Below are positions 1 to 64,000 of a DNA stretch of 64,000 nucleotides, in pieces. The position numbers and the translations under genes are program-made. The notes beneath the pieces are model-generated. The model was not told where the DNA came from, made no database searches, and was given only the letters and a program-made list of their open reading frames with translations. This stretch comes from a virus, in IMG/VR virus record IMGVR_UViG_3300037459_000160, positions 1-64,000 of that record. One strand, written 5' to 3'. Each line of letters opens with the position of its first letter. The first letter of the stretch is position 1.

Positions 1-520
1 GGCACAACACCAAAAAGAGATCCCCCCACAACACCCCTCCCGTCGAGTTAATCCCCCCATTTAATACCCCCCATATCTGCCCCGCCAGGGGGTCAATTCA
101 ATATCCCCCCTTGGGTAGCATTTTGCCCATTTCGCGGGCACACAAAAAAGACTCCCCCCACCCCCTTAGAGTGTGTGCCCGAGCCCACGCCCATTAGCTC
201 ACTCATTTCCTAGCAGATATTCATATGATGTAGCTATGCAGCTATGTATAGGGATTTACCAGCATTCGCGGGCACAACAAAAGGGATATTTATAGGGTAG
301 GACAGTAGGGATATGTAGGACGATTTGGTAGCTAGTAGCTAGGTTACTAGGCAGCGTAGAAGTACGTCATTCATTGGACTTTTGGTACGAGCCTTTTTGC
401 TATGGAAAAAGGTTATTGGCTTATCGTCTTTATCGAATATCCCCCCATCATATATCACATAATCAATAGCGATGCGGGCAGCACAAAGAAGACTTACGAC
501 AATACCCCCTCCCCCCTAGA
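1..520. repeat. Non-coding region with 4 imperfect direct repeats (GCGGGCAC/GCAC-A-rich core) and multiple C6 runs
   Basis: Copies near 1, 131, 265 and 473; 10-bp inverted repeat CGGGCACACA 135-144 / TGTGTGCCCG 172-181; no ORF. Confidence 0.7.
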
Positions 521-747
521 GAGCACGCTGTACACTACTATTTTTGCTGATTTGCTAAGCACTTAATCGACGTAAGTGTTAAATGTCTATGCAGTATTCA
601 CGCTAATTTTAAGTGAAAGTTTCCGGGGCTCGCCGATTTGAAACAGCGTGTCCAGATCGGCCCGGATCGGGCGTGAACCCCGGACGTATGTCTTTTTGTT
701 TTTGTGGGTTTTTCTTGTTTCGTGGGGCCTATAATAAATGGGGCTGA

Positions 748-763
748 ATGAACCCGGGTTCAC
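748..763. promoter_or_regulatory. 16-bp palindromic motif copy
   Basis: ATGAACCCGGGTTCAC. Confidence 0.7.
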
Positions 764-808
764 TTTCTCGGGATCGGTATTAAATCGCGGGCATGGAGGG
801 CCGAGAGT

Positions 809-1198
809 GTGCGAATATTCTTTTTCGTTATTGCGTTGTCTCTCGTGGGCGATATCTCGCGGGCGGATATTCCCATAAATGACCGGGACAAAATCGCGGG
901 CCTGTACATCCAAACGCATACCGTGGAAATAAACCACGTTAAGGGACCGGGCAAAGGAACACGCTCTTTCGTGATCATCCGAGACCGTTTCGGGAATATC
1001 ACGGATTGGGCATGGCTCAAGGAAGTTTCGTTTTCTCTTAAGAATGAAATGTTTTGGAAGATTTCACGTAGGGTTTACCGCGTGCGTTTCGATCGGCTCA
1101 CGGTCTCGCGGACCAACTACGATGTTGAGATTGCAGAGCGGAGTAAATTGCCGAGGAAATATCGTGTTTCGGTGTTTACAAAACGAAAGGCCCCTTGA
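809..1198 (+). CDS. Hypothetical protein with N-terminal signal-peptide-like segment
   Basis: 129 aa ORF, hydrophobic N-terminus MRIFFFVIALSLVG. Confidence 0.55.
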   Translation: MRIFFFVIALSLVGDISRADIPINDRDKIAGLYIQTHTVEINHVKGPGKGTRSFVIIRDRFGNITDWAWLKEVSFSLKNEMFWKISRRVYRVRFDRLTVSRTNYDVEIAERSKLPRKYRVSVFTKRKAP

Positions 1199-1676
1199 TT
1201 TTTTCAAATCAAGGAATAGGCGTATCGTTGACCCGGGAATCCTGTTCCTTTTGACCCCGAAATAATATTCCGCCGAAAATAATTCGCGAGAACGGTAGAG
1301 ATATGGTGGAACGGGAAAATAAAGAGCTTGCTAGCACATCCTGATTGCTGTATGGTCTACGTAATTACTACGTTCTCGCGATTTCCTGTATTGCTCTGGT
1401 TTCCGGTCAACGGTTTTTTACCCGTTGGTGATAAACGCGGGAAACCGCTGAGTATAGCAGAGGCAGCATTAGGGATCGCGGGCGAGAGGGTGTTTTGCGA
1501 AATTAGAGGGCGGAAGGAAAATCCGGGTAAATGTTGGCTAGCCTACTTTTTCCGAAATCGTGTTTCTAGGCCGAGTAAGTAAACGGGCCGTACTGGATTT
1601 CCAGAGAGACGCAAATATACTTCTAACGTGCCGGCCCTCTCGATTTTTTTTTGACCTTTAACCTAAGGAATGAACG

Positions 1677-2129
1677 ATGCCTCAAGAAACCGTAACAATT
1701 GCCGGGATGCCTGAAATTTGGTCAAGCGATATTTCGTTTTTCCCAAGCGATGTTTCGGCAGCCTTTGCAAAGTGGGCCGTTAAACAATCCCCGTTTTGTA
1801 CGCCTCAAAACCTTACTAATGCGATTGAGTACGTTCAAGAACACGCGGAAACGTGGGTTGAACGTGAGGATTTCCAAGCCCCTCAAATACGATTGGTGCG
1901 GCTCAATTGCCGCGAGGTTCATAAACGCCTTGAGGAATTCTTTGAGCGAACACCCGTTATTGAAGCGTGGAACCATCCGAAATCGGGAAAGGAACAAGCG
2001 TTTTATGGAGGGGATCGGCAGGGCAATTATCAAAGCCCCGATGATGACATTATTGACCTTGGAGCGTTGGCCCGTAATGTTGCCCATGACCTTGCGTTGT
2101 GGCACATTTATGACCGAGCCCACGATTAA
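1677..2129 (+). CDS. Hypothetical phage protein
   Basis: 150 aa ORF preceded by AAGGAA RBS. Confidence 0.75.
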   Translation: MPQETVTIAGMPEIWSSDISFFPSDVSAAFAKWAVKQSPFCTPQNLTNAIEYVQEHAETWVEREDFQAPQIRLVRLNCREVHKRLEEFFERTPVIEAWNHPKSGKEQAFYGGDRQGNYQSPDDDIIDLGALARNVAHDLALWHIYDRAHD

Positions 2130-2135
2130 AGTATA

Positions 2136-2236
2136 GGCTCCGTGACGAAATGGCAAACGTTGGTAGAGCAAGATAATGTTCTACTGCCCGATACGGTAAT
2201 AGGTCGGGATTGCAGGTTCAAGTCCTGCCGGAGCCT
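2136..2236 (+). tRNA. tRNA-like element (class II/Leu-like scaffold) with aberrant extended anticodon arm; possible pseudo-tRNA
   Basis: Acceptor stem GGCTCCG/CGGAGCC; D-arm ACG-AAATGGCAAA-CGT; T-arm GCAGG-TTCAAGT-CCTGC; long variable arm CCCGAT/GTCGGG; anticodon arm is a 9-bp stem with a 6-nt loop; no CCA. Confidence 0.7.
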
Positions 2237-2319
2237 TTAGCAGTTTGGCCCATGGCCGGCCGATAATCGAAACGTCTTAACTCTTGGGGCCCATCGTTCA
2301 AAATTGAGGGAGAAACGTG

Positions 2320-2535
2320 ATGGCCAAAAATAGAGCCAGAAAAAAACCTAATGACTTGAAAAAGGTACCGACTAACATTGCACTCAAGCCGCAATTGATC
2401 AAACGGGTACGTGTCGTTGCCGCTAGAAATCTTGAGCAAGTTACCGACGTAATGGAGCGTTTGATTTTAGCGGGCATAATTGATGAAGAGTTGCAAGCCG
2501 AGGCGAATCAAAACGCTCGGCCTAACCCAAGGTGA
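2320..2535 (+). CDS. Small putative ribbon-helix-helix-type DNA-binding protein (paralog of 3152-3367)
   Basis: Basic N-terminus, beta-strand then helices, C-terminal DEELQAEANQNARP shared with paralog. Confidence 0.55.
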   Translation: MAKNRARKKPNDLKKVPTNIALKPQLIKRVRVVAARNLEQVTDVMERLILAGIIDEELQAEANQNARPNPR

Positions 2536-2542
2536 GTAAGCG

Positions 2543-3127
2543 ATGAGATGGTCTTTACCTGAATATTGGCAAGGTGTTGGCGATTTGGTTGCGTGTTTTG
2601 TTGTCATTCAAATCATCTGGTTTGTTTTACAGTTTGCCAGGACCCAAGCCCGAGCCCACGCCCGCGAGAAACGTCAATCGACAGCCCCGCCAATCATGAT
2701 GCCGGGCGGCCCAAATCCGGCAATTTTGAACCGGGCTCCCCCCACGGTTGAACCCAAGCAGGCTTGGTACGCCATTTCTTTAATTTCCGATGAACGCCAG
2801 CGACAAATAGACGTTGAGGGTTGGACGGCCGAGCATGACGACAAGCACGATAAGGGAGAAATGGCAAAAGCGGCGGCCGTTTATGCAACGATAACTCAAG
2901 AAACGGGGTTCCGCATATTTGAATCCCCATTACAGCATGGTTGGCCGTGGGGTATTGATTGGCTTAGGCCGTTTGCCGAGCCCCCGGCAGATGATCCCCG
3001 ATTTGATTACTCGTTTCCCCACGTTGATCGGTTGCGGTGTTTGGTAAAAGCCGGGGCCCTAATCGCGGCAGAGATTGACCGCGTGTTGCGATTGAAGGAA
3101 AAAGAGTGGAACGAAAATGAATCCTGA
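2543..3127 (+). CDS. Conserved phage hypothetical protein with N-terminal TM segment
   Basis: ERQRQIDVEGWTAEHDDKH...WPW...LVKAGALIAAEIDR motif set, common in phages. Confidence 0.75.
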   Translation: MRWSLPEYWQGVGDLVACFVVIQIIWFVLQFARTQARAHAREKRQSTAPPIMMPGGPNPAILNRAPPTVEPKQAWYAISLISDERQRQIDVEGWTAEHDDKHDKGEMAKAAAVYATITQETGFRIFESPLQHGWPWGIDWLRPFAEPPADDPRFDYSFPHVDRLRCLVKAGALIAAEIDRVLRLKEKEWNENES

Positions 3128-3151
3128 CCCAAAACAATTGAGGAGAGAGAT

Positions 3152-3367
3152 ATGGCACGAGAAAAACTTAGCGATCTGGAAAAAGTGCATGTTCACATTA
3201 GGTTGACTCCTGCGATGTTCAATCGAATCCGGCGAATTGCGGGAATCAATTTTGAAACTATATCCGAGGTAATGGCCCGAATGGTTTTGGCTTCCTTGGA
3301 TGAGGAAGAATTGCAAGCCGAGGCAAACAGGAATGCCCGGCCTAAGACTACTCGCGAGATTTCATGA
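3152..3367 (+). CDS. Small putative RHH-type DNA-binding protein (paralog of 2320-2535)
   Basis: VHVHIRLTPAMFNRIRRIA; C-terminal DEEELQAEANRNARP; GAGGAG RBS. Confidence 0.6.
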   Translation: MAREKLSDLEKVHVHIRLTPAMFNRIRRIAGINFETISEVMARMVLASLDEEELQAEANRNARPKTTREIS

Positions 3368-3528
3368 AAAGTAAATTCGGTATTGAGATCCCCGCCAAAG
3401 AACAGGAACACCGTGAGTTTTTGGTATCTCAAGATATTTGCCCCGAGTGCGGTGGGGAATTGGATACCGGATTTGAGTGTAACGATTGTGGATTTGACGC
3501 GAACCAAGGCGAGAATCCTACGGGCTAA
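3364..3528 (+). CDS. Small zinc-ribbon protein (54 aa, below ORF-track cutoff)
   Basis: CPECGGELDTGFECNDCG; ATGA overlap with upstream stop. Confidence 0.6.
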   Translation: MKSKFGIEIPAKEQEHREFLVSQDICPECGGELDTGFECNDCGFDANQGENPTG

Positions 3529-3618
3529 GTGTCAATGTCAACGATCCCTGAAATAGAGGAAACGGGATTGGCAATTCTCGCTCTTTAATCTTAACCCCTA
3601 ACCCCGAGGAATCTAAAA

Positions 3619-3903
3619 ATGGACGACGGAAACGACCCCAAAAGAACCGCCCGAGTAATTCCGGCCGCCGCTGAAATGAGCAACCTTGAGAATGCGTTAC
3701 AATTGCTCGCCGAGAGCTTGACGCATTTACAGGAAAGACTTGAGCCGACATTATCGCCCGATAGTGGCCGGGCAGCCGAGGAACCTGATAAGATGCCCGA
3801 GGAACAGTTTTCGCCGTTGGTTTTATACCTCAAAGGTTGTAGCACGAAAGTGCATCGTCAAGTAGCGAGGATAAATGAGCTTGGGGAACGGCTCGAAATT
3901 TGA
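3619..3903 (+). CDS. Hypothetical coiled-coil protein
   Basis: 94 aa ORF, GAGGA RBS. Confidence 0.65.
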   Translation: MDDGNDPKRTARVIPAAAEMSNLENALQLLAESLTHLQERLEPTLSPDSGRAAEEPDKMPEEQFSPLVLYLKGCSTKVHRQVARINELGERLEI

Positions 3904-3906
3904 CGC

Positions 3907-3934
3907 TTGACAATTTTTCCGCATTCGGTATAGT
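3907..3934 (+). promoter_or_regulatory. Sigma70-type promoter
   Basis: TTGACA-16nt-TATAGT; nearly identical to the promoter at 14798. Confidence 0.7.
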
Positions 3935-3947
3935 TGAGGCAGTTTGT

Positions 3948-4358
3948 AATTTTTAACCCCGTAATTTTTGGAGAAAAACGATGCCGAAGTACAAAGTGAA
4001 ATTGCAACGACCCGTTACCGAGGATATTGAGGTTGAGATTGAGGCTCCCGACAAACGATCGGCTACGGGGGTGGCCGCCGATCAAACCAACAAAAGATTG
4101 CCGGGCCTTCCCTGGATTGTTCTTACGCGTGAGGAAATACCCGAGCCTTTGCTCTATACAGGCATTGTGAGAACTTCAAATGCCGAAACTCTCTTGCGGT
4201 ATTACAAGAAATGCACGCGGGCCGATTGCAAGGCCGAGGCAGAAGCGGCGGGAGAGACGTTGGTTTACCTATTTGAGGGCCACGTTACGCCGATTAGTTG
4301 ATGGCAAATTACGAATTTTTAACCCCGTAACTTTTGGAGAAAAACGATGCCGAAGTAC
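3948..4358 (+). repeat. 45-bp direct repeat (3948-3992 and 4314-4358) spanning leader and start of two tandem paralogs
   Basis: AATTTTTAACCCCGTAA(T/C)TTTTGGAGAAAAACGATGCCGAAGTAC, 1 mismatch. Confidence 0.9.
3981..4301 (+). CDS. Hypothetical protein, tandem paralog A
   Basis: MPKYKVKLQRP...LFEGH shared with next gene. Confidence 0.8.
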   Translation: MPKYKVKLQRPVTEDIEVEIEAPDKRSATGVAADQTNKRLPGLPWIVLTREEIPEPLLYTGIVRTSNAETLLRYYKKCTRADCKAEAEAAGETLVYLFEGHVTPIS

Positions 4359-4730
4359 GTAGTGACTTTACAGCGACCTTTGTTTGAGGTTAGGACTGTT
4401 GTGGTTGAGGAATCCAAAGGTCATGCGTCTTATTCTGCCGAGGATACGGCAAATAAAAACCTTGACCACCACGAGCCTAAATGGGAAGCTACGGGGATGA
4501 AACCCTTGCCCGAACCTCAGCCGTTTACGGCGGTAGTTACGGGCAACAATCAAGATCCGTTTTTGCGACAGTTTACCGAGTTTTCGCGGGTTGAGTGTGA
4601 GCAAAGGTGTCAAGGTGCGGGACAAACTTTGCTCTTTTTGTTTGAGGGTCACTTAGAGCAAGCTGATGGTGTGGGCTCTAAACCTCTTGCAGCCTACCCG
4701 CACGCCCGCGAGGGCGGAAGTATAGGCTGA
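4347..4730 (+). CDS. Hypothetical protein, tandem paralog B
   Basis: MPKYVVTLQRP...LFEGH. Confidence 0.8.
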   Translation: MPKYVVTLQRPLFEVRTVVVEESKGHASYSAEDTANKNLDHHEPKWEATGMKPLPEPQPFTAVVTGNNQDPFLRQFTEFSRVECEQRCQGAGQTLLFLFEGHLEQADGVGSKPLAAYPHAREGGSIG

Positions 4731-4936
4731 TTTGTAAGGCCGTGATCACCCGGGAAGGGCCGGAAACGGGCCGAGATTAGGGATTAGAGGAAGGGTCGTT
4801 AAACGTCGGCTAGACGGTCTTTCCGCCAAACGGTTTTGATAGGGTTTCGGGTTGACAAGTCGAAACGTCGAAAACAAAACCGAATCACCCTAACGGGCCG
4901 AACCCGACTGGGTTTTTTGAGGAGAGATAACTTGTA

Positions 4937-5113
4937 ATGACTTGTCGGAAGTGCGGAAGTATGTACGGGGGCGATCCGGGGACAATTGGAAGTTGCCCGC
5001 GTTGTGAGGGCGAGCCCGAGATTCCAGATTATGCCCATTTTGTCGTGGGAATTGCGTTAGGGTTCTCTTTAGGGGTGGTGGTCGGAATTTGGGTTATAGA
5101 GTTTTTCAAGTAG
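4937..5113 (+). CDS. Small Zn-ribbon membrane protein (58 aa)
   Basis: CRKC...CPRC followed by a hydrophobic helix; GAGGAG upstream. Confidence 0.55.
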   Translation: MTCRKCGSMYGGDPGTIGSCPRCEGEPEIPDYAHFVVGIALGFSLGVVVGIWVIEFFK

Positions 5114-5121
5114 GGCGAGCA

Positions 5122-5391
5122 ATGGCCTTTTGTGAACACTTTAATTTTGATGCCTCGGTTGAGGTAAACCGGTTGGAGGATGTTGGGAAATTCCAAGCCG
5201 GCATTCGTATTGTGTGCCGGGATTGCGGGCAGCCCTTTAGATTCTTGGGCTTGCCTATGGGTGTGGATCTTGCGGGGGCAACAACAAATGGCGATGCAAC
5301 CGAAGCTCGAATGGCAATTGCTCCAAAAGATGAATCATGTTCGGGTTTAGAGGGGCCGGCCGGTTTTGCAATTAGGAAACCTTTGAATTGA
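5122..5391 (+). CDS. Hypothetical protein with CxH/CxxC motifs
   Basis: MAFCEH...CRDCGQPFRF. Confidence 0.65.
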   Translation: MAFCEHFNFDASVEVNRLEDVGKFQAGIRIVCRDCGQPFRFLGLPMGVDLAGATTNGDATEARMAIAPKDESCSGLEGPAGFAIRKPLN

Positions 5392-5403
5392 GAGGGCGAG
5401 AAC

Positions 5404-5748
5404 ATGGCGGGAAAATTAAGCGACTTGAAAGTACGTTTGCGGGCAGCAAAAGAAACGGTACCTCTTGAGGAATACCTTTTGAGGTACGCGGTACTTGACG
5501 GGCATGGTAATTTGGACGGGCATTTCATACCGATCAACATTGCCCGCATCGCGTGCGAGCATTTGATACACGATGAGCTTGAGGTTACGCTTGACGATGA
5601 GCAAGCGGCCCACCAAGACACGTTGAGGCTTTTGGGCGAGCGAAATAAGGTGTTGGCCGATTGGCTCGTATGGGCCGAGAATACCGACCTTGCCGCGTGC
5701 CCGAGCGGGCGAGCGTTATTGGGATTAACTCGCGAGGCGTTGGGATGA
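5404..5748 (+). CDS. Hypothetical protein
   Basis: 114 aa ORF, GAGGG RBS, coupled to next ORF. Confidence 0.65.
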   Translation: MAGKLSDLKVRLRAAKETVPLEEYLLRYAVLDGHGNLDGHFIPINIARIACEHLIHDELEVTLDDEQAAHQDTLRLLGERNKVLADWLVWAENTDLAACPSGRALLGLTREALG

Positions 5749-5990
5749 ACCAAAAAGAAAAACGGGCCGCCGATCTTGACCGGGCAGCCGCTTGGTTTTG
5801 CGGGCTCACCGATGAGCGAAAAGTTGAGGCGTTTAGCAATTGCCTCGGTTGGCTCATGGATTCGGAATACATCGGCGTACGATCCGAGCAAGAGATTGTG
5901 GAAGAATGGGAGAATGGCGAGCCCGCCCGCTCATATATGACGTTGAAGGCCCCTTACTTGCGTTCGTGCGGGGAGTCAATCATACAATGA
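5745..5990 (+). CDS. Hypothetical protein
   Basis: ATGA-coupled ORF. Confidence 0.6.
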   Translation: MNQKEKRAADLDRAAAWFCGLTDERKVEAFSNCLGWLMDSEYIGVRSEQEIVEEWENGEPARSYMTLKAPYLRSCGESIIQ

Positions 5991-6394
5991 ACGCTGATCA
6001 AATGATTGCCGAGTATGGCGATGAGGCGTATCACAAGGCCGTTGAGCTTGCGGTTGTGGGCGTGAGGGTTGAGGATAGCGGGGGAGCCGGAATCTATTCG
6101 GAAATTGCTATTGAACTAATGCAACGCGGGTACCACAAGAAAGGGCGAGACCGTGCCGGAAATGAAGTAACCAAGCCCGAGCTTTTGAGGGTTCGGGAAA
6201 TCTCCCATTCGGACAAACCCGCCGAGCTTATAACCGCAAGGTGGTTAAAATGGCGGCTCGGTCTTTTGGTGAGCGTTCTTATGGTGTCCGTTGGATCGGT
6301 TTTAATAGGGCAGGGTAATTACAACCCCGGTATCGGTTTGGCGATGTTGGGGGCTTGGTTGGTGGGAGCCCTTACAAAAAACGTGGAAGGATAA
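5987..6394 (+). CDS. Hypothetical membrane protein (C-terminal two-TM segment paralogous to 9250-9447)
   Basis: WRLGLLVSVLMVSVGSVLIGQGNYNPG. Confidence 0.65.
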   Translation: MNADQMIAEYGDEAYHKAVELAVVGVRVEDSGGAGIYSEIAIELMQRGYHKKGRDRAGNEVTKPELLRVREISHSDKPAELITARWLKWRLGLLVSVLMVSVGSVLIGQGNYNPGIGLAMLGAWLVGALTKNVEG

Positions 6395-6400
6395 AAGACC

Positions 6401-6688
6401 GTGCCAGTAGGAAAGCACTTTGATGAGAGCAAAGGATCAAACGAACTTTTTATGGATGTTTGGTTGCTTGAGCAAATCGACCATTACAAAATTAGTTTTC
6501 GTGGTTGTGCCCGCAATCAAATTCCAGTACCGGCCAGCGATGAGGAAATTTACGGGCTCTTGATTATCATCCACAACATGCGGCGGGCGGATAAAATCTA
6601 TCGCGATAAACTCGCGTGGATCATTACAGGCACTTGGGTTGTTATAATTGCTCTGGTTGCTTTTGATCTTTTGATAGGGCTCAAGTGA
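6401..6688 (+). CDS. Membrane-anchored hypothetical protein (paralogous segment in 7189-7611)
   Basis: IYGLLIIIHNMRRADK plus C-terminal TM. Confidence 0.65.
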   Translation: MPVGKHFDESKGSNELFMDVWLLEQIDHYKISFRGCARNQIPVPASDEEIYGLLIIIHNMRRADKIYRDKLAWIITGTWVVIIALVAFDLLIGLK

Positions 6689-6697
6689 GCATCTCAA

Positions 6698-6713
6698 GTG
6701 AACCCGGTTGCAC
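6698..6713. promoter_or_regulatory. 16-bp palindromic motif copy
   Basis: GTGAACCCGGTTGCAC. Confidence 0.75.
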
Positions 6714-6732
6714 AACTAAATTGAGGGGTAAA

Positions 6733-6942
6733 ATGAGTAAATTTCAAGATAATTTTGACATGACTATTGGTCGTTTGGACCGGGTTCTTTCCGAGTTGGT
6801 GAACTACGCCAAAGGAAAGAACGGGATCATGGATGAGGAAAACAAGCAGACTCTTAAGCACCATGCCGAGGATATGCAGGCCGCTGCTGAGTGCATTTTG
6901 AATAAGATTGGTAAAGATGTTGAGAGCACCCCGGCCGGATGA
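6733..6942 (+). CDS. Hypothetical protein
   Basis: GAGGGG RBS, 69 aa. Confidence 0.55.
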   Translation: MSKFQDNFDMTIGRLDRVLSELVNYAKGKNGIMDEENKQTLKHHAEDMQAAAECILNKIGKDVESTPAG

Positions 6943-7192
6943 GTCTAGTGATTACCATCGCGGGCACAAAATGAAACTGCTTGACGGTGTTTGGCTTTAT
7001 TGCGATACCGGGCAGCCCGTTAGCGATGATCCCGATAGACCTTGTGGGTATTGTGGGCTCGCGAACACGCCTGAGGGGCATGACGGTTGTCTTGGGGAAA
7101 TTCCGGGTGTTCGTAATGCCTGTTGCGGGCACGGCGAGGCGGGTTCGGCCTATGTCCAATTTAACGACGGAACACGACGGGGAAAAACGTGA
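6917..7192 (+). CDS. Cys/His-rich conserved phage protein
   Basis: CGYCG...EGHDGCLGEIPGVRNACCGHG. Confidence 0.7.
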   Translation: MLRAPRPDESSDYHRGHKMKLLDGVWLYCDTGQPVSDDPDRPCGYCGLANTPEGHDGCLGEIPGVRNACCGHGEAGSAYVQFNDGTRRGKT

Positions 7193-7611
7193 GTAAGCTC
7201 AAAAACATCCAAATATCAATGTGGTTTGAAGGGCAAGACCCCTTGGTTGATCCTCCAAAGGAAATCGCGGGGGTCATGCAAAACACCCTTGAGGAAACGA
7301 TTGAGTTTGCAACGGGATGTATTGAGACTCATTGGAATGGCGAATGTGAATGCCAACAAGAGGGCGGGAAAAGCATTTTCAAAGAAGCAATGCGAGCCGT
7401 TGAGAACGAACAATTTACCGATGCTTGGCTTGCCGAGCAACTTGATAATCCTCCAAATAACAACGAGCAGTTGTACGGGCTCTTGGTTATCATTCACAAG
7501 ATGAGGCAGAAAGACAAGAATCGCTGGGTTTTTGTGGGTACTTGCCTTGTTGCGATCGGCACTTGGATTATTGTAGTTTCTTTGGTTGCTGGCGTTTTGA
7601 TGGGCCGTTAA
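7189..7611 (+). CDS. Membrane-anchored hypothetical protein
   Basis: LYGLLVIIHKMRQKDK plus C-terminal TM. Confidence 0.65.
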   Translation: MSKLKNIQISMWFEGQDPLVDPPKEIAGVMQNTLEETIEFATGCIETHWNGECECQQEGGKSIFKEAMRAVENEQFTDAWLAEQLDNPPNNNEQLYGLLVIIHKMRQKDKNRWVFVGTCLVAIGTWIIVVSLVAGVLMGR

Positions 7612-7615
7612 ACCT

Positions 7616-7731
7616 AAGTGGAGAGGGGTTGCGTCTACGGGTACTCCAATGAAATAACGAGCGGGGCTTTACTCCTTTCGACCCGTGGCGATTACTCATC
7701 TTAAGGCCCGCGACCCCCGGCCCACTTTTTT
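7616..7731 (+). ncRNA. Structured intergenic RNA motif, long copy (homolog at 29804-29853)
   Basis: Stems AAGTGG/CCACTT, GGGGTTGCG/CGCGACCCC and ACGGGT/ACCCGT, followed by T6; shares 12-nt and 11-nt identical blocks with the second copy. Confidence 0.55.
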
Positions 7732-7740
7732 GAGGGTGGC

Positions 7741-8022
7741 ATGAGAAAGATTCGGATTGAATACGAAATACCCCCGTTGCGGGCAGTCTATACGGAGGAT
7801 TTTGTAACTCTTTCGGATACGATTGATAAGGAGAAAGTCGCTCAACAACTCATAAAGGAGAATCCACGGGCCCGCGTGCGAAAGGTTACGGAGTTGTGTG
7901 AGAAATGCGATAACCACGCGACCGAGCCACACACTTGCCTATATTTGCTTGAGATTGACGAGGATAACAGTTTGTGTAATTGTTGCGAGGCGTGCGAGGA
8001 TCAATGTAGAGATAGGATTTGA
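7741..8022 (+). CDS. Cys-rich hypothetical protein
   Basis: CEKC...HTC...CNCCEAC...C. Confidence 0.65.
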   Translation: MRKIRIEYEIPPLRAVYTEDFVTLSDTIDKEKVAQQLIKENPRARVRKVTELCEKCDNHATEPHTCLYLLEIDEDNSLCNCCEACEDQCRDRI

Positions 8023-8034
8023 GAGGGCGAGAAC

Positions 8035-8205
8035 GTGAGCTTATCGGCAAGCCTCAAAAAACAGGAACGTAAAACCCAAGAGTTTCTTGACGGGTTGTTT
8101 CCCGATAGCCCTTTAGATGCACACGACCAAAGCGAGGCTTTACTTTTGATCTTGAGAAACCAAAAGGCTTTGCTCGCGGCAGCAAATACAACCCAAGACA
8201 CTTGA
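8035..8205 (+). CDS. Small hypothetical protein (probable paralog of 8248-8430)
   Basis: LLLILRNQKAL vs VVLILENQAAI; same leader TTGAGAGGGCGAGAAC as gene 5404. Confidence 0.5.
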   Translation: MSLSASLKKQERKTQEFLDGLFPDSPLDAHDQSEALLLILRNQKALLAAANTTQDT

Positions 8206-8247
8206 GGAATATTTACGCCCTACGCACGCGAGGGCGGGAGCAAGAAA

Positions 8248-8430
8248 ATGAGCGAACGCGATGACGTATTGACACTTGAGAATCAACGGCTAAAAACCGA
8301 GAAACTGATTGCCGCCTACGCGGGCGGGCCCTCGCCCGATGTTCCCGATATCAACGAAATGGTTGTTTTGATTTTGGAAAATCAAGCCGCGATTATGGAT
8401 ACACTCTCAAAGGTTCGCCGATTGCAATGA
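8248..8430 (+). CDS. Small hypothetical protein
   Basis: GGGAG RBS, coupled to next gene. Confidence 0.55.
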   Translation: MSERDDVLTLENQRLKTEKLIAAYAGGPSPDVPDINEMVVLILENQAAIMDTLSKVRRLQ

Positions 8431-8774
8431 AACTTACAAAGACGATTACGGTTCGGATGCCCGAGGAATTGCACGAACGGATTAAGGAAGCCGCGACAAT
8501 TCAAAAAGTAAGCATGAATGAGTTTTGTGTTGACGTTTTGAAAAAGGCGAGCGATGCGACGATACCCACGGGATCACTTGAGCGATACGTTGGCACGTTC
8601 GTTATCGTCAAGTGTGCGATTCCAAGCGACAAGCGGGGCCAATGGATACGGCCGGGCGAGCGATTGCTAGTTGAGGCTGTTTACGGTAATCACTTTACGT
8701 TGGTTTGGCCCGATACTAAACGTGTGGCGGCCACACAAGTATATTTGAAAAATCTCAAAACGGGGATAGGATGA
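8427..8774 (+). CDS. Arc/HicB-like ribbon-helix-helix DNA-binding protein with extra C-terminal domain
   Basis: ITVRMPEELHERIKEAATIQKVSMNEFCVDVL. Confidence 0.7.
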   Translation: MKLTKTITVRMPEELHERIKEAATIQKVSMNEFCVDVLKKASDATIPTGSLERYVGTFVIVKCAIPSDKRGQWIRPGERLLVEAVYGNHFTLVWPDTKRVAATQVYLKNLKTGIG

Positions 8775-9253
8775 GCAAGCCCAAATTTGATTCGGTAGAT
8801 TGCTTCCACAATGAGGAACCCGTTTGCCCGCATTGCGGCGAGGTTTGTGGGGATTCGTTTGAGCTTTCCGACGTTGATGAAATTGATTGCCCTGAGTGCA
8901 ACAAGCCGTTTCGATCAACTCGCGTAATTGAGACCGTTTTTGATACCGAGCCCCTTGTGGGATGGATTGGGTTATCCATGAGCGACCCTAAGAAAGAAAT
9001 CAAAGACGCATTGGGAGCCGTGGGTATTTTTGGCGTATTGGCAGTTATGCACGATTGCTTTGAGCAAAATTACAGCGGGTACGAAACGTATCCCGTGATT
9101 CAAAAAGCAATTCGGGAATTTGATACCGAGTTACACAAGCTCACCGATGCCGTTGAAGACCCACTTGATAAAGAGGTTTGCGAGGAAGTTTCTAAGGAAC
9201 GGTTTAAGAAATTTGGGATTGTAGAATTACAAGACCGAAAGGGAAACCCATGA
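8771..9253 (+). CDS. Zinc-ribbon protein
   Basis: CPHCG...CPECNKPF. Confidence 0.7.
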   Translation: MSKPKFDSVDCFHNEEPVCPHCGEVCGDSFELSDVDEIDCPECNKPFRSTRVIETVFDTEPLVGWIGLSMSDPKKEIKDALGAVGIFGVLAVMHDCFEQNYSGYETYPVIQKAIREFDTELHKLTDAVEDPLDKEVCEEVSKERFKKFGIVELQDRKGNP

Positions 9254-9447
9254 GTCAAATTAGGTGGCGAATTTATTTTTTGATGAGCTTTGTTATATCG
9301 TCTGTTGGACTACTTTTAATAGGTAAGGGCGACTACTTACCCGGGTTCGCTTTGGCGATTTCGGGGAGTTGGGCGATAGGGGCTCTTACCGCAAGTGTGA
9401 AAGGAATCGGAAACGATGAGTTGGAACCAACGGAAAACTCGGATTGA
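9250..9447 (+). CDS. Small two-TM membrane protein
   Basis: Similar to C-terminus of 5987-6394. Confidence 0.6.
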   Translation: MSQIRWRIYFLMSFVISSVGLLLIGKGDYLPGFALAISGSWAIGALTASVKGIGNDELEPTENSD

Positions 9448-12081
9448 ATTTCGCCGGATGAAACGGCACCAAAAATTACAAATGGCTTGCCAGCTATCGG
9501 GCGGGGGTGTGTGTGAGAACCTCGCGACCAAGGCCGCGAAAAGCCAGCGGGTTTCAACTAAAGGCCGGCAAGGGCTTTTCAAACTTCCTCAATGGTTGAA
9601 GAATGACGAATGAACAGATCCTTGAGGCGATGGAAAGGGAAGCCAAGGCGGCCGGCATGAAATTGATTCCGTACTTACGCCAGCAACACGAACAAGCCGA
9701 GGGCCGACTAAAGGAAGCCTATCGGCAAATTCTTGCCTATTATGATGAGAGTATTGAGAGCAATTGAGCAAGTACCCGCGAGGGATCAACAGCAAACGCC
9801 GGAAGGCCCAACACAAAACCAAGCATCGGCGTTGGCGGGAATGTGTGAGTTGTGAGCAACGCTTTGCCGCGTGGGTTCGTTGGCACGGGCAGCACGGTAA
9901 CGGCGTTATCGGTTCACCCGCGTGCGAGCGTAGCCTTTGTTGGATTTGTGTGATGAGGATAAAGAAATGATTCCCGAGGACTATTGCCCTAAGTGTGCCG
10001 AGCAAACCGTTTTCCTATACATGGAACGCGGTATTACCGAATACGGGCAAATGTGCCCCGAGTGTTTGCATCATGTTGATGATCCATTTTGGGCGATGCA
10101 AGGCGAGTATTTAGATGAGGATGGGGAGCCAACCCCGAACCCTCGCGAGGCCGAGGTTATGCCGTACAGAATCAAAAGATTCATGGTGGCTTACCGTGAG
10201 CTTTGCAAAAAACACGGCCTCTTTTACGGGGCAATGTGCGGGCACGACGGGGAAGCGGTACACCCCGAGGCCGATTTAATCCTTGAGGATGAGCAAGCCA
10301 TAAAACAATTTAAGGAAATGTACGATGGCAAGTGAGGAAAACCCCATTAAGTTGATTCCCGTAAAAGAACAACCCCCGGATAATCCGTTTTTTGTTCGGG
10401 AATACACGACCACGGTTGAGGGTGGTTATGCGGTTGTCAAAATTCCGGCCCCCGGTGGGAAAGTAAGCCCCGAGGATGCTGAGGATTTATTGGATTGGTT
10501 GGGCTTAATAGCTCGGCACCTTGAAAGGGATATGAAACGTGGCGAACAGGAATCGACGCAAGAAAGACAAGGCCCGGCGAACGGCTCGCCCGTTACCGCC
10601 GATGAATCGAATACCTCATAACGTTAATCAAGGCGGGGGCAAAATGGTTATTTTTGCCCTTGAGGGTTATCGGGTTTCAAATTGGCATGATTTGCCCGAT
10701 GGGCGGGGCACCCCCTCGGCCGTTGTTTTTTCGTTGATGTTGGATAAGGCCGGCGAAAAAGTGTTAGGTACCGAGGAAATTGGTATGCGGCTCAAGAGCC
10801 CGGCAGCCGTTGACGAATTAGTTGCCGCGTTACAACGACACAAATTTGAGGTATGGCCAAGTGGGTAATTTTTGGGCCGGCGTACAAATGGGCGGGGCGT
10901 TGTTTGGCCTTATCGCGTTCGCGTGCGGGTGCGGGCTTGGGTGGGTATTGTGGGGCGAGCCTCTCAAAAAGGCCAATAGGATTCTCAACAAAATCATTGA
11001 CGCGACAAATGAGAAAGCCGATAAAAAGTTGGCCGAGCTTGAGGAAAGAGAAAGGGAGTGGGATGCTCGATGAAATGCTTGACGGGAACCCCGAGGCACC
11101 CGAACCGGGTGGGGTGATTTATGCTAACCCCGAGGCGTTGGCAAAGTCATTCCATGAGAATTACGAAAGGCTTGCCCCGGATTTTGGGTATAATACCCGT
11201 GAGGCTTCGGCCGTCGCTTGGGAGGATGTACCCGAGGCCAACAAAAAGCTGATGATTGCAACAGCGGGGGCCGTGGGCCAATTCAAGTTTAATCAATGGG
11301 AAGTAATCCAAGAGCTTGAGGAAAGACTTGAGCGAATCGCCGGAATCGTTGATTTGGTTGATGAGCGATGCTTTGTGGTCGATGGGCCCGTTACCCCGAC
11401 GTTGCAAGAAATGACGCAAAAAGAAATATCCGAAATCTATTGCCTCGCCCAAGGCGGGCCGCTATTCGGTGAGGGCGAAAGCGATGGTTCAACATAAACG
11501 GGGGTTGCCAGTATGGAAACCGGGATTAGTTTACGGGTTGAGCATGAGGGAAAGATTGGCAATTACGATCTTGCCGAGTTACCAAACGAAAAAATTGAGG
11601 CGGCCTTAAAGACGCGGCCAAAGAAAGAGATTTTGCGATGGGTAACGGCTCTTGTTGAAAGGTTCCGTACCCTCGGTTCGGTTGATAACATACCCGGCCC
11701 GTCCGATTACGCTTATGTTGTGGTTCAAAGCTCCAAGCCAACAACGGTTGATTTGTTCGTTGCATTGCGAGGCGATGAAACGGCCGGCGTTGAATACTTT
11801 ACCGACCTTGCCGACGTTTCCGAGGTTTTGCGAAGATTAAAAATTAGGCGGGTTCGCATGAATACGGTACAACCGGATTTGCGGGCCCGAGTTAATAACG
11901 TTGGCGATATTCTCGCCGATATGGGCTATTGGGTTGAAAAGGATTAGGGCTCATGGATGAGCTTACAAAAGTAATTCTTGCCGTCGTTGTTTTTCTGGCT
12001 TCTCTTGCCGCGTTGCTCGCGTTGATCTGTTCGCTTACCGATTCATTTTGGGAAGCCCTAGACCGATTTAATCATTACGGA

Positions 12082-12097
12082 GTGAAACCGGGTTCAC
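12082..12097. promoter_or_regulatory. 16-bp palindromic motif copy (intragenic)
   Basis: GTGAAACCGGGTTCAC inside ORF 11953-12180. Confidence 0.7.
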
Positions 12098-12890
12098 CCG
12101 AGGCCGATGAGGACACGGCCGAGATTGATTTGGGTTTGTCCGATACTGATGAGTGGGAAAATAACCCGAGAAAGGGTTAGGGAATGTGTGAATTTTTTCA
12201 TGACGACCCCGAGGAAATTGATAAACTCGGCGTTGATTACGTTTTGCCGTGTGATTGTAGCAACCCGGATTGCCCCGGTAAGCAAACGGTTTACGGCATG
12301 TTGGTTCGCACTTGGAAAGGTTGGTTCTTGCTCGGGCAAACCTCGGGGGTTTGGCTTTCCATTGACGGGCTCAAACACTTTCGCGACCAATTGGGAAAGC
12401 CTGATTTGGAGATTGCACTTTCGCCGGGTTGTAAAATCATTTACGGATTTGAGCAAAGCCACGCGAAGCAAATAAGTGAGGAATTACATGGGCCAACTAG
12501 GCGAAACCAGTAACCCCGATCTTTTCACCGAGGATGAATCCGAGGCGGTGGGATGGGATGGGGAGTTGATTGAAACTTATCCAACGCTCGCCGAAGTTGT
12601 GAAAGCCTCGCGGGCTCAACTCATTGAGTGGTACCGATACCTTGACGACCCAAACACCGAGTTTCGGCGGGAGATTGTTCAAGCGATCATAAAGCAACTC
12701 ATGGCCGGCGTGTTGGTTCCCTTTCTCGCCCAAGTTGGCGAACACCAACGGAAATTGAGTGGGCGAATGTTGGCCGAGTACAGCCGGCGACAATTGCAAG
12801 CCCTTGACGAAAAAATCATGCGGGCCGACGAACCTGAGGAACCCGTAAGGCAACCTTTTACCTTTGACGATTTTAAGCGAGGTTTGGGCG

Positions 12891-13328
12891 GTGGAAACGA
12901 AGGCTCAAGCGATTGAGAGATTGCGGGAAACCCCAAGGATGCCGGCGAGCTTTTCCCCGCCTACCCTGTCAAAGAATAGGGTTGGCGGGTTGATTGAGCT
13001 TTGTGAGGAATACATTACGCCCGAAATGATTGGGCGTTATAACGGAGTGTCAACCGAGGTTTTCGCGTTGTTCGCGGCCTCGGTTTTTTCGTACGATAAC
13101 CAACGAATTCGGAAGGAAGCTTATGACAGGTTACACATATACGATAACGTTTTTTGTCGGCAATGCGGAACGTTTGAGGCGGGCAACGATTTCGTACATG
13201 GGCGAATTTTCGATTTGGTTTACCTTGACAATGTACACCGGAATGATTGGGTAAGACGAGAGATAGAAACTTGGAAACCCCGAACGGCGATAACGTCTTT
13301 GATGATCTTTCATGGATCAAGGTTCTAG
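12891..13328 (+). CDS. Degenerate class I SAM methyltransferase-like protein (Methyltransf_24-like)
   Basis: EMIGRYNGVSTEVFA...VFSYD and FDLVYLDNVH...W resemble family motifs; appears shortened. Confidence 0.45.
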   Translation: METKAQAIERLRETPRMPASFSPPTLSKNRVGGLIELCEEYITPEMIGRYNGVSTEVFALFAASVFSYDNQRIRKEAYDRLHIYDNVFCRQCGTFEAGNDFVHGRIFDLVYLDNVHRNDWVRREIETWKPRTAITSLMIFHGSRF

Positions 13329-14671
13329 ATTGATGGGCAAACTCGAAAAATATGAGATTTTTTTACTTCAAATTGGAGATTGTTTCGAGTATGCCGGTAG
13401 TTCGTATATTATCTTGGAAGACACAACCATAACCCGAACGCAAGCACCACAACCAGAGCTTGCATATCTTTGTCAGGATGAGGCAGGGTTACACAAAAAA
13501 TTTATAGCGTGTTTGATGGTTGTTCCGATCACGCAAACCAAATTCACCCAAGCCGAGGAAGATTACAATAACGATAACGCCGATATGATACGCCTCAATC
13601 GTTCCCCCCGTATTGATGTTCCCCGAATGATGAGAGGCGGGCCGAACCGATGGCGATAAGTGACCAGATACGGGAGCGGGCAAAACGTGGGATAAGCCCC
13701 GAAATTGACGCGGCAATTTATTACCGCGAGGGATTCCTTGACGCGGTAATGTTGCGACCGATCCGAAAAAACGGCGGGCACCATTACGGGGCGGGGTACA
13801 CCCAAGCCCGAATGACCTTAGCCGATGCGATCAACAAACACTTAGCAGGCCAAGGGCTTGAGGCAATCGGACCCGAGACCGTAATTAACCTTGGATTGAT
13901 TCGCAATGAGTGAGCGGGAAAAAGAAAGAAAGGAATGGGTAAACGGGTATCTTGTTCGGCGAACCGACCGAGGCACGGCCGGAGCCCTTTCAACAATCGT
14001 CGTTGACCCCAACCAACCCACCAAGACCCTTAGACGCGGCCGTTGGGCCGAGTGTGAGGCATACGCCAAGAGCTTACCTAAAGCCGAACCGACCCGGCCT
14101 AAGTGCCCTCAAGGGGCCCGGCTTGTACGGAGTGGTTGGGGTTGGTTTCATTTCAAGATAACCTCCCCGCGTTGTACGCTTCGGCAACTTGAGCCCCTTA
14201 GCTGTTGCGTAATTGTCCAAAAAGAAAACCCCCGCGAGCTTGTGGGGGCCGTGGTTATGTTGCTTGAATGTTACGAGCGGCAATACCTTTGCGATTTTAT
14301 CGGGCAAGCCCAATCGACCGTTGAATGGAACCGGCTGGCGTATGCAATTTCGCAAGCCGAATTTTTACGGATTGAGGCCGAGTATGGAAGCGTTGACGGT
14401 TGAGCAATTCAAGAAATGCCAACGGTTGCTCAAAGCCGCGATGGGTCGTGAGGTTCGGGTACGCATTGGTCGGCGTACGTTGTTTCGGGGTTTTATCGTA
14501 AAGGGCGAGTTTGTGGGGTGGGGCGAAACGACCGGGGGCAGGGTTGGTAGGTTTTCCCTTACGATCCGAGCCCCGATGGGTGAGCATTGTTATATCGTTC
14601 ACCAACTGCCCTCGGGCCCCGTTGAGGGGCTCCCCGAGTTAAAGGCCGAGGGATACCAAAACCAAATCTAA

Positions 14672-14740
14672 CACACGCACGCCCCCGCGTACGCCCGTAC
14701 GCACGCATATACGCCCGTAAGCCCGCACGCCCGCGAGGGG
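14672..14740. repeat. Low-complexity ACGCMC/GCACGC hexamer tract
   Basis: CACACGCACGCCCCCGCGTACGCCCGTACGCACGCATATACGCCCGTAAGCCCGCACGCCCGCGAGGG. Confidence 0.7.
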
Positions 14741-14748
14741 CTTTTTTC

Positions 14749-14764
14749 GTGCAATCGGGTTCAC
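14749..14764. promoter_or_regulatory. 16-bp palindromic motif copy, 33 bp upstream of a promoter
   Basis: GTGCAATCGGGTTCAC. Confidence 0.65.
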
Positions 14765-14774
14765 TCAAAAAACT

Positions 14775-14835
14775 TTCCGAAAAAAGAATAATTAAGCTTG
14801 ACAATGTTTCCGGGTTCGGTATAGTTAGGGCATGA
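14775..14835 (+). promoter_or_regulatory. Strong sigma70 promoter cassette with A-rich UP element (direct repeat of 16366-16427)
   Basis: TTGACA 14798, 16-nt spacer, TATAGT 14820, then GGGCATGA. Confidence 0.8.
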
Positions 14836-14870
14836 CAAGCAACAAACACAACACGAACGGGAGCGAAAAA

Positions 14871-15182
14871 ATGAAAAGCCGAATCAACAAGATAAGCCAG
14901 CAAGCCCAAAAGCAACTCGGTTGGGATGCCCGCGACGTAAGAAACCTCAAGTATGTTTGCCGCAAGTTGCTCCCCATATTCGCCAACGAAATGCTCAACG
15001 ATATTGAGGATTTGCTTGAGGACGATGAGCCCCAACAAACCCTCACCGTATGCCAAGAGATGTATCGGGAAGCGTGCAAACCCACGACCCGCCCGGTTGC
15101 CTTTTTCGATTGGAACGGGGCTTACGTTGCGGCAGCGGTTCTAGGCCATATCACGCTCGCGGTTGTCTCTTACATGGCTTGA
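14871..15182 (+). CDS. Early hypothetical protein (alternative in-frame start 14832)
   Basis: GGGAG RBS. Confidence 0.7.
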   Translation: MKSRINKISQQAQKQLGWDARDVRNLKYVCRKLLPIFANEMLNDIEDLLEDDEPQQTLTVCQEMYREACKPTTRPVAFFDWNGAYVAAAVLGHITLAVVSYMA

Positions 15183-15215
15183 ATGTCGTTCTTGTTCTCA
15201 AGTTGGAGGTGAACT

Positions 15216-15458
15216 ATGAAGATTGGAACCCGTCTTAAGATCACAGACTCTCATACTGTTTTTTATGGTGCAACGGTTGGCGTTGTGGCCACTATTCGGG
15301 AAGGTCGTTATCACTGTCAAGTGAAGGAATTACCAACGTCTAGCAGATTTGAGCGATATCGAAAGGCAAGTTTGCATCCGATCCGCCTTGGTTCCTTTGT
15401 GTTTGTGAGTGACGGCCAATATGAAGTGACGGAAAACTTTCCAAAATCGGCAGAATAA
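15216..15458 (+). CDS. Small beta-rich hypothetical protein
   Basis: GGAGGT RBS; MKIGTRLKIT start. Confidence 0.65.
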   Translation: MKIGTRLKITDSHTVFYGATVGVVATIREGRYHCQVKELPTSSRFERYRKASLHPIRLGSFVFVSDGQYEVTENFPKSAE

Positions 15459-15461
15459 GTA

Positions 15462-15490
15462 TTGACAAGATTCCGAGGGCCGGTTATAAT
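15462..15490 (+). promoter_or_regulatory. Consensus sigma70 promoter
   Basis: TTGACA-17nt-TATAAT, then TGGGGCATGA. Confidence 0.85.
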
Positions 15491-15535
15491 TGGGGCATGA
15501 TGAGAAACGAAACCTTTAACCTTGGGAGTGACAAA

Positions 15536-15853
15536 ATGAGCGACAAGACACAAGTTGCGAAAACGATTCTTTGCCAAATCCGAACCGGCGACAAATGGGC
15601 CTTGGCGGCTTGTGGTGCCCGCGACTATGTAGCCGATGAGAACGGTGTAACGTTTCGAGTTTCGATTACCTCGGCTCGCGTTCGCCATTATATTACAATT
15701 ACGCTCACCCCGGCCGATACCTACACGGTCGAACGGATTTACCTCCCCTCCCGAGGCAAGCAAGCCAATCGGCGAATCGTTGAGGAAACGGTTGAGGGCG
15801 TTTATTGTGACAACCTCGCCGAAATCGTTTACAGCCTTTGCCACAAGAAATAA
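15536..15853 (+). CDS. Conserved early phage protein (alternative in-frame start 15497)
   Basis: VAKTILCQI...ITLTPADTYTV...GVYCDNLAEI pattern. Confidence 0.75.
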   Translation: MSDKTQVAKTILCQIRTGDKWALAACGARDYVADENGVTFRVSITSARVRHYITITLTPADTYTVERIYLPSRGKQANRRIVEETVEGVYCDNLAEIVYSLCHKK

Positions 15854-15923
15854 AGCGAGTGATCCCCAAGGGGGCCCAACGCGGGCCCCCGATTCTAATC
15901 GACACTCATAAATAAGGTGGATT

Positions 15924-16100
15924 ATGGCAGACGATAAATCGACAGCAGCCAGCAGCGGCATCGGTTTCATGGGACTTCTGGGAATTGTGTACGGGCCACT
16001 GGCTTTTGTGATGGCGATTTTACTTGCGATTGGTGCAATCTTTGGATTGATGTTCGCCTTCGTTGCTCTTTACGAATTGATTACCAAGCGGCGTGCCTAG
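15924..16100 (+). CDS. Small membrane protein (58 aa)
   Basis: AAGGTG RBS; SSGIGFMGLLGIV plus long hydrophobic stretch. Confidence 0.55.
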   Translation: MADDKSTAASSGIGFMGLLGIVYGPLAFVMAILLAIGAIFGLMFAFVALYELITKRRA

Positions 16101-16365
16101 CAACGGAGCGGGTACGATCGACTGGGTTATCTCTAGTTAATCTCTAACTTTGTGAGGCGTACCGATGAACACGGCTTTCCTGTTTGACGTTGAAGCGTAC
16201 AAGGGCGAGGGCGAGACCCGAGAGGACCGAGCCGGCCAAATGGTTGCAACGGGTAGCCAAGAGACGCGGGCCCGTCGCCGGCTGTTGGATGCGATCCATA
16301 CCGAGGGATGGGTTGCCCGGTCTTTAGTTCTTGTCGATTCCAAGCCGGCCAAGGATTTGAAATAA

Positions 16366-16427
16366 TTCCGAAAAAAGAATAATTAAACTTGACAAACGTT
16401 TCCGGGTTCGGTATAATAAAGGCATGA
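16366..16427 (+). promoter_or_regulatory. Consensus sigma70 promoter cassette (repeat of 14775-14835)
   Basis: TTGACA 16389, 17-nt spacer, TATAAT 16412, then AAAGGCATGA. Confidence 0.85.
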
Positions 16428-16471
16428 GAGACAACCAAGCCACAAGCGAAACTCAAACCGGGAGCGAAACC

Positions 16472-16924
16472 ATGAGCGAAAAGACCCAAGGCAGCAAGTA
16501 CAAAGCCGGCCGCGATGCCAAAGAAACCTCGGCTCTCATCCGCAAGGAAATCCGAGTCATGTTTCCCGCGAAAGCCGGTTACAAATTCTCGGTCAAGTTG
16601 GAACGATACAGCATGGGCCGAAGTATTACGATTGAAGTAAAGGCCGCCCCGTCGCTATCCATCCTTAATCCCGAATATGCTAAGGCGTATGTCGCCAAAC
16701 CTTATGATAACATTTCGGCGGTTGACTTTGGCGGCCGTTACACTCGTGGGGCCGCGAGTCTTAAGATCAGTCTTGAACGAATTTTGTCCAAATACAACCG
16801 AACGGACATTGATTCGCAAACCGATTACTACAATGTTGATTTTTCGCCTAGTGTGGAGTTTGATTCGGATTTGATTGAGTCCGAGTGGAAAAAGTTTGAG
16901 GCCGCGAGACGAGCCGAGGCGTAA
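16472..16924 (+). CDS. LPD29-like (large polyvalent protein-associated domain) protein; alternative in-frame start 16424
   Basis: IRKEIRVMFP...KFSVK...YSMGRSITI...YNRTDIDSQTDYYNVDF. Confidence 0.65.
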   Translation: MSEKTQGSKYKAGRDAKETSALIRKEIRVMFPAKAGYKFSVKLERYSMGRSITIEVKAAPSLSILNPEYAKAYVAKPYDNISAVDFGGRYTRGAASLKISLERILSKYNRTDIDSQTDYYNVDFSPSVEFDSDLIESEWKKFEAARRAEA

Positions 16925-16942
16925 GCCTCGCGGGCGGGAAGT

Positions 16943-16958
16943 TTGCAACCGGGTTCAC
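16943..16958. promoter_or_regulatory. 16-bp palindromic motif copy
   Basis: TTGCAACCGGGTTCAC, intergenic. Confidence 0.75.
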
Positions 16959-16973
16959 AACAAAGGCGAGAGA

Positions 16974-17354
16974 ATGACCGTAGGATTGATGCAACAGATT
17001 ATACAGATTGTCCAAAACGGGCCGACGCGGGTTGTGATTGCGACCGAGCCCCAAGTTTCGGACGTTTCTCATGGGGGTGGGGGTTGGGCACACGTTCACA
17101 AAAACGGTGTTTTACAATATGTGGTTGCCGAGGCAGTACCTTTCTACCATGCAACTAAGACGGTAGGAATTACCCCCGACGTTGTATTTATCCGCAATGA
17201 TTTCCTTAGCAATGGCAACCCCAAGGCCGGCAAGTATGCAGCGGGTTGGAGCCTCGGGGCCCGTTATAAGGATGAGCAAGCCGCCCGTGATTTGTGGGCC
17301 AGTGATTGGGTTGGGATGTTTGATTGCAATACGGGCGAGTTTATTTACTTCTAA
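16974..17354 (+). CDS. Hypothetical protein
   Basis: ORF, FIRND...WSLGA. Confidence 0.6.
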   Translation: MTVGLMQQIIQIVQNGPTRVVIATEPQVSDVSHGGGGWAHVHKNGVLQYVVAEAVPFYHATKTVGITPDVVFIRNDFLSNGNPKAGKYAAGWSLGARYKDEQAARDLWASDWVGMFDCNTGEFIYF

Positions 17355-17550
17355 CTTTGGAGGGGTTGCCCATGCAAAATATAGTGTTCTTTTTCAAGTC
17401 ATCGTTAGAACCTGAAAGACAGAAGCAAATTAACGAATGGCTTGACAGCTTGACTGATGATCAACGTCAAATGGTTGACGAAATTGTGGAAAATCAACTC
17501 GATGAGGAGTATTTTGACGATCCCCATTAACCAAGAAAGCGAGACAAGTT

Positions 17551-17901
17551 ATGTGGGTTTTTCTAAACGATGCGTTTGTTTCAATCGTGGCCGATGAGAG
17601 CAACAGCGAAACCGGGCACGATCGGTTATTGGTGCGGGCCCGAGCTAAGGCCGATATTAAGGTTGCGTCCAAGCACATTAAGGGGGCCACGGCGATTGAG
17701 CATACCCCCGAGCGAGACTACCCTTGGAGGTTTTTTGCCTCGCGGGTTGATGTTTCTCAATGGTTGTACGATTGTGGGATTTCAATTGATTACCCGAATT
17801 TCAAGGGATCAATCCCCGAAACCACGGCCGGGTATACCCGGCATGAGGCGTATATGAGGGTTTGGGGGGTAATGAGGAGATTTTTTCAAGCGAAACAATA
17901 G
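17551..17901 (+). CDS. Conserved hypothetical protein
   Basis: MWVFLNDAFVSIV...LLVRAR...DYPWR...IDYPNFK motif set. Confidence 0.75.
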   Translation: MWVFLNDAFVSIVADESNSETGHDRLLVRARAKADIKVASKHIKGATAIEHTPERDYPWRFFASRVDVSQWLYDCGISIDYPNFKGSIPETTAGYTRHEAYMRVWGVMRRFFQAKQ

Positions 17902-17924
17902 CGGCTGGAAACTCTCCTTTTCCC

Positions 17925-17953
17925 TTGACCTTGGGGGGCAAACCCTCTATACT
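17925..17953 (+). promoter_or_regulatory. Sigma70-type promoter
   Basis: TTGACC-17nt-TATACT. Confidence 0.7.
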
Positions 17954-17996
17954 TTCCATGAGAGGCAAAGTTTTTCTTTTGCAAAGGATAGAAACG

Positions 17997-18236
17997 ATGA
18001 GTAACACCCCCGCACAAATTGAATTTGTAAGCGTGGCCGAGGCCGCCGACGAATTGAACCTTTCCGAGCGACAGGTACGAAACCTCGCCGAGGAATTTGA
18101 GTGGTTTGGCGGGCGTTGTGGCTCGGGGTGGGTGTTCACGCGAGAACAAGTTGAGCATTTCAAGACGTTCCCCCGACGTGGGGCGGGCCGGCCGCGTAAA
18201 CCTCTCGGTTCGCAACCCGTTGGAGCCGGGGCATAA
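17997..18236 (+). CDS. Excisionase-like (HTH_17) DNA-binding protein
   Basis: FVSVAEAADELNLSERQVRNL...GWVF...RRGAGRP. Confidence 0.75.
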   Translation: MSNTPAQIEFVSVAEAADELNLSERQVRNLAEEFEWFGGRCGSGWVFTREQVEHFKTFPRRGAGRPRKPLGSQPVGAGA

Positions 18237-18309
18237 GGAAATTGACAAACACGCAAGGGCGGTTAAGGTGAAAACCTTGACCGTCTTTTTTCATTGGAGG
18301 AAAATAGAA

Positions 18310-18519
18310 ATGCCCGCCGATCGGTTTGAGGAAATGCCCGAGGTTGACTTAATTGAGGAATTCCGCGAGCTTGATTCCGAGATTGCGGCCGATGCTGAAA
18401 TGAAATCCTTTACCGATTGGGAACTTGATTTTTTTGAGAGTATCATTGCCCTAACAATCCCATTAACCCCAAAGCAACGGGCGGTTGTTGTAAAAATTTT
18501 AAGGGAGTACGAACAATGA
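18310..18519 (+). CDS. Hypothetical protein
   Basis: GGAGG RBS; TDWELDFFESI...LTPKQ. Confidence 0.65.
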   Translation: MPADRFEEMPEVDLIEEFRELDSEIAADAEMKSFTDWELDFFESIIALTIPLTPKQRAVVVKILREYEQ

Positions 18520-18908
18520 AGCGAACAATTGAGTTGGGATATCGCGTGTACGCACGACAAGCCAGCGATACCGAGGGATTGGTTGACAAAACAATCTACG
18601 CCCTCGGTAATGTTGCCATTGATTGCCTCGCCATTGACCCCGACCGGGGTTTAAGTTGGCGAGAGGTTGATGATTTGTTTATTCCGATCAAGCCCGAGCG
18701 ATTGCCCGAGGCCAAGGAACGCGGGCTCTTAATTACCGAGTATCGGGGCCGCCAATGCCTCGCGGTGCGTGAGACGGCGTTTACCGTTGGTATGGAGCCC
18801 GGTGATAACCCCGAGGAATGGGTTGCCGCGATTCTTGAGCAAGTGGGCAACGTGTTTGCAACAGTCCGAATTGTTACCGAGTACCTCACCGAAGTACAAG
18901 CCGTTTGA
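18516..18908 (+). CDS. Hypothetical protein
   Basis: ATGA-coupled ORF. Confidence 0.65.
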   Translation: MKRTIELGYRVYARQASDTEGLVDKTIYALGNVAIDCLAIDPDRGLSWREVDDLFIPIKPERLPEAKERGLLITEYRGRQCLAVRETAFTVGMEPGDNPEEWVAAILEQVGNVFATVRIVTEYLTEVQAV

Positions 18909-18911
18909 TTT

Positions 18912-18927
18912 TTGCAACCGGGTTCAC
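18912..18927. promoter_or_regulatory. 16-bp palindromic motif copy, directly upstream of the glycan cluster
   Basis: TTGCAACCGGGTTCAC. Confidence 0.75.
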
Positions 18928-18948
18928 TTTTGGACCGAGGAAAATACT

Positions 18949-19488
18949 ATGCGGGTTTTTGTTGTAGGTACTGGCCGTTGCGGGAGCACGACTTTTTTTA
19001 AGGCTTGCCAGTATGTTACCAACTACAAGGCCCACCAAGAATCTATTTTCCGGTGCAAACCCGATAAGTTGTTGACTTATTGCGAAAATCACATTGAAAT
19101 AAGCCCCCCAATGTGGCTCGCAATTCCACGATTGCGGAGCAAGTATTCCGATGCTTTGATTGTACACTTGCGGCGGAATCGTGAGGATTGCGTACAATCG
19201 TTGGCCCGCTTGAAAAATGAGAATCGGCAATTGATGTTACAAAATTGGGGGCCAGTTTACGTTGGAGGGATTCGCCGGTTGCCGGCTGTTAAGTTGGCCG
19301 AATGGTTTTATGATTGCACAACGACGGTTATTGAGCAATTGCAACCCGATATGACTTGCGATCTTGAAAGCATCATAGAGTTTTGGCCCGAGTTTTGGGA
19401 GAGAATCCAAGCCGAAGGCAATTACGATAAAGCCTTGAAAGTGTTAGGGCAGCGGTTTAATACTGGCGAATCAAGAGGGGAAAAATGA
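18949..19488 (+). CDS. Sulfotransferase-like (PAPS-binding P-loop) protein
   Basis: VFVVGTGRCGSTT 5'-PSB loop and IVHLRRNREDCVQS 3'-PB-like motif. Confidence 0.7.
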   Translation: MRVFVVGTGRCGSTTFFKACQYVTNYKAHQESIFRCKPDKLLTYCENHIEISPPMWLAIPRLRSKYSDALIVHLRRNREDCVQSLARLKNENRQLMLQNWGPVYVGGIRRLPAVKLAEWFYDCTTTVIEQLQPDMTCDLESIIEFWPEFWERIQAEGNYDKALKVLGQRFNTGESRGEK

Positions 19489-20099
19489 GCATTGAAACGC
19501 TCAAGGCTGAATACCCGTGGCCGGTTAGAACAAATGCTCGGCCGAATCATCATGGGTGGTTTAGTGGGGCGAAATATTTTCCCCAATTTACGGGCCCTCA
19601 AGTGAAAGTGTACTTGGAGTTGGGAACGTGGCTCGGTAAATCGGCTTTGTGGTTTGCCAAGCGGTGCCCCAACGCAATAATTATTTGCGTCGATCATTGG
19701 GAGGGCAGCCCTACCCGCCCCGATGTACAAGGGCACGCTAAAGACCGTCGATTAGATAAGATACTACCTACTTTGTGGGAAACGTTCGCGGTTAATGTGA
19801 GGCCCAAAAGAGACAGGATTATACCGGTTAAGGGCGACACGTTGGCGGGGATGCAAAAGGTTTTTGACCACGACGTTAAGCCCGATCTTTTGTATGTTGA
19901 TGCTTGCCATAGTGAGGATGATGTTTACCGCGATGTTGACGGGGCGTTACGCCTCTTTCCCGATGCTCAAATTATCGGTGATGATTGGAGAATGCCTCAG
20001 GTACGGGCGGGCGTGTATCGGGCGTTAATGGAACATGGCCGGGAAGGCTGTTTGGTATCTTCCGATAATGTTTGGTCCCTTAAACGCGAGGAAAAATAA
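19485..20099 (+). CDS. Class I SAM-dependent methyltransferase (Methyltransf_24-like)
   Basis: LELGTWLGKSA, CVDHWEGS, DLLYVDACH, IIGDDW. Confidence 0.85.
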   Translation: MSIETLKAEYPWPVRTNARPNHHGWFSGAKYFPQFTGPQVKVYLELGTWLGKSALWFAKRCPNAIIICVDHWEGSPTRPDVQGHAKDRRLDKILPTLWETFAVNVRPKRDRIIPVKGDTLAGMQKVFDHDVKPDLLYVDACHSEDDVYRDVDGALRLFPDAQIIGDDWRMPQVRAGVYRALMEHGREGCLVSSDNVWSLKREEK

Positions 20100-21028
20100 T
20101 GCACCCGGTAGCAACTAGGATGATTCCGCCAAGTCAACGGCGGCCCGGTATTTGGAGAAACGGAGTCTTACAAATTTGGGTTACGCGGGCGTGCGATAAA
20201 AAATGCTTCGGTTGCACGCAAGGCAGTAATCTACGGGGCCCGTTTACTCGGATAACGCCCGAGCAATTTGAGACGGCTTGCATTAGCTTAAAGAGGTATT
20301 GGGGCGTTGTTGGCGTGTTTGGTGGGAACCCTTGCACGCATCCCGATTTTGAGGAATTGTGCGGGATTATGCAAAAACATATCCCTTGGGAACAACGCGG
20401 GTTGTGGTCAAACAAATTGTTTGGGCATGGGGCGATTTGCCGGGAAACGTTTAACCCGGAAGTTTCAAATGTGAACGTTCACCTAGATCAAAAGGCATAT
20501 AACGAATTTCGTAAAGAGTGGCCAGAGGTTCGGCCGGTTGGGCTCAATGAAGATAGCCGACATTCCCCGCCATTCGTCGCGATGCGGGATATTATCCCCG
20601 ATGAGAATGAGCGGTGGAAGCGGATTGATGGTTGCGACATTAACCGTAATTGGTCCGCGTTGATCGGTGTATTTCGGGGAGAATTGCGGGCGTGGTTTTG
20701 TGAAATCGCGGGAGCCCAAGCGATGCTCAAACAAGCCGACCCGGATTACCCCGATACCGGGTTGCCTGTTGAGCCTGATTGGTGGCGAGCCCCGATTGAG
20801 GATTACGAAAACCAGATTGTAAAACATTGCCACGAATGTTCGATACCCTTACGCGGGTATGGGGCGTTGGCATTGAGTGGGCCCAAGGAACAAACGAGCC
20901 AAACGTACGCCGATATTTACTTACCGAAAGAGGAAGGCCGGCCGGTTGAAATCGTTACGGATGAAATTCAATTGCAAAGTAACGCACTCGCCCGCGTTAC
21001 CGATTACGTGCAAAACGGAAAAAAGTAA
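20099..21028 (+). CDS. Radical SAM protein
   Basis: CDKKCFGC (CxxxCxxC), FGGNP, extra Cys for a possible auxiliary cluster (FCEIA, CHEC). Confidence 0.8.
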   Translation: MHPVATRMIPPSQRRPGIWRNGVLQIWVTRACDKKCFGCTQGSNLRGPFTRITPEQFETACISLKRYWGVVGVFGGNPCTHPDFEELCGIMQKHIPWEQRGLWSNKLFGHGAICRETFNPEVSNVNVHLDQKAYNEFRKEWPEVRPVGLNEDSRHSPPFVAMRDIIPDENERWKRIDGCDINRNWSALIGVFRGELRAWFCEIAGAQAMLKQADPDYPDTGLPVEPDWWRAPIEDYENQIVKHCHECSIPLRGYGALALSGPKEQTSQTYADIYLPKEEGRPVEIVTDEIQLQSNALARVTDYVQNGKK

Positions 21029-21868
21029 ATGGACGGTTCAAGCCCATACGAGTTACCGGCATTGCCGATTGACTATATTCACAAATGTAATCGGCCAATT
21101 TTGAGCATTTGCTTATGTGGTCTTGAGGATAGGCGGGCCCGATCGGCAAGCCTAATATCAAACTTGGTTCAACAGGCCGAGGCAAACGAGGGCGTTGAGG
21201 TTTTGATATGTTACGACCGAGGCACGGTACCGAGCGGTTGGAAAAGGCATCTTTTAAGCGTTACCTCGGCCGGGGATTACATTACGTTCGTTGATGATGA
21301 CGACCAAGTAACGCCCGATTATGTTGAGAACATTTTGAGGGGGTGCAAGCGAGGGGTTGACGTTGTGACGTTTAATCTCTTGCGTGTTGAGGGAAATTTT
21401 CGGCGGGATGTTCAACGCTTTAGGCTGGCCGAGAAAGACCACGTTAGAACCCCGGATCATATCCGAATGACTGCAAACCATTTGTGTGCGTGGAAAAGAC
21501 AACTCCAACGATTAGTAGCGTTTCCCCCGTTTCTCGGTTACAACGACGATTGTTTGTGGTACAAGCCGTTGGTAAACACGGGTTGGGCGAAATCTGAATT
21601 TTGCATTAACAAGGTTCTCTATGTTTATCATTTTTCCCGTCAAGACTCGGTTAATCAGCGGGAAGGCCAAAAGGTAAAGGCCAAGAGGATTGTACAAGAG
21701 GGCTTGGAATGCTTTATGCAGGTAGCAACCCGAGAAGTTTTCATAGCAACGCGGCCGGTTAATTTGGTGGGAACGGATTTGATCATTTCGTGTCGGGATT
21801 GCGATAATTCAGTTGTGAAGAAATCGCGGGCAGAAATGCTACATTACTACACGGTTAGGATAAAATGA
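21029..21868 (+). CDS. Glycosyltransferase family 2-like
   Basis: LSICLC...GWKR...GDYITFVDDDDQV. Confidence 0.85.
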   Translation: MDGSSPYELPALPIDYIHKCNRPILSICLCGLEDRRARSASLISNLVQQAEANEGVEVLICYDRGTVPSGWKRHLLSVTSAGDYITFVDDDDQVTPDYVENILRGCKRGVDVVTFNLLRVEGNFRRDVQRFRLAEKDHVRTPDHIRMTANHLCAWKRQLQRLVAFPPFLGYNDDCLWYKPLVNTGWAKSEFCINKVLYVYHFSRQDSVNQREGQKVKAKRIVQEGLECFMQVATREVFIATRPVNLVGTDLIISCRDCDNSVVKKSRAEMLHYYTVRIK

Positions 21869-22617
21869 TTCCCTCGGGTACAACTATGGTTACGGTTTCG
21901 GTTGACTATGCCGATATGCTGGCGTTGACCTTACCGAGAAATGCGGGGCACTTTGAGCGGGTAATTGTGGTAACCGCGAGCCGAGATAACGAGACCCAAG
22001 AAACCGCGTTGAAATTTCCGAACGTTGAAGTTTTCACAACCGATGTGTTTTGGGAACGCGGGGCCATATTCAACAAAGGGGCAGCGATTGAAAGAGCGTT
22101 TGACCAAACGAGCCGTGAGGGATGGTTTGCGGTTATGGATGCCGATACGATCTTGCCCGAGGTAATTCAAAGCGTTGATTGGGCAGTTGACTGTATTCAC
22201 GTTCCTCGGCGTAGGATGTTAAGAGACCCGAGGCAGTTTACCGCCGATTTGTGTTGGGGCTCCCTACATTTGAGCATGGAAAATGACTTTGCGGGATACT
22301 GTCAAATTTTCCATTCCGACGCGAGACCCGAGCGGCCTTGGTATCCGGTTGATTGGACGTGGGCGGCCGGTTGTGATTCGGATTTCTTTTTGAAGTGGCC
22401 CGAGAGCAAACGTATGCGGCCCCCGTTTGAAGTTATTCACTTGGGAGAGGATGGGAAAAATTGGGCGGGACGAACAACAAGGTTTCTAAGTGGTGAGGTT
22501 CCCGAGGGGGGTGAGCAAAAGAGACAAGTTACTCGGCAGTTGATCGGCAAGCGGAATTACCGAGATCAAACTTTAACCCGTAAAGAGCGATACAAGCACG
22601 AAAGGTTGGGCGAATGA
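21865..22617 (+). CDS. GT-A fold glycosyltransferase-like
   Basis: VSVDYADML...FNKGAAI...MDADT...GYCQIF...GCDSDF. Confidence 0.75.
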   Translation: MIPSGTTMVTVSVDYADMLALTLPRNAGHFERVIVVTASRDNETQETALKFPNVEVFTTDVFWERGAIFNKGAAIERAFDQTSREGWFAVMDADTILPEVIQSVDWAVDCIHVPRRRMLRDPRQFTADLCWGSLHLSMENDFAGYCQIFHSDARPERPWYPVDWTWAAGCDSDFFLKWPESKRMRPPFEVIHLGEDGKNWAGRTTRFLSGEVPEGGEQKRQVTRQLIGKRNYRDQTLTRKERYKHERLGE

Positions 22618-23468
22618 CTTTAACATTTGGGATTTACCGGATTCTCGGAAATGATTTACCGCCCCGGCACCATCCCGAGCAAACGTACCGAAATACGAAA
22701 TTCATTTTGGAAAATGAGGATCGGTTTCCCGAGACAACCCGGCGATTCGTTGTTAATCGAATCATTGACCTTGAGAAAGAGGCCGCGTTGATTTCTATGT
22801 TGCAAGACTACGGGGCCGAGTTTACGGTAATTCCATTCTTGCCGGCCGAGTACGCGAATCAAAAAACCCCTGAGGGTAAGATTAGATACATTGCAAACCT
22901 AAACGCGGCTCGCAATTTTTGCATTGATGAGGGTATTAAGGAATTTGATTTGACGCTACCTTTGGACGGTGCAACATTCTTGCGGCAAGATGGATGGTTT
23001 CCTTTTGAGGATATGGTTTATCAATATCGCGATGAGGGGGCTTACCTGTTGGCAACAACCCGTGTTGATACGTTTGAGGCAGCCCTTGACGAATCGTTAC
23101 GGATAGCGATTCGGGAAGAATACAAGTTTGGGGGCGGGCGTACTTTGATTGGGATGCGAGAAACTTCAATGGCGTTTACAAAGCACATTGATTGCCGGTT
23201 TAATGAGGAATTGCGGTACGGCATGGTTGATAAGGTTGAGTTGCTTTGGCGGCTCGGCGTGCCCGGCCCGTGGGATCGGTGGGAACCTCACATAAGAAAG
23301 GAAGCGTACAAAAAATTATCGAAGTGGGCGGGCGTTGTAAAATCGAATGGGTTTGTTTTTCGGTTGCCCTCTCACGACCCGGCCGGCGACGGTGACAATT
23401 TGCAACGCGGGCACAACAGAAACCTCGGAATTGAAAACATAATTGCCGAGGCCGATAAGCTCATTTAG
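22614..23468 (+). CDS. GT-A-like protein
   Basis: YRILGNDLPPRH, NAARNFCI, LPLDG, RFNEELRYG..DKVELLWRLG. Confidence 0.55.
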   Translation: MTLTFGIYRILGNDLPPRHHPEQTYRNTKFILENEDRFPETTRRFVVNRIIDLEKEAALISMLQDYGAEFTVIPFLPAEYANQKTPEGKIRYIANLNAARNFCIDEGIKEFDLTLPLDGATFLRQDGWFPFEDMVYQYRDEGAYLLATTRVDTFEAALDESLRIAIREEYKFGGGRTLIGMRETSMAFTKHIDCRFNEELRYGMVDKVELLWRLGVPGPWDRWEPHIRKEAYKKLSKWAGVVKSNGFVFRLPSHDPAGDGDNLQRGHNRNLGIENIIAEADKLI

Positions 23469-23504
23469 CATTGACAAGGGCAGTGTATGCCCTTAAGCTT
23501 TTGA

Positions 23505-23533
23505 TTGACTTTGACCTTTGACATTTGACCTTT
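23505..23533 (+). repeat. Tandem TTGAC(C/A)T heptamer-like repeats before the RBS
   Basis: TTGACT TTGACCT TTGACAT TTGACCT TTAGGAG. Confidence 0.7.
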
Positions 23534-23545
23534 AGGAGTAGGAAA

Positions 23546-23860
23546 ATGAGTAGTATAGGAATTCCCGAGTTTCCGAAATCGCCAGCCGAACGGCCGGGTT
23601 GGCAAACAACAGAATTTTGGCTTTCTCTTGTGGCAATCATTGTCGCATATCTGATTTCATCGGGTATTGCCCCCGTGGGCTCCGTGTGGGCTCAAGCATT
23701 GGCGACAGTGGCAACGATTCTCGCGGCCATCGGTTACCAAGCCTCGCGGGCGAGGGTTAAGAGTGCCCAAATTCAAGCCGCAGCGGCCCGTACGGTTGCC
23801 GTGCTGAATCGAACCGATATTCCTACTCCAATATACACCAACCCCGTGAGCCCGCTGTAA
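23546..23860 (+). CDS. Holin-like two-TM protein
   Basis: PGWQTTEFWL motif plus two hydrophobic helices and Y..SRARVK. Confidence 0.6.
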   Translation: MSSIGIPEFPKSPAERPGWQTTEFWLSLVAIIVAYLISSGIAPVGSVWAQALATVATILAAIGYQASRARVKSAQIQAAAARTVAVLNRTDIPTPIYTNPVSPL

Positions 23861-23907
23861 CGCACGCCCGTGAGCCCGCACGTACGCACATACGAGGTTA
23901 AGTTAAA

Positions 23908-24936
23908 ATGGATTTCCAACTTCCGCCTTTTATCGTTCACCGAAGATTAACAGCCCAAGCGATCGGCGAGGAGTTGCCTTATTCAATCGTTGATTACGGT
24001 CTTGACCAAATTTGGGATGAGACCGGAGCGGGTGAAGGGGTGCGGGTTGGGATTGCGGATACCGGATATCCAGAATTTCACGCGACGAAAGGCGACTTGG
24101 TGGGCGTGGGTGTTGACGCGAAAGATTTTACACGCTCACGGAGTGGGCCCCTAGATATTTCGGGTCACTCAACCCACGTATCGGGGATCATTGCGGCCCA
24201 ATTCCAAAACGGCCGAGGCATTGCGGGAGCGGCTCACAAATGCAAAATGTATTGGGCAAAGGTTCTTGGTGATAACGGTAGCGGTTCCGATCAAGGCGTT
24301 TCAAACGGTATAATTTGGCTTGTTGATCAAGGTTGCCATCTTATCAACTGTTCGCTCGGTTCGTCGTTTCCGAGTGAGAAAATCCGCGAAGCGTGTCAAT
24401 ATGCCAAATCAAAGGGCTCAATTGTTTTTGCAGCGGCGGGAAATAGCGGGGGCGGGCGAGATACGGTTGGATACCCTGCCCATTTCGATGAGCTTACGGA
24501 GGCGGTTGGGGCAATTGACGTTGACCAACTGCTCGCCGTTTTTTCTTCAACCGGTCTTTCAGTTGATGTGGTTGGGCCCGGTGTTCGTATCCCCTCTACG
24601 TACCTTGAGGATTATGCCGAGCTTTCGGGTACTTCAATGGCCACCCCTTGGATTACCGGTGTGTGTGCGAATCGGCTTTCCAATGAATTAAGGAATGGGG
24701 GGATTGTAACCAAAACCCTCGGCGACCTAACGGCCCTTTTGAAATTGACGATTAATGATTTGGGTAAGGCTGGCCGTGATCCTGAGTACGGTATGGGCGT
24801 GCCCAATGTACGCGAATTCGTGCGGGCCGGCCTCAATGGACATGATACCCCGGATGGGGAATGTGATGCGAGTTTTGTGGCTAACGTACACGGGCGAGAG
24901 GGGCGGTTTGTTTTCGTTCCCGATTCGGCCGCGTAG
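23908..24936 (+). CDS. Subtilisin-like serine protease (S8)
   Basis: IADTG, GHSTHVSGII, AAAGN, GTSMATP catalytic motifs; no obvious signal peptide. Confidence 0.92.
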   Translation: MDFQLPPFIVHRRLTAQAIGEELPYSIVDYGLDQIWDETGAGEGVRVGIADTGYPEFHATKGDLVGVGVDAKDFTRSRSGPLDISGHSTHVSGIIAAQFQNGRGIAGAAHKCKMYWAKVLGDNGSGSDQGVSNGIIWLVDQGCHLINCSLGSSFPSEKIREACQYAKSKGSIVFAAAGNSGGGRDTVGYPAHFDELTEAVGAIDVDQLLAVFSSTGLSVDVVGPGVRIPSTYLEDYAELSGTSMATPWITGVCANRLSNELRNGGIVTKTLGDLTALLKLTINDLGKAGRDPEYGMGVPNVREFVRAGLNGHDTPDGECDASFVANVHGREGRFVFVPDSAA

Positions 24937-24959
24937 AAGTAGAAGTAACGGAAAAGAAA

Positions 24960-26816
24960 ATGAAAAACCTATTTGCGGTTTTGCTTGCGGTTATGGTGTC
25001 GCAAGCTAACGCACAAGAAAAAATGCCAAAACCGTTACCGTTTGGCAAGCTGATTTCGATGCCAGACGATGCGGTGAGGTTTGCGATTGCAGACCTACAA
25101 ACACCCGTTGAGCGAGGCGGGGTTCCTGAATTGTATCGTACATCGACGCGATGGATTTGGGTTCGTGACGGTGACCACGAAACGATAAGGTTCTTAGCTC
25201 AAGCGGTAAATCTTGCACTTAGGCATTCATCACTTCCGCAACGCCCCCCCGTTGTGGGAGGTGGGTATTTGATGCGGATCGAAGGTCGTAACCTTTGTCC
25301 AAATTCAAAAGATTTGGAGCGATTTCTTAATGTTTGGGAACGGGGGCTTGGATTTAATTTCGATTATCCCGAGCCTTATTTTCATCAGTTTTACGATAAG
25401 GCTGAGGATGATGCGTTTATCGTCATTTCAGAAATCGCACAACTCAAGAGTGGTAAAAAAATCGTTGCAAGAATTCCAAGAGGTAGAACGATTCAGTTTC
25501 TCGGGCAGACGAGTGGAGATTGGATGTTCGTCGAATTCGAGGGAGAGAGCGGATGGATTCTCATATCAGCCATTCAAAAGGTCGAGAGCATTCAAGTTGT
25601 AAAATTTGCCGAACACATTGACCCCGCAATTGAGACGCTTAGGGAATTAACGGGCTCAACGGTACCGATAGTTGAGGCACGTTTTTTTATCGAAGTTGCT
25701 TTGTCAAGCGTTGATGGGGGGCAATACTACAATTTTCGAGGTATCGAGAAAAGTAGCGTTTGGAAAGGTGAAGTAGTGGTCAGTGCGTTGGACAAGTTTA
25801 TTGCTCGTGCGGGTGCCGACTTTGATTTACTTGAGAGTAAGGCGAATCGACTTGCTCAAATCAGTGATCAAACTGGAAAGTGGCGGCGTGTTAACGTATT
25901 GCATGGGGATTTACGCCGTCCAAATGACGGACCCCCTTATGTGTGGATCACATTTGACCAACGAGACAAACGGCGACGTGGCACGGAACACCCATTGCGT
26001 TCTTTGATATCTCTCAAATACGATGCGGTTGAAGTGATGATTCTCACAAGGCACGGGTGGGAGTGTGGACTTTTCAACGGTAACAACGTTGAAAAGGGAC
26101 AAGAGATTACAATTCACGAGCGTGCGGACGCTGCCCCCGATGACGTAACAAAAGATCACACGGTACCGGCACCGTATACGGCACGGCTCCAATCGTGTAT
26201 CTCGTGCGTTAGGTGTCATGGGCCGGATAGAGGCTTTAAGCCGTTACGCAATGAGCTTTTGGATTATCTCAAAAATCCAAGGGCCGCAAATATCGTACTT
26301 GACGTGGCCAGTGGTCGGGATTTGCACGAGACTCTTGATTTGATCGCAGGTTTGTATAGTTGGAATCCTGATATTGGGGAAAACAAAATTGCACCCCCCG
26401 ATAATCCTCTTGAAGTATCTCGCCGCTCATTAGGTCGGGAAGTTTTCCTAGCTACGGGGGGCCTTGATACTGAGGTTGCTTTCAAAGGAATTTCCGATTT
26501 ATACGGGGAACGCAAATTTACGCGGGTTACCCCTACAATGGTTTGTGCCGAGATTGGCGAACGCGTGGCACCCGAACAAGCGGCCGCAAGGCTTATTGAA
26601 TTGCTTGGCGAAAAGATAGGTTTTGAATCGCCAATCGTGAATCGTTTGCAACTTGGTCGCGATGTACTTCGTAGCGATCTTGATGCGGAACTTCCCGCTA
26701 TATTTTTTCGGGCTAAGGTGAAGAGAGCGGAAAAAGTACCTCAGAAAAAAGGAAATGACGATGGGCAAGAAAACGTTGATGGTAACGTTGATGCTATTGA
26801 TGCTCGTAACAACTGA
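24960..26816 (+). CDS. Exported protein with SH3-like insert and CxxCH heme-binding motif
   Basis: Signal peptide ending QANA; IARIPRG...GDWMFVEFEGESGWI SH3-like segment; SCISCVRCHG. Confidence 0.7.
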   Translation: MKNLFAVLLAVMVSQANAQEKMPKPLPFGKLISMPDDAVRFAIADLQTPVERGGVPELYRTSTRWIWVRDGDHETIRFLAQAVNLALRHSSLPQRPPVVGGGYLMRIEGRNLCPNSKDLERFLNVWERGLGFNFDYPEPYFHQFYDKAEDDAFIVISEIAQLKSGKKIVARIPRGRTIQFLGQTSGDWMFVEFEGESGWILISAIQKVESIQVVKFAEHIDPAIETLRELTGSTVPIVEARFFIEVALSSVDGGQYYNFRGIEKSSVWKGEVVVSALDKFIARAGADFDLLESKANRLAQISDQTGKWRRVNVLHGDLRRPNDGPPYVWITFDQRDKRRRGTEHPLRSLISLKYDAVEVMILTRHGWECGLFNGNNVEKGQEITIHERADAAPDDVTKDHTVPAPYTARLQSCISCVRCHGPDRGFKPLRNELLDYLKNPRAANIVLDVASGRDLHETLDLIAGLYSWNPDIGENKIAPPDNPLEVSRRSLGREVFLATGGLDTEVAFKGISDLYGERKFTRVTPTMVCAEIGERVAPEQAAARLIELLGEKIGFESPIVNRLQLGRDVLRSDLDAELPAIFFRAKVKRAEKVPQKKGNDDGQENVDGNVDAIDARNN

Positions 26817-27798
26817 TGCGTTTGCGAGCGGTTGGTGGTGGTCAAGAGCACCGAACGGGTTATACTGGAAGCGAACAAGTAGCGGTACGAGTACCAACGG
26901 GTGGTACTATTTGCGTTATCGTTCGTGCTCCCATCGGCGTTGTTCGTGTTCGTACTCATATCGGCAGATTATGAGAATTCCGTATGGCACGTATGGTACG
27001 TACGGAATGTCGTACGGCTCAAGCTACTCAAACGAAAGATGGCGTGAGCAAATGTTGGGCATTGCTTCTCAACAACTCAGAGCGAATCAACAAGCCGAGT
27101 CAAGAGTTGCTCAAAGTTTGGCGTTTCAACAGGAATGGCAAAAGATTTTCGGGGATAAGCCAATTCCGTTATCAGTGGGCTATCAATTCGGGGCCTACGG
27201 GAATAACGTGAACAATACGGGAACAACGTTTTTTGCAAATCAACAATTTGGGGCAAGGCAATATACGTCATCGAAACCCCTTGACGAGGCTCTCGTACTT
27301 CAACAGCTATATCGACTTGCGGAGTCAATCACCAAGACGAGTGCAAAGACCACTGAGGACTTCAAACAACTATCATCGCAGGTATTTGAGGAAAGACACC
27401 GTTTACAAGAAATTGAAGCGAAAGCGATTGCCTCGGTGAGAGTTTTGAAAGCGGCGGAATCAACGTATCGGGCGAGTTTACAAAAGGTGACGATTGAAAA
27501 GACGGCAAAGCTTGATCTTAATGCCGCCGTTGTGAGTATCTTCAAAACGTTTTGTATTAAGTGCCACACGCCGGGCAGCACAAGCAAGGGGTCAAAATAC
27601 CCGCTTGATACGCGGCTTGATGCTATTGGGGAATTTACATCTATAGAGCGATGGAAAATCGTTGCCTTAACCTCAACGGCTAAAATGCCGGAAGATGATC
27701 CTCTTAAACCAGTCGATGTCGGAATTTTATTTGAGTGGGCAGAGCAAGGCGACATTAAGCCCACTATTCAACCCGCCGTTCAACCTATTCAACCTTAG
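26761..27798 (+). CDS. Exported protein: Trp/Tyr/Cys-rich N-region, coiled coil, C-terminal c-type cytochrome domain (planctomycete-type)
   Basis: Signal peptide ending DAFA; IFKTFCIKCH...KMPEDDPL...LFEWAEQG (distal Met motif). Confidence 0.75.
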   Translation: MGKKTLMVTLMLLMLVTTDAFASGWWWSRAPNGLYWKRTSSGTSTNGWYYLRYRSCSHRRCSCSYSYRQIMRIPYGTYGTYGMSYGSSYSNERWREQMLGIASQQLRANQQAESRVAQSLAFQQEWQKIFGDKPIPLSVGYQFGAYGNNVNNTGTTFFANQQFGARQYTSSKPLDEALVLQQLYRLAESITKTSAKTTEDFKQLSSQVFEERHRLQEIEAKAIASVRVLKAAESTYRASLQKVTIEKTAKLDLNAAVVSIFKTFCIKCHTPGSTSKGSKYPLDTRLDAIGEFTSIERWKIVALTSTAKMPEDDPLKPVDVGILFEWAEQGDIKPTIQPAVQPIQP

Positions 27799-27836
27799 GA
27801 CTTGTTTGTTTTTTACTCAATTCGGAGGCATGTTCA

Positions 27837-28118
27837 ATGAAATGGTTTATCCTTGTTCTTGTTGTGTTTGCGATGTTTTGTGTGATGCCCGAACCGGCCG
27901 ACGCGGGCCAATGCCGAGTTCTCGGGGTGAGTCGTGGGGTCGGTATTCTTGGCCGCATTTCTCATAATCAGGCAGCCCGGCAGCAAGCGGCCATTAACGC
28001 GGCGATCCGGCAACAAATTCGACAGCAACAGCTTAACGCGTTGTTAGGGTTTGGAGGCCAGCCCGTTTTCTTGTCGCCCCCACCTTTTTTCCAGTTTGGT
28101 CTTAGCGGCCGATTGTGA
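27837..28118 (+). CDS. Small exported low-complexity peptide
   Basis: GGAGG RBS; signal peptide ending ADA; Gln/Ala/Arg- and Phe/Gly-rich mature part. Confidence 0.7.
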   Translation: MKWFILVLVVFAMFCVMPEPADAGQCRVLGVSRGVGILGRISHNQAARQQAAINAAIRQQIRQQQLNALLGFGGQPVFLSPPPFFQFGLSGRL

Positions 28119-28196
28119 CGGTAGGGAATTGCCCCCGGTTCGGGGGCGTTAAAATTTAACCCTGAAAATTTTAACCCATTCGAGAGGATTAAAATA

Positions 28197-28457
28197 ATGG
28201 GCGAAAAATTTGAAGTGGAGGTAATGAGACGCGGGCAGCGGTTGAGATTCCGCAAGCGGCGAGAACGACGAAATGCCCGACAACAACTTACCGAAATTGC
28301 CTTTGATGTTTATGAGGAGGGTGATGACGATGAGGAGTTGAGGGATAAAATCATTGAGAAACTTGAGGAACGCGGTTCGGGTGATTGGCTCGGAATTATG
28401 CTCAAGCTCTTGGAAGTGATTTTGCCCCTCTTACTTCGGCTCATGGTCGGAACCTAA
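28197..28457 (+). CDS. Small protein with C-terminal amphipathic helix
   Basis: GAGG RBS; DWLGIMLKLLEVILPLLLRLM. Confidence 0.65.
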   Translation: MGEKFEVEVMRRGQRLRFRKRRERRNARQQLTEIAFDVYEEGDDDEELRDKIIEKLEERGSGDWLGIMLKLLEVILPLLLRLMVGT

Positions 28458-28481
28458 CGATACAGAGGTTTCCCGCCTCGC

Positions 28482-28521
28482 GGCCCGTACGCGGTCTCGC
28501 CCCCGTGTGCGGGCCCCTTTT
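28482..28521 (+). terminator. Probable intrinsic terminator
   Basis: GGCCCGTACGCGG/CCGTGTGCGGGCC stem, then TTTT. Confidence 0.6.
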
Positions 28522-28522
28522 A

Positions 28523-28538
28523 TTGCAACCGGGTTCAC
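28523..28538. promoter_or_regulatory. 16-bp palindromic motif copy, 33 bp upstream of a promoter
   Basis: TTGCAACCGGGTTCAC; TTGACA at 28572, TACGAT at 28594. Confidence 0.75.
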
Positions 28539-28652
28539 TCAAAAATAATTCCCTTTTTGGAAGGATTACTATTGACAACGTTTCTGGTTGCGATACGATA
28601 GGGCATGTACTGAGATTTTTAATTGTTAATCCCTAACTTTTGGAGTAACGCG

Positions 28653-29786
28653 ATGAATACCGAACATGCGGAAATCTTTGCGGCATCGGTGAAGCAAGCT
28701 AAAGAGCTTTTTCTGGATGCGATTGCACGCGGGATACGGGCCGAAGTTAAGGACGAAATTCCCAAATTGTTAGCGGGAATTGAGGCTTTTCAAGATCAAG
28801 ATTGGAAGGCCGAGGCAGAGAGATTCGTAGATAACAATGGCGGGTTGGATGACGTTATCTACGATGATGTTCGCCAATGGGTAACAGAAATGATTGAGGA
28901 TTTCATTTCTAAGACCTTGAGCGAATCCCTGTCAAAAAATAAAAAATTCCCGTCAAAGAATATTGAAGACAAAAAACGGCGAAAGGGCGAACCTGCCCCG
29001 GTTGCGGGAGCAACGGGAACCCCGATACGATGGGATGATTTGTGGATTACTCCACTCGGGCCGGGGGGCATCTCTGGAAAAATCTGGAATGTTCAATCTG
29101 TTGGGATTCTCGACGGTTTCACTGTGAAACTGAGAGACGATTCGCGTTTACCTAAGTTTGCGTGCCATTGCCCGGAATTTGGGGGACTAGGTTATTGTGA
29201 GCACACAAATGCCGTAAGAGGGTTGTTTGAGACAAATAAGATTGTAGTTGCTCCCTTTGATGCCCCGACTACGGTTGATGCGGCCGAGTGTGCGGCAGCC
29301 TCGGGCGAGATGGGCGAGGCAGCAAGGGCAGCCGTACCCAATGAGCGACCGGGCCCAACCGTTGAACAGGCCGCCCAAGTCTTTGAGCCATTTCAGATAC
29401 CCGAGCTAAAAACCGGCCCCAAGGCCGAGGCAGCCGTACCGCCCGCGTGCGAGGCAGGGCGAGCCCGCACGCCCGCACGAATACGCGAGCAAGCCCAAGC
29501 CCTCACGACGAATCACAAACGCCGTATTCAATGGGGCGAGCTAACCATTGAGCGAAACGGAAAGGCGTACGTTGTTACCGAAACGGGAAAAGGCCGAGGG
29601 ATGAGTAAGGATGAGGAATTTGATTTTGGTGTTATGGTCTTGGAGAAAGGCCCGGTTTGTGATTGCCAAGAGTTTAGATTTCAAGGCCAATGCCGACACG
29701 CAAAGGCTGTTGGTCAAATGCTTGAGGCGGCCAACGATGAGGGATTTGTTGGGCAAATTGGGTTTGACAAGCCGCCCGAAAGTTGA
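28653..29786 (+). CDS. Protein with two SWIM zinc fingers
   Basis: ACHCPEF...YCEH and VCDCQEF...QCRH (CxC...CxH). Confidence 0.75.
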   Translation: MNTEHAEIFAASVKQAKELFLDAIARGIRAEVKDEIPKLLAGIEAFQDQDWKAEAERFVDNNGGLDDVIYDDVRQWVTEMIEDFISKTLSESLSKNKKFPSKNIEDKKRRKGEPAPVAGATGTPIRWDDLWITPLGPGGISGKIWNVQSVGILDGFTVKLRDDSRLPKFACHCPEFGGLGYCEHTNAVRGLFETNKIVVAPFDAPTTVDAAECAAASGEMGEAARAAVPNERPGPTVEQAAQVFEPFQIPELKTGPKAEAAVPPACEAGRARTPARIREQAQALTTNHKRRIQWGELTIERNGKAYVVTETGKGRGMSKDEEFDFGVMVLEKGPVCDCQEFRFQGQCRHAKAVGQMLEAANDEGFVGQIGFDKPPES

Positions 29787-29803
29787 TAGGGTTCACGGCT
29801 CGC

Positions 29804-29853
29804 GGTGGGAGGGGTTGCGTCCGAGGCGTTACGCCCGGCAGCCCCGGCCCACC
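29804..29853 (+). ncRNA. Structured RNA motif, short copy, in the exonuclease leader
   Basis: GGTGGG/CCCACC and GGGGTTGC/GCAGCCCC stems enclosing a GGCG-TTA-CGCC hairpin. Confidence 0.55.
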
Positions 29854-29885
29854 AATTTTAACCCCTTAACCTCTTGGGTAACACG

Positions 29886-30455
29886 ATGTACGCCCTACCC
29901 GAAAAAACGTTGATCATTTTCGACACTGAGGTAACCGAGCTTGCCCTTTCTGACGCGGCCGGCACCTTTCCCGAGCTAATCGAAATCGCGGGCGTTAAGA
30001 TCGGCCCCGAGTGCGAAAATCTCGGCGAGTTTACGACTCTCGTACAGCCCCAAAATCTTGAGAGCGTAACCGAGTTTACGACCAAGATTACAGGCATCAC
30101 CCCGGCGATGCTTGAGGATGCCCCCGTGTGGGCCGACACTTGGCGTAAGTGGGCCGAGTTTACCGGGTTCAATTCTACCCGCCTAGCGGCTTGGGGAGCG
30201 GCCAGCGATCAACCTTGGCTCCGTATGGCGTATTTCCGGGCTCGGCTCGGATACCCTCACCTTGACCCGGTAATTGATGTACGTTCGATTGCGTATGGGC
30301 TCTCGGCGGTGTACGGGTTCAAAGTGCCCCGTTGGAGTTTGGCCGAGGCGTGCAAGCGTTTTGAGATTCAACAGACAACGAAACATAGAGCTTTGGCCGA
30401 TTCGCGGGCAACCGTTGAAGTGCTCAAAGCTCTTTTGCGTTTGGAGGATGCGTAA
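29886..30455 (+). CDS. DEDDh 3'-5' exonuclease (DnaQ-like)
   Basis: IFDTE, IEIAGV, D..L, HRALAD. Confidence 0.9.
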   Translation: MYALPEKTLIIFDTEVTELALSDAAGTFPELIEIAGVKIGPECENLGEFTTLVQPQNLESVTEFTTKITGITPAMLEDAPVWADTWRKWAEFTGFNSTRLAAWGAASDQPWLRMAYFRARLGYPHLDPVIDVRSIAYGLSAVYGFKVPRWSLAEACKRFEIQQTTKHRALADSRATVEVLKALLRLEDA

Positions 30456-31101
30456 ACCCTATTTTACGAGGTACCCCCCGATGGAATTTTGTGTACCTCC
30501 CGATTTTAATTCGTGGCCCAATGGAAAGCGTTTAGAGTGGCATAGAAAACGGATTGAGCGGGAAGCCGTGGCGTACGATTACTTGGAGAAAATCAAGATA
30601 ATTTCAACGAAAACCTTTGAGGAATTACAAAACCAGTTGAACGGCGTACGATCGGAACGGCGGGCAGTTGAGGCGACGTTGGCGGTTGTGGAAGCCCCGG
30701 CGTTTATTGAGTTGCAGGCGAGACTTGATGCGGGTATTAACGCGGCCAATGTTTTGATTCGGCTTCGCAAAGCCTATATCACAACTCAATTTCGCCGTAA
30801 TTCAGTTTGCGACAAGGCCGGCGAGGCGGATTACCTCAAGAGGCTCGGCGGGAAGATTGACCACGATATTAACGCGGCCGAGCAGATTGAGGGCGAAATT
30901 ATTACGTATTGCGAAAGGCATGGGATTGACCCGTTGCCATTTTTCCGCGTTGATGAGGAATTAGGCAACCATCGAATCCCCGAGGAAGGGCCGAGGAATG
31001 ACCGAGTTAAAAAACCTCAAAAATGTAATTCGGTATCCGATTGGATACGGCGAGGCTTGCGACAGGTTGACAATTCTACAAATCAAAGCAATGCGGATTG
31101 A
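30448..31101 (+). CDS. Hypothetical helical protein
   Basis: Coupled ORF of about 217 aa. Confidence 0.6.
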   Translation: MRKPYFTRYPPMEFCVPPDFNSWPNGKRLEWHRKRIEREAVAYDYLEKIKIISTKTFEELQNQLNGVRSERRAVEATLAVVEAPAFIELQARLDAGINAANVLIRLRKAYITTQFRRNSVCDKAGEADYLKRLGGKIDHDINAAEQIEGEIITYCERHGIDPLPFFRVDEELGNHRIPEEGPRNDRVKKPQKCNSVSDWIRRGLRQVDNSTNQSNAD

Positions 31102-31492
31102 AAACGAATCCGACGCATTTGTTGCCCGGCGAGAAATGGATTTACTCGGGTGTGAAGTTTCCAAGATTCTCGTTACGGCCAAAGTCGAACCCGAGTTTCA
31201 AAAGTTAACCGAACAACTGCTTGAGGTAAATGAGCGGCTTTGGGATGTTGAGGATGAGTTGCGGGCGATCGAAGCCGAGACAATTGGTCAAGGCACTAAC
31301 CGGCTTGATTGGTTGGACGATGGGCTTGAGTTTGATGATTTGCCGGATACGGATGACCGGGATAAGTTGAGGCAATTTATTAGGCTGGCCCGTTCGGTTT
31401 ACGAGTTGAATGATAGGCGGGCCCGGCTTAAAATGCAGATTGATAAGTTGCTTGGCTCGGATATGCAAGAGGTAAAAAGTTATGTCAATTGA
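30998..31492 (+). CDS. DUF6165-like protein
   Basis: GEACDRLTILQIK...VNERLWDVEDELR...FIRLARSVYELNDRRARLK...EVKSY. Confidence 0.75.
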   Translation: MTELKNLKNVIRYPIGYGEACDRLTILQIKAMRIENESDAFVARREMDLLGCEVSKILVTAKVEPEFQKLTEQLLEVNERLWDVEDELRAIEAETIGQGTNRLDWLDDGLEFDDLPDTDDRDKLRQFIRLARSVYELNDRRARLKMQIDKLLGSDMQEVKSYVN

Positions 31493-31844
31493 CCACGTAG
31501 AAAGGGCCGAACGTTTCGATTGGTTCCGAAAGAATAAGCCCGGTCGAGGCGATGTTTTACGTCCAATCTCGGGTGGCTCGGTTCCCGTATTCGTTGACGT
31601 TAAGGATTCCGAACGGCGGGTTTTGTTTTGCAAGTGCCACATTGATGAGGAATGTAAGGGTTGGTTTTTGTGCGACGATCCAAAAGCCCTTACGGTGCTA
31701 ATCATTGAGGATGAGCACGGCGGATTGATTGAAGCGAACGGCGGCAGTGATGCCGGAATTAGGGTTTCGGCTTTGCGAATCATTCGACAAAACAGGAAAG
31801 GTACGGCGTTAATTGCGGAACCTTATCATCTTGGAACGGAGTAA
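31482..31844 (+). CDS. Hypothetical protein
   Basis: Coupled ORF. Confidence 0.6.
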   Translation: MSIDHVERAERFDWFRKNKPGRGDVLRPISGGSVPVFVDVKDSERRVLFCKCHIDEECKGWFLCDDPKALTVLIIEDEHGGLIEANGGSDAGIRVSALRIIRQNRKGTALIAEPYHLGTE

Positions 31845-31849
31845 CGGAA

Positions 31850-32275
31850 ATGAGCGAGTTGTTGAATACGACTTTACAAGCCCAAATGTACTCAACGCGG
31901 GCATTTGATAAGGAATTGAGGGGCGGTTTTAGATTTACAGTGGACCCATACGATGGGGAAGGCGGACAAGAGGCCCGCGATTACCTCAAGAGCCTTGGCG
32001 TTTTCTTTTATCGCGATACGATGCACGGGCCGGGAATTCTCATTGAGCCCGATGATAGCGATGAAACCCCGATTTATGATCGGTCTGGATTTTTGGCGTA
32101 CAAGTGTTCGTGTCTGCTTGTGCTGGAAACGGCCGAGGTTGCCCGGTGGGACAAAACGAATCCGGCCAAGTTTCGTAAGGTGATGAAAAAATGGGGCGAT
32201 GATAGGGCGTGGACAATTTATAACAAACAAGTAACAATTGTTGAAGTAAGCGAGGTTCGCGTTGTTACGTCTTAA
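31850..32275 (+). CDS. Hypothetical protein
   Basis: GGAG RBS. Confidence 0.6.
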   Translation: MSELLNTTLQAQMYSTRAFDKELRGGFRFTVDPYDGEGGQEARDYLKSLGVFFYRDTMHGPGILIEPDDSDETPIYDRSGFLAYKCSCLLVLETAEVARWDKTNPAKFRKVMKKWGDDRAWTIYNKQVTIVEVSEVRVVTS

Positions 32276-32299
32276 CCTTTAATTTTTGAGGGGAACCCG

Positions 32300-32863
32300 A
32301 TGCGAGAGACCGATAAAGAGGCAGCCCAATACATGCGAAAGTATGGGCCCTTCAACCTCTCGGTAATTGCGAATCGCAATAAACACAAATGCGATTTTTG
32401 CCAAGACCAACCGAGCCGAATCATTAAGGCCGACGCAACTCTTAACCCCATGACCACGGGGCAGGAAATCAAAACCCTTTGGGTTTGCTTGTCGAATGAG
32501 TGCCCCGAGGCGTTGCTTGGGGATGAACAGGCAAAGCAAATAAGATTTTCCGCGTTGGCGAGCGGGGCGGGCGGCACTTTCGTACCCTCGCAAAACCTTG
32601 AGGAAATCCTTGCTACGGATGAGGGCGAGAGGCTCGTAAAGTTGCTTGAGGAGTATACCAAAGGCGACGAATTGCTAACATTGATGCGTCAAGCGTGGAA
32701 GTTTCACGAAAAGGGATTTGGTAAGGGTTGGCGGATCATGCCGAGTCTATTTCAGCAATACACGGAGCGGGAGAGTCTAACCACGAAGCAAATTAGTGTT
32801 GTACGGCGGTTCGTGAAAACGTGTCAAACTGAAGTAATCGGGCCGGCTCCCGATAACGACTAA
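32300..32863 (+). CDS. Zn-binding hypothetical protein
   Basis: CDFC...CLSNEC. Confidence 0.65.
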   Translation: MRETDKEAAQYMRKYGPFNLSVIANRNKHKCDFCQDQPSRIIKADATLNPMTTGQEIKTLWVCLSNECPEALLGDEQAKQIRFSALASGAGGTFVPSQNLEEILATDEGERLVKLLEEYTKGDELLTLMRQAWKFHEKGFGKGWRIMPSLFQQYTERESLTTKQISVVRRFVKTCQTEVIGPAPDND

Positions 32864-32866
32864 CCC

Positions 32867-32935
32867 CCGTTGCAACAGCCCCGAGGGTGAGGCCGCCATA
32901 TCTTTGACCCCTCGGGGCGGGGCAACGAGTTTTTT
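32867..32935 (+). terminator. Long intergenic hairpin followed by a T tract
   Basis: CGTTGC/GCAACG and GCCCCGAGGG/CCCTCGGGGC stems, then TTTTTT. Confidence 0.55.
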
Positions 32936-32952
32936 AACAAAACGGTGACCAC

Positions 32953-33282
32953 ATGAGTCAAGATAGGCATAGCACAGGAAAGTTGATTCCGATTGAGATG
33001 AATCTTGAGCGTGTCAAGCAGCTTTGTTCCAATTGGGAATATGAGTTGGATACGGAGGAAGATTGGCGAGAAGCATTGTTAGAGAACGAAGAACCGTATC
33101 GCCTCATTAACGGAAAGTGGTACAGGCTGTTTGAGTTTGATGAGTCGTTTGATACTTACTTTGAAAAAGTCAGTGTCGATGCACGCGGTACGATTACGTT
33201 CGATGCCACGTATTATGACGGCGGTTGTTGCTGGGAAGAGATAGTTGAAAGGCATTTGAAACAGTTGACTGATAGGCTCTAA
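32953..33282 (+). CDS. Hypothetical phage protein
   Basis: GKLIPI...YYDGGCCWEE. Confidence 0.65.
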   Translation: MSQDRHSTGKLIPIEMNLERVKQLCSNWEYELDTEEDWREALLENEEPYRLINGKWYRLFEFDESFDTYFEKVSVDARGTITFDATYYDGGCCWEEIVERHLKQLTDRL

Positions 33283-33302
33283 TTTTTAACGGAGTTTGAG
33301 AA

Positions 33303-33770
33303 ATGGGGAAATACAAACAATTATCCGGTAATCCGGTTGAGCTTAAGGAATTGCTCGCGAAACTCAAAGATAAGGAAGCGAAGCTTGAGGCTGATTTGGC
33401 AATTAACGATCGGCCCGAGCTTGAGAATTATATCGTTGCGGTTGTGTTGGCGATGGCTGAGGTAAAGCGGATTGATACGCTCATTACGAAATGTGAAAAG
33501 CCGAAAACACAACAAGAACGCACGCGGCTTGAGGGTTTGGTTGCTCAAATCGAATACTTTGAAACCAAGTTGGCAGCGGCCAAAATGGTACTTGCTGAAT
33601 CGGGCGGGAGAGTGGCCGAAAAGTACGTTGATCATAGGCGGCAAAGGCGGGGAGCGTTTGAGCAACTTGAGCAAGTCAAAAAGTGGGCCGAGCAAGAGTT
33701 TGGAAAAGCAAACGTAAATTTGAGCGATCTTTTGCCCTCAATTTCGGACTATTTGAAGTTGCAAGAGTGA
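33303..33770 (+). CDS. Coiled-coil hypothetical protein
   Basis: GGAG RBS, helical heptads. Confidence 0.7.
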   Translation: MGKYKQLSGNPVELKELLAKLKDKEAKLEADLAINDRPELENYIVAVVLAMAEVKRIDTLITKCEKPKTQQERTRLEGLVAQIEYFETKLAAAKMVLAESGGRVAEKYVDHRRQRRGAFEQLEQVKKWAEQEFGKANVNLSDLLPSISDYLKLQE

Positions 33771-33865
33771 GCCCGCAAGTTGATTGACTTGGCCTAAAAC
33801 CGGGTTAGAATGAAGCAACTCGATTGCACGAAACTATAACCATAACACGGGTACCCCGGAACCGA

Positions 33866-33881
33866 GTGAACCCGGTTTCAC
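33866..33881. promoter_or_regulatory. 16-bp palindromic motif copy, downstream of promoter TTGACT(33784)-TAGAAT(33806)
   Basis: GTGAACCCGGTTTCAC. Confidence 0.75.
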
Positions 33882-33914
33882 AAGGGTATTAAATTAAATA
33901 ACAGTAGAAAAAAA

Positions 33915-34199
33915 ATGGCATTTTTTGAATTAAATGATTGGCCTTGGTTGGTTGAGTTTGTCTTTGGGCTTTTCTTGTTGGGGGGCGTTACGCAAATCGT
34001 TAAAGTCATCGCGTTCGCGTGGATCGAAACGGTGAGAATTCAGTACGGTTTCGGTATTGACGCGGAGCCTAAAACCAAGGAAGATACCGAGGAAACCGTA
34101 ATTGAGGAAGTTGAGAGGCAAGAGGCCGACGAATTGGGGGGATACGCGGAACGGGTGGCGAATGACGATGAGGATTATCCCGAACACGTTGAGGAATAA
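33915..34199 (+). CDS. Membrane protein with acidic tail
   Basis: N-terminal TM, Glu/Asp-rich C-terminus. Confidence 0.6.
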   Translation: MAFFELNDWPWLVEFVFGLFLLGGVTQIVKVIAFAWIETVRIQYGFGIDAEPKTKEDTEETVIEEVERQEADELGGYAERVANDDEDYPEHVEE

Positions 34200-34237
34200 C
34201 GTAACCGGGTTTATACGCAAGGAAGGATAGAAAGAAA

Positions 34238-34492
34238 ATGTTGGTTTTATCGCGGAAAAAGAACGAAAGTGTTGTAATCGGCAACGACATTACGATTTAC
34301 GTTGTTGAAATCCGAGGCGACAAGGTGAGGCTCGGGATTGATGCCCCTAAATCGGTATCGGTGCATCGGCTGGAAGTCTACGAAGCAATACAGCGAGATG
34401 GGCAGAAAAAGAAAGCCCTCAATGTTCAAGGCATCGAGAGCGGGCGTACGCGGGCGGGTGCGGTAACAACTGATGAGGCGATGGAACGTTAA
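34238..34492 (+). CDS. csrA: Carbon storage regulator CsrA/RsmA (translational regulator)
   Basis: MLVLSRKKNESVVIGNDITIYVVEIRGDKVRLGIDAPKSVSVHRLEVY. Confidence 0.95.
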   Translation: MLVLSRKKNESVVIGNDITIYVVEIRGDKVRLGIDAPKSVSVHRLEVYEAIQRDGQKKKALNVQGIESGRTRAGAVTTDEAMER

Positions 34493-34529
34493 ACGATAAC
34501 CCCTTTTTGATCTTTTGGAGCGTTGACCC

Positions 34530-34904
34530 ATGAATGTAAAAGAGCAATTGGCAAACTTGGGAAAAGTCGAGACGAAAGCCGAGAAGAAAGCAAAAATCGC
34601 CAAAGCCAAGGCAGCCAAAGTAGCCAAAGCAGAAGCCATGAAAGCCCCGGTAGTGGCCCCCACGCTTCCTGAGAACGCGACGGCCCCGGCAGCCGACGCG
34701 AAACCGGCCGCGAAGCCCGAGGCCGTTAAATCGGCTATCGTGCAACCTTCAAAAGAAGCGGTTGAAGCGTATACGGGTCTTGAAACTCAACCTCTAAAAC
34801 CCGAGCCGCTTAACCTCGCGGCCCAAGGAAGGCATCCCGACCGGCAAAAGAATTTGGCAACCCGAGAACGCCGAGGAAATCAACACCAAAATCCGGGCGG
34901 TTGA
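34530..34904 (+). CDS. Lys/Ala/Pro-rich hypothetical protein
   Basis: KAKAAKVAKAEA low-complexity ORF, GGAG RBS. Confidence 0.65.
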   Translation: MNVKEQLANLGKVETKAEKKAKIAKAKAAKVAKAEAMKAPVVAPTLPENATAPAADAKPAAKPEAVKSAIVQPSKEAVEAYTGLETQPLKPEPLNLAAQGRHPDRQKNLATRERRGNQHQNPGG

Positions 34905-34998
34905 TTCTATGGTTGCCGTTGAATCCGGGCGGGTTTGTGATACACTAGACGAATGCACCTTTTAACCTTTTCACTTTAACGAAGTATGGAGTATGTAA

Positions 34999-35382
34999 AT
35001 GAGCGGAACAACCCAAACCATTGAACAACCCGCAAATGTTCCCGAGAACTTGGCCCTGGTTCAAGCCCCGGTAAGTGGGCTCCCTTCGCGGGATTCCGTT
35101 GAGTCACGTATTGCAAACCTTGAGCGAATTCGCGACGAAAAGTTAAAGCAGGCCGACGCGAAAGCCAAGGAATTGAAATTGAAAATTGATGCCGAGGCAC
35201 GCGAGGCCGTTAAGGCCGAGAAAAAGAAAGTCGATGAGGCCAGAAACGCCGAGAAAAAAGCGGCTCGTGGTGCTTTTAAGGCGGCCTCAAGCTCTTGGAA
35301 AAAGGTACTGAAATCCTTGGAAGCCGACGAAATTGCAGCGGCTCCCGAGGCCCCGGCAACCCCCGAAACCGTTACGCCCTAG
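34999..35382 (+). CDS. Lys/Ala-rich coiled-coil protein
   Basis: GGAG RBS. Confidence 0.7.
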   Translation: MSGTTQTIEQPANVPENLALVQAPVSGLPSRDSVESRIANLERIRDEKLKQADAKAKELKLKIDAEAREAVKAEKKKVDEARNAEKKAARGAFKAASSSWKKVLKSLEADEIAAAPEAPATPETVTP

Positions 35383-35422
35383 CGGTCTTATCCTCCAATC
35401 CGAGACCGTGCGGGCGGCTGGA

Positions 35423-35458
35423 AGCAACGGCCGGGGTACGTCCCGGCTGTTGTTTTTT
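35423..35458 (+). terminator. Intrinsic terminator
   Basis: AGCAACGGCCGGG/CCCGGCTGTTGTT stem plus T run. Confidence 0.75.
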
Positions 35459-35487
35459 ATTGGTCCCAACTCAAAAAGGATTTTATT

Positions 35488-36426
35488 ATGCCTCATGGCG
35501 ATCCGACACAAATTGCGAACATTGCGTACAAAGGTTTCGGGCTCTTTCATATTCTCGATACGCCCGAGAAAAAAGCGTTGATGAACGCCAACATTGAGAA
35601 AATGGCGGATTTGTTTGAGGCCCTCGGCATTTCGCAAAGCGGGGCCGTTTTGGTTGGGGCCGCCAGTAACGACGCCTCGGTAAACCAAGCCAAAACATTT
35701 ATCAACCACAAGGGCGAGTTGATCTTTCAAACCGACAAAAAGAACACGGGCCAAGTTGCCGGAAATTTCAACGGTGGAGGCACGGGCAACAAACCCATCG
35801 CGTTACTGCCCGGCTTTGAGGGCGTGTCAATGGCAAATTTCCCCGTGATTGGTGGAAACGTTGAGTTGCGTACGACCGATGATGCCGACGAAAAGAAACT
35901 TGGCGTTTCCTACAATGGCATTATCGACCTTGCGGGCGACGGAAACGGCCCATTTGTGGTTATGGTAATCACAAACACGCTATCGGCGGGCGGTGGGGAT
36001 GCCCCCAATGGGGAAAGTGGGGCCTCGGCGAGTATCCACGATTTCGATATTAACCAGTATTCCGATGACGGCTCGGCCCCCGGAATGAAAAACGAATTCT
36101 TCATTGTTCTCAATCTACCCGGTACGGGAACGGGCAACGCTTCCCCCGGTGGAAATCCGAGTTGGCCCGGCAACCCCATTAACCTTGATATCTTGCTTAA
36201 CGGCGGCACAATGCCCGTTACGGGTAGGACGTTTGACCCGGCGTACCCGAACGCAAAGTTGGTTGCGTGCAATACCGAAGATTTGTTGGCCGATGATGGG
36301 GGACACCCGGCCGGGCGTTTGCTCGCGGGCTTAATGGCACAAGCCGGGGATTCCGCCAATTCGTTGCGATCGGTAACGGCCCTCACCCAATTGACGCTAA
36401 ACGGTATAAGTGCCTTGCCGACTTAA
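35488..36426 (+). CDS. Gly/Asn-rich hypothetical protein (312 aa), possibly virion-associated
   Basis: AAGGA RBS; flanked by terminators. Confidence 0.7.
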   Translation: MPHGDPTQIANIAYKGFGLFHILDTPEKKALMNANIEKMADLFEALGISQSGAVLVGAASNDASVNQAKTFINHKGELIFQTDKKNTGQVAGNFNGGGTGNKPIALLPGFEGVSMANFPVIGGNVELRTTDDADEKKLGVSYNGIIDLAGDGNGPFVVMVITNTLSAGGGDAPNGESGASASIHDFDINQYSDDGSAPGMKNEFFIVLNLPGTGTGNASPGGNPSWPGNPINLDILLNGGTMPVTGRTFDPAYPNAKLVACNTEDLLADDGGHPAGRLLAGLMAQAGDSANSLRSVTALTQLTLNGISALPT

Positions 36427-36457
36427 CCGTAAAAACTCACTCACTAGGCGTTAGGAA

Positions 36458-36496
36458 GGCCGGGCCCGGTTGGTTACAATCGGGCTCGGCTTTTTT
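36458..36496 (+). terminator. Intrinsic terminator
   Basis: GGCCGGGCCCGGTTG-GTTA-CAATCGGGCTCGGCT plus TTTTT. Confidence 0.8.
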
Positions 36497-36937
36497 ACGT
36501 CCTTCTGTGGAGAAAGTGTGGACAGTCAATCCGGTTACCAAGCAGATTCGTCGTTTTACGTTTTCCCGAGTGGTGGACGACGATGGCATTTATGGGATGG
36601 CAAAGGTTGCGGCAGTAAATGCGGGGTGGCGGTTCTTAGTAACGTTGCTTGGAAGTGGGATAAAATACCGGTAATCCTCCAGTGCAAACGATGTCTAAAA
36701 ACGAGAGATGAAAAATGAGTGAATCTTATAGATTTGTACGAGCAATCGTCGATTGTGGTGACCTACGGTGGGAATATCAGATTGATGTTGACGGAGCACC
36801 ACAAGGCGGCATGGCTCACGATGAGGATGTGTCGGATTGGACTGAGGACGACATAAGGTCATGTACGCGGTCGATGTTGGATTGCCCGGATGACCAAGAG
36901 ATTGAGATCGTTTACGCATAGCGGGAGATAATAAAAA

Positions 36938-37336
36938 GTGGGCGTTTTCAATGATCCCAAAGTTTTGGACGCAAACAGGCGACTTGAGGAAAAGTTAACC
37001 GAGTGGGGCGGAAAGCTAAAACTCGGGTTTAACCAAACGGCGGCCGGTGATCCCTTACCCAATCCCGTTTCGTTGACAAACCTTTTTGCGAAGTTACAAA
37101 CCGATTTGTTGGATATGCGACGGGAACAAATCGTTTTGGGGGCAGCCGTGCGGCTAATGATTGAGGGCCTCGCGGGCAAGGATGCCGATGGAACGTTTGC
37201 AGCCGGAATGGCCGAGGCGATGGTTACCGACATTGATAGGCAACTTGCCAAACTTCAAGAATTGATTGTTGAGCAAAAGCAACAGGCGATGAAACCCAAA
37301 ATCAAGTTACCCCCCGGTTTTTCAGGTAGGAATTGA
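36938..37336 (+). CDS. Hypothetical protein
   Basis: GGGAG RBS, GTG start. Confidence 0.6.
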   Translation: MGVFNDPKVLDANRRLEEKLTEWGGKLKLGFNQTAAGDPLPNPVSLTNLFAKLQTDLLDMRREQIVLGAAVRLMIEGLAGKDADGTFAAGMAEAMVTDIDRQLAKLQELIVEQKQQAMKPKIKLPPGFSGRN

Positions 37337-37881
37337 TGAGCATTCTAATAACCGGCTCGGGCGAACTCACCCAGGAGATCGTTAAGGCTCTTGACGGCCA
37401 AGAGATTTACCGGATACATCCTAAGGCCGAGAGCCCCGAGCAACTCGCCGAGCTAGGCAAATATTGGCTCGATTATGATTTGCAAGAGCCTCAACACGTT
37501 GTTTTGGCCGTGCAAGATTTGGTAGGCGTAACCCTCTCGGCGGTGATTCATGCCGGGAGCGAACCGACCCCCGTTGACTGGCGAGCTATTAACCCGTTTG
37601 ATTTGCAACGCGAGTTTATGGCGAACGTGTTTGCCCCGTTAATGCTTACCAAATGGTTGCTCGATTTTGACATTTTGCCAACCTCGGGCCGCGTTATCTT
37701 TTTCACCGATTCCAGATTTCTTGGTAGTGGTTTTCTCGCGTATTACGCGGCTAAAGGGGCGTTAGTTAAGGCGGCCGACTGTTTTTTAAGTCAATTCCCC
37801 CGTTCGTTGTCTGTTAATTTCTTGGAGATTAGGGAACCCATTGATACGGCGGCCCAAGCCGCGACGATAGTAAAAGGATAG
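37336..37881 (+). CDS. Truncated or degenerate short-chain dehydrogenase/reductase-like protein
   Basis: ILITGSG, IHAG, NVFAP, YYAAKGAL (YxxxK). Confidence 0.6.
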   Translation: MSILITGSGELTQEIVKALDGQEIYRIHPKAESPEQLAELGKYWLDYDLQEPQHVVLAVQDLVGVTLSAVIHAGSEPTPVDWRAINPFDLQREFMANVFAPLMLTKWLLDFDILPTSGRVIFFTDSRFLGSGFLAYYAAKGALVKAADCFLSQFPRSLSVNFLEIREPIDTAAQAATIVKG

Positions 37882-38410
37882 ACCAAATGAATGATGATAA
37901 GTTGGTACAAAGAGCCGTTAAGAGTCTTCAGAATTTGCATATCAATTTTAGATATGAAAGTGGCGATGACCCGCATCCGTTAGATACTTGTCTTTGGGGT
38001 CGCGTAGCCCATATATTTGGTGTTGGCTCAACCCGAGCAATTGAGATGTGTAGACGTGCCGGCGTCGATCCTGAATACAGAGAGGAACCGGATGGCGGGT
38101 TTTGAACCGTAAAGGGGTTACAGGTGAAATTCATAGGTGTATTTCCCGCGAACCCGTTCAAAATGTTTACGGTTTCCGATAAACCTTGTGAGCAACTTGG
38201 ACCATTAGCGGCGGTGTGTTCGGTTTGGTTACATAGGCGGGGCTCTGAGATTCTAAGATGCGAAGCTGAAAACAATCGTGTTGGGGATACCCTACAAAAA
38301 GTGGATTCCTTGAATACTTGGATTAAGGCCGGTGATTATCAACCCGGCGACATTTTGGAATTTACGGGGGTAAATGAACAATCGTCTGATATTCTGTTAA
38401 TTGCATACGA

Positions 38411-38426
38411 GTGAACCCGGTTTCAC
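38411..38426. promoter_or_regulatory. 16-bp palindromic motif copy upstream of the terminase promoter
   Basis: GTGAACCCGGTTTCAC. Confidence 0.75.
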
Positions 38427-38448
38427 AAGCCGATTTCTGTTGAACGTA

Positions 38449-38477
38449 TTGACAATAGACGTTAAGCCCGCGATAAT
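38449..38477 (+). promoter_or_regulatory. Sigma70-type promoter for the packaging operon
   Basis: TTGACA-17nt-GATAAT. Confidence 0.65.
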
Positions 38478-38514
38478 ATGCCGGGTTTACCGTCTTTTTG
38501 CGTTGAGGGACTGT

Positions 38515-39147
38515 ATGAGCGTTCCTACATTAGCCGAGACTTTGGGGCAACTTGACCAAACGCCCCCGGCCCCGAGTACGCCCGAGGAAAAGAAACGGGC
38601 CGAACTTTCTGACCTTAACGATGAGGAAAAGCGGGCTCAAGCGTATGCGTGGAAATTGCAGGGGCAATCAACCGAAGTAATTGCCCGAGCTTTTGGGATT
38701 GATTCTCGAACGATCCGCCGATGGTTCTTACGCACCGAAAGCGATTTTCGCGAACAGTTTGAGACGCAAACGGCCGCTAACATCATGTCCGAAAGCCTCT
38801 TGTTTCTCGGAAACATTGAGGAAATGGCAATGTATGAGGCCAATCAATCGGCCGGCGATGAACAAGAATACGACTTAAAATCGAGAAAGGTTAAGACCCC
38901 CAAAGAAGTCGAGCGAAACGCCAAACACATTACGGCTAAAATGCTAGTCGTCGCCCTAAAAGCTCGCGGGATGAAACTCGATTTGCTCTTGGAAACCGGT
39001 GTTTTACCCAAAGACCCCGGCCGGCTTTATCGGACGATGGAAAAAGAGGGAAACTTTGAACAAAGTGCCCACTCAAAATCTTCTCGTACGGCTGATCAAA
39101 TCCGTGATGATATGTTAAAGCTCGCCGAAGAAACTAAGCTAGTGTAG
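38515..39147 (+). CDS. Terminase small subunit (putative, HTH)
   Basis: HTH GQSTEVIARAFGIDSRTIRRW; directly upstream of the large terminase. Confidence 0.7.
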   Translation: MSVPTLAETLGQLDQTPPAPSTPEEKKRAELSDLNDEEKRAQAYAWKLQGQSTEVIARAFGIDSRTIRRWFLRTESDFREQFETQTAANIMSESLLFLGNIEEMAMYEANQSAGDEQEYDLKSRKVKTPKEVERNAKHITAKMLVVALKARGMKLDLLLETGVLPKDPGRLYRTMEKEGNFEQSAHSKSSRTADQIRDDMLKLAEETKLV

Positions 39148-39156
39148 GGGCGGGAA

Positions 39157-40848
39157 ATGGTAAGACCAACCGGGGCCGACGTACTCAAAGACATTGAGGC
39201 CCGAGAACTTCAAATCGGCGAAAAGCTCTTGCAACTTCGCAAACATCGCCTCACGTTTGCGGTTGATTATCACATTAACACTCGCGGCGAAAAAATGGAG
39301 TTTGCGAATTATCCGCACATTCGCGAACTTTATAACTCGCTTGCCCGTGAAATCGTTTTGCAAGGTTCGGTCCAATGTTTTAAGAGTGAGTGGGCAGTTA
39401 TTGACCATTTCGCGGCAGCTTATTCCGGCCTCTCCGTTTTCTACGTGTTGGCCAAGTATGAATCCCGCAACACGTATGTACAAAACCGGATCAATCGTTG
39501 TGTTGAGCAAGTGCCGGAATACAAAAAAATCATCGGCCGAGGATTCTTTGATAATATCGCCCTTAAGAGTTTCGGAACCGGCGTTGTAAAATACGTGGGT
39601 TCTAACGTGTTGAGTGATTTCAAGGAATTCCCGGCTGACATGATCATTATTGATGAGGTTGATGAGTGCGACCCGACAAACATTCAATTTGCCTTGGACC
39701 GTATGCGGGCCTCACAATATCAGTTTATTCGGCGGCTAGGTAACCCCAAGATTCGCGGTAAGGGGATAAATAAATTCTTCCTTATGTCGGATCAACGAGA
39801 ATGGGAGGTACCTTGCAAACAATGCGACGAATACGCCGAAATGGATTGGTTTAAAACCGTTGTTTCCGAGGTGGTTGACCAACACGGCAACATAATTGAT
39901 TACACGTTACGCGATACCGATTGGGCCATTGGATGCCGGCGAGACGTTAGAGCCATTTGTCCCGCGTGCGGGGGCGAACTTGACCGCACAAGCCAAGAGG
40001 GGCGTTGGGTTCCGAGAAATCCGGGGCACCCCGTACACGGTTATCATATCTCAATGTTATGTGCCCCTATTAACCCTATTTCCGGCATGTGGGATCGGTT
40101 TCAAAAGGCAATGAATGACCCCGGATTATTGAAGCAATTCTTTAATTCTGATTTGGGGTTGCCCTATTCATCGGCGGGCAACAAGGTAACAACAACCGTT
40201 TTGGATCGTTGCGTTGATGAAAGTTACGAGTTTGCTATACGCCCGAACGCGGGACACGTTAAGGCCGATTCGGACACCGGCCCGTGTTCAATGGGAATTG
40301 ATGTAGGTGCTAATTTTGATGTGCGTATCTCGCGGCTTGGGGCACGCGGGCAGCGGCGAGCGGTTTACATTGGAAAAGTACGGGCGAGCAACATTGATGA
40401 GCTTTATGATTTGATCGACCGATACAACGTTGAGAAAGCCGTTATGGATGCCGGGCCTGAGTTGATGCTTGCCCAAGATTTCCAAGATACGGCTAATTGT
40501 GATGTTTGGTTGTGCCGGTATCATCCCAATGAAGGCAGCGACCGAAAACGCACATTCCAAATTCACGATCGGGTTGTTTCGATTGATCGAACCGAGGCCC
40601 TTGACCGATCCTATGCCCAAATCAAAAAGAAAAAGAACATCCTTCCTTTCAATTATCAATCAATTTTAGATGGGAAGTTTGTTACGGAAATTTGCGTACC
40701 CGTACGCCAGATTACCGAGGATGCCAAAGGTAACAGTCGGTACGAGTGGACAAAAGGCGTAGACCATTGCCGGCATTCGGACACGTACGATATGCTCGCG
40801 GCCGGGTTGTTGATGGACGTTACGATTGATGATGTTTCTATAGGATAA
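39157..40848 (+). CDS. Terminase large subunit (GpA-like)
   Basis: Walker B IIIDEVD, CKQC/CPAC Zn motifs, GRWVPRNP..GYHIS, nuclease MGIDVG and DH. Confidence 0.92.
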   Translation: MVRPTGADVLKDIEARELQIGEKLLQLRKHRLTFAVDYHINTRGEKMEFANYPHIRELYNSLAREIVLQGSVQCFKSEWAVIDHFAAAYSGLSVFYVLAKYESRNTYVQNRINRCVEQVPEYKKIIGRGFFDNIALKSFGTGVVKYVGSNVLSDFKEFPADMIIIDEVDECDPTNIQFALDRMRASQYQFIRRLGNPKIRGKGINKFFLMSDQREWEVPCKQCDEYAEMDWFKTVVSEVVDQHGNIIDYTLRDTDWAIGCRRDVRAICPACGGELDRTSQEGRWVPRNPGHPVHGYHISMLCAPINPISGMWDRFQKAMNDPGLLKQFFNSDLGLPYSSAGNKVTTTVLDRCVDESYEFAIRPNAGHVKADSDTGPCSMGIDVGANFDVRISRLGARGQRRAVYIGKVRASNIDELYDLIDRYNVEKAVMDAGPELMLAQDFQDTANCDVWLCRYHPNEGSDRKRTFQIHDRVVSIDRTEALDRSYAQIKKKKNILPFNYQSILDGKFVTEICVPVRQITEDAKGNSRYEWTKGVDHCRHSDTYDMLAAGLLMDVTIDDVSIG

Positions 40849-40851
40849 GCC

Positions 40852-41427
40852 ATGCCATTTGCCGGATTTGAAGATTTCGCGGAGTGCGTAGCGGCTCAAC
40901 AAAAACGGGATAAGGGCAAGGAATCCGCCCGGCGTATTTGCGGAGCCTTACAAGCTCAAGTTGAGAAAACCGCTATTGATTCCTCATCGGTGCCGAATTC
41001 CGTTGTTGTTCAAAATCGCGAGCTTGCGGCCCAAGGGCTTAACGCGATGGTCAAGAAACGCGGGATGGGCCGAGGCGTTTTGGATAGTGGGTTTTTGAGT
41101 GTTCGCGAAATAATTATCATGCGAAATAATCGTATGAGGATGTTGGCGATTCGGGGGTTTAATCTAGTAGCGAAAGCGGCCGGGTTAAACCTTAAAGAGT
41201 TTCGCGGAACAACGGGCCGGGGCGGTATCAATAACCATAAACACGTTATTGACCTTGACGACCTTGGGAACGGGCTTACCTCAACGAATGAGGGCCATAA
41301 CCATAGGGTAATCAATTTCATTGTACAGCCCTCACCTAATGGACACGTTCACCCCTTGAGCCGATCTGACTTAAAAAGGGTTATGAGCAAGGCGGGCTTT
41401 ACCGCATTGCGTGAAATGATTGGGTAA
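40852..41427 (+). CDS. Putative internal head protein carrying a capsid-like peptide and HxH repeats
   Basis: MPFAGFEDFAECV...ICG N-domain; EKTAIDSSSVPNS; HKH/GHNH/GHVH; sits between terminase and portal. Confidence 0.7.
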   Translation: MPFAGFEDFAECVAAQQKRDKGKESARRICGALQAQVEKTAIDSSSVPNSVVVQNRELAAQGLNAMVKKRGMGRGVLDSGFLSVREIIIMRNNRMRMLAIRGFNLVAKAAGLNLKEFRGTTGRGGINNHKHVIDLDDLGNGLTSTNEGHNHRVINFIVQPSPNGHVHPLSRSDLKRVMSKAGFTALREMIG

Positions 41428-41430
41428 ACC

Positions 41431-43623
41431 ATGAGTGAGCAAGAACAAGCCGAGCTTGAGGCCGAGGCCGTCGAAAAGCTCAAGGATGATCCGGTTACGC
41501 CCGAGCAATCCGAGGCAACGTTGATTTCGGCGTTGGCCGATGCGGCGTATGAGACTTCCGAGGGCGATGAGCCCATAATTGAGGAAGTTTTCATAACGGA
41601 TGAGGAAACTATTGCCACGGCCGAGGATTTGATTAAGGAATTCACCCGAAAATCAATGCGATGTTTTGATGAAAGCCGCATTGTTTCGGATGAGGCAACA
41701 AGCCGGGGCTCAAGTGCCCTTTCGTTTTTGCTGGCGGGTAAGGGTGACAAGGAAAAAGAGCTTACCCAAAAGACCGCACGCGGTACGCAACAATCGGTAC
41801 GAGAACTTGGACGGGGTTCCATGGGTACCGATTTGGCGACAATCAAAGTCGTTGAGCCCCCATACCCGCCCGAGTTGCTCGCGGCGTTTCTTGAGGTTGA
41901 CGAAACGCATTTTCGTTGTGTACGGACCAAAGTTACCGATGCGATAGGGCGAGAGTTTGAGCTAGTTCCCACGGTAACGGTTGATCCCGATGAGAAGGAA
42001 GAAAAAGCGGGCCGCCCAAAGGCCCAAACACCCGATCCAAGGCCCCCACTGGGCAGCCTCGCGGACCCGACGCGGATTCTTGACCGAGATACTTCCGGCG
42101 TTAATCAAGGCCCCGGTGAGGCCCTTAACGATAACCGAACGCTTGTTGAGAAAATTGCAAAGGCTGGCGTTTCGGCGGTAAGCAACATTCAAAGGGAACA
42201 TACCCCAAAACGAACCGTCGTACCACAAGCCGAAGTTGACGCCGAGACTCAAGACATTGAAGATTTTATTGAGGATGCCAATGAGGTTCTCGGTTTTGAG
42301 GGCGTACTTGACCGAGCTTGTATGGATTATGAGGCGGTTGGGTGGGCAGCAATTGAAATTATCCGTTCGGCTGATTTCAAAATACGGCGGATTGCCCACG
42401 TACCCGCCCCCCGCGTGCGGGTGTTAAAAGGTTGGGCTGGATTCGTTGAGATTTTTGATAATACCGGGCTCAAGGGTAGCGTTGCGGGGGCTCATTTCCG
42501 ATATTATCAACCGTTCGGGAGTAAGGTCGTAATGCGGGCCGACGATCCGACAACGGGCGAAACGGTAGCGTACAACCCAAAAGACCACGGCCCTCTTGAC
42601 CCGGCAAAAGTTAAATGGAATCTTGTTGACCGCGAGACCGGCAAGCCAACCGAGGATATTTCTAGGGCGGCAAATGAAATCCTTTGGATTCCTAGGCATC
42701 ACGCAAATACGATTTATTATGGGTTTACCGATGTTGTGCCGGCCTTGGGTTGGTTACTTGCCAACGTTCATATTCGCGATTATCTGCTTTCATTTTTTGA
42801 ACACAACACGGTGCCCCGGTTCGCGGTAATCATCGAAGGGGCCAAGTTGAGCGAGCCGGTTAAGAAAGCGATTATGTCGTATTTCGGCACGCACGTTAAA
42901 GGCAAGGCTCACAAAACTTTGATTGTGCCGATTCCCGCGTTGCGAGGCGAGGTAAAGGTTAGGTTTGAAAAACTTGACGCGGACAACAAAGAGGGCAGTT
43001 TTCAGGATACGAAAAAGAACAACAGCCAAGGGATTATGACGGCTCATGGCGTAAGCCCGGCGATTATTGGTATTGCCGAATCGTCGGAATTAGGTTCGGG
43101 TAAGGGCTTGAGCCAAGCCGAAATTTACAAGGATAGGATTGTTACGCCAAGCCAACGCTATTGGGCTCGAAAACTTAACCGTATGTTTCGGCTCGGGCTT
43201 GGTACGACATTGGTTGCTATCAAGTTTAACCCGTTAGATATCCGAGACCGTAAAGCCGAACAAGAGGTTTTGACCGGGTATCTTAAAATGGGTGTTGCGA
43301 CGATTAACGAAGTACGCAAGCGGGCGGGGCTTGGTAAGCCTGTTGAGGGCGGGGATAGGGCTTTCGTAATTGTCGGAAACCAAATTATGTTTGTTGACGA
43401 ATTAACCGAGGCGATGGGTTCGGAATTGGAAGCCTTAACCGATGAACTTGAGCGTACGCAATCGGATATGGCGAACAAAGCCGCCGAGGAAAAGGGCCGC
43501 ATGGCGGGTGAGCGGCAAGCGGCGGCAGTTAATCCCCCCAGTGTGAGCAATGGCAACGGAAATCCCTCAACTCCTAATAAAGCCAACGGTAAGCAACCGG
43601 CAGCGGCAAAGGCGGGTTCGTAG
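41431..43623 (+). CDS. Portal protein
   Basis: EPPYPP, YYGF.D, FFEHNTVPR, AHGVSPAIIG, TINEVRKRAGLGKPVEGGD; gene position. Confidence 0.9.
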   Translation: MSEQEQAELEAEAVEKLKDDPVTPEQSEATLISALADAAYETSEGDEPIIEEVFITDEETIATAEDLIKEFTRKSMRCFDESRIVSDEATSRGSSALSFLLAGKGDKEKELTQKTARGTQQSVRELGRGSMGTDLATIKVVEPPYPPELLAAFLEVDETHFRCVRTKVTDAIGREFELVPTVTVDPDEKEEKAGRPKAQTPDPRPPLGSLADPTRILDRDTSGVNQGPGEALNDNRTLVEKIAKAGVSAVSNIQREHTPKRTVVPQAEVDAETQDIEDFIEDANEVLGFEGVLDRACMDYEAVGWAAIEIIRSADFKIRRIAHVPAPRVRVLKGWAGFVEIFDNTGLKGSVAGAHFRYYQPFGSKVVMRADDPTTGETVAYNPKDHGPLDPAKVKWNLVDRETGKPTEDISRAANEILWIPRHHANTIYYGFTDVVPALGWLLANVHIRDYLLSFFEHNTVPRFAVIIEGAKLSEPVKKAIMSYFGTHVKGKAHKTLIVPIPALRGEVKVRFEKLDADNKEGSFQDTKKNNSQGIMTAHGVSPAIIGIAESSELGSGKGLSQAEIYKDRIVTPSQRYWARKLNRMFRLGLGTTLVAIKFNPLDIRDRKAEQEVLTGYLKMGVATINEVRKRAGLGKPVEGGDRAFVIVGNQIMFVDELTEAMGSELEALTDELERTQSDMANKAAEEKGRMAGERQAAAVNPPSVSNGNGNPSTPNKANGKQPAAAKAGS

Positions 43624-46600
43624 ACTTAGCCGGTTGATTGTTGTTAAGGCGGCCTCAAGTGGAATTCGATTAAGACTTGAGCGAGACCTTGAGAACAAGT
43701 TACGGCGAATCATTCGCGAACTTTTCGCCGAATTACGGCAAAGCCTTTCCAGTAGATTCCTCCAAGGGATCGGCCGTCAAGCGAACCTGTTTAGGCGTAC
43801 CGCACGCGGGCCCGCACGCACACGCACGCGGGCAGCCAATGAGCTTACGCGGGCCTTCATGGGCCCTTTACGCGATGTGTTGCTCGATACCGAGCAACTT
43901 GCCGCGTTTCGTTATTGGCTCGGCATATCTCAAATACGGGCGTATGAGTATGGGGCGGTAACCGCGTTGCGGGCGATGGGATTTGCGGCAACCTCGCGAC
44001 GGGTTCAAGAGATTGAGAAACGCATTACGGTTTCAAAGGCGGCTGGCGATATCGTCTTTGAGTTGACCGATGCTGAGTTGATTAACGAGCTTGAGGGCCG
44101 GCCGATCGTAGTTGGGGCGGGCCTTGCCCCGGCCGTTGTTGAGGATGCCCGCAAGTTAATTCGGGATGAGTTGTTTTTGGGTAACGCCAGCACGGGTGAG
44201 GGCGGAATTTCCGATTTGATCTTGGCGGGCGGCCAAGTGCCGGAATACCGAGCGTTGCGGATTTCCCGAACCGAAACCCAATCCGCCTTTAATCAAGGAT
44301 TTTACAAAGTCGAACAGCGTTCGGGAATCAAAAAACATTCATGGGTGACGGTGGGCGATAGGCGAGTAAGGCCAGAACACGCAATGAATGAGGATTCTGG
44401 CGATATTCCCATTGGCGATCCTTTTGCGTCGTTGCAAATCCATCCCGGCGATCCCGGCCCACTGGTTTTACACGTTAATTGTCGGTGTTCACTTCAACCA
44501 GATTTATCCGATCCCAATATTTTGCTTGACCCGTGGGCGGGCGATTCCGGGGCCAACCTTAAGACCGATCCGACATTACCGGGCATTCCTCCAAAAATCG
44601 GCAAAATCAGGACCGCATTGAATCAAGCCCAAGCGAGGGCACGGGCAGCGATCCGAGCCGAGGGCGAGGCAATAAAGGCCAGGAAACTAGCCGAAGCCGG
44701 GGCCCAAGCAGCGGCCAAGAAAAAGACCGTTCAAGAATCTAAGGCGGTTGCAAGTACCAAGAGTGAGTTTGAGGCGATTGTTAAAAGTATTGATGCCGAT
44801 GATACATTTTTCAAGATTAGTCAACTTGGCGATAAGTTGAAAGGTTTGAGCAAGGCCGAGGCCCAAGAGCTTGCAAAACAACTAGGGTTTGTATCCAAGC
44901 AATCGTTTGCGACCAAGAAAAAAGCAATTCAAACCATTACGGGCGAGTTGAAAAAGTTTGCCAAATCGGCCGGGGATGTTAAGGGCGTTGATAAAGCCTT
45001 TGGAGAATTCGTATTTGCCACCAAGCCGGTTAGAGAGGCAGCGGAGCAAAAGTTTAAGGTGGAAGCCTTAGAGGATGTAAATAAAGCCAAGTCGGTTTTG
45101 AAAGGCAGTACCAAGGCGATTGACGTTGCCACGTTGGACGCGGCGACGGCGGCCGACTATGCGGAGTTTCTTGAGTGGCAAGCGGTGCAAGCTGGAAAAA
45201 CTCAGAGTTATGGCGTTGTTATCTTTGACGATCAAGGGCGGGTATTACTTCGGCGGGCCAAGGGGGATTTCGGCGGTACCCGTTGGTCATTTGCTAAGGG
45301 CGGGGGAACCAAGCCCGGTACAACGGCACTTAAAGAACTTGCGGAGGAAACCGGGCACCAAGCCAATATTACCGGGGCAATCAAAGGGGATTTTGAGGGC
45401 ACAACCACAAAAAATAACTACTTTGTTGGACGCAAAAAGGGCAAGTTTGATGCGGCCCTTATGGACGCGGAAACAGAGGAAGTGATTTGGGTAGATTTCA
45501 ATGAGGCAAAGAAACTCATAAAGCAATCCCCGAGTGAGTTGATTGTAAAACGTGATCTTGCCGTATTGGATGGGGCGTTTGATGAGATAAGCGGAAACTC
45601 AACAGCGTTAAAGGCGTTGGCAAAGAAAACCGAAACCAAGAAAAAGGTTGTCGATCTTGGCAAGCAACAAACGGCGGCGGCCGATGAGCTTATTGACGCG
45701 GCCAAGCAGTTACAAAAAGCCGCACAAGGCGACCCCGAGGCAGTAAGCAAGCTTTCCAAGGCCGTTAAGAATTTGAAAAAACTAGGCGTTTCCGATACCA
45801 AAATTCAAGAGCTTACCAAAGCGGGCATACAGGCGGGCAAGACCGCCAAGGCTCAAGGAATCCTTGACAATCTCAAAGGTAAGTTGCCAAAAACAATTGA
45901 TGAAATTGATAACGTGGTTGCCGAGCTTAAGAAGTTACAAGCCGGCCTCGGCGGGCTTGAGGCCGAAGTTGATGAGGCAGTTTCCAAAAAGCTCAAATCA
46001 CTCGGCAGCAAGAAAAGCCAACTCAAAAAGAAACTCAAACCAACAGCCAAGCCGGATGAGCCGGAAGTGCTAATAGCCCTAGACATACAAGCCCCAACGA
46101 CTCAAGCATTAAAGGAAGAATTTGAGGCAACGGTTACAAAATCGGAATTGGGTTCGTTATTTAGTCAAACCGAGGCTAAGTTACTTGCCGAGGATTTGAA
46201 AAACGCGGGCGTATCCGCCGACGAAATCGCCAAACTTCAAAAATCGGGAGTACAGGCGGGCAACGAGAAAAAGGCCAAGAGCTTTATTGAGGCTCAAACG
46301 GGAGCGGGCTTGCCCGATGGTCTGGATGATCTTAATGAGCTTGAGGATAAGGTTTTTGGCTTCCTCCAAAAGGGTTTCAAAGATCCCGCACTAGAAAAGA
46401 AATTTGAAGGGGCGTTAAAGAACATTGATTTGAAGAAAAAGGAAATCTTTGCGAAGCCGGCAGCCACGAAAGCCGAAATCAAAGCTCAAAATACCAAAGC
46501 TAACTCACTCGCCAATACTAACCCTCAATCGCTCCAAGATATTAAGGTTGTTGAGGAAGAATTGAAGGCGTTGCAAAATCTCGGTAATCTTAACCCGACT

Positions 46601-48169
46601 ACCGATTTTTCGGTTGACAGCAAGTTACAGGTACTCCAATTCAAGAAAAGCCAACTCCAAAAGAAAGCCGCGAAACCAACAACCGGGCCAACCTCGGCGG
46701 ATATTCTCAAGAAAGCTGAAGCGGCCGACGCGAAACTTAAAGCCGAGCTTGAGGCCCTTGATGATATTAAGATCATTACCGAACCGATTCCAAAACCGAT
46801 TAAGGTAGATTTGGCCGATTTCCCGCCCGCCGATAAACTTGGTCGGTTGGATGAACTTAAGACGCTACCCGGTTCCACGGGGGCCAAGTTGGTTCAAGAC
46901 CCGCGAACGGGCAAAAAGTATGTACTCAAACGCGGAAACCAAAAATTATCTAAAGAGGCTCGCGAGGCACATTTACGCGAGGAATTTCTTGCCGACGACC
47001 TTTACCGGGCGGCCGGCGTTGACGTACCGGCCGGCGTGTTGTATGAGACCGCGAGCGGGCCGGTAAAGCTAACGGAATTCATTGAGGGTACCGAAGATTT
47101 GGCAACCGTACTTGCTAAGGGCGGGTCAAGAGCCAAAAAGGTACTCACCAAAATACAAGGGGATTTTGCCGAGGATGCCCTATTCGCGAATTGGGATGTT
47201 ATCGGCTTGAGCCAGGATAATATTCTTGTAACCAAGACCGGTAAGGTTTTGAGAATTGATAACGGCGGGGCGTTAAGGTTCCGAGCCCAAGGGGCCCCCA
47301 AGGGTAGTCATTTTGGAAATGATGTTGGAGAACTTGCTAGTTTACGAAGCTCGGCGGCCGGGAAAGAAGTGTTTGGACAGTTGACCGATGAGGCAGTTGC
47401 CAAGCAGATTTTCGCGTTGCAATCAAAAAGGGAAGTAATACTTGCCACGATCAAAGACCGAGCGTTAAGAGCGACGATTTCTAAACGCTTAGACTCAATG
47501 AAAACTTGGGCCGATGATGTAATTGAGAAAATTGCAACACGAAAGAAGAATTTGGCTAGTGGTAGAAAACTTAGGCCCGGCGAATTCTCAAACGATCCCG
47601 TAGCTATTGACCCAAGAATTGAAAATCGGGCCACGTTTATAACACCCAAGGCGAAAAAGGCAGCCGAGGAAACGGCACCATTGCGAGAAATGACGAAAAA
47701 ACTTAGAGACTTGGGCCCGCGTGAACATTCGGCGATTGAGGACTATTCGGGTTCATCCTATAGAAGGCTCAATTCTAACTTGCGTAAGGGTAAAAGCCTT
47801 ACGGACGATCAATTACAAATGGTCAAGGGTATTGATGTCGGGCTTGCCGAGGTACCCTCGGCAGCTAAAGAACACCCGGTTGTATTTCGCAAGTTGGAGC
47901 AAGAGGGGCAAAAACTTGAGGCGTTCTTAGCTAAGCATCCCGAGGGCGGCATTGTCTCGTATAACGAATACCTTTCAACCTCATTTTCTAAAGGTACTTG
48001 GAGCGGGAATATTGAGTATGAAATAAGACACAAGACCGGCCGACGAATCAAAGAAATATCGTTGCATCGTAGTGAGGATGAGGTTTTGTTTGGTAGGGGA
48101 GCGGAATTTTTAGTTGAGAGAGTGGAACGGACGGGCAACCGGGTAAAGATTTTCCTAACGGAGTTGTAA
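43550..48169 (+). CDS. MuF (gp7-like) minor head protein fused to Nudix, PI3/4K-HipA-like kinase and ADP-ribosyltransferase domains (start uncertain)
   Basis: MuF: [28 protein letters not shown]; Nudix: [17 protein letters not shown]; kinase: GSTGA..YVLK, NWDVIG..DNIL..RIDNG; ART: VFR, YLSTS, EDEVL. Confidence 0.88.
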
Positions 48170-48171
48170 GC

Positions 48172-48480
48172 ATGGCAGTTGATAAAAAAGATGAGGCTCA
48201 CCAAGCCGAAAGGGACGCCGAACCGTTGATAAACGCGGTGCGGCAATGCAATGATTGCGTAAATCGGTATTGGGGAACGATTACTTGCCTAGCCTTTCCC
48301 GAGCGTATTCCCCACGACATTATCAACGGTGACCATGATCATAGGTTACCGTATCCCGATGCGGAAAACCCTACCGACCAAGGAATACGGTTTGAACTTA
48401 ATGAGGGATTGATTACCCGAGACCCAAACGAATTAGGTATGAAAACAGTTTTTAATTTTCCCCCGCCTATGGATTCCTGA
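48172..48480 (+). CDS. Cys/His small protein, candidate immunity partner of the MuF effector
   Basis: CNDC...[18 protein letters not shown]...DQGIRFE; directly after the ART domain. Confidence 0.7.
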
Positions 48481-48496
48481 GTGAAACCGGGTTCAC
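48481..48496. promoter_or_regulatory. 16-bp palindromic motif copy upstream of TTGACA (48523), before protease and capsid
   Basis: GTGAAACCGGGTTCAC. Confidence 0.75.
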
Positions 48497-48590
48497 TTTT
48501 TGAAAAATTTGTGTGTTAGGTATTGACAGTTGGGGCAATACCAGCGAAAATTTCCAAGATTCTAAATTTTCTTGCCGAGGGTAACGGATT

Positions 48591-50192
48591 ATGGCGGCTC
48601 CCATACGTGAATTGCTGCATATTACCGCCCCCATTGCGTTTCAAGTTGAGGGCGAGGGTGAGAACAAGCCAATTCAGCGGGTTATCGTTAAAGGGTTCGC
48701 ATCGGTAGAAACCGGCGATCGTTCGGGCGACATTGTTCCACCTGAGGAATTCAACATTGAAAGGTTTATGGCAGCCCCTACGCTTTTGCTCAATCATCGG
48801 TTTTGGACCGATCCAATGGGCAACCGGGTTGCAATCGGTCGGCCTCTCACAATGAATCCGGTTAAGCTCGGCAAGATAGCCGGCGACGATGATAATTGGG
48901 CAATCATCGACTTAAAAACCAAAAAACAAATTGATAAGTTTCCAAAGGTCAAGGTACCCGATTTGAAAGCGGGCAGCCGTGGCCTTTTTATTACGGCTGA
49001 GATAACGGTACCGGAAGTTGCCGGGATGGTTGTACGCGGTGAGCTTTCCGCGTTTAGCTGGAAGGGCATGACGCTTGTTGAGTTTCGTTTCAATACGAAA
49101 CTCGGGCGTGTCGAGCGGGTGTTATTGGATATCGACCTTTTTGAGGTTTCTTTAACACACGTTCCCGATAATCCTGATTCAACACTTATCGTGGCAAAAG
49201 CGGTCAAGGAAATTATTCTTGAGAAAAGCCGGTTTGAGAGTCGTGAGCAAGCTGTTGCATACATGAATCATCACAATTTAACCGGGGCCGTTCGCGAGGA
49301 CGAGACCCGGTTTTATTCGCGTTTGTTGGACCCCTCGCGGATTGATAACGAAAAGCTCGTTACCGCAAAAATGGCCGAGGGTGTAACGGCGATTGTTGGA
49401 CCGTTACATAATCCCGGTGAGTGGCTGTTTGGGGATTTGCCGCAAGAGGAACGCGAAAGGATCAACAATCTTTACGATGCATCCGATACCGTTTCGGGTG
49501 CCGATTCGGATTCCGTTGATACGGAGGGCTCAAGTATGAGCGACACGGCACAAGCCCAAGACGCGGGAGCCGAGGTTACGGCAACCGATGCGGGCGATAA
49601 GGAAACGAAAGAAAAGGCCGGGAATTTGGGCGGTGCTGGTGGTGCTGGCGGTGCGATTTCCGGTGACGATAAAGAAGCGAAAACGAAAGCCGGGCATAAG
49701 GCAGTTGCGGCCAAGTCCAATGATGAGGCAATGGGGGCATTTGCCTCGGACATTGCCACACAAACGGCGGCTGGAGTTGTGAGCGGTCTCAAGCCCGTGT
49801 TTGAGGCTCAAACGGTGGCCCTCGCGACAATGGGCACGCTGATTGAAAAGATGGCCGGGGGAGTTGACGCGGGAGCCGAAACCCCGAGCGAACAGAAACC
49901 GAAAACGGAAACGGAAACGGACGACCTTGCCGCACAAGTGGCAAAGCAAGAGGCCGCGAAAACCGCGAACCTCAACGATGTTATGGGTCAACTCAACGCA
50001 TTGGCTGACGGGTTGCAGCAAACCCAACAGGCCGTTGTAACCGTCGCGAAATCGGCGGCAGCAATGGGGGCTCAAATTCCCAACGCGGCCGGCTCACGTT
50101 CCGAGAAACTTCCGGCTGAGAAATCAGTTGAGGAAGGCGACGATCCGAACGATTGCTTTGACAATACGTTTGGATTCCTTGGGGGCCAATAA
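48591..50192 (+). CDS. HK97-type prohead protease with C-terminal scaffold-like extension
   Basis: VKGFAS...DRSGDIV, LLLNH, AFS, LFEVSL..VPDNP; acidic Ala-rich tail. Confidence 0.85.
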   Translation: MAAPIRELLHITAPIAFQVEGEGENKPIQRVIVKGFASVETGDRSGDIVPPEEFNIERFMAAPTLLLNHRFWTDPMGNRVAIGRPLTMNPVKLGKIAGDDDNWAIIDLKTKKQIDKFPKVKVPDLKAGSRGLFITAEITVPEVAGMVVRGELSAFSWKGMTLVEFRFNTKLGRVERVLLDIDLFEVSLTHVPDNPDSTLIVAKAVKEIILEKSRFESREQAVAYMNHHNLTGAVREDETRFYSRLLDPSRIDNEKLVTAKMAEGVTAIVGPLHNPGEWLFGDLPQEERERINNLYDASDTVSGADSDSVDTEGSSMSDTAQAQDAGAEVTATDAGDKETKEKAGNLGGAGGAGGAISGDDKEAKTKAGHKAVAAKSNDEAMGAFASDIATQTAAGVVSGLKPVFEAQTVALATMGTLIEKMAGGVDAGAETPSEQKPKTETETDDLAAQVAKQEAAKTANLNDVMGQLNALADGLQQTQQAVVTVAKSAAAMGAQIPNAAGSRSEKLPAEKSVEEGDDPNDCFDNTFGFLGGQ

Positions 50193-50279
50193 TTCCCAAG
50201 GGAAACCTTAACTTCTAACCTTTGCGGTACCCATAACGGACCCGTTTCACTTATCCGTTTTCGCAAAGGATTTTTTCCG

Positions 50280-51287
50280 ATGAGTATGGATGCACAAATC
50301 AAACTGCCTCTGAAGCAATTGATGGAGAAATCCGCGATTGATTCAAGCAGTCTGCCGAATTCAATAATGAACCGGCAGCAAGCAAACCGTTTTATTGACC
50401 TTGTGGTTGATGAATCGGTCTTGATCAAAATGTCTCGGGTTGTTAAAGTCAATCACCCCAAGGGTGAAATCAACAAACTTGACCTTGGCGATATCGTTAC
50501 CGAGGGAGCCCACACAACGAGCCGGGCAACAACGCGAACCCCGAGCGAGAGAATCGTAACGTACGATATGGAAAAATATCGTTCGGCGTTCGATTTGAAA
50601 ACCGATTTCATGGAAGATAACCTTGAGCGGGCCGGTATCCGCGATACCCTCTTGCAAATGTTTAGCAAGCGGATTGCGATTGATACCGAGCTTGCCGCAA
50701 TCGAGGGTGACGATTCGTTGACGACCGGCGACGGTCAAACCGATGAGAACAATTTGTTGGGCGTGAATGACGGCTGGCAAAAAATTCTCGAAAACGCGGT
50801 ACCGGCCGCCCAACAGCTAGACGCGGCCGGGTTTGCCCCCTCCAAGCGGTTGTATTACGATATGAAACGGCTCATCCCGAGCCGGTATCGTGCGGCCAAG
50901 CCGAATTACACTTGGGTTACGCCCTCGGGGCCGGCCGACAAGTGGGCCTTGGATTGGAGTGACCGCGAAACGGCGGGCGGTGATCGGGCGTTGGCGACTA
51001 ACCAACGGCCGGGGCCTTGGGGAATCCCAATGCTTGAGGTTCCGTTGATGCCGGAAAACCTGCCCTTCGGTACGAGCGGCGTCGATGGTTCGTCAATCTG
51101 GTTGACCCCGTTGAAAAACCTGATTTACTTCATTCAACGGGAAATCACGATTGAGTTTGACCGGCAGCCCCGGCAAGACGTTTGGGAAGTGACCATCCAT
51201 TTCCGCGTCGATTTCGAGGTTGAAAACGTGGATTTGGTCATTTTGGCCAACAACGTTTCAATGAGTGGCAACGACTATACCGGCTAG
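50280..51287 (+). CDS. Major capsid protein (HK97 fold)
   Basis: 335 aa after protease; QANRFIDLVVDES, FMEDNLE, GIPMLEVPLMP, RVDFEVEN; followed by a terminator. Confidence 0.88.
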   Translation: MSMDAQIKLPLKQLMEKSAIDSSSLPNSIMNRQQANRFIDLVVDESVLIKMSRVVKVNHPKGEINKLDLGDIVTEGAHTTSRATTRTPSERIVTYDMEKYRSAFDLKTDFMEDNLERAGIRDTLLQMFSKRIAIDTELAAIEGDDSLTTGDGQTDENNLLGVNDGWQKILENAVPAAQQLDAAGFAPSKRLYYDMKRLIPSRYRAAKPNYTWVTPSGPADKWALDWSDRETAGGDRALATNQRPGPWGIPMLEVPLMPENLPFGTSGVDGSSIWLTPLKNLIYFIQREITIEFDRQPRQDVWEVTIHFRVDFEVENVDLVILANNVSMSGNDYTG

Positions 51288-51328
51288 AACCCGGTTTTGA
51301 GCCTTTGCCGCGTGTACGGAAAACCGCG

Positions 51329-51369
51329 AGGCTCGGCAAGGCCCCTTTTAACCTTGCCGAGCCTTTTTT
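51329..51369 (+). terminator. Intrinsic terminator after the major capsid gene
   Basis: AGGCTCGGCAAGG/CCTTGCCGAGCCT plus TTTTT. Confidence 0.85.
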
Positions 51370-51381
51370 ATTTGGTGAGAT

Positions 51382-52617
51382 ATGTTGCCCGAGGGAATCC
51401 AACAGATCGAAGCCCGCGAAGTGTTGCGGACGTTGCCCGAGAACGTTACAGGTAAAAAGATTGCCTTACGTTTGACGGGTGGGGTTGGCGATGCTGTGAT
51501 TGCAATTGGGGGCGTTGCGTATGCGTTGCGTAAAGAGGATTGCCAAATTACGGCGGCCGTAATGCCTCACCAAATTCCGTTAATGTTGGAAATGGTGGGC
51601 GTTGATAAGGCAGTTGAGGGGAGATTACTTAACCGTCCCGACATTTGCCAAAAATACGATTCTATCGTTTCATTCTCGGGCGTGTTCAATTCCCATCGGG
51701 AGTTACGGGCGGGAGGGTATTACAACCTTGTGAGCGACCGTACGGGCCTCAGGGTGGGGCCCGGCAAGTTTGCCTTTGAGCCAATTGCTCAACCGCGTGC
51801 GAGCGAGCGTACGGGCGTTCTCGGTCGTATACCGTACAAAGTGCGACGGGTAGCGATGCACCCAGGTTCAAGTAACCCGAATCGTTGTTGGGTATCCGAG
51901 CGTTGGCGAGAGCTTGCGTATGAGTTGCGGGACCGAGGGTGTAAAATCCTTTGGTTAGGTACTCGCGATGAGATGGGGTTTAATGCCGAGGGTATTTCCA
52001 AGATGAGCGACGAAACCGAGGATTTGGTTTTACAAGCCGAAGTCCTCGGGAATTGCGATTACTTCATTGGCAACGATTCGGGTTTTGCTCACATTGCGGG
52101 CGTGTTGAATGTGCCCGGTCTTGTGCTGTTTTTTAGTACAGCGGCCGAGGATGTAATACACGCATACCCAAGATTGAAAGGTGTTGACGTTTACGAACGG
52201 TCAAACGTTAAGCCGAGCCGAAGTTTGAGCCAAGGTTGTAAGGTTGCCGAGGTAGCACAACAGGCGATGAGTGTTGCCGATGTTTTGAAGGCAACGGGCC
52301 TTTATTCGGTTTCCCCGAAACGCGGTTCGCGTACGGAGGGTAAAGCCGTGGCAATAAAACTCGCGATTCTCGGGCAACCCGAAAATCCAACTTTAACCTT
52401 GTTGCGGGATTTCCTTATCAAGCACAATTACGAAGTGAAGCTATTGAGAAACGCCCCGACGCATGGGATGGAATTCGATTGTTTTATTTTATTGACCGGC
52501 AGCCGGTGCCGTTTGCAGGTAAAGGGTACGAGTGTTGCCGTTGATATCTCCAACCTTGAGAACGTTAGGCGAGCAATTCGCGAGTTGCTCCTAAGGGGCG
52601 ATGATGAGCAAACTTAA
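51382..52617 (+). CDS. Glycosyltransferase family 9 (heptosyltransferase-like)
   Basis: GGVGDAV, MHPGSS..RCW, FIGNDSGFAHIAGVLNVP. Confidence 0.88.
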   Translation: MLPEGIQQIEAREVLRTLPENVTGKKIALRLTGGVGDAVIAIGGVAYALRKEDCQITAAVMPHQIPLMLEMVGVDKAVEGRLLNRPDICQKYDSIVSFSGVFNSHRELRAGGYYNLVSDRTGLRVGPGKFAFEPIAQPRASERTGVLGRIPYKVRRVAMHPGSSNPNRCWVSERWRELAYELRDRGCKILWLGTRDEMGFNAEGISKMSDETEDLVLQAEVLGNCDYFIGNDSGFAHIAGVLNVPGLVLFFSTAAEDVIHAYPRLKGVDVYERSNVKPSRSLSQGCKVAEVAQQAMSVADVLKATGLYSVSPKRGSRTEGKAVAIKLAILGQPENPTLTLLRDFLIKHNYEVKLLRNAPTHGMEFDCFILLTGSRCRLQVKGTSVAVDISNLENVRRAIRELLLRGDDEQT

Positions 52618-53092
52618 AGATGCGATGCAAGCGATACGGGAAACGCCCCGATCGGCCATTGGGGATATTGAGGAATTAACGGGCCGGCTGGATGAGGCCG
52701 AGACCGCAAAGCGGCAAGCCTTTTTATTTTTGCGGGGCGTTATTGAGTTGGCCCCAGTGGCCATTATTGTTTGCGATTGTGAGGGGAAGTTTAAGGTTTG
52801 GAACGAAAAGGCAAATGAACTTGTTGGGGATAAGCCCAAAGACGTACCCCCCGAGTTTTGGCCCCAAGCGTACCAACTTTTTGACCCTTCCGACCATACG
52901 AAATTGATTGAAAAAGCCCCGCTAGCCGAGGCCCTTGAGACCGAGCGAGAGGTACACAAGTTTATGTGGATCGGTAATGGTTCCCGCCGATTGGTTGAGT
53001 GTGTTGCCCGGCCCGTTTATTGTATTCAAAGACTAATTGGGGCCGTGGTCTACTTCAAGGAATCGGAAACTCATGACCGACGATCCTTTTGA
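52601..53092 (+). CDS. Stand-alone PAS domain protein
   Basis: Coiled coil, then VIELAPVAIIVCDCEGKFKVWNEKANELVG...ARPV...IGAVVYFKE. Confidence 0.75.
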   Translation: MMSKLKDAMQAIRETPRSAIGDIEELTGRLDEAETAKRQAFLFLRGVIELAPVAIIVCDCEGKFKVWNEKANELVGDKPKDVPPEFWPQAYQLFDPSDHTKLIEKAPLAEALETEREVHKFMWIGNGSRRLVECVARPVYCIQRLIGAVVYFKESETHDRRSF

Positions 53093-53351
53093 CTTGGAAG
53101 ATTCCGTACCGATTCGCGAGGGAATGGTTGGCGATAAAAGTTGGCAGGAATACCGGCGATTGATTTTATTTGAGTTGAAACGCCAACACAACAAACAAGA
53201 GGCCCTTGATACGGCGGTACAAGCAATCAACCAATCGCTCACCGTTTTGAAAACCAAAGCCGCTATGTGGGGAGCCTTGGCCGGCTTGTTAGTCGGTACC
53301 GTGGTTACGATCGTTGGCGGCCTAGTAATTCACACATTGACGACCCATTAA
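53073..53351 (+). CDS. Coiled-coil plus single-TM protein (holin/XhlA-like)
   Basis: WQEYRRLILFELKR...LKTKAAMWGALAG TM. Confidence 0.55.
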   Translation: MTDDPFDLEDSVPIREGMVGDKSWQEYRRLILFELKRQHNKQEALDTAVQAINQSLTVLKTKAAMWGALAGLLVGTVVTIVGGLVIHTLTTH

Positions 53352-53363
53352 GGGAGAAAACAA

Positions 53364-53663
53364 ATGGTTGCAACAGCCGGCACCGCCGTAACCCTAGCGG
53401 CGAGCCCCGCACAAACTCAATTTTTTGATGACCCGGTTGGAGCAACCGAGGTTTTCGTTAAGAATGTGGGGGCGAACGTGGCCGAAATTCACGTACCGGG
53501 CTTGCACGCGGACGGGGATTTTTTCCCGATTGCGGTTGGGGCCGATTGTATTTTCCGGCTTGACCATATGGGTATTCGGAAAATATTTGGCCGAGGCGTT
53601 GGCGGTACAACCGATGTTGACTTTGGCGTTAAGTCTAAGACGTTCCCACACGGTACTAATTAA
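53364..53663 (+). CDS. Small beta-rich putative virion protein
   Basis: ORF in structural operon. Confidence 0.65.
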   Translation: MVATAGTAVTLAASPAQTQFFDDPVGATEVFVKNVGANVAEIHVPGLHADGDFFPIAVGADCIFRLDHMGIRKIFGRGVGGTTDVDFGVKSKTFPHGTN

Positions 53664-53673
53664 GAGTGCGGCA

Positions 53674-54027
53674 ATGGTTTTTGTACCGACAACAAACCTA
53701 TTTCCGCGAACCTCAATTTTGGAATACGGTGCAACGGGAAGTGTTGCGGATAACACATTAACAACCGTTTTATCGTTTACCGTTTTGGGTTCGCCCGCGT
53801 TTATTGACGCGATACACGCCGGGGGCAATTTGCCCGCGTGCTTTTCTCTCATTGTGAACACGATTCTAAAACTTGACTTTCAAAATTCCCATACGGAGCG
53901 AACCAAAGCCATAACATTGCCAGCCCCTCAACGTTTTGCGGTTGGCGATGTTGTGGATATTAAGGTTGAACATTTTCAGGTAGGGAAAAGCGGGATCTTT
54001 ACGGCAACCATTTTTGGGCATCGGTAA
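53674..54027 (+). CDS. Beta-rich putative virion protein
   Basis: ORF in structural operon. Confidence 0.65.
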   Translation: MVFVPTTNLFPRTSILEYGATGSVADNTLTTVLSFTVLGSPAFIDAIHAGGNLPACFSLIVNTILKLDFQNSHTERTKAITLPAPQRFAVGDVVDIKVEHFQVGKSGIFTATIFGHR

Positions 54028-54029
54028 TC

Positions 54030-54341
54030 ATGGGCGATTTGGTACGGGCTGGCTTTCGGGCCGATATAATTCAAGCAAACCCCGATTTGTATTTGAGGCA
54101 CGCTAAAATACAACTCAATGAAAAGGATTCGCAAGTTGCATCGTTGAACGCTCGCATTTTGGCAATGGAAACCGTTGAGCTTGAAAAACTTAGGTTGCAA
54201 CTTTCGGTGTTTGAAAAGGAACAACAGGAATTACGGGAACAAGTACGGAGTATTGCAACGGAGTATGCAAGTGAACTTGCCGGGCTTGAGTCCGGTGTTG
54301 TTGATGCCGAATTCACCGTGAAACCCGATTCAAAAGGATAA
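54030..54341 (+). CDS. Coiled-coil hypothetical protein
   Basis: Heptad pattern. Confidence 0.65.
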   Translation: MGDLVRAGFRADIIQANPDLYLRHAKIQLNEKDSQVASLNARILAMETVELEKLRLQLSVFEKEQQELREQVRSIATEYASELAGLESGVVDAEFTVKPDSKG

Positions 54342-54347
54342 TCTCAA

Positions 54348-55328
54348 ATGTCAGATTTTGATTCCGCACAACCTGTTAGGCTTAATGACGGTACTAACGA
54401 TTTCGGTTTTGTTATCGGTACCCCGTTTTTCGTGACCATTGCGGACGCGGGCGGGGATCAAATCGAAATTGACGCGAGCGGCCAACTTGGCGTTGTAATC
54501 GGCTCGGGGCCGGCCGACATTGGAAAGGCCGAGGATTCGGTACACGTAACCGGCGATGTTGGCGTTGGCCTGTTGGCGGTTCGCCAAAGTGTCCAAGCCG
54601 ATTTGGCCCCCGATGGGGATTACACGTTTCCCACAATCGACGACTCGGGAGGGCTTCGCGTTTCCATCGTTGCGGGGAGTGCGGGGGGAGCCTCGGCCGT
54701 TGATGATTCGGTGTTTACGATTGGCGTTGATAACGTGGCCCCGGCCGGTTATCTGGCCGATGAGACCGCGACCGATTCGGTTGATGAGGGCGACGTCGGG
54801 TTGGCCCGGATGACCCTTGACCGAAAGGTTTTGCATGTTCTTGTTGACCCGACAACCGATGCCAACCGGGCAGCGATTGACGCGAACGGGAGCCAACAAG
54901 TTTTGCTTTTCGGCTCACTTGATCCGACTTCGGTTAATGCCGATGATAACCCGATTTTCGTTCAAGTGGTGACCGGGGCGACAAGCTCAACGGAAATCAA
55001 CGACTTTAACCAAGCGGTGGGCGTTGCCGCGATGGGTGGAACGGCCACGCACGCATTGCCTGTATCGGCAGCCTCAACGCTTCTATTGCGTTCGGTTATC
55101 TTTGCGGGTTCGGGCTCGGGTAAGGTTGAGATTGCCCTTGGGCCGTTGGCGAGCGAGGTTACAAAGGCGGTTGCGTTCATTTCCTCGGCCAACCCGACGC
55201 GGCAAGTATTCTTTGATCCGCCGATTGAGCTTGTCTTTGCGTCCGATGAGCAAGTTTTGTTGACGGTAACCAACCGCGATAACCAAGCCCAAGACCTTTA
55301 CACAACGATTATCGGGGATGAAATTTAA
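54348..55328 (+). CDS. Putative virion fibre/decoration protein
   Basis: Acidic Gly/Ala/Val/Thr-rich, KAEDSVH.TGD.GV motif, 326 aa. Confidence 0.7.
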   Translation: MSDFDSAQPVRLNDGTNDFGFVIGTPFFVTIADAGGDQIEIDASGQLGVVIGSGPADIGKAEDSVHVTGDVGVGLLAVRQSVQADLAPDGDYTFPTIDDSGGLRVSIVAGSAGGASAVDDSVFTIGVDNVAPAGYLADETATDSVDEGDVGLARMTLDRKVLHVLVDPTTDANRAAIDANGSQQVLLFGSLDPTSVNADDNPIFVQVVTGATSSTEINDFNQAVGVAAMGGTATHALPVSAASTLLLRSVIFAGSGSGKVEIALGPLASEVTKAVAFISSANPTRQVFFDPPIELVFASDEQVLLTVTNRDNQAQDLYTTIIGDEI

Positions 55329-55337
55329 GCCCCTCAA

Positions 55338-55353
55338 GTGAACCCGGTTTCAC
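55338..55353. promoter_or_regulatory. 16-bp palindromic motif copy
   Basis: GTGAACCCGGTTTCAC. Confidence 0.75.
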
Positions 55354-55551
55354 AGTAAACGAAGTAAGGAAAGAAATGAGTACAGGAAACGAAAACGAAA
55401 AGGGAACCCCCGAGTCTAGAGTAAATTCGATTGAGTTAAAGCCGGGGAACGAATTGATTGTTTTAATTCGGCTTGTGGAGCAACTCAATGCGAATGTTGT
55501 CGGGCTCCAAACGATTCTTTCCGAGTTTATCGGGGAGTTGAGAAATCCTAA

Positions 55552-56049
55552 ATGAGCGATATTGACAATCACGATTTTGATATTGCGATACGGGCCCCTG
55601 ATTCGCCCTCGGGTTCCGTTTTCGGTATTATCGGCCGCGTTGACGATCGGTTAAAGGTTGATGTTGGGGAATCGGGCCCGTTAATCACGATTCCCGGCCT
55701 TGTTGCATTAACGAGCAGAATACGGGAATACGATAGGGATACGCATACCTCGGCGAGTACCCCAAAAACGCTTGTTTCGTTTACCGTACCCGTTGATGAG
55801 GTACTTGAGCTTTTTCATTGGCACGCGGCAGCCGAGGGGGCATCGTACCTTGTATCGTTTCAACTTGACGGGGTAGAATTTGACGCGATTCGGGCGGTAT
55901 CTGCAAACGATGCGGGCCGAATTGAGGTTGAGTACACGGCGGCCCCGGTTCAAGCCGTGGCGGGCGAGGTTGTGAGTATTGAATTGTTGGAAGTTGCCAA
56001 CAACAAAGAAATCATCGTAGGTTTTAATGGGATTGTATTTGACGCATGA
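55552..56049 (+). CDS. Putative virion protein
   Basis: N-terminus MSDID..D similar to 54348 (MSDFDS); beta-rich. Confidence 0.65.
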   Translation: MSDIDNHDFDIAIRAPDSPSGSVFGIIGRVDDRLKVDVGESGPLITIPGLVALTSRIREYDRDTHTSASTPKTLVSFTVPVDEVLELFHWHAAAEGASYLVSFQLDGVEFDAIRAVSANDAGRIEVEYTAAPVQAVAGEVVSIELLEVANNKEIIVGFNGIVFDA

Positions 56050-56699
56050 GCCGACGAACAAAAGAAATGGATTGGGCCACGTTCAAAACCCGCGTTGACG
56101 CGGGCGGGTTGCGAGTGGAATACGACGTTATCAAACGAAATTTGGGCGGGAGCGAACAAGAGTTTTACGACATTTGGGCGGGGGATCAACTTACAATTTT
56201 CACTTGTGGGATTAAGAAAGAAAATCCCACGGTTGACCCGAGCGACCAAAAGGTATTTGAGGATGATTATTTGCCGATGGCAAATACCGTAAATCCTCTC
56301 ACGGTTGACCCGATAGCCGGTAGCACGGTAATCCTAGATGGGGATGCGGTAAGCGGCAGCATACCCAAGGGCTCGGCGGTTGATATTGACTTTGGGCCGA
56401 TCGGCGAGCAACGGTTACTCAAGGGCGGGCACTTGATAACCGATAAATCGGTAATGGGCGATTGGGTCAAATTCCAGGTAATCGACATTGACGACGTTTT
56501 GGGGCAAGGGGCCGGTTTCGTGGTTGCCACGTTTATTAAAAAGTGGTTTGTACCCCCCACGGGCATGATTCAATTTGAGACCCCGCAAGCCTCAAAAATC
56601 TTTGCCGGGCTTTACATTCGTTGTACTTATACATCGGTTGGAACGGTGAATAATGTAACGGCGGGAATCAATTATCTCTTACTCAAACAATTGAGCTAG
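56046..56699 (+). CDS. Putative virion protein
   Basis: Coupled ORF, beta-rich. Confidence 0.65.
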   Translation: MSRRTKEMDWATFKTRVDAGGLRVEYDVIKRNLGGSEQEFYDIWAGDQLTIFTCGIKKENPTVDPSDQKVFEDDYLPMANTVNPLTVDPIAGSTVILDGDAVSGSIPKGSAVDIDFGPIGEQRLLKGGHLITDKSVMGDWVKFQVIDIDDVLGQGAGFVVATFIKKWFVPPTGMIQFETPQASKIFAGLYIRCTYTSVGTVNNVTAGINYLLLKQLS

Positions 56700-56701
56700 G
56701 C

Positions 56702-57232
56702 ATGTTGCCGGTTGTTACTAGATTTTGTACGGGTGCGAATCTTGCCGCTACATTGCAGCGGTTAAGCGATGATTTTTATTGGAATCCAACGGCGGTTGCT
56801 TTCCAAGTGGCCCCGGCGTACGCGGATAAGAAAATTGCGTTGGCCGAGGGAGCGGCCGAGAATCTTGAGAGTTACACGGCTTCGGTTGCCAGCCTCGGTA
56901 ATGCGGGCCGGTTGCTCGTTAGGGTACACGATGAGGATAACGCCAACCTTTGCATCGGTACGGCTCATACGGGCGTTCTCAATGGCGAGGAAGTACAAGA
57001 CGTTGGAATAGTTGACGAACACTTGAGGCGAGACCAGAGCCTAGTTCCGGCCCCCGTGGGTACCGATCGAACGCCTAACAACGCCAATCGGAAACTCACC
57101 AACCGCGTTAAGATTGATGAGGGAGCCGGCAAGCTAACGGTTTATGAGGAAGATGATACAACGACTGCCTTTGAGCAAACCATTACGACCGATCCAAACG
57201 CGGAACCTTTGACCGAAGTTGACACGATATGA
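56702..57232 (+). CDS. Putative virion protein
   Basis: LTNRVKID..LTVYEEDDTT motif. Confidence 0.65.
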   Translation: MLPVVTRFCTGANLAATLQRLSDDFYWNPTAVAFQVAPAYADKKIALAEGAAENLESYTASVASLGNAGRLLVRVHDEDNANLCIGTAHTGVLNGEEVQDVGIVDEHLRRDQSLVPAPVGTDRTPNNANRKLTNRVKIDEGAGKLTVYEEDDTTTAFEQTITTDPNAEPLTEVDTI

Positions 57233-57501
57233 GCGGCCGAGCCCGGTTTTTGCTGTTGGGTTGGTTAAACGCTCCCCCCGTGGAACGGGGTACGGCTTGC
57301 GGAACAATCACAATAAAGAGAGTCGGCGGGGGAATTACTTTGACACAACCGGGCGGCCGAATTGATTTACGGCCAAGGATTGGCGGGGAGTTGGAAGCTA
57401 TTCGCAAGGAATCCCGCGTTGGTGGCGATGTAACAATACAATCCCGCATTGGTGGAACCGTTCACATAAGAAAATGTGAGGAATCGGATACGTGCGAGTA
57501 A
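57229..57501 (+). CDS. Small protein with (R/V)GG-x-(I/V) repeats
   Basis: VGGGIT, PGGRID, IGGELE, VGGDVT, IGGTVH. Confidence 0.55.
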   Translation: MSGRARFLLLGWLNAPPVERGTACGTITIKRVGGGITLTQPGGRIDLRPRIGGELEAIRKESRVGGDVTIQSRIGGTVHIRKCEESDTCE

Positions 57502-57505
57502 GCCC

Positions 57506-57820
57506 ATGAGCCTAACAATTACAATTGACGAAGATAATTTAATCGAGTGGGATCAAATGACCGATTCCGCCGATGGTTCGTTTATTAACTCGGCAACTGT
57601 TGATTGGGAGTTAAAGGAAAAGGATGATACCGTTTTGTTCTCGGGTACCCTTGCATTCGTTGTGGCCTCGGATGGGAAATACCAAGGCACGATGGATAAG
57701 GCCGATACGGTGAACCTTGAGCGGGGCGAGAAATACTTTTTGGAACTAACCGCAACATTCGGGGGCCTTGATGGGTTCCGCCGAATTATGTGCATCGCAC
57801 AATTTCACGGCGAGGTTTAA
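57506..57820 (+). CDS. Ig-like small virion protein (putative)
   Basis: beta-rich, DGKYQG..L..G.KY.LE. Confidence 0.55.
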   Translation: MSLTITIDEDNLIEWDQMTDSADGSFINSATVDWELKEKDDTVLFSGTLAFVVASDGKYQGTMDKADTVNLERGEKYFLELTATFGGLDGFRRIMCIAQFHGEV

Positions 57821-57821
57821 C

Positions 57822-58541
57822 GTGGGAAATTACATAACAGCCGATGAGGTAAAGTGTAAAAAAATTGGCGGTGTTGTTGTCGAGCAAGTAAAACTTTACA
57901 CCGATGCCGAGATTGAGGAAGAAATTGCATTTATTGAGCAATGGATTGAATTGATTACGGGCGACATTTTTTATACGAAAATCGAAACCAATGAATTTGA
58001 TGGGAATGGATTAACGCGGTTGTTTTTTCCGCCCGATATTCCGTACCAAGTCCAGATTGAGAACATTACCAGCGTTAAGGATTTTGATACTGACGGGCTG
58101 TTGCTTGATACCTTTATTGAGGGTGAGGATTTCGTACCTCGGGAATTCTTCCTTGAGATTGCGTTGAGCTTTCCCGAGGATACGCCGAGACGGGGAATTT
58201 TACGCGGTGGGGTTTGGCCTCGCGGTCAAAAGAATATCCACATTGAGGCGAGTTGGGGCCTTGAGGAAACGCCCGGTACGATCAAAAAGGCGGCTTGTTT
58301 GTTGGTTCTTGAAAAGCTCATACCCGGTTCAACCGGAATGGCCCCCCAGGATGTAATTCAAGCCGTATGGCCTGATTTCACGATTTCGTATAAGAGCGAA
58401 AAAGCCTTTGGAATGACAACAGGTTTTGCCGAGGTTGATCGGCTGTTGATGTTGCACTTGAATCATTCAAGCCTTTTTCTTGTTGTGCCGGATACAAAGC
58501 AAACGTACGACAACAATTTGTTTGGCACGACTAACAGGTAA
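57822..58541 (+). CDS. Head-tail adaptor (putative)
   Basis: YITADEV...IE..TG...WPRGQKNIHIEASWG..ETPGTIKKAA. Confidence 0.7.
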   Translation: MGNYITADEVKCKKIGGVVVEQVKLYTDAEIEEEIAFIEQWIELITGDIFYTKIETNEFDGNGLTRLFFPPDIPYQVQIENITSVKDFDTDGLLLDTFIEGEDFVPREFFLEIALSFPEDTPRRGILRGGVWPRGQKNIHIEASWGLEETPGTIKKAACLLVLEKLIPGSTGMAPQDVIQAVWPDFTISYKSEKAFGMTTGFAEVDRLLMLHLNHSSLFLVVPDTKQTYDNNLFGTTNR

Positions 58542-58544
58542 AAA

Positions 58545-58949
58545 ATGTTAAGCCGAATTCCTATAATTGGGCTTGCCCACCTTGTTAACATTACGCGAAA
58601 GCGAGACGTTGACGACGGGGCGGGCGGTATTGATGCCGGTGAGCCGCTTACGGTGTACGCCAATCAACGGGGCCGCATTGCCGCGATGACCGATGAGGAT
58701 GAGCAATTACGTTTTGGGAATGTAACCGGGCAGCGTTGGAGCGTGGTAATGATTTACTCGCCCGATATTAAACGCCAAGACTTTTTGAGCCTTTCGCCGG
58801 CAAGTATTGAGGCACCTATTGATAGGTGCAACCCCGATAATGGCAAGGTTCAAGAGTACCGAATAAATTACGTGAAAAAGCAGATTGACGACGGGGGAGC
58901 GATGCACCATACGAGTTTGGTTATTGAGCTTGAGGATCAAAACACGTAA
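58545..58949 (+). CDS. Head closure/stopper protein (putative)
   Basis: VNITRK..VDDGAGG, HH near C-terminus; gene position. Confidence 0.7.
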   Translation: MLSRIPIIGLAHLVNITRKRDVDDGAGGIDAGEPLTVYANQRGRIAAMTDEDEQLRFGNVTGQRWSVVMIYSPDIKRQDFLSLSPASIEAPIDRCNPDNGKVQEYRINYVKKQIDDGGAMHHTSLVIELEDQNT

Positions 58950-59455
58950 TGGCAAAATTAACGGTTCGGGTAAGCGGTCTCAGGAAAATAGACCAAAAGA
59001 TTATTACTATGGTGAAAGTTGCCCCGGTACTTTCCGCCAAGGTAATGTTTACGTCTGCCCATCGGATAACGATTCCGGCGATTAAAGCCCGGCTCAAGTC
59101 ACAACGTAATGTGTTTCGCGGCGATCTAGTACAAAGGCAAGCGGCCCGAACGGGGATTGAGGGTGGGAAACCGTTCATTGAGATTGGAGCCCTTGGGGTA
59201 CCTTACGGCCTCGCGGTTGAAAAGGGCCAAGGCCCGCACAAACCCAACTCAAAAAAGATTCTTGAATACGCACGAAAGAAAATGGGATTGACCAAGGGAG
59301 CGTTCGCGGTTGCGGCAGCAATCATTAAGACGCTACAAACCACGGGATCAAGGCCCCACCCGTATTTGGTTCCGACTTGGTTAGTAACACGGGATGCCTT
59401 TTTCAAAGATTGGCTCGCCCGCATGAAAATACAGTTTAAGAAGTTGGGTATCTAA
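58949..59455 (+). CDS. HK97 gp10-like tail completion protein
   Basis: RGDL, PYGLAVEKG, GSRPHPYLVP. Confidence 0.7.
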   Translation: MAKLTVRVSGLRKIDQKIITMVKVAPVLSAKVMFTSAHRITIPAIKARLKSQRNVFRGDLVQRQAARTGIEGGKPFIEIGALGVPYGLAVEKGQGPHKPNSKKILEYARKKMGLTKGAFAVAAAIIKTLQTTGSRPHPYLVPTWLVTRDAFFKDWLARMKIQFKKLGI

Positions 59456-59456
59456 A

Positions 59457-59957
59457 ATGGCCGAAGGCCAAGAAAATCTCAATCAAGCAATCGTTGAAAA
59501 GTTGCGGGCCGATACCGTCGCAACTATCGGCCTTGTTGCGTTGACAGGGCACGACCAAAGCAAGGCAGAGGGTTTCCGCATTGCACGACAAACACCCCCC
59601 GTTAAAAGCCGATTGCCGTTCTTAGGTGTTTCAATCTTTACAAGTATTCCGTTGATGGATTCGGACGTTTCGCAACTCCAACGAGCCCGCGTACATTTTC
59701 GTTGTTATGGGGCTAAGGAATTGCCAGCGATCAAACTAGCCGATAGAATGGAGCACTTGTTACACGGTAGGGCCGAGGATGTAAGCGTTGGAACGAATCG
59801 GGGTTATTATGATTTTTCCAACAGCGAAGTAAGTACACGAAGTACGAGATTTAAGAATCGAGATTTACCGGATTTCGATGATGACGTTGATGCGTGGAAC
59901 GTGCTCGTTGAGGCCGATTTGGTCTGGATTGATGAGCCCGGTTGCACGCAACCGTAA
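59457..59957 (+). CDS. Tail terminator (putative)
   Basis: QAIVEKLRAD; position before the major tail gene. Confidence 0.65.
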   Translation: MAEGQENLNQAIVEKLRADTVATIGLVALTGHDQSKAEGFRIARQTPPVKSRLPFLGVSIFTSIPLMDSDVSQLQRARVHFRCYGAKELPAIKLADRMEHLLHGRAEDVSVGTNRGYYDFSNSEVSTRSTRFKNRDLPDFDDDVDAWNVLVEADLVWIDEPGCTQP

Positions 59958-59984
59958 CCCCGATTCAAGAGGGAGTGTATTTCT

Positions 59985-60482
59985 ATGGCTGGCAATGCCG
60001 ACAATATTTTGATCGGTGCGGCCCAAGTGGACATTGACGGTACAGATGTCGGATTTACCAAGGGTGGTACCACGGTTCGGTACGAGCCCGAGTTTATCGA
60101 CGTTATGGCCGATCAAGCCGTTGGAGTGGTTCGCAAGGCGAGAAGTTTGGAGCGAATGTTTGTAACGACGACTTTGCTTGAGGTGACCCTTGAGCAAATT
60201 CGTTTGTCATTCATGCAACCCGCAACGCATCTTGTGGGCGGGAGTGTGTTGACATTGGGTTACAACGATTCGTGTTTTGTGGATGAGCTTGCCATTGTGC
60301 TAACGGGCCCCGGCCCCGGTACGGGCGGCTTGTGTGGTACCCGCGTTTGGACGTTCCCGAAATGTATTTCGTTCGGGACAAAAGAGGTTGCCATGACCCG
60401 CGAGGAAGAAACCTCATTTGAGGTTGAATTTGAAATCCTCAAGGACGCAAACGGCAACTTTGGTACCGTTGTTGACCAGTAG
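59985..60482 (+). CDS. Major tail tube protein
   Basis: NILIGAA..DVGFTKGG..V.ADQ, TTLLEVTLE, FEVEFEIL. Confidence 0.85.
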   Translation: MAGNADNILIGAAQVDIDGTDVGFTKGGTTVRYEPEFIDVMADQAVGVVRKARSLERMFVTTTLLEVTLEQIRLSFMQPATHLVGGSVLTLGYNDSCFVDELAIVLTGPGPGTGGLCGTRVWTFPKCISFGTKEVAMTREEETSFEVEFEILKDANGNFGTVVDQ

Positions 60483-60559
60483 CAAACCGTAAGGCGTTTA
60501 CCCGCGTTTTGCGTTTTGTTCGTAATTTCATACCCGATGTAAAGGGGGTGGAAAATCTC

Positions 60560-60802
60560 ATGGCGAGTAGTGAGTTAGGGAGTGAGGTTTTGGCCGAACT
60601 TCAAACCAAGGGAATTGATACGCCCGAGGAGGTTGCCGATTTTCGGATACCCGGCGAAAGGCGAGACAACGCAACCTCGCCAACGGCCGGGGATATGTTT
60701 GATGTACTCGGCAACATTCAAGACAATCGCGGGCAGTATTGGGTAAGCCGTAAACGGGTTCGCCATGATGCCTTGCGATTGCAACTTGAAGGCCAATTGT
60801 AA
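60560..60802 (+). CDS. Hypothetical protein
   Basis: GGGGGTG RBS. Confidence 0.6.
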   Translation: MASSELGSEVLAELQTKGIDTPEEVADFRIPGERRDNATSPTAGDMFDVLGNIQDNRGQYWVSRKRVRHDALRLQLEGQL

Positions 60803-60813
60803 GTGGCCGGGTA

Positions 60814-60829
60814 GTGAACCCGGTTTCAC
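60814..60829. promoter_or_regulatory. 16-bp palindromic motif copy
   Basis: GTGAACCCGGTTTCAC. Confidence 0.75.
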
Positions 60830-60872
60830 TTGTTTTCGTTTTTTGGTCCCAAAATTCAAGGGAGTTTAAGCA

Positions 60873-61241
60873 ATGGGACAAACTTTCGCGGATAAAGAAT
60901 GCTCTTGGGGCGATTTTACCGTAGGGCGTAGCAACCCCTCGGGTACCGTCGTCCGGTTTACGGCCGTTGACCCATGCAATTTGTTGACCACTTCCAAGAC
61001 CGTTCGCATGGTGTTGGCCGATGCTATCGACCAATTTATTGCGGATGAACGTGCGGATTTGGACGCAAACGGCGATTCCATCGTTAAGGGTTCCGATGAG
61101 TTTCCGGGTTCCGGCGACGGTTTTTCTGTCGTTGACTGGAACTTTGACGGCAAGTTTGCGGACATTGATTTGACTTCGTTTGCCAACATTGACACCTCAA
61201 CTGACATTACCGTTGAAACACCTTACGCCGACGTGATCTAA
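60873..61241 (+). CDS. Acidic hypothetical protein in the tail region
   Basis: GGGAG RBS. Confidence 0.7.
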   Translation: MGQTFADKECSWGDFTVGRSNPSGTVVRFTAVDPCNLLTTSKTVRMVLADAIDQFIADERADLDANGDSIVKGSDEFPGSGDGFSVVDWNFDGKFADIDLTSFANIDTSTDITVETPYADVI

Positions 61242-61288
61242 ACGCCGGCAGCGGGTGAATTGAGTACGAAGTACAGGAACGGAAAGCA

Positions 61289-61618
61289 ATGGAAAACGAA
61301 ACCACAACGGAAATCCGCGAGCCGGCCGAGCCGGTACTTTTCCGAACCAAGGATTTGAACCAAGCGGCTTATTTTTGGTGCCTTCCCGGTGCCGATATGT
61401 ACGAAATTGAGGGGGATTCTAAGCACCACGCAAATACGGTTTTGTACTTTAAGTTTCGTTTGTCGGAAACTACCGAGGCTCAACTTAAAACGCATTTGTT
61501 TGATTATGCAAACGAGCGTTGTAAAGTGGAGCCTCAAGCTTATGTTCGGAAGCAGAATAATGTGCGTGATTTGTTACACGCGAATTTGCGGAAAATCAAG
61601 GCGGAACGCGAAGGATAG
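61289..61618 (+). CDS. DUF5659-like hypothetical protein
   Basis: FRTKDLNQAAY...F.F...VEPQAY. Confidence 0.5.
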   Translation: MENETTTEIREPAEPVLFRTKDLNQAAYFWCLPGADMYEIEGDSKHHANTVLYFKFRLSETTEAQLKTHLFDYANERCKVEPQAYVRKQNNVRDLLHANLRKIKAEREG

Positions 61619-61626
61619 AAACGAAA

Positions 61627-62070
61627 ATGGAAACGCAAACGAAAACTACGGAGTCGGAACGCCAACTAAATCTCGGAATTCCGGTTACTCTCAAAAAGCT
61701 CGGCGATGTTCACGTTAAGGAATTGGGCCTTGAGGACATTGTTAAGTGTGCGAAAGAGCTTGCCACGTTGGTAAGTGTTATTGACTTTGGCAAAAAGATT
61801 GATGGGGGCGAAATGCTCGCCATTATCATGTCAGAGCCCGCGACCCTCCAAGCCCTCAAAGTTTTTGCGGCAGCCTCTTGCGATCGACAACCCGGCGATT
61901 TTGACAACATGGGCCCGGCCGATTGGTTGCGGATTGCGATTGCGGTTAAAGAGGTAAACGATTGGGAGGAACTTGCCGAACTTTTTCGTCAAACGGGCCT
62001 CGCCGAAAAAATGTTCTCGGCGGTTCAAGCGAAAAAGACCAAGGCCCCGCCGATACTATCGCAAACCTAG
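61627..62070 (+). CDS. Tail assembly chaperone (gpG-like)
   Basis: Position before tape measure; overlapping -1 frame ORF. Confidence 0.75.
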   Translation: METQTKTTESERQLNLGIPVTLKKLGDVHVKELGLEDIVKCAKELATLVSVIDFGKKIDGGEMLAIIMSEPATLQALKVFAAASCDRQPGDFDNMGPADWLRIAIAVKEVNDWEELAELFRQTGLAEKMFSAVQAKKTKAPPILSQT

Positions 62071-62348
62071 TAGACCAATTTGCGGGCGAATATGGTTGGA
62101 CAACGGAGCAAGTTGTTAGGCACACTTACCACCAACTCAAAATGCTCGCCCGGCAAATTAGTTTGCGAAAATACGACGACCGGCGAGTATTTGCAGACTC
62201 GATGCGAGTTGCCGCTAATGGGGATCGAAGCCAATTTGAGAAATATATTGATTCGTTAAAGCCCGAGGGATTGGACGAACGGACGAAAACGGAAACCTCG
62301 GGGGGTATGAATATCCCACAAGGTTTTGTGGTTACGGAGGATTTTTGA
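62031..62348 (+). CDS. Frameshift extension of the tail chaperone (gpT-like), -1 shift at G-AAA-AAG 62031-62037
   Basis: -1 frame ORF lacking a good start; FAGEYGWT.EQV motif. Confidence 0.65.
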   Translation, partial: EKDQGPADTIANLVDQFAGEYGWTTEQVVRHTYHQLKMLARQISLRKYDDRRVFADSMRVAANGDRSQFEKYIDSLKPEGLDERTKTETSGGMNIPQGFVVTEDF

Positions 62349-62352
62349 ACCG

Positions 62353-64000
62353 ATGGCAACGCTAGGTGAGGCCGTAATTAAGGTAATTGCGGACCTTAGC
62401 AATTTTACGGCCAACATGAACAAAGCCGGGGCCCAAATGAAGGCTTTCGGCCAAGGCGTTCAAAAAGTTGGCTCAAGCCTAACGGCGGTGGGGGTAGCGG
62501 CGGCAACAGCCGGGGCGGCCCTACTTGCAATGTGGGCCCCCGCTATCATTGCCGGGGCTCAATTCGAGCAATCAATGGCGGGTGTAAAAGCCGTCATGGG
62601 CGATTTGCAATCCGGCACCGAGCTTGCAACTCAAAACTTTGAAAGGTTAAACGAGAAAGCCAAGGAACTAGGTTCAACAACCAAATTTTCGGCCTCACAA
62701 GTTGCCGAGGCGATGGAATTTTTGGGTCTTGCGGGATTTACAACGGAACAAGCCTTAACCGGCGTTGGTGATGTTCTTGCCCTTGCCTCGGCGGGGGCTT
62801 TGGATCTTGCCCGAGCCTCGGATATTGCTTCGGATTCAATGTCCGCCTTTGGATTAACGGCCGCCGATATTGGGCGAGTGGCCGACGTATTCGCGGCAGC
62901 GGCAGCGGCATCGAATACAAGCGTTGAGCAACTTTCCGAGGCGATGAAATTTGGTGCCCCCGTTGCGGCCGGGTTCGGCCAATCCATTGAGGAAACAGCG
63001 GCGGCAATGGGTATCCTTGCCAATCAAGGCATTAAGGGCTCGGCGGCCGGAACGGCAATCGGCCAAGTGTTTGCAAACCTTGCCTCACGTATGGAAAATG
63101 CCGATGAGGTATTAAGGCAATACGGTTCATCGTTTGACGCGGTTGACCCAAGCATACGGAGCCTCTCGGAAATCGTTGACGAATTCCGACGCATTAACAT
63201 TGATGCGGCCGATTCGATGAATATTTTAGGTATCCGGGGCGGCCGGGCTATGCTTGCGTTACAAAACGCCAGCAAAACCGAACTAGGGGCCGTGCGGGAT
63301 GCCATTAACGGAGCGGCCGGGGCAGCCGAGCGAATGGCGGCCATCCGGTTTGATACGGTTCAAGGAAACTTTATTGCATTCAAGTCGGCGGTTGAGGGGC
63401 TCCAAGTTTCCGTATTTGAATCAATCGCCCCCGTACTTCGCGAGGTTATCAAAACTTCAACCGAAGTTGTAAACCGAATCAAAGCATGGGTTGAGGCCAA
63501 TCAACCTCTCGTACAACAGATTTTCAAAATTACCACGGGGATCGGTAGTTTCTTGCTTGCCCTTGGGCTCATTCTCATACCCCTCGGGTTCATCATTACG
63601 CAAGTGGGGGCGGTAATTGCAACGCTTGGGGCGTTGGCGGCTCAAGTAACCGTCGTTGGGGCAGCAATTGCGGCCGGAATCGGGGCGGTTGCTATCCCGA
63701 TTATTGCGGCCTTTATCGCCAATTGGGATAAGCTCGCTAAGGCGTTTAACGCATTATGGATTGGCATTATTAAGCCCGTTATTGATGGGTTGAGGGAGGG
63801 GTTCGCCTCGGCGTGGAACGATTTCCTCAAGCCGGCATTTGATGCGTTAAAAACCGCAATCGGTGAGTTGATTGATATTTGGGTTGATCTTTTTGGAGTC
63901 CTTGGGGAAGGCGAGAGTATTTGGAAAAACCTTGCAAATATTCTTGCTCAAGTGCTTGTGTTTGCGATTTCAGCGGTACTCGTTGTAATTCGGGCTTTGG
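62353..64000 (+). CDS. Tail tape measure protein (TP901-type), truncated by the window end
   Basis: FEQSMAGVKAV, AKELGSTTKFSASQVAEAMEFLGLAG, GIKGSAAGT; open to window end. Confidence 0.92.
   Translation, partial: MATLGEAVIKVIADLSNFTANMNKAGAQMKAFGQGVQKVGSSLTAVGVAAATAGAALLAMWAPAIIAGAQFEQSMAGVKAVMGDLQSGTELATQNFERLNEKAKELGSTTKFSASQVAEAMEFLGLAGFTTEQALTGVGDVLALASAGALDLARASDIASDSMSAFGLTAADIGRVADVFAAAAAASNTSVEQLSEAMKFGAPVAAGFGQSIEETAAAMGILANQGIKGSAAGTAIGQVFANLASRMENADEVLRQYGSSFDAVDPSIRSLSEIVDEFRRINIDAADSMNILGIRGGRAMLALQNASKTELGAVRDAINGAAGAAERMAAIRFDTVQGNFIAFKSAVEGLQVSVFESIAPVLREVIKTSTEVVNRIKAWVEANQPLVQQIFKITTGIGSFLLALGLILIPLGFIITQVGAVIATLGALAAQVTVVGAAIAAGIGAVAIPIIAAFIANWDKLAKAFNALWIGIIKPVIDGLREGFASAWNDFLKPAFDALKTAIGELIDIWVDLFGVLGEGESIWKNLANILAQVLVFAISAVLVVIRAL

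Follow-up and report, generated by a model that had tools for sequence, protein, structure and literature searches.

The RNAs known as species 1 and 2 of phage T4 are annotated in GenBank as tRNA-like stable RNAs, no function being given. In the engineered tRNA scaffold, the anticodon arm is swapped for a structured RNA, and the product is still processed and stable in E. coli. In phage T5 (GenBank AY543070), RNA1 (misc_RNA 30501-30644) and RNA2 are both annotated as 'tRNA-like stable RNA with unknown functions', and RNA1 gives 38.0 bits against a tRNA-Leu model, with a 44-nt insert at the anticodon position. According to Devoto et al. 2019 (PMC6784885), Lak megaphages have tRNAs that are 'larger than expected', contain 'enigmatic introns' and escape classification by the standard calling of bacterial tRNAs.

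The RNA described here lies at positions 2136-2236 of the window, that is, the whole stretch of DNA analysed, which comprises the first 64 kb of a 104,668-bp IMG/VR record (linear, estimated to be 84% complete). It is one member of a widespread and structurally conserved group of phage RNAs, the tRNA-Leu shells, in which an acceptor, D and T body of Leu type, as in T5 RNA1, encloses a non-canonical middle.

The RNA at 2136-2236 and its genomic context

The record belongs to a tailed phage, as is evident from its large terminase, portal and MuF-type head protein. Nearly all long reading frames of the window are on the plus strand, and the GC skew is uniformly positive over it. The features of the locus are as follows.

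1677-2129, plus strand: Tad5-like protein of 150 aa, type I Thoeris inhibitor family (PF25190 Tad5, E 5.9e-20, 72 bits, cut-off 27)
2136-2236, plus strand: whole tRNA-Leu-shaped RNA, 101 nt, CCA not encoded (fold; covariance model R1, 52.2 bits)
2136-2142, plus strand: 5' strand of the acceptor stem, GGCTCCG, 7/7 pairs with 2229-2235
2143-2144, plus strand: U8 and G9
2145-2160, plus strand: D arm, 3-bp stem ACG/CGT (2145-2147/2158-2160) and loop AAATGGCAAA, with A14, A15, G18 and G19
2162-2185, plus strand: remodelled 'anticodon' arm of 24 nt, 9-bp stem (2162-2170/2177-2185, including two G-U pairs) and 6-nt loop AGATAA (2171-2176)
2186-2211, plus strand: variable region of 26 nt, 6-bp stem (2187-2192/2203-2208) and 10-nt loop
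2212-2228, plus strand: T arm, GCAGG TTCAAGT CCTGC
2229-2236, plus strand: 3' strand of the acceptor stem, CGGAGCC, and discriminator T2236 (U73)
2317-2535, plus strand: next downstream gene, a 72-aa basic protein with a paralogue at 3152-3367, no Pfam or PHROG match

The five stems together comprise 30 base pairs, none of which is broken, and no conserved base of the elbow is missing; A2135-T2236 could form an eighth acceptor pair. The cloverleaf is the unconstrained minimum-energy fold of the RNA (-41.4 kcal/mol, z = -3.9), and none of 200 shuffled sequences folded as well. When folded alone, the 24-nt arm has a z of -5.3 and the variable region a z of -1.4. The addition of 4 bp to an inherited 5-bp stem has a chance of about 2% per register, a figure that is suggestive only. 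The elements listed in a preliminary description of this DNA, namely the seven-pair acceptor stem with its optional eighth pair, the Leu-like D loop, the T arm and the long variable arm, were all located again, and the 9-bp stem with the loop AGATAA at the anticodon position is both present in the sequence and reproduced by the minimum-energy fold.

The stop codon of the Tad5-like gene is situated 6 nt upstream of the RNA start. The Pfam Tad5 domain is likewise found in nine homologues of its product, and Tad5 has been reported to co-purify with ThsB, the Thoeris TIR protein (PMC13728456). No promoter or terminator above chance was detected beside the RNA, which makes co-transcription the simplest reading. 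A search of the whole phage genome for antisense targets of the two loops was negative, and no phage-encoded RtcB, CCA-adding enzyme or RNA ligase was found.

Several other genes of the window deserve a mention on their own account. The paralogous basic proteins encoded at 2317-2535 and 3152-3367 (71-72 aa) have a common C-terminal motif, ...EELQAEANxNARP..., and a second pair of small early paralogues (3981-4301 and 4347-4730), has members that both start with MPKY.V.LQRP; none of these four genes has a Pfam or PHROG match. The plus-strand gene at 43550-48169 encodes a head-associated protein of 1539 aa with MuF, Nudix and ADP-ribosyltransferase domains (Pfam).

This phage has no ordinary tRNAs, and two further oversize tRNA-shaped RNAs are found at about 97.3-97.7 kb of the record. 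An oversize tRNA-shaped gene is also present in a relative with some 60% terminase identity, at a place which is not syntenic with the tRNA-shaped elements of this phage.

G000:97345-97465 (L008:1501-1621), outside the window, plus strand: second tRNA-shaped RNA, 121 nt
G000:97476-97689 (L008:1632-1845), outside the window, plus strand: third tRNA-shaped RNA, 214 nt, 10 nt after the second
G001:59636-59932 (L090:236-532): oversize tRNA-shaped gene in the relative

In the 121-nt RNA, the acceptor stem and the T arm are perfect, position 73 is U, and both the D region and the middle are remodelled (Rfam tRNA 27.5 bits; fold z = -3.1). The 214-nt RNA, which has no Rfam match, combines a 7/7 acceptor stem and a T arm with about 140 nt inserted in the D loop, and shows at the anticodon position only a 3-bp stem with a 5-nt 'UUUUC' hairpin. 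The gene of the relative has a tRNA-like start, GCGAGGG TA GCTC AATTGG, and ends in a T arm, an acceptor strand and A73; it measures 297 nt, or 116 nt if counted from the second copy of GCGAGGG.

As regards the RNA at 2136-2236 itself, nothing was found by exact-sequence searches of IMG/VR with its 5' 25-mer and its 3' 24-mer, nor by blastn in 'distant' mode against the INPHARED phages, and searches with the neighbouring proteins yielded no close relative carrying it. Among 59 Tad5 loci examined, that of the closest homologue (58% aa identity) has no such RNA. Two related phages lack the entire early region, so that this copy has no orthologue with which it could be compared. The only sequencing run containing the phage is one DNA run of a marine-sediment metagenome, probably the source sample, and its reads gave the source contig only, with no variants.

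Class of the RNA and its tRNA-Leu body

The preliminary description had proposed scoring the element with tRNA gene finders and covariance models, and the outcome depended on the tool. ARAGORN with default settings called no tRNA, either in the 64-kb window or in the whole phage, and the Rfam gathering scan over the whole window did not report the RNA. When a 401-nt slice was submitted, the Rfam tRNA model (RF00005) gave 35.8 bits (cut-off 29), with 46 nt of the middle skipped as a local end. Thus, default pipelines may under-report RNAs of this kind, since the slice scored above the cut-off and the whole-window scan was empty. A covariance model built from 15 normal tRNA-Leu genes, R1, gave 52.2 bits (E 5.7e-12), as against the 35.8 bits of the general Rfam model. 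If introns were allowed, ARAGORN forced the sequence into a 'tRNA-His(atg)' whose acceptor stem has 8 bp and whose intron has 7 nt. This model places A33 where U33 is required and is not credible.

The RNA shares with canonical tRNAs the 7-bp acceptor stem, the D arm with G18 and G19, and the T arm with a TTCRANY loop, and with class II tRNA-Leu the 3-bp D stem, the Leu D loop and the long variable arm. It departs from them at the decoding end, where 9 bp and the loop AGAUAA take the place of the 5-bp stem and 7-nt loop with U33 and a purine at 37, and at the discriminator, which is U73 instead of the A73 of tRNA-Leu. No Leu anticodon (NAG or YAA) stands in a 7-nt loop, the CAA and UAA triplets being paired or out of register. 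The RNA has U73 and no loop of the U33 type, and thus cannot decode. Of the preliminary interpretation, the part that calls it a non-decoding tRNA mimic is supported: there is no 7-nt loop with U33, the body is of Leu type, and the design recurs in many phages.

Other classes of RNA were considered and rejected. A tmRNA does not fit, as the 3-70 position is C3-G70 and not G3-U70, and neither the ARAGORN tmRNA search nor Rfam gave a match; nor does a tRNA-Sec, as the D stem has 3 bp and not 6 bp, there is no UCA loop, and the Rfam tRNA-Sec model gave no match. The permuted topology of Y-RNAs is not that observed here, and Rfam again gave no match. An intron-bearing tRNA is contradicted by the fact that the deletion of any contiguous 7 nt never gives U33, and by the lack of RtcB and RNA ligase in the phage. 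Finally, the remnant of a prophage att site would be a 3' piece, and here the tRNA shape is complete, with strand and GC skew uniform at the left end.

The ancestry of the body is indicated by three sets of observations. A pattern made of the D loop and T loop matched 14 stretches of IMG/VR, 13 of which were ordinary tRNA-Leu genes, and the D loop AAATGGCAAA is identical in many phage tRNA-Leu genes. A second pattern, made of the acceptor and T loop, matched ordinary class II tRNA-Leu(UAA) genes in a Planctomycetota MAG (L083) and in two viral contigs (L085, L086), as well as two Archangium tRNA-Arg genes. The three tRNA-Leu(UAA) genes have the same acceptor (GGCUCCG/CGGAGCC), U8, G9, type of D arm and T loop as the RNA at 2136-2236. 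They differ from it in that the stem has 5 bp and its loop reads CUUAAAA or UUUAAAA, that the variable region measures about 16 nt, and that A73 is present. In an alignment with the 15 normal tRNA-Leu genes, the anticodon arm of the RNA is 7 nt longer than the usual 17-nt arm and its variable arm about 10 nt longer, and A73, present in 15/15 of these genes, is replaced by U73. Because of the pattern matches, this alignment and the R1 score, the body is identified as that of a tRNA-Leu. Judged from these sequence comparisons, it is descended from a tRNA-Leu whose decoding end has been rebuilt and whose main LeuRS identity base has been lost.

The phage tRNA-Leu shell group

IMG/VR was scanned with one narrow pattern that asked for a Leu-type D loop and a T loop separated by a gap too long for a normal tRNA-Leu. 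The scan returned 89 stretches, corresponding to 60 distinct sequences of 93-123 nt. In 87 of the 88 hits that could be parsed, 6-7 of the 7 acceptor pairs and 4-5 of the 5 T-stem pairs are formed, neither of which was demanded by the pattern. Across the 60 shells, each acceptor position is paired in 97-100% of the sequences, with 4-6 pair types per position, and this covariation indicates that the tRNA body is kept by selection.

The middles of the shells, of 42-72 nt, are mutually unrelated in sequence. About half of them contain two hairpins, as does the RNA at 2136-2236, and where the first hairpin is a simple one its loop has 3-8 nt and never 7. A canonical-looking anticodon hairpin (5-bp stem, 7-nt loop, U33, R37) is found in 8 of 61 sequences, RNA1 included. 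The discriminator among 61 is A73 in 51 cases and U73 in four, one of these being the RNA at 2136-2236, and CCA is not encoded in most shells. ARAGORN called a tRNA in only a handful of the 60 distinct sequences, and their Rfam tRNA scores are borderline (31-43 bits). Some shells lie within tRNA arrays; at 38 of the 89 loci, no ordinary ARAGORN tRNA is present on the fetched stretch.

The preliminary description had argued that all stems pair and hence that selection, not decay, had shaped the RNA. For the tRNA body, this argument holds at the level of the family, given the covariation. For the 9-bp arm of this copy, selection is at most a possibility, as no orthologue was found in the collections searched.

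Two observations on particular members can be added. On contigs with three to four distinct RNA types (L174:2480-2962, minus strand; L137:332-1510, plus strand; and their clusters), the shell adjoins packaging genes: a cluster of gp3-type packaging proteins usually precedes it, at a median distance of 37 nt, and a large-terminase cluster follows it at a median of about 100 nt. In addition, two short RNAs have a Leu body together with an anticodon assigned by ARAGORN: one of 94 nt (L141), with a canonical 5-bp arm and the anticodon GGC, and one of 93 nt (L108), with the anticodon CUA. If charged by LeuRS, these RNAs would insert Leu at Ala or amber codons, respectively.

Literature searches found no paper describing the Leu-shell family. 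Uncultured phages commonly contain this design, which default ARAGORN overlooks, as did the whole-window Rfam gathering scan in the present case. Should shells prove to be working RNAs, they would constitute a large unannotated class of phage non-coding RNA. For annotation purposes, shell genes should not be counted as decoding tRNAs. The main value of the present case is to provide one more data point for a family that merits a systematic survey.

Proposed explanation, alternatives and comparison with known systems

On balance, we favour the explanation that the RNA at 2136-2236 is a tRNA-Leu-derived, non-decoding RNA of the shell group which is excised as a stable RNA by the host enzymes acting on tRNA ends. 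The part of a tRNA that RNase P, RNase Z and the CCA-adding enzyme recognise is its top half, namely the acceptor/T minihelix together with the elbow. Taking into account that these enzymes read only that half, they should be able to excise the RNA from the early transcript. The RNA would be transcribed together with the Tad5-like early gene, its 5' end would be made by host RNase P at G2136, and RNase Z or another 3' tRNA-end enzyme would cut after U2236. The later addition of CCA would give a stable RNA of about 101-104 nt with a rod-like arm, and the same cuts would part the Tad5 message from the downstream genes. Within the shell group, the precedent for a discrete stable RNA is the GenBank annotation of T5 alone. 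As for the role of the released RNA, our best guess is that it binds a protein or acts as a decoy.

It might be supposed instead that the locus is a dead, functionless tRNA-Leu gene, in which an insertion wrecked the anticodon loop and A73 changed to U, the rest having not yet decayed. This appears unlikely. The RNA is indeed a singleton with no orthologue in the collections searched, U73 removes the main LeuRS identity base (A73 in 15/15 normal genes), and no working tRNA is encoded by the phage, in which the two remaining tRNA-shaped genes are aberrant as well. However, the 30 base pairs of the five stems and all the conserved elbow bases are intact, and the 9 bp of the new arm form an unbroken helix (z = -5.3). 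Moreover, no 7-nt deletion restores a Leu-type loop, so that the change was not a simple insertion, and the same design is found in 60 distinct phage sequences with covarying stems.

A more specific version of the decoy role can be contemplated, although we regard it as doubtful: the RNA would be an anti-defence element co-expressed with the Tad5-like protein, a tRNA decoy offering no cleavable anticodon loop to an immune effector that binds or cuts tRNAs through their body or variable arm. Its position 6 nt after a gene of the Tad5 anti-Thoeris family is in its favour, and two other Tad5 loci have a Leu-type RNA downstream on the same strand. One of them has an ordinary tRNA-Leu(GAG) 49 nt downstream of the Tad5-like gene (L028:1044-1125, plus strand), and in the other the RNA, 1.1 kb downstream, is a Leu shell of 166 nt that carries A73 and about 93 inserted nt (L073:4205-4370, plus strand). 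These two loci may be a post-hoc hint of a Tad5/tRNA-Leu linkage, or may reflect hot spots of accessory genes. Phage tRNAs are reported to defeat PARIS, Retron-Eco7 and Septu, and Septu to cut the variable loop of a long-armed tRNA (PMC13728456; PMC13096335), which also speaks for a decoy. On the other side, none of the 89 shell loci has a Tad5 homologue, no protein family recurs beside different shell RNA types among the neighbours of the scanned loci, and the locus of the closest Tad5 homologue is without such an RNA. Accessory genes, furthermore, gather around phage tRNA regions regardless of Tad5, and to our knowledge Thoeris has no link with tRNAs. A decoy or protein-binding role is the most attractive specific idea, although it is a candidate only and a rather improbable one. 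The same low likelihood is attributed to the broader proposal that the whole shell family consists of interchangeable RNA cargoes on one tRNA chassis, of which the RNA at 2136-2236 would be a counter-defence decoy version.

It is very improbable that the RNA is aminoacylated and serves as an aminoacyl donor outside the ribosome or titrates a synthetase. Such a role would be in keeping with the fact that LeuRS and SerRS make no use of the anticodon, with the intact elbow and long variable arm, and with the presence of A73 in 51 of the 61 family sequences. Nevertheless, this copy has U73 instead of the invariant A73, a change that argues against leucylation and weakens the aminoacyl-donor idea of the preliminary description, and no tRNA-dependent transferase was found among the scanned neighbours. 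To judge by its discriminator, the RNA is probably not charged by LeuRS.

That it is a true decoding tRNA, with extra bases spliced out or read in an unusual manner, is hardly credible: the 7-nt intron of the ARAGORN model and the Lak precedent of oversize tRNAs with 'enigmatic introns' (PMC6784885) are offset by the facts that 7 nt are too few for a group I or bulge-helix-bulge intron, that no contiguous 7-nt removal gives U33, that RtcB, RNA ligase and CCA-adding enzyme are all lacking in the phage, and that the arm is too long for a ribosome-bound tRNA. From the geometry of tRNA, the decoding and peptidyl-transferase centres can be spanned by an arm about 4 bp shorter than this 9-bp one.

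The favoured explanation, a non-decoding RNA excised by tRNA-end enzymes, can be set beside the described systems. The tRNA-like domain of tmRNA and the Y RNAs of YrlA type likewise imitate the top half of a tRNA without decoding. Neither fits the RNA at 2136-2236, as G3-U70, pseudoknots and a tag reading frame are all required in a tmRNA, and Y RNAs are permuted. The Lak tRNAs are read as intron-bearing decoders with an assignable anticodon, whereas none can be assigned here. If shells are working RNAs, they would be a natural version of the engineered tRNA scaffold, which follows the same design. As an artificial construct based on tRNA-Lys or tRNA-Met, the scaffold provides an analogy only. 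T5 RNA1 resembles the RNA at 2136-2236 in its Leu-type D arm, its T arm, its paired acceptor end, its long variable hairpin and the replacement of its anticodon loop. RNA1, however, is 144 nt long, has a branched insert of about 44 nt and lies inside a large tRNA array, whereas the RNA described here has 101 nt, a plain 9-bp rod and U73, and stands alone after a protein gene. Thus, this case adds to the group a very simple shell, with a plain rod for an anticodon arm and U73, which adjoins an anti-defence gene.

What the first reader, a model, noticed from the sequence alone, without database searches (positions are those of the whole stretch)
23546..28457. Holin-like + subtilase + two exported c-type heme proteins + exported peptide: candidate undescribed phage envelope module
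Seen: a compact six-gene block closed by a terminator. It holds a two-TM holin-like gene, an intact S8 subtilase with no signal peptide, a 618-aa exported CxxCH/SH3-like protein, an exported cytochrome c-domain protein, a small exported peptide and an amphipathic protein. No peptidoglycan hydrolase is recognisable anywhere in the window. Known: holins normally pair with muralytic endolysins. Inference: the subtilase may be a holin-released protease that attacks a proteinaceous envelope or S-layer, or it may mature the exported peptides. Either would be an unusual phage system.
Basis: partly seen in the sequence, partly recalled or inferred. Interest (0 to 1): 0.82.

Follow-up and report, generated by a model that had tools for sequence, protein, structure and literature searches.

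The report
Phage protease plus exported haem-protein cassette
An uncultured 105-kb tailed phage carries a terminator-closed operon (small membrane protein, latent-looking subtilisin, two exported proteins with invariant haem-c sites, a secreted low-complexity peptide) that recurs in dozens of unrelated phages with interchangeable proteases; the near-complete genomes checked have no recognisable cell-wall hydrolase, so it is probably an undescribed way of breaching the host envelope.

Summary
All six genes are real, on one strand, and end at a strong terminator. The subtilase is intact and has no signal peptide. g3, g4 and g5 each have one.

The conserved core is not holin plus subtilase. It is g3 (618 aa), g4 and g5, found in 25 of 26 non-redundant IMG/VR loci. 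The gene in front of g3 is a signal-less protease from interchangeable classes: matrixin in 7 loci, S8 in 5, papain-type in 1.

- g3 belongs to a large, mostly viral family with no Pfam or PDB relative. Its CxxCH is invariant, and its central domain weakly resembles cytochrome P460/c'-beta.
- g4 ends in a class-I (PSCyt1-like) cytochrome c domain with invariant CxxCH and Met-Pro.
- Together g3 and g4 are a split copy of a planctomycete two-haem protein, which itself sits beside caspase or M48 proteases.

No peptidoglycan-hydrolase family was found in this contig (84% complete) or in five cassette-bearing phage genomes at least 93% complete.

My best reading, at 0.4, is an unconventional lysis or envelope-breaching cassette. 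Its function is untested.

This scan has noted the same cassette on other DNA, in at least 12 earlier notes. I found no paper describing it.

The parts
23471..23545 (+). Upstream control region: a TTGACA box at 23471 and a run of TTTGAC(C/A)T repeats at 23500-23535 before the AGGAG ribosome-binding site of g1.
   Evidence: Read directly from the sequence. The consensus scan gives a TTGACA at 23518. Promoter function is inferred.
23546..23860 (+). g1: a 104-aa membrane protein with two hydrophobic helices and a basic, hydrophilic C-terminal tail. It is a holin candidate by topology only.
   Evidence: Hydropathy. No Pfam or PHROG family apart from 8xMP at E 0.058. Only 3 unnamed homologues were found among 5.8 billion proteins. 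It is 35% identical to L031:1036-1647, which stands in front of an M10-g3-g4 set.
23908..24936 (+). g2: an intact S8 subtilase of 342 aa, with no signal peptide and no I9 prodomain. It has an N-terminal FQLPPF motif (nt 23914-23931) and catalytic D51 (24058-24060), H87 (24166-24168) and S243 (24634-24636).
   Evidence: Pfam PF00082 at 5.7e-41 and phrog_3677 at 6e-52. PDB matches: thermitase and subtilisins at 1e-41 to 1e-39, intracellular subtilisins at 2e-36. The triad and F3/L5/P6/P7 are invariant in five cassette-linked S8s.
24960..26816 (+). g3: a 618-aa exported protein. It has a signal peptide, an N-terminal alpha/beta domain, an SH3b-type insert (residues 147-212, nt 25398-25595), a central beta domain with an invariant CxxCH (residues 416-420, nt 26205-26219) and a C-terminal helical domain.
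   Evidence: 649 cluster representatives at E<1e-3. Invariant G254, Y256, S302, R309, E358, C416, C419, H420. No Pfam or PDB sequence match. AF2 pLDDT is 90.5, and 96.2 for the SH3-less homologue. The SH3b insert matches LytB 7pj3 at Z 10.2. The core's best PDB matches are cytochrome c' 8brk, P460 6hiu and c'-beta 7s5o at Z 5.0-5.2.
26755..27798 (+). g4: a 347-aa exported protein. It has a signal peptide, a Trp/Tyr/Cys-rich stretch, a Gln/Ala-rich helical region and a C-terminal class-I (PSCyt1-like) cytochrome c domain (about nt 27517-27759). CxxCH is at 27553-27567 and Met-Pro at 27685-27690. The start is either 26755 or 26761, and the gene overlaps the end of g3.
   Evidence: In the alignment of 26 homologues, C267, C270, H271, M311 and P312 are invariant. 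Cytochrome_CBB3 is found in 15 of 26 (best 1e-6) and PSCyt1 in 13 of 26 (best 8e-6). The window's own protein scores only E 0.07.
27837..28118 (+). g5: a 93-aa protein with a signal peptide followed by low-complexity Gln/Gly/Phe/Arg-rich sequence.
   Evidence: Positional counterparts (signal peptide plus G/F/N/Q/V/R-rich sequence, usually no lipobox) follow g4 in most related loci. No sequence family links them.
28131..28147 (+). A small G+C-rich hairpin (7-bp stem, 3-nt loop) between g5 and g6. It may be an internal attenuator or a processing site.
   Evidence: Read directly from the sequence. Function is inferred.
28197..28457 (+). g6: an 86-aa protein with a basic then acidic N-terminal part and a hydrophobic C-terminal helix ending in an ILPLLL motif (tail-anchor-like).
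   Evidence: Hydropathy. Similar C-terminal (I/F)LPLLL tails occur beside the S8 gene in L004 3268-3639 and L020 4708-5091. No Pfam family at a meaningful E-value.
28482..28515 (+). An intrinsic terminator that closes the unit. The next promoter-like site is at 28572-28599.
   Evidence: 13-bp stem with 10 G-C pairs, followed by CCTTTTATTG.

Best explanation
This is an unconventional lysis or envelope-breaching cassette.

Proposed sequence of events:
1. g3, g4 and g5 are exported through Sec. The host's cytochrome-c maturation machinery attaches one haem to g3 (in a P460/c'-beta-like beta domain) and one to g4 (in a class-I, His/Met domain).
2. The S8 protease accumulates in the cytoplasm in a latent state. 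It has no signal peptide and no I9 prodomain, and it carries a conserved N-terminal FxLPP plug-like motif.
3. At the end of infection the small membrane proteins (g1, perhaps g6) open the inner membrane.
4. The protease then reaches the envelope. There it cuts envelope proteins, the pre-positioned g3/g4/g5, or both.
5. The split two-haem protein acts as its envelope-side partner, as a redox or ligand trigger or as a targeting factor.

What is shown:
- the gene content and the motifs;
- the conserved linkage;
- the exchangeability of the protease;
- the homology to a cellular two-haem protein that is itself protease-linked;
- the absence of recognisable muralytic enzymes.

What is inferred:
- export and haem attachment;
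- latency of the protease and its release;
- the substrates;
- any role in lysis.
For: 1. g3-g4-g5 recur in the same order in 25 of 26 non-redundant IMG/VR loci, on contigs of 8 to 408 kb.

2. The slot in front of g3 holds proteases of at least three unrelated catalytic types. They are M10 with intact HExxHxxGxxH in 7 loci, S8 in 5 plus this window, and C1 in 1. Of the 13 protease-slot enzymes whose N-termini were inspected, all but one (L033) lack a signal peptide; L011's S8 was not inspected.

3. Both protease types look like zymogens.
- The M10s have PG_binding_1-type propeptides and Cys-switch-like RxCGxxD motifs.
- The S8s share invariant F3-x-L5-P6-P7 at the position where intracellular subtilisins carry the inhibitory LIPY/F pro-peptide.

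4. No muralytic family was found in this contig or in five cassette-bearing records that are 93-100% complete (83, 104, 408, 354 and 79 kb).
- Families searched: Phage_lysozyme, Amidase_2, SLT, M23, NlpC/P60, Amidase_3, M15_4, GH25, CHAP and M15_3.
- The same tool found the S8 genes.

5. Some g3 family members carry cell-wall-type SH3b or CAP domains.

6. In L031 a g1 homologue precedes M10-g3-g4, the same order as here.

7. In Planctomycetota genomes the fused form (PSCyt1 plus g3 core) sits beside WD40-caspase or M48 proteases.
- hhalign to g3: 99.2% probability, E 2e-19.
- So the haem-protein/protease pairing is older than the phage cassette.
Against: - No haem protein has a known role in phage lysis.
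- g1 matches no holin family and has a homologue in only one related locus.
- Small non-signal-peptide membrane ORFs are only 1.7-fold denser near the cassette than elsewhere in the loci, with Fisher p = 0.18.
- Six of 26 loci show no protease nearby, and four have an unknown 160-aa protein in the protease slot.
- In this phage the cassette lies between glycan-modification genes and nuclease/replication genes, not after the tail genes.
- Absence of Pfam muralytic domains does not exclude a novel muralytic enzyme. That enzyme could be g3 itself.
- This record is only 84% complete.
- The host is unknown. Planctomycetes, the suspected host group, do possess peptidoglycan according to the literature (my own knowledge, not tested here).
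Confidence: 0.4

Rival explanations
1. An envelope sensing or remodelling module that is not itself the lysis device. The exported split two-haem protein senses a redox state or small ligand in the periplasm. Together with the protease it reshapes envelope proteins. The purpose could be superinfection exclusion, receptor removal, blocking a host envelope-stress or cell-death response, or timing of late events.
For: Cellular homologues are single two-haem proteins located next to caspase or M48 proteases, a layout typical of signal-to-proteolysis systems. The haem domain weakly resembles the gas-binding cytochromes P460/c'-beta. The cassette's position in the genome varies and here lies outside the late structural block.
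Against: It does not explain why the protease lacks a signal peptide while its partners are exported. It also does not explain why complete cassette-bearing genomes have no recognisable muralytic enzyme.
Confidence: 0.28
2. g3 is itself a new kind of exported wall-degrading enzyme, and g4 and g5 are its helpers. The protease only activates it by cutting it once the membrane is opened. The cassette is then a secreted-endolysin system with a protease trigger.
For: g3 is the most conserved part. It has invariant polar residues besides CxxCH (Y256, S302, R309, E358, R571). Some members carry SH3b domains of the type seen in LytB and phage endolysins. Any protease class would be able to cut a linker. 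No other muralytic enzyme is present.
Against: There is no fold or sequence similarity to any glycosidase, amidase or peptidase. The only fold hint is to haem proteins. The cellular fused homologues are ordinary chromosomal genes, not autolysin-like.
Confidence: 0.12
3. A periplasmic redox auxiliary metabolic module. It would be a catalytic P460/c'-beta-like haem protein with a class-I cytochrome c as its electron partner, for example for NO or hydroxylamine handling. The protease would be only a neighbour or a maturation factor.
For: There are two haem-c proteins of complementary types. The top three PDB fold matches of the g3 core all belong to the P460/c'-beta family.
Against: The fold match is weak (Z about 5). 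The tight and repeated linkage to exchangeable proteases and to a low-complexity peptide is unexplained. The g3 core is about three times the size of a P460 protein.
Confidence: 0.1
4. A peptide or protein maturation system of RiPP or matrix type. g5 and the Tyr/Trp-rich part of g4 would be substrates, cut by the protease and cross-linked or modified by the haem enzyme.
For: The small proteins after g4 are hypervariable and low-complexity. Leader-peptidase-like exchange of protease classes is typical of peptide-maturation clusters (my own knowledge). g4 has aromatic and Cys-rich N-terminal stretches.
Against: g5 has an ordinary Sec signal peptide, not a leader peptide. The protease and the substrates would be in different compartments. 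The radical SAM gene upstream is not part of the conserved core.
Confidence: 0.07

Closest known systems
Canonical holin-endolysin-spanin lysis cassettes of tailed phages
   Same: A compact, terminator-closed operon. It has a small two-helix membrane protein at the front, a signal-less hydrolase directly behind it, and exported envelope proteins after that. No other lysis genes are recognisable in the genome.
   Different: The hydrolase is a general protease (S8 here; M10 or C1 in other phages), not a muralytic enzyme. The exported proteins are two haem-c proteins and a low-complexity peptide, not spanins. No holin family matches g1.
Cellular two-haem proteins of Planctomycetota (signal peptide + PSCyt1 PF07635 + unnamed core, about 600 aa; about 810 aa with C-terminal DUF4384)
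   Same: The g3 family aligns over almost its whole length with residues 134-571 of such a protein, with the CxxCH in register (hhalign 99.2%, E 2e-19). g4 carries the PSCyt1-type domain. The cellular genes also sit beside proteases: WD40-caspase and M48.
   Different: In phages the two haem domains are on two separate proteins. The PSCyt1-like domain is at the C-terminus of g4, behind an aromatic/Cys-rich and helical region. The phage proteases are of other families. The cellular family is itself uncharacterised.
Intracellular subtilisin proteases (ISPs) of Bacillus and Planococcus (PDB 2x8j, 2wv7, 7xr8; PMC6220982)
   Same: S8 catalytic domain with no signal peptide and no I9 prodomain. A short N-terminal extension carries a conserved hydrophobic-Pro-aromatic motif at residues 3-8. 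PDB similarity is E 2e-36, and for 7xr8 the alignment starts at residue 5.
   Different: The motif is FxLPP[FWI], not [LVI]-[IFLV]-P-[YFH]. Secreted subtilisins and thermitase score slightly better than ISPs. Inhibition by the extension is untested.
Cytochrome P460 / cytochrome c'-beta (PDB 6hiu, 7s5o, 8brk)
   Same: A beta-sheet domain followed by a helix that carries a single CxxCH. These are the three best of 48,161 PDB chains for the g3 core, and an ESM Atlas structural neighbour also carries Cytochrome_P460.
   Different: Z is only 5.0-5.2. There is no sequence similarity. g3 has additional N-terminal and C-terminal domains of about 300 residues. The Lys cross-link and the distal pocket were not examined.
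proMMP-type (matrixin, PF00413) zymogens with PG_binding_1 propeptide and cysteine switch
   Same: In 7 sister loci this type fills the same slot as the S8. It has HExxHxxGxxH and Cys-switch-like motifs, which indicates a latent protease.
   Different: Not present in this window, where an S8 takes the place.

Membership tests
Peptidase S8 (subtilase), for g2 | Asp-His-Ser triad in D-H-S order plus the oxyanion Asn, and a match to PF00082 | tested here: met
   PF00082 at E 5.7e-41, full-length match 1-288. D51, H87, N179 and S243 are present and invariant in five relatives.
Intracellular subtilisin proteases (ISP), for g2 | N-terminal pro-peptide motif [LVI]-[IFLV]-P-[YFH] at about residues 6-9 (PMC6220982) | tested here: not met
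   The window has L5-P6-P7-F8, so position 2 is Pro. Relatives have LPPF, LPPI, LPPW or LPPD. The placement is similar but the motif is not the same. I therefore do not file g2 as an ISP; I say only that it may work like one.
Intracellular subtilisin proteases (ISP), for g2 | No signal peptide and no I9 prodomain | tested here: met
   No hydrophobic N-terminus. Pfam finds only the S8 domain, which begins at residue 42.
Class-I c-type cytochrome / PSCyt1 (PF07635), for the C-terminal domain of g4 | CxxCH plus a distal Met ligand about 40 residues later, and a match to a cytochrome-c clan model | tested here: met
   C267, C270, H271, M311 and P312 are invariant in 26 homologues. Cytochrome_CBB3 is found in 15 of 26 and PSCyt1 in 13 of 26 members. 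The window's own copy scores only E 0.07, so membership rests on the family.
c-type cytochromes, for g3 and g4 | Covalently bound haem | not testable with these tools
   This needs haem staining or mass spectrometry of the expressed protein.
Cytochrome P460 / c'-beta, for the central domain of g3 | Beta-sheet haem domain with a C-terminal CxxCH, and fold similarity | tested here: inconclusive
   VIA-align Z is 5.2 (8brk, 106 aligned residues, rmsd 3.9), 5.1 (6hiu) and 5.0 (7s5o). These are the top three of 48,161 chains. Foldseek gives nothing. An ESM Atlas neighbour has TM 0.51.
Bacterial SH3 (SH3b) cell-wall-binding domains, for the insert in g3 | SH3b fold, and a match to SH3_3 or SH3_4 | tested here: met
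   LytB 7pj3 at Z 10.2 (rmsd 1.5, 61 residues), phiSM101 endolysin 4krt at Z 8.8. The Pfam scores are below the cut-offs (19.9 and 19.2 bits). Binding to a wall was not tested.
Holins, for g1 | Small membrane protein with at least one transmembrane helix and a charged C-terminus, encoded next to the lytic enzyme | tested here: met
   104 aa, two hydrophobic helices and a basic tail, directly upstream of the S8.
Holins, for g1 | Homology to a described holin family, or demonstrated hole formation | tested here: inconclusive
   No Pfam or PHROG holin family at E<=0.1. There are 3 unnamed homologues. Hole formation cannot be tested here.
Canonical phage lysis cassette | A muralytic endolysin (glycosidase, amidase or peptidoglycan endopeptidase) | tested here: not met
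   None among about 150 ORFs of the contig. None in six-frame searches with 10 informative families, in this contig or in five near-complete relatives.
Cellular PSCyt1 + core two-haem protein family, for g3 plus g4 | Homology of the core over its whole length, with the second CxxCH in register | tested here: met
   hhalign of A5 against the L051 594-aa ORF: probability 99.2%, E 2e-19, 396 columns. PSCyt1 lies at the N-terminus of the cellular proteins.

The most novel reading that the evidence does not exclude
A widespread group of uncultured phages, jumbo phages included, lyse their hosts without any peptidoglycan hydrolase. A latent cytoplasmic protease of any catalytic class is released into the envelope. 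There it works with a phage-made, host-matured two-haem protein that serves as the trigger or the targeting factor. This would be a fourth kind of lysis effector beside endolysins, single-gene lysis proteins and spanin/disruptin systems. It would also be the first functional role for c-type cytochromes in a virus of bacteria.
Probability: 0.3. Interest if true: 0.92.

Novelty: categorically new. Interest (0 to 1): 0.74.

Why it matters
Phage lysis is thought to need a muralytic enzyme, or an inhibitor of wall synthesis in small phages. Here a conserved cassette with no muralytic part sits in phages of 79 to 408 kb that show no such enzyme. Its two constant proteins need the host's haem-attachment machinery.

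If the cassette breaches the envelope, three things follow:
- it reveals a new lysis strategy;
- it gives a handle on the envelope of poorly studied hosts, probably Planctomycetota or similar;
- it gives a first functional clue for a large family of unstudied bacterial two-haem proteins that are wired to proteases.

Even if it is not lytic, it is an undescribed phage-host interface that is abundant in metagenomes.

Tried and rejected
- Close DNA or protein relatives among 50,697 cultured or deposited phages: none for the block. TerL is at most 25% identical.
- Single-protein scan for S8 relatives in IMG/VR: nothing.
- PDB by sequence for the g3 family: no match.
- Foldseek of both models against PDB and BFVD: only the SH3 insert matched, nothing for the core.
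- Much longer fused forms of g3 (1321-3770 aa): none, which is weak evidence. The longest members carry only a CAP fusion.
- Host assignment through GTDB genomes: only 4 full-length hits, in MAGs of four different phyla. These are most likely binned phage contigs, so there is no host call.
- Complementarity test on TerL relatives that lack the cassette: the relatives are fragments (11-73% complete), so the test is uninformative.
- Enrichment of small membrane ORFs near the cassette: not significant.
- g5 as an outer-membrane lipoprotein (o-spanin): rejected as a general reading, because most counterparts have AxA-type signal peptides and no lipobox.
- GH19 and GH108 searches are uninformative, because the control genomes gave no hit either.
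- The upstream radical SAM, methyltransferase and glycosyltransferase genes as part of the cassette: rejected. They are syntenic only in L008.

Full report
**What the window is**

The window is the first 64 kb of a single 104,668-bp IMG/VR virus record. The record is linear and 84% complete by CheckV. All genes lie on the + strand. It is a tailed phage with a large terminase, portal, capsid-like protein and tape measure. It has no close relative among deposited phages.

**The observation**

- **g1** (23546-23860) is a 104-aa protein with two hydrophobic helices and a basic tail. It follows an AGGAG site and a run of TTTGAC repeats.
- **g2** (23908-24936) is a full-length S8 subtilase: PF00082 at 5.7e-41, with D51/H87/N179/S243. 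It has no signal peptide and no I9 prodomain.
- **g3** (24960-26816), **g4** (26755-27798) and **g5** (27837-28118) all begin with signal peptides. g3 and g4 each hold exactly one CxxCH.
- **g6** (28197-28457) has a charged N-terminal part and a hydrophobic C-terminal helix.
- A terminator with a 13-bp stem closes the unit at 28482-28515, and a new promoter-like site follows.

**The constant core is g3-g4-g5**

g3 is not an orphan. An exhaustive HMMER search found 649 cluster representatives at E<1e-3. In alignments of 66 and 100 members the CxxCH is invariant, as are G254, Y256, S302, R309 and E358. No Pfam model and no PDB sequence matches the family.

A profile scan of IMG/VR returned 30 loci, 26 of them non-redundant.
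- In 24 loci a BLAST-clustered homologue of g4 follows g3. In one more (L030) a g4-like protein is recognisable by its motifs.
- After g4 there is usually a small protein with a signal peptide and low-complexity G/F/N/Q/V/R-rich sequence. This is the counterpart of g5.

**The protease is exchangeable**

- S8 subtilases stand in front of g3 in L004, L011, L020, L026 and L033.
- Matrixins (PF00413, intact HExxHxxGxxH) stand there in L008, L009, L013, L018, L019, L024 and L031. Two have PG_binding_1 propeptides and several have Cys-switch-like motifs.
- L030 has a papain-type C1 protease.
- L017 has a CAP protein in the slot and an S8-like gene three genes downstream.
- Four loci, including two jumbo phages, have an unknown 160-aa protein in the slot.
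- Six loci show no protease, and two are cut by the contig end.
- Of the 13 protease-slot enzymes whose N-termini I inspected, only the L033 enzyme has a hydrophobic N-terminus. L011's S8 was not inspected.

Repeated replacement by unrelated, signal-less, zymogen-like proteases is the strongest sign that proteolysis is part of the cassette's job.

The five cassette-linked S8s share an invariant F-x-L-P-P at residues 3-7. Intracellular subtilisins carry their inhibitory LIPY/F pro-peptide at the same position (PMC6220982). The strict ISP motif is not met, so this is a functional analogy and not membership.

**What the haem proteins are**

*g4.* Its family has invariant C267, C270, H271, M311 and P312. 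In 15 of 26 members it matches Cytochrome_CBB3, and in 13 of 26 it matches PSCyt1. It is therefore a class-I, His/Met cytochrome c domain. The domain sits at the end of a protein whose mature N-terminus is rich in Trp, Tyr and Cys, and whose middle is Gln/Ala-rich and helical.

*g3.* It models with high confidence: pLDDT 90.5, and 96.2 for an SH3-less homologue.
- The insert at residues 147-212 is a bacterial-type SH3 domain. It is closest to those of LytB and a clostridial phage endolysin, at Z 10.2 and 8.8.
- The core has no Foldseek match in PDB or BFVD.
- In an all-against-all structural search, the three best of 48,161 chains are cytochrome c' of Thermus, cytochrome P460 and cytochrome c'-beta. 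Z is 5.0-5.2, over the stretch that carries the CxxCH.
- The ESM Atlas independently lists a Cytochrome_P460 cluster among the structural neighbours.
- This evidence is weak but coherent.

**Relation to cellular proteins**

Earlier follow-ups of this scan claimed that the phage pair is a split copy of a bacterial two-haem protein. I tested this claim.

- Seven of 301 Planctomycetota genomes hold cellular matches, in ORFs of about 600 or 810 aa with two CxxCH motifs.
- The first motif lies in a PSCyt1 domain. The longer form ends in DUF4384.
- The g3 profile aligns with residues 134-571 of a 594-aa ORF at 99.2% probability and E 2e-19, with the CxxCH in register.
- In two of the five cellular loci examined the neighbours include WD40-caspase proteins, and one of them also has an M48 peptidase.

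So the link between this haem protein and a protease exists in cells too.

Full-length g3 genes are rare in cellular genomes. There are four, in MAGs of four different phyla, probably binned phage contigs. Atlas clusters of the family are mostly viral.

**Is there an endolysin elsewhere?**

Pfam scans of about 150 ORFs covering the whole contig found no muralytic domain. Six-frame searches with ten informative families found nothing in this contig, and nothing in five cassette-bearing records that are 93-100% complete.

- The families were Phage_lysozyme, Amidase_2, SLT, M23, NlpC/P60, Amidase_3, M15_4, GH25, CHAP and M15_3.
- The five records include phages of 354 and 408 kb.
- The same tool found the S8 genes, which serves as a positive control.
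- The GH19 and GH108 searches were uninformative.

**Weighing the readings**

The pattern fits a lysis or envelope-breaching device best. A latent signal-less hydrolase stands behind a small membrane protein. Its partners are exported in advance. No other lytic enzyme is recognisable. I put this reading at 0.4.

I hold it loosely for several reasons.
- g1 has no holin homology and recurs only in L031.
- Membrane ORFs are not significantly enriched near the cassette.
- The cassette's position in the genome varies.
- Nothing explains mechanistically why two haems are needed.

The alternatives are:
- a sensor-protease remodelling module (0.28);
- g3 as a new protease-activated wall enzyme (0.12);
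- a redox auxiliary module (0.10);
- a peptide-maturation system (0.07).

**Novelty**

I found no paper that mentions PSCyt1 together with phages, or that describes such a cassette. Within this scan the same cassette was noted on many other genomes.

This report adds four things:
- the endolysin-absence test on near-complete genomes;
- the P460/c'-beta fold hint;
- the FxLPP motif of the S8 versions;
- an independent confirmation of the split-protein relation and of the protease neighbours in cells.

Noticed in passing
window:18769-23468: Directly upstream lies a run of genes for a sulfotransferase-like protein, a methyltransferase, a radical SAM protein, two GT2-type glycosyltransferases and an unknown 284-aa protein. 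The radical SAM gene, one glycosyltransferase, the 284-aa gene and (weakly) the methyltransferase are syntenic in L008, ahead of its M10-g3-g4 set. The run may modify glycans of the host envelope or the virion.
   Followed up: partly
window:23500-23535: Four to five tandem TTTGAC(C/A)T-like repeats lie immediately before the ribosome-binding site of g1. They may be an operator or a binding site for a phage regulator.
   Followed up: no
window:43550-48169: The 1539-aa head-associated protein matches head-morphogenesis (Mu F-like) and head-maturation-protease PHROGs. The Pfam scan of the window's ORFs also reported an ADP-ribosyltransferase exoenzyme domain and an LPD29 domain. These probably belong to this polyvalent protein, but I did not locate them.
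   Followed up: no
window, ORFs not located (alignment A4): The window also encodes a Tad5-type Thoeris inhibitor (E 6e-20), a CsrA homologue (2e-26), HicB- and TacA-like antitoxin domains, a NUDIX protein and a PAS-domain protein.
   Followed up: no
L005:9299-9784, L006:9270-9791, L007:9229-9717, L014:9287-9787: In four large phages of 146-408 kb the protease slot before g3 is filled by a conserved 160-170-aa protein with no Pfam match. It could be an unrecognised protease or another kind of partner.
   Followed up: partly
L004:3268-3639, L020:4708-5091, window:28197-28457: Small proteins with a hydrophobic C-terminal tail bearing an (I/F)LPLLL motif accompany the S8 versions of the cassette, on either side of the protease gene. 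They could be membrane anchors, antiholin-like regulators or protease inhibitors.
   Followed up: partly
L056:9949-13473, L057:1046-4096, L057:4800-6731: In Planctomycetota chromosomes the fused two-haem homologue sits beside WD40-caspase proteins of 1000-1170 aa and an M48-TPR peptidase. This is an unstudied cellular haem-protein/protease cluster.
   Followed up: partly
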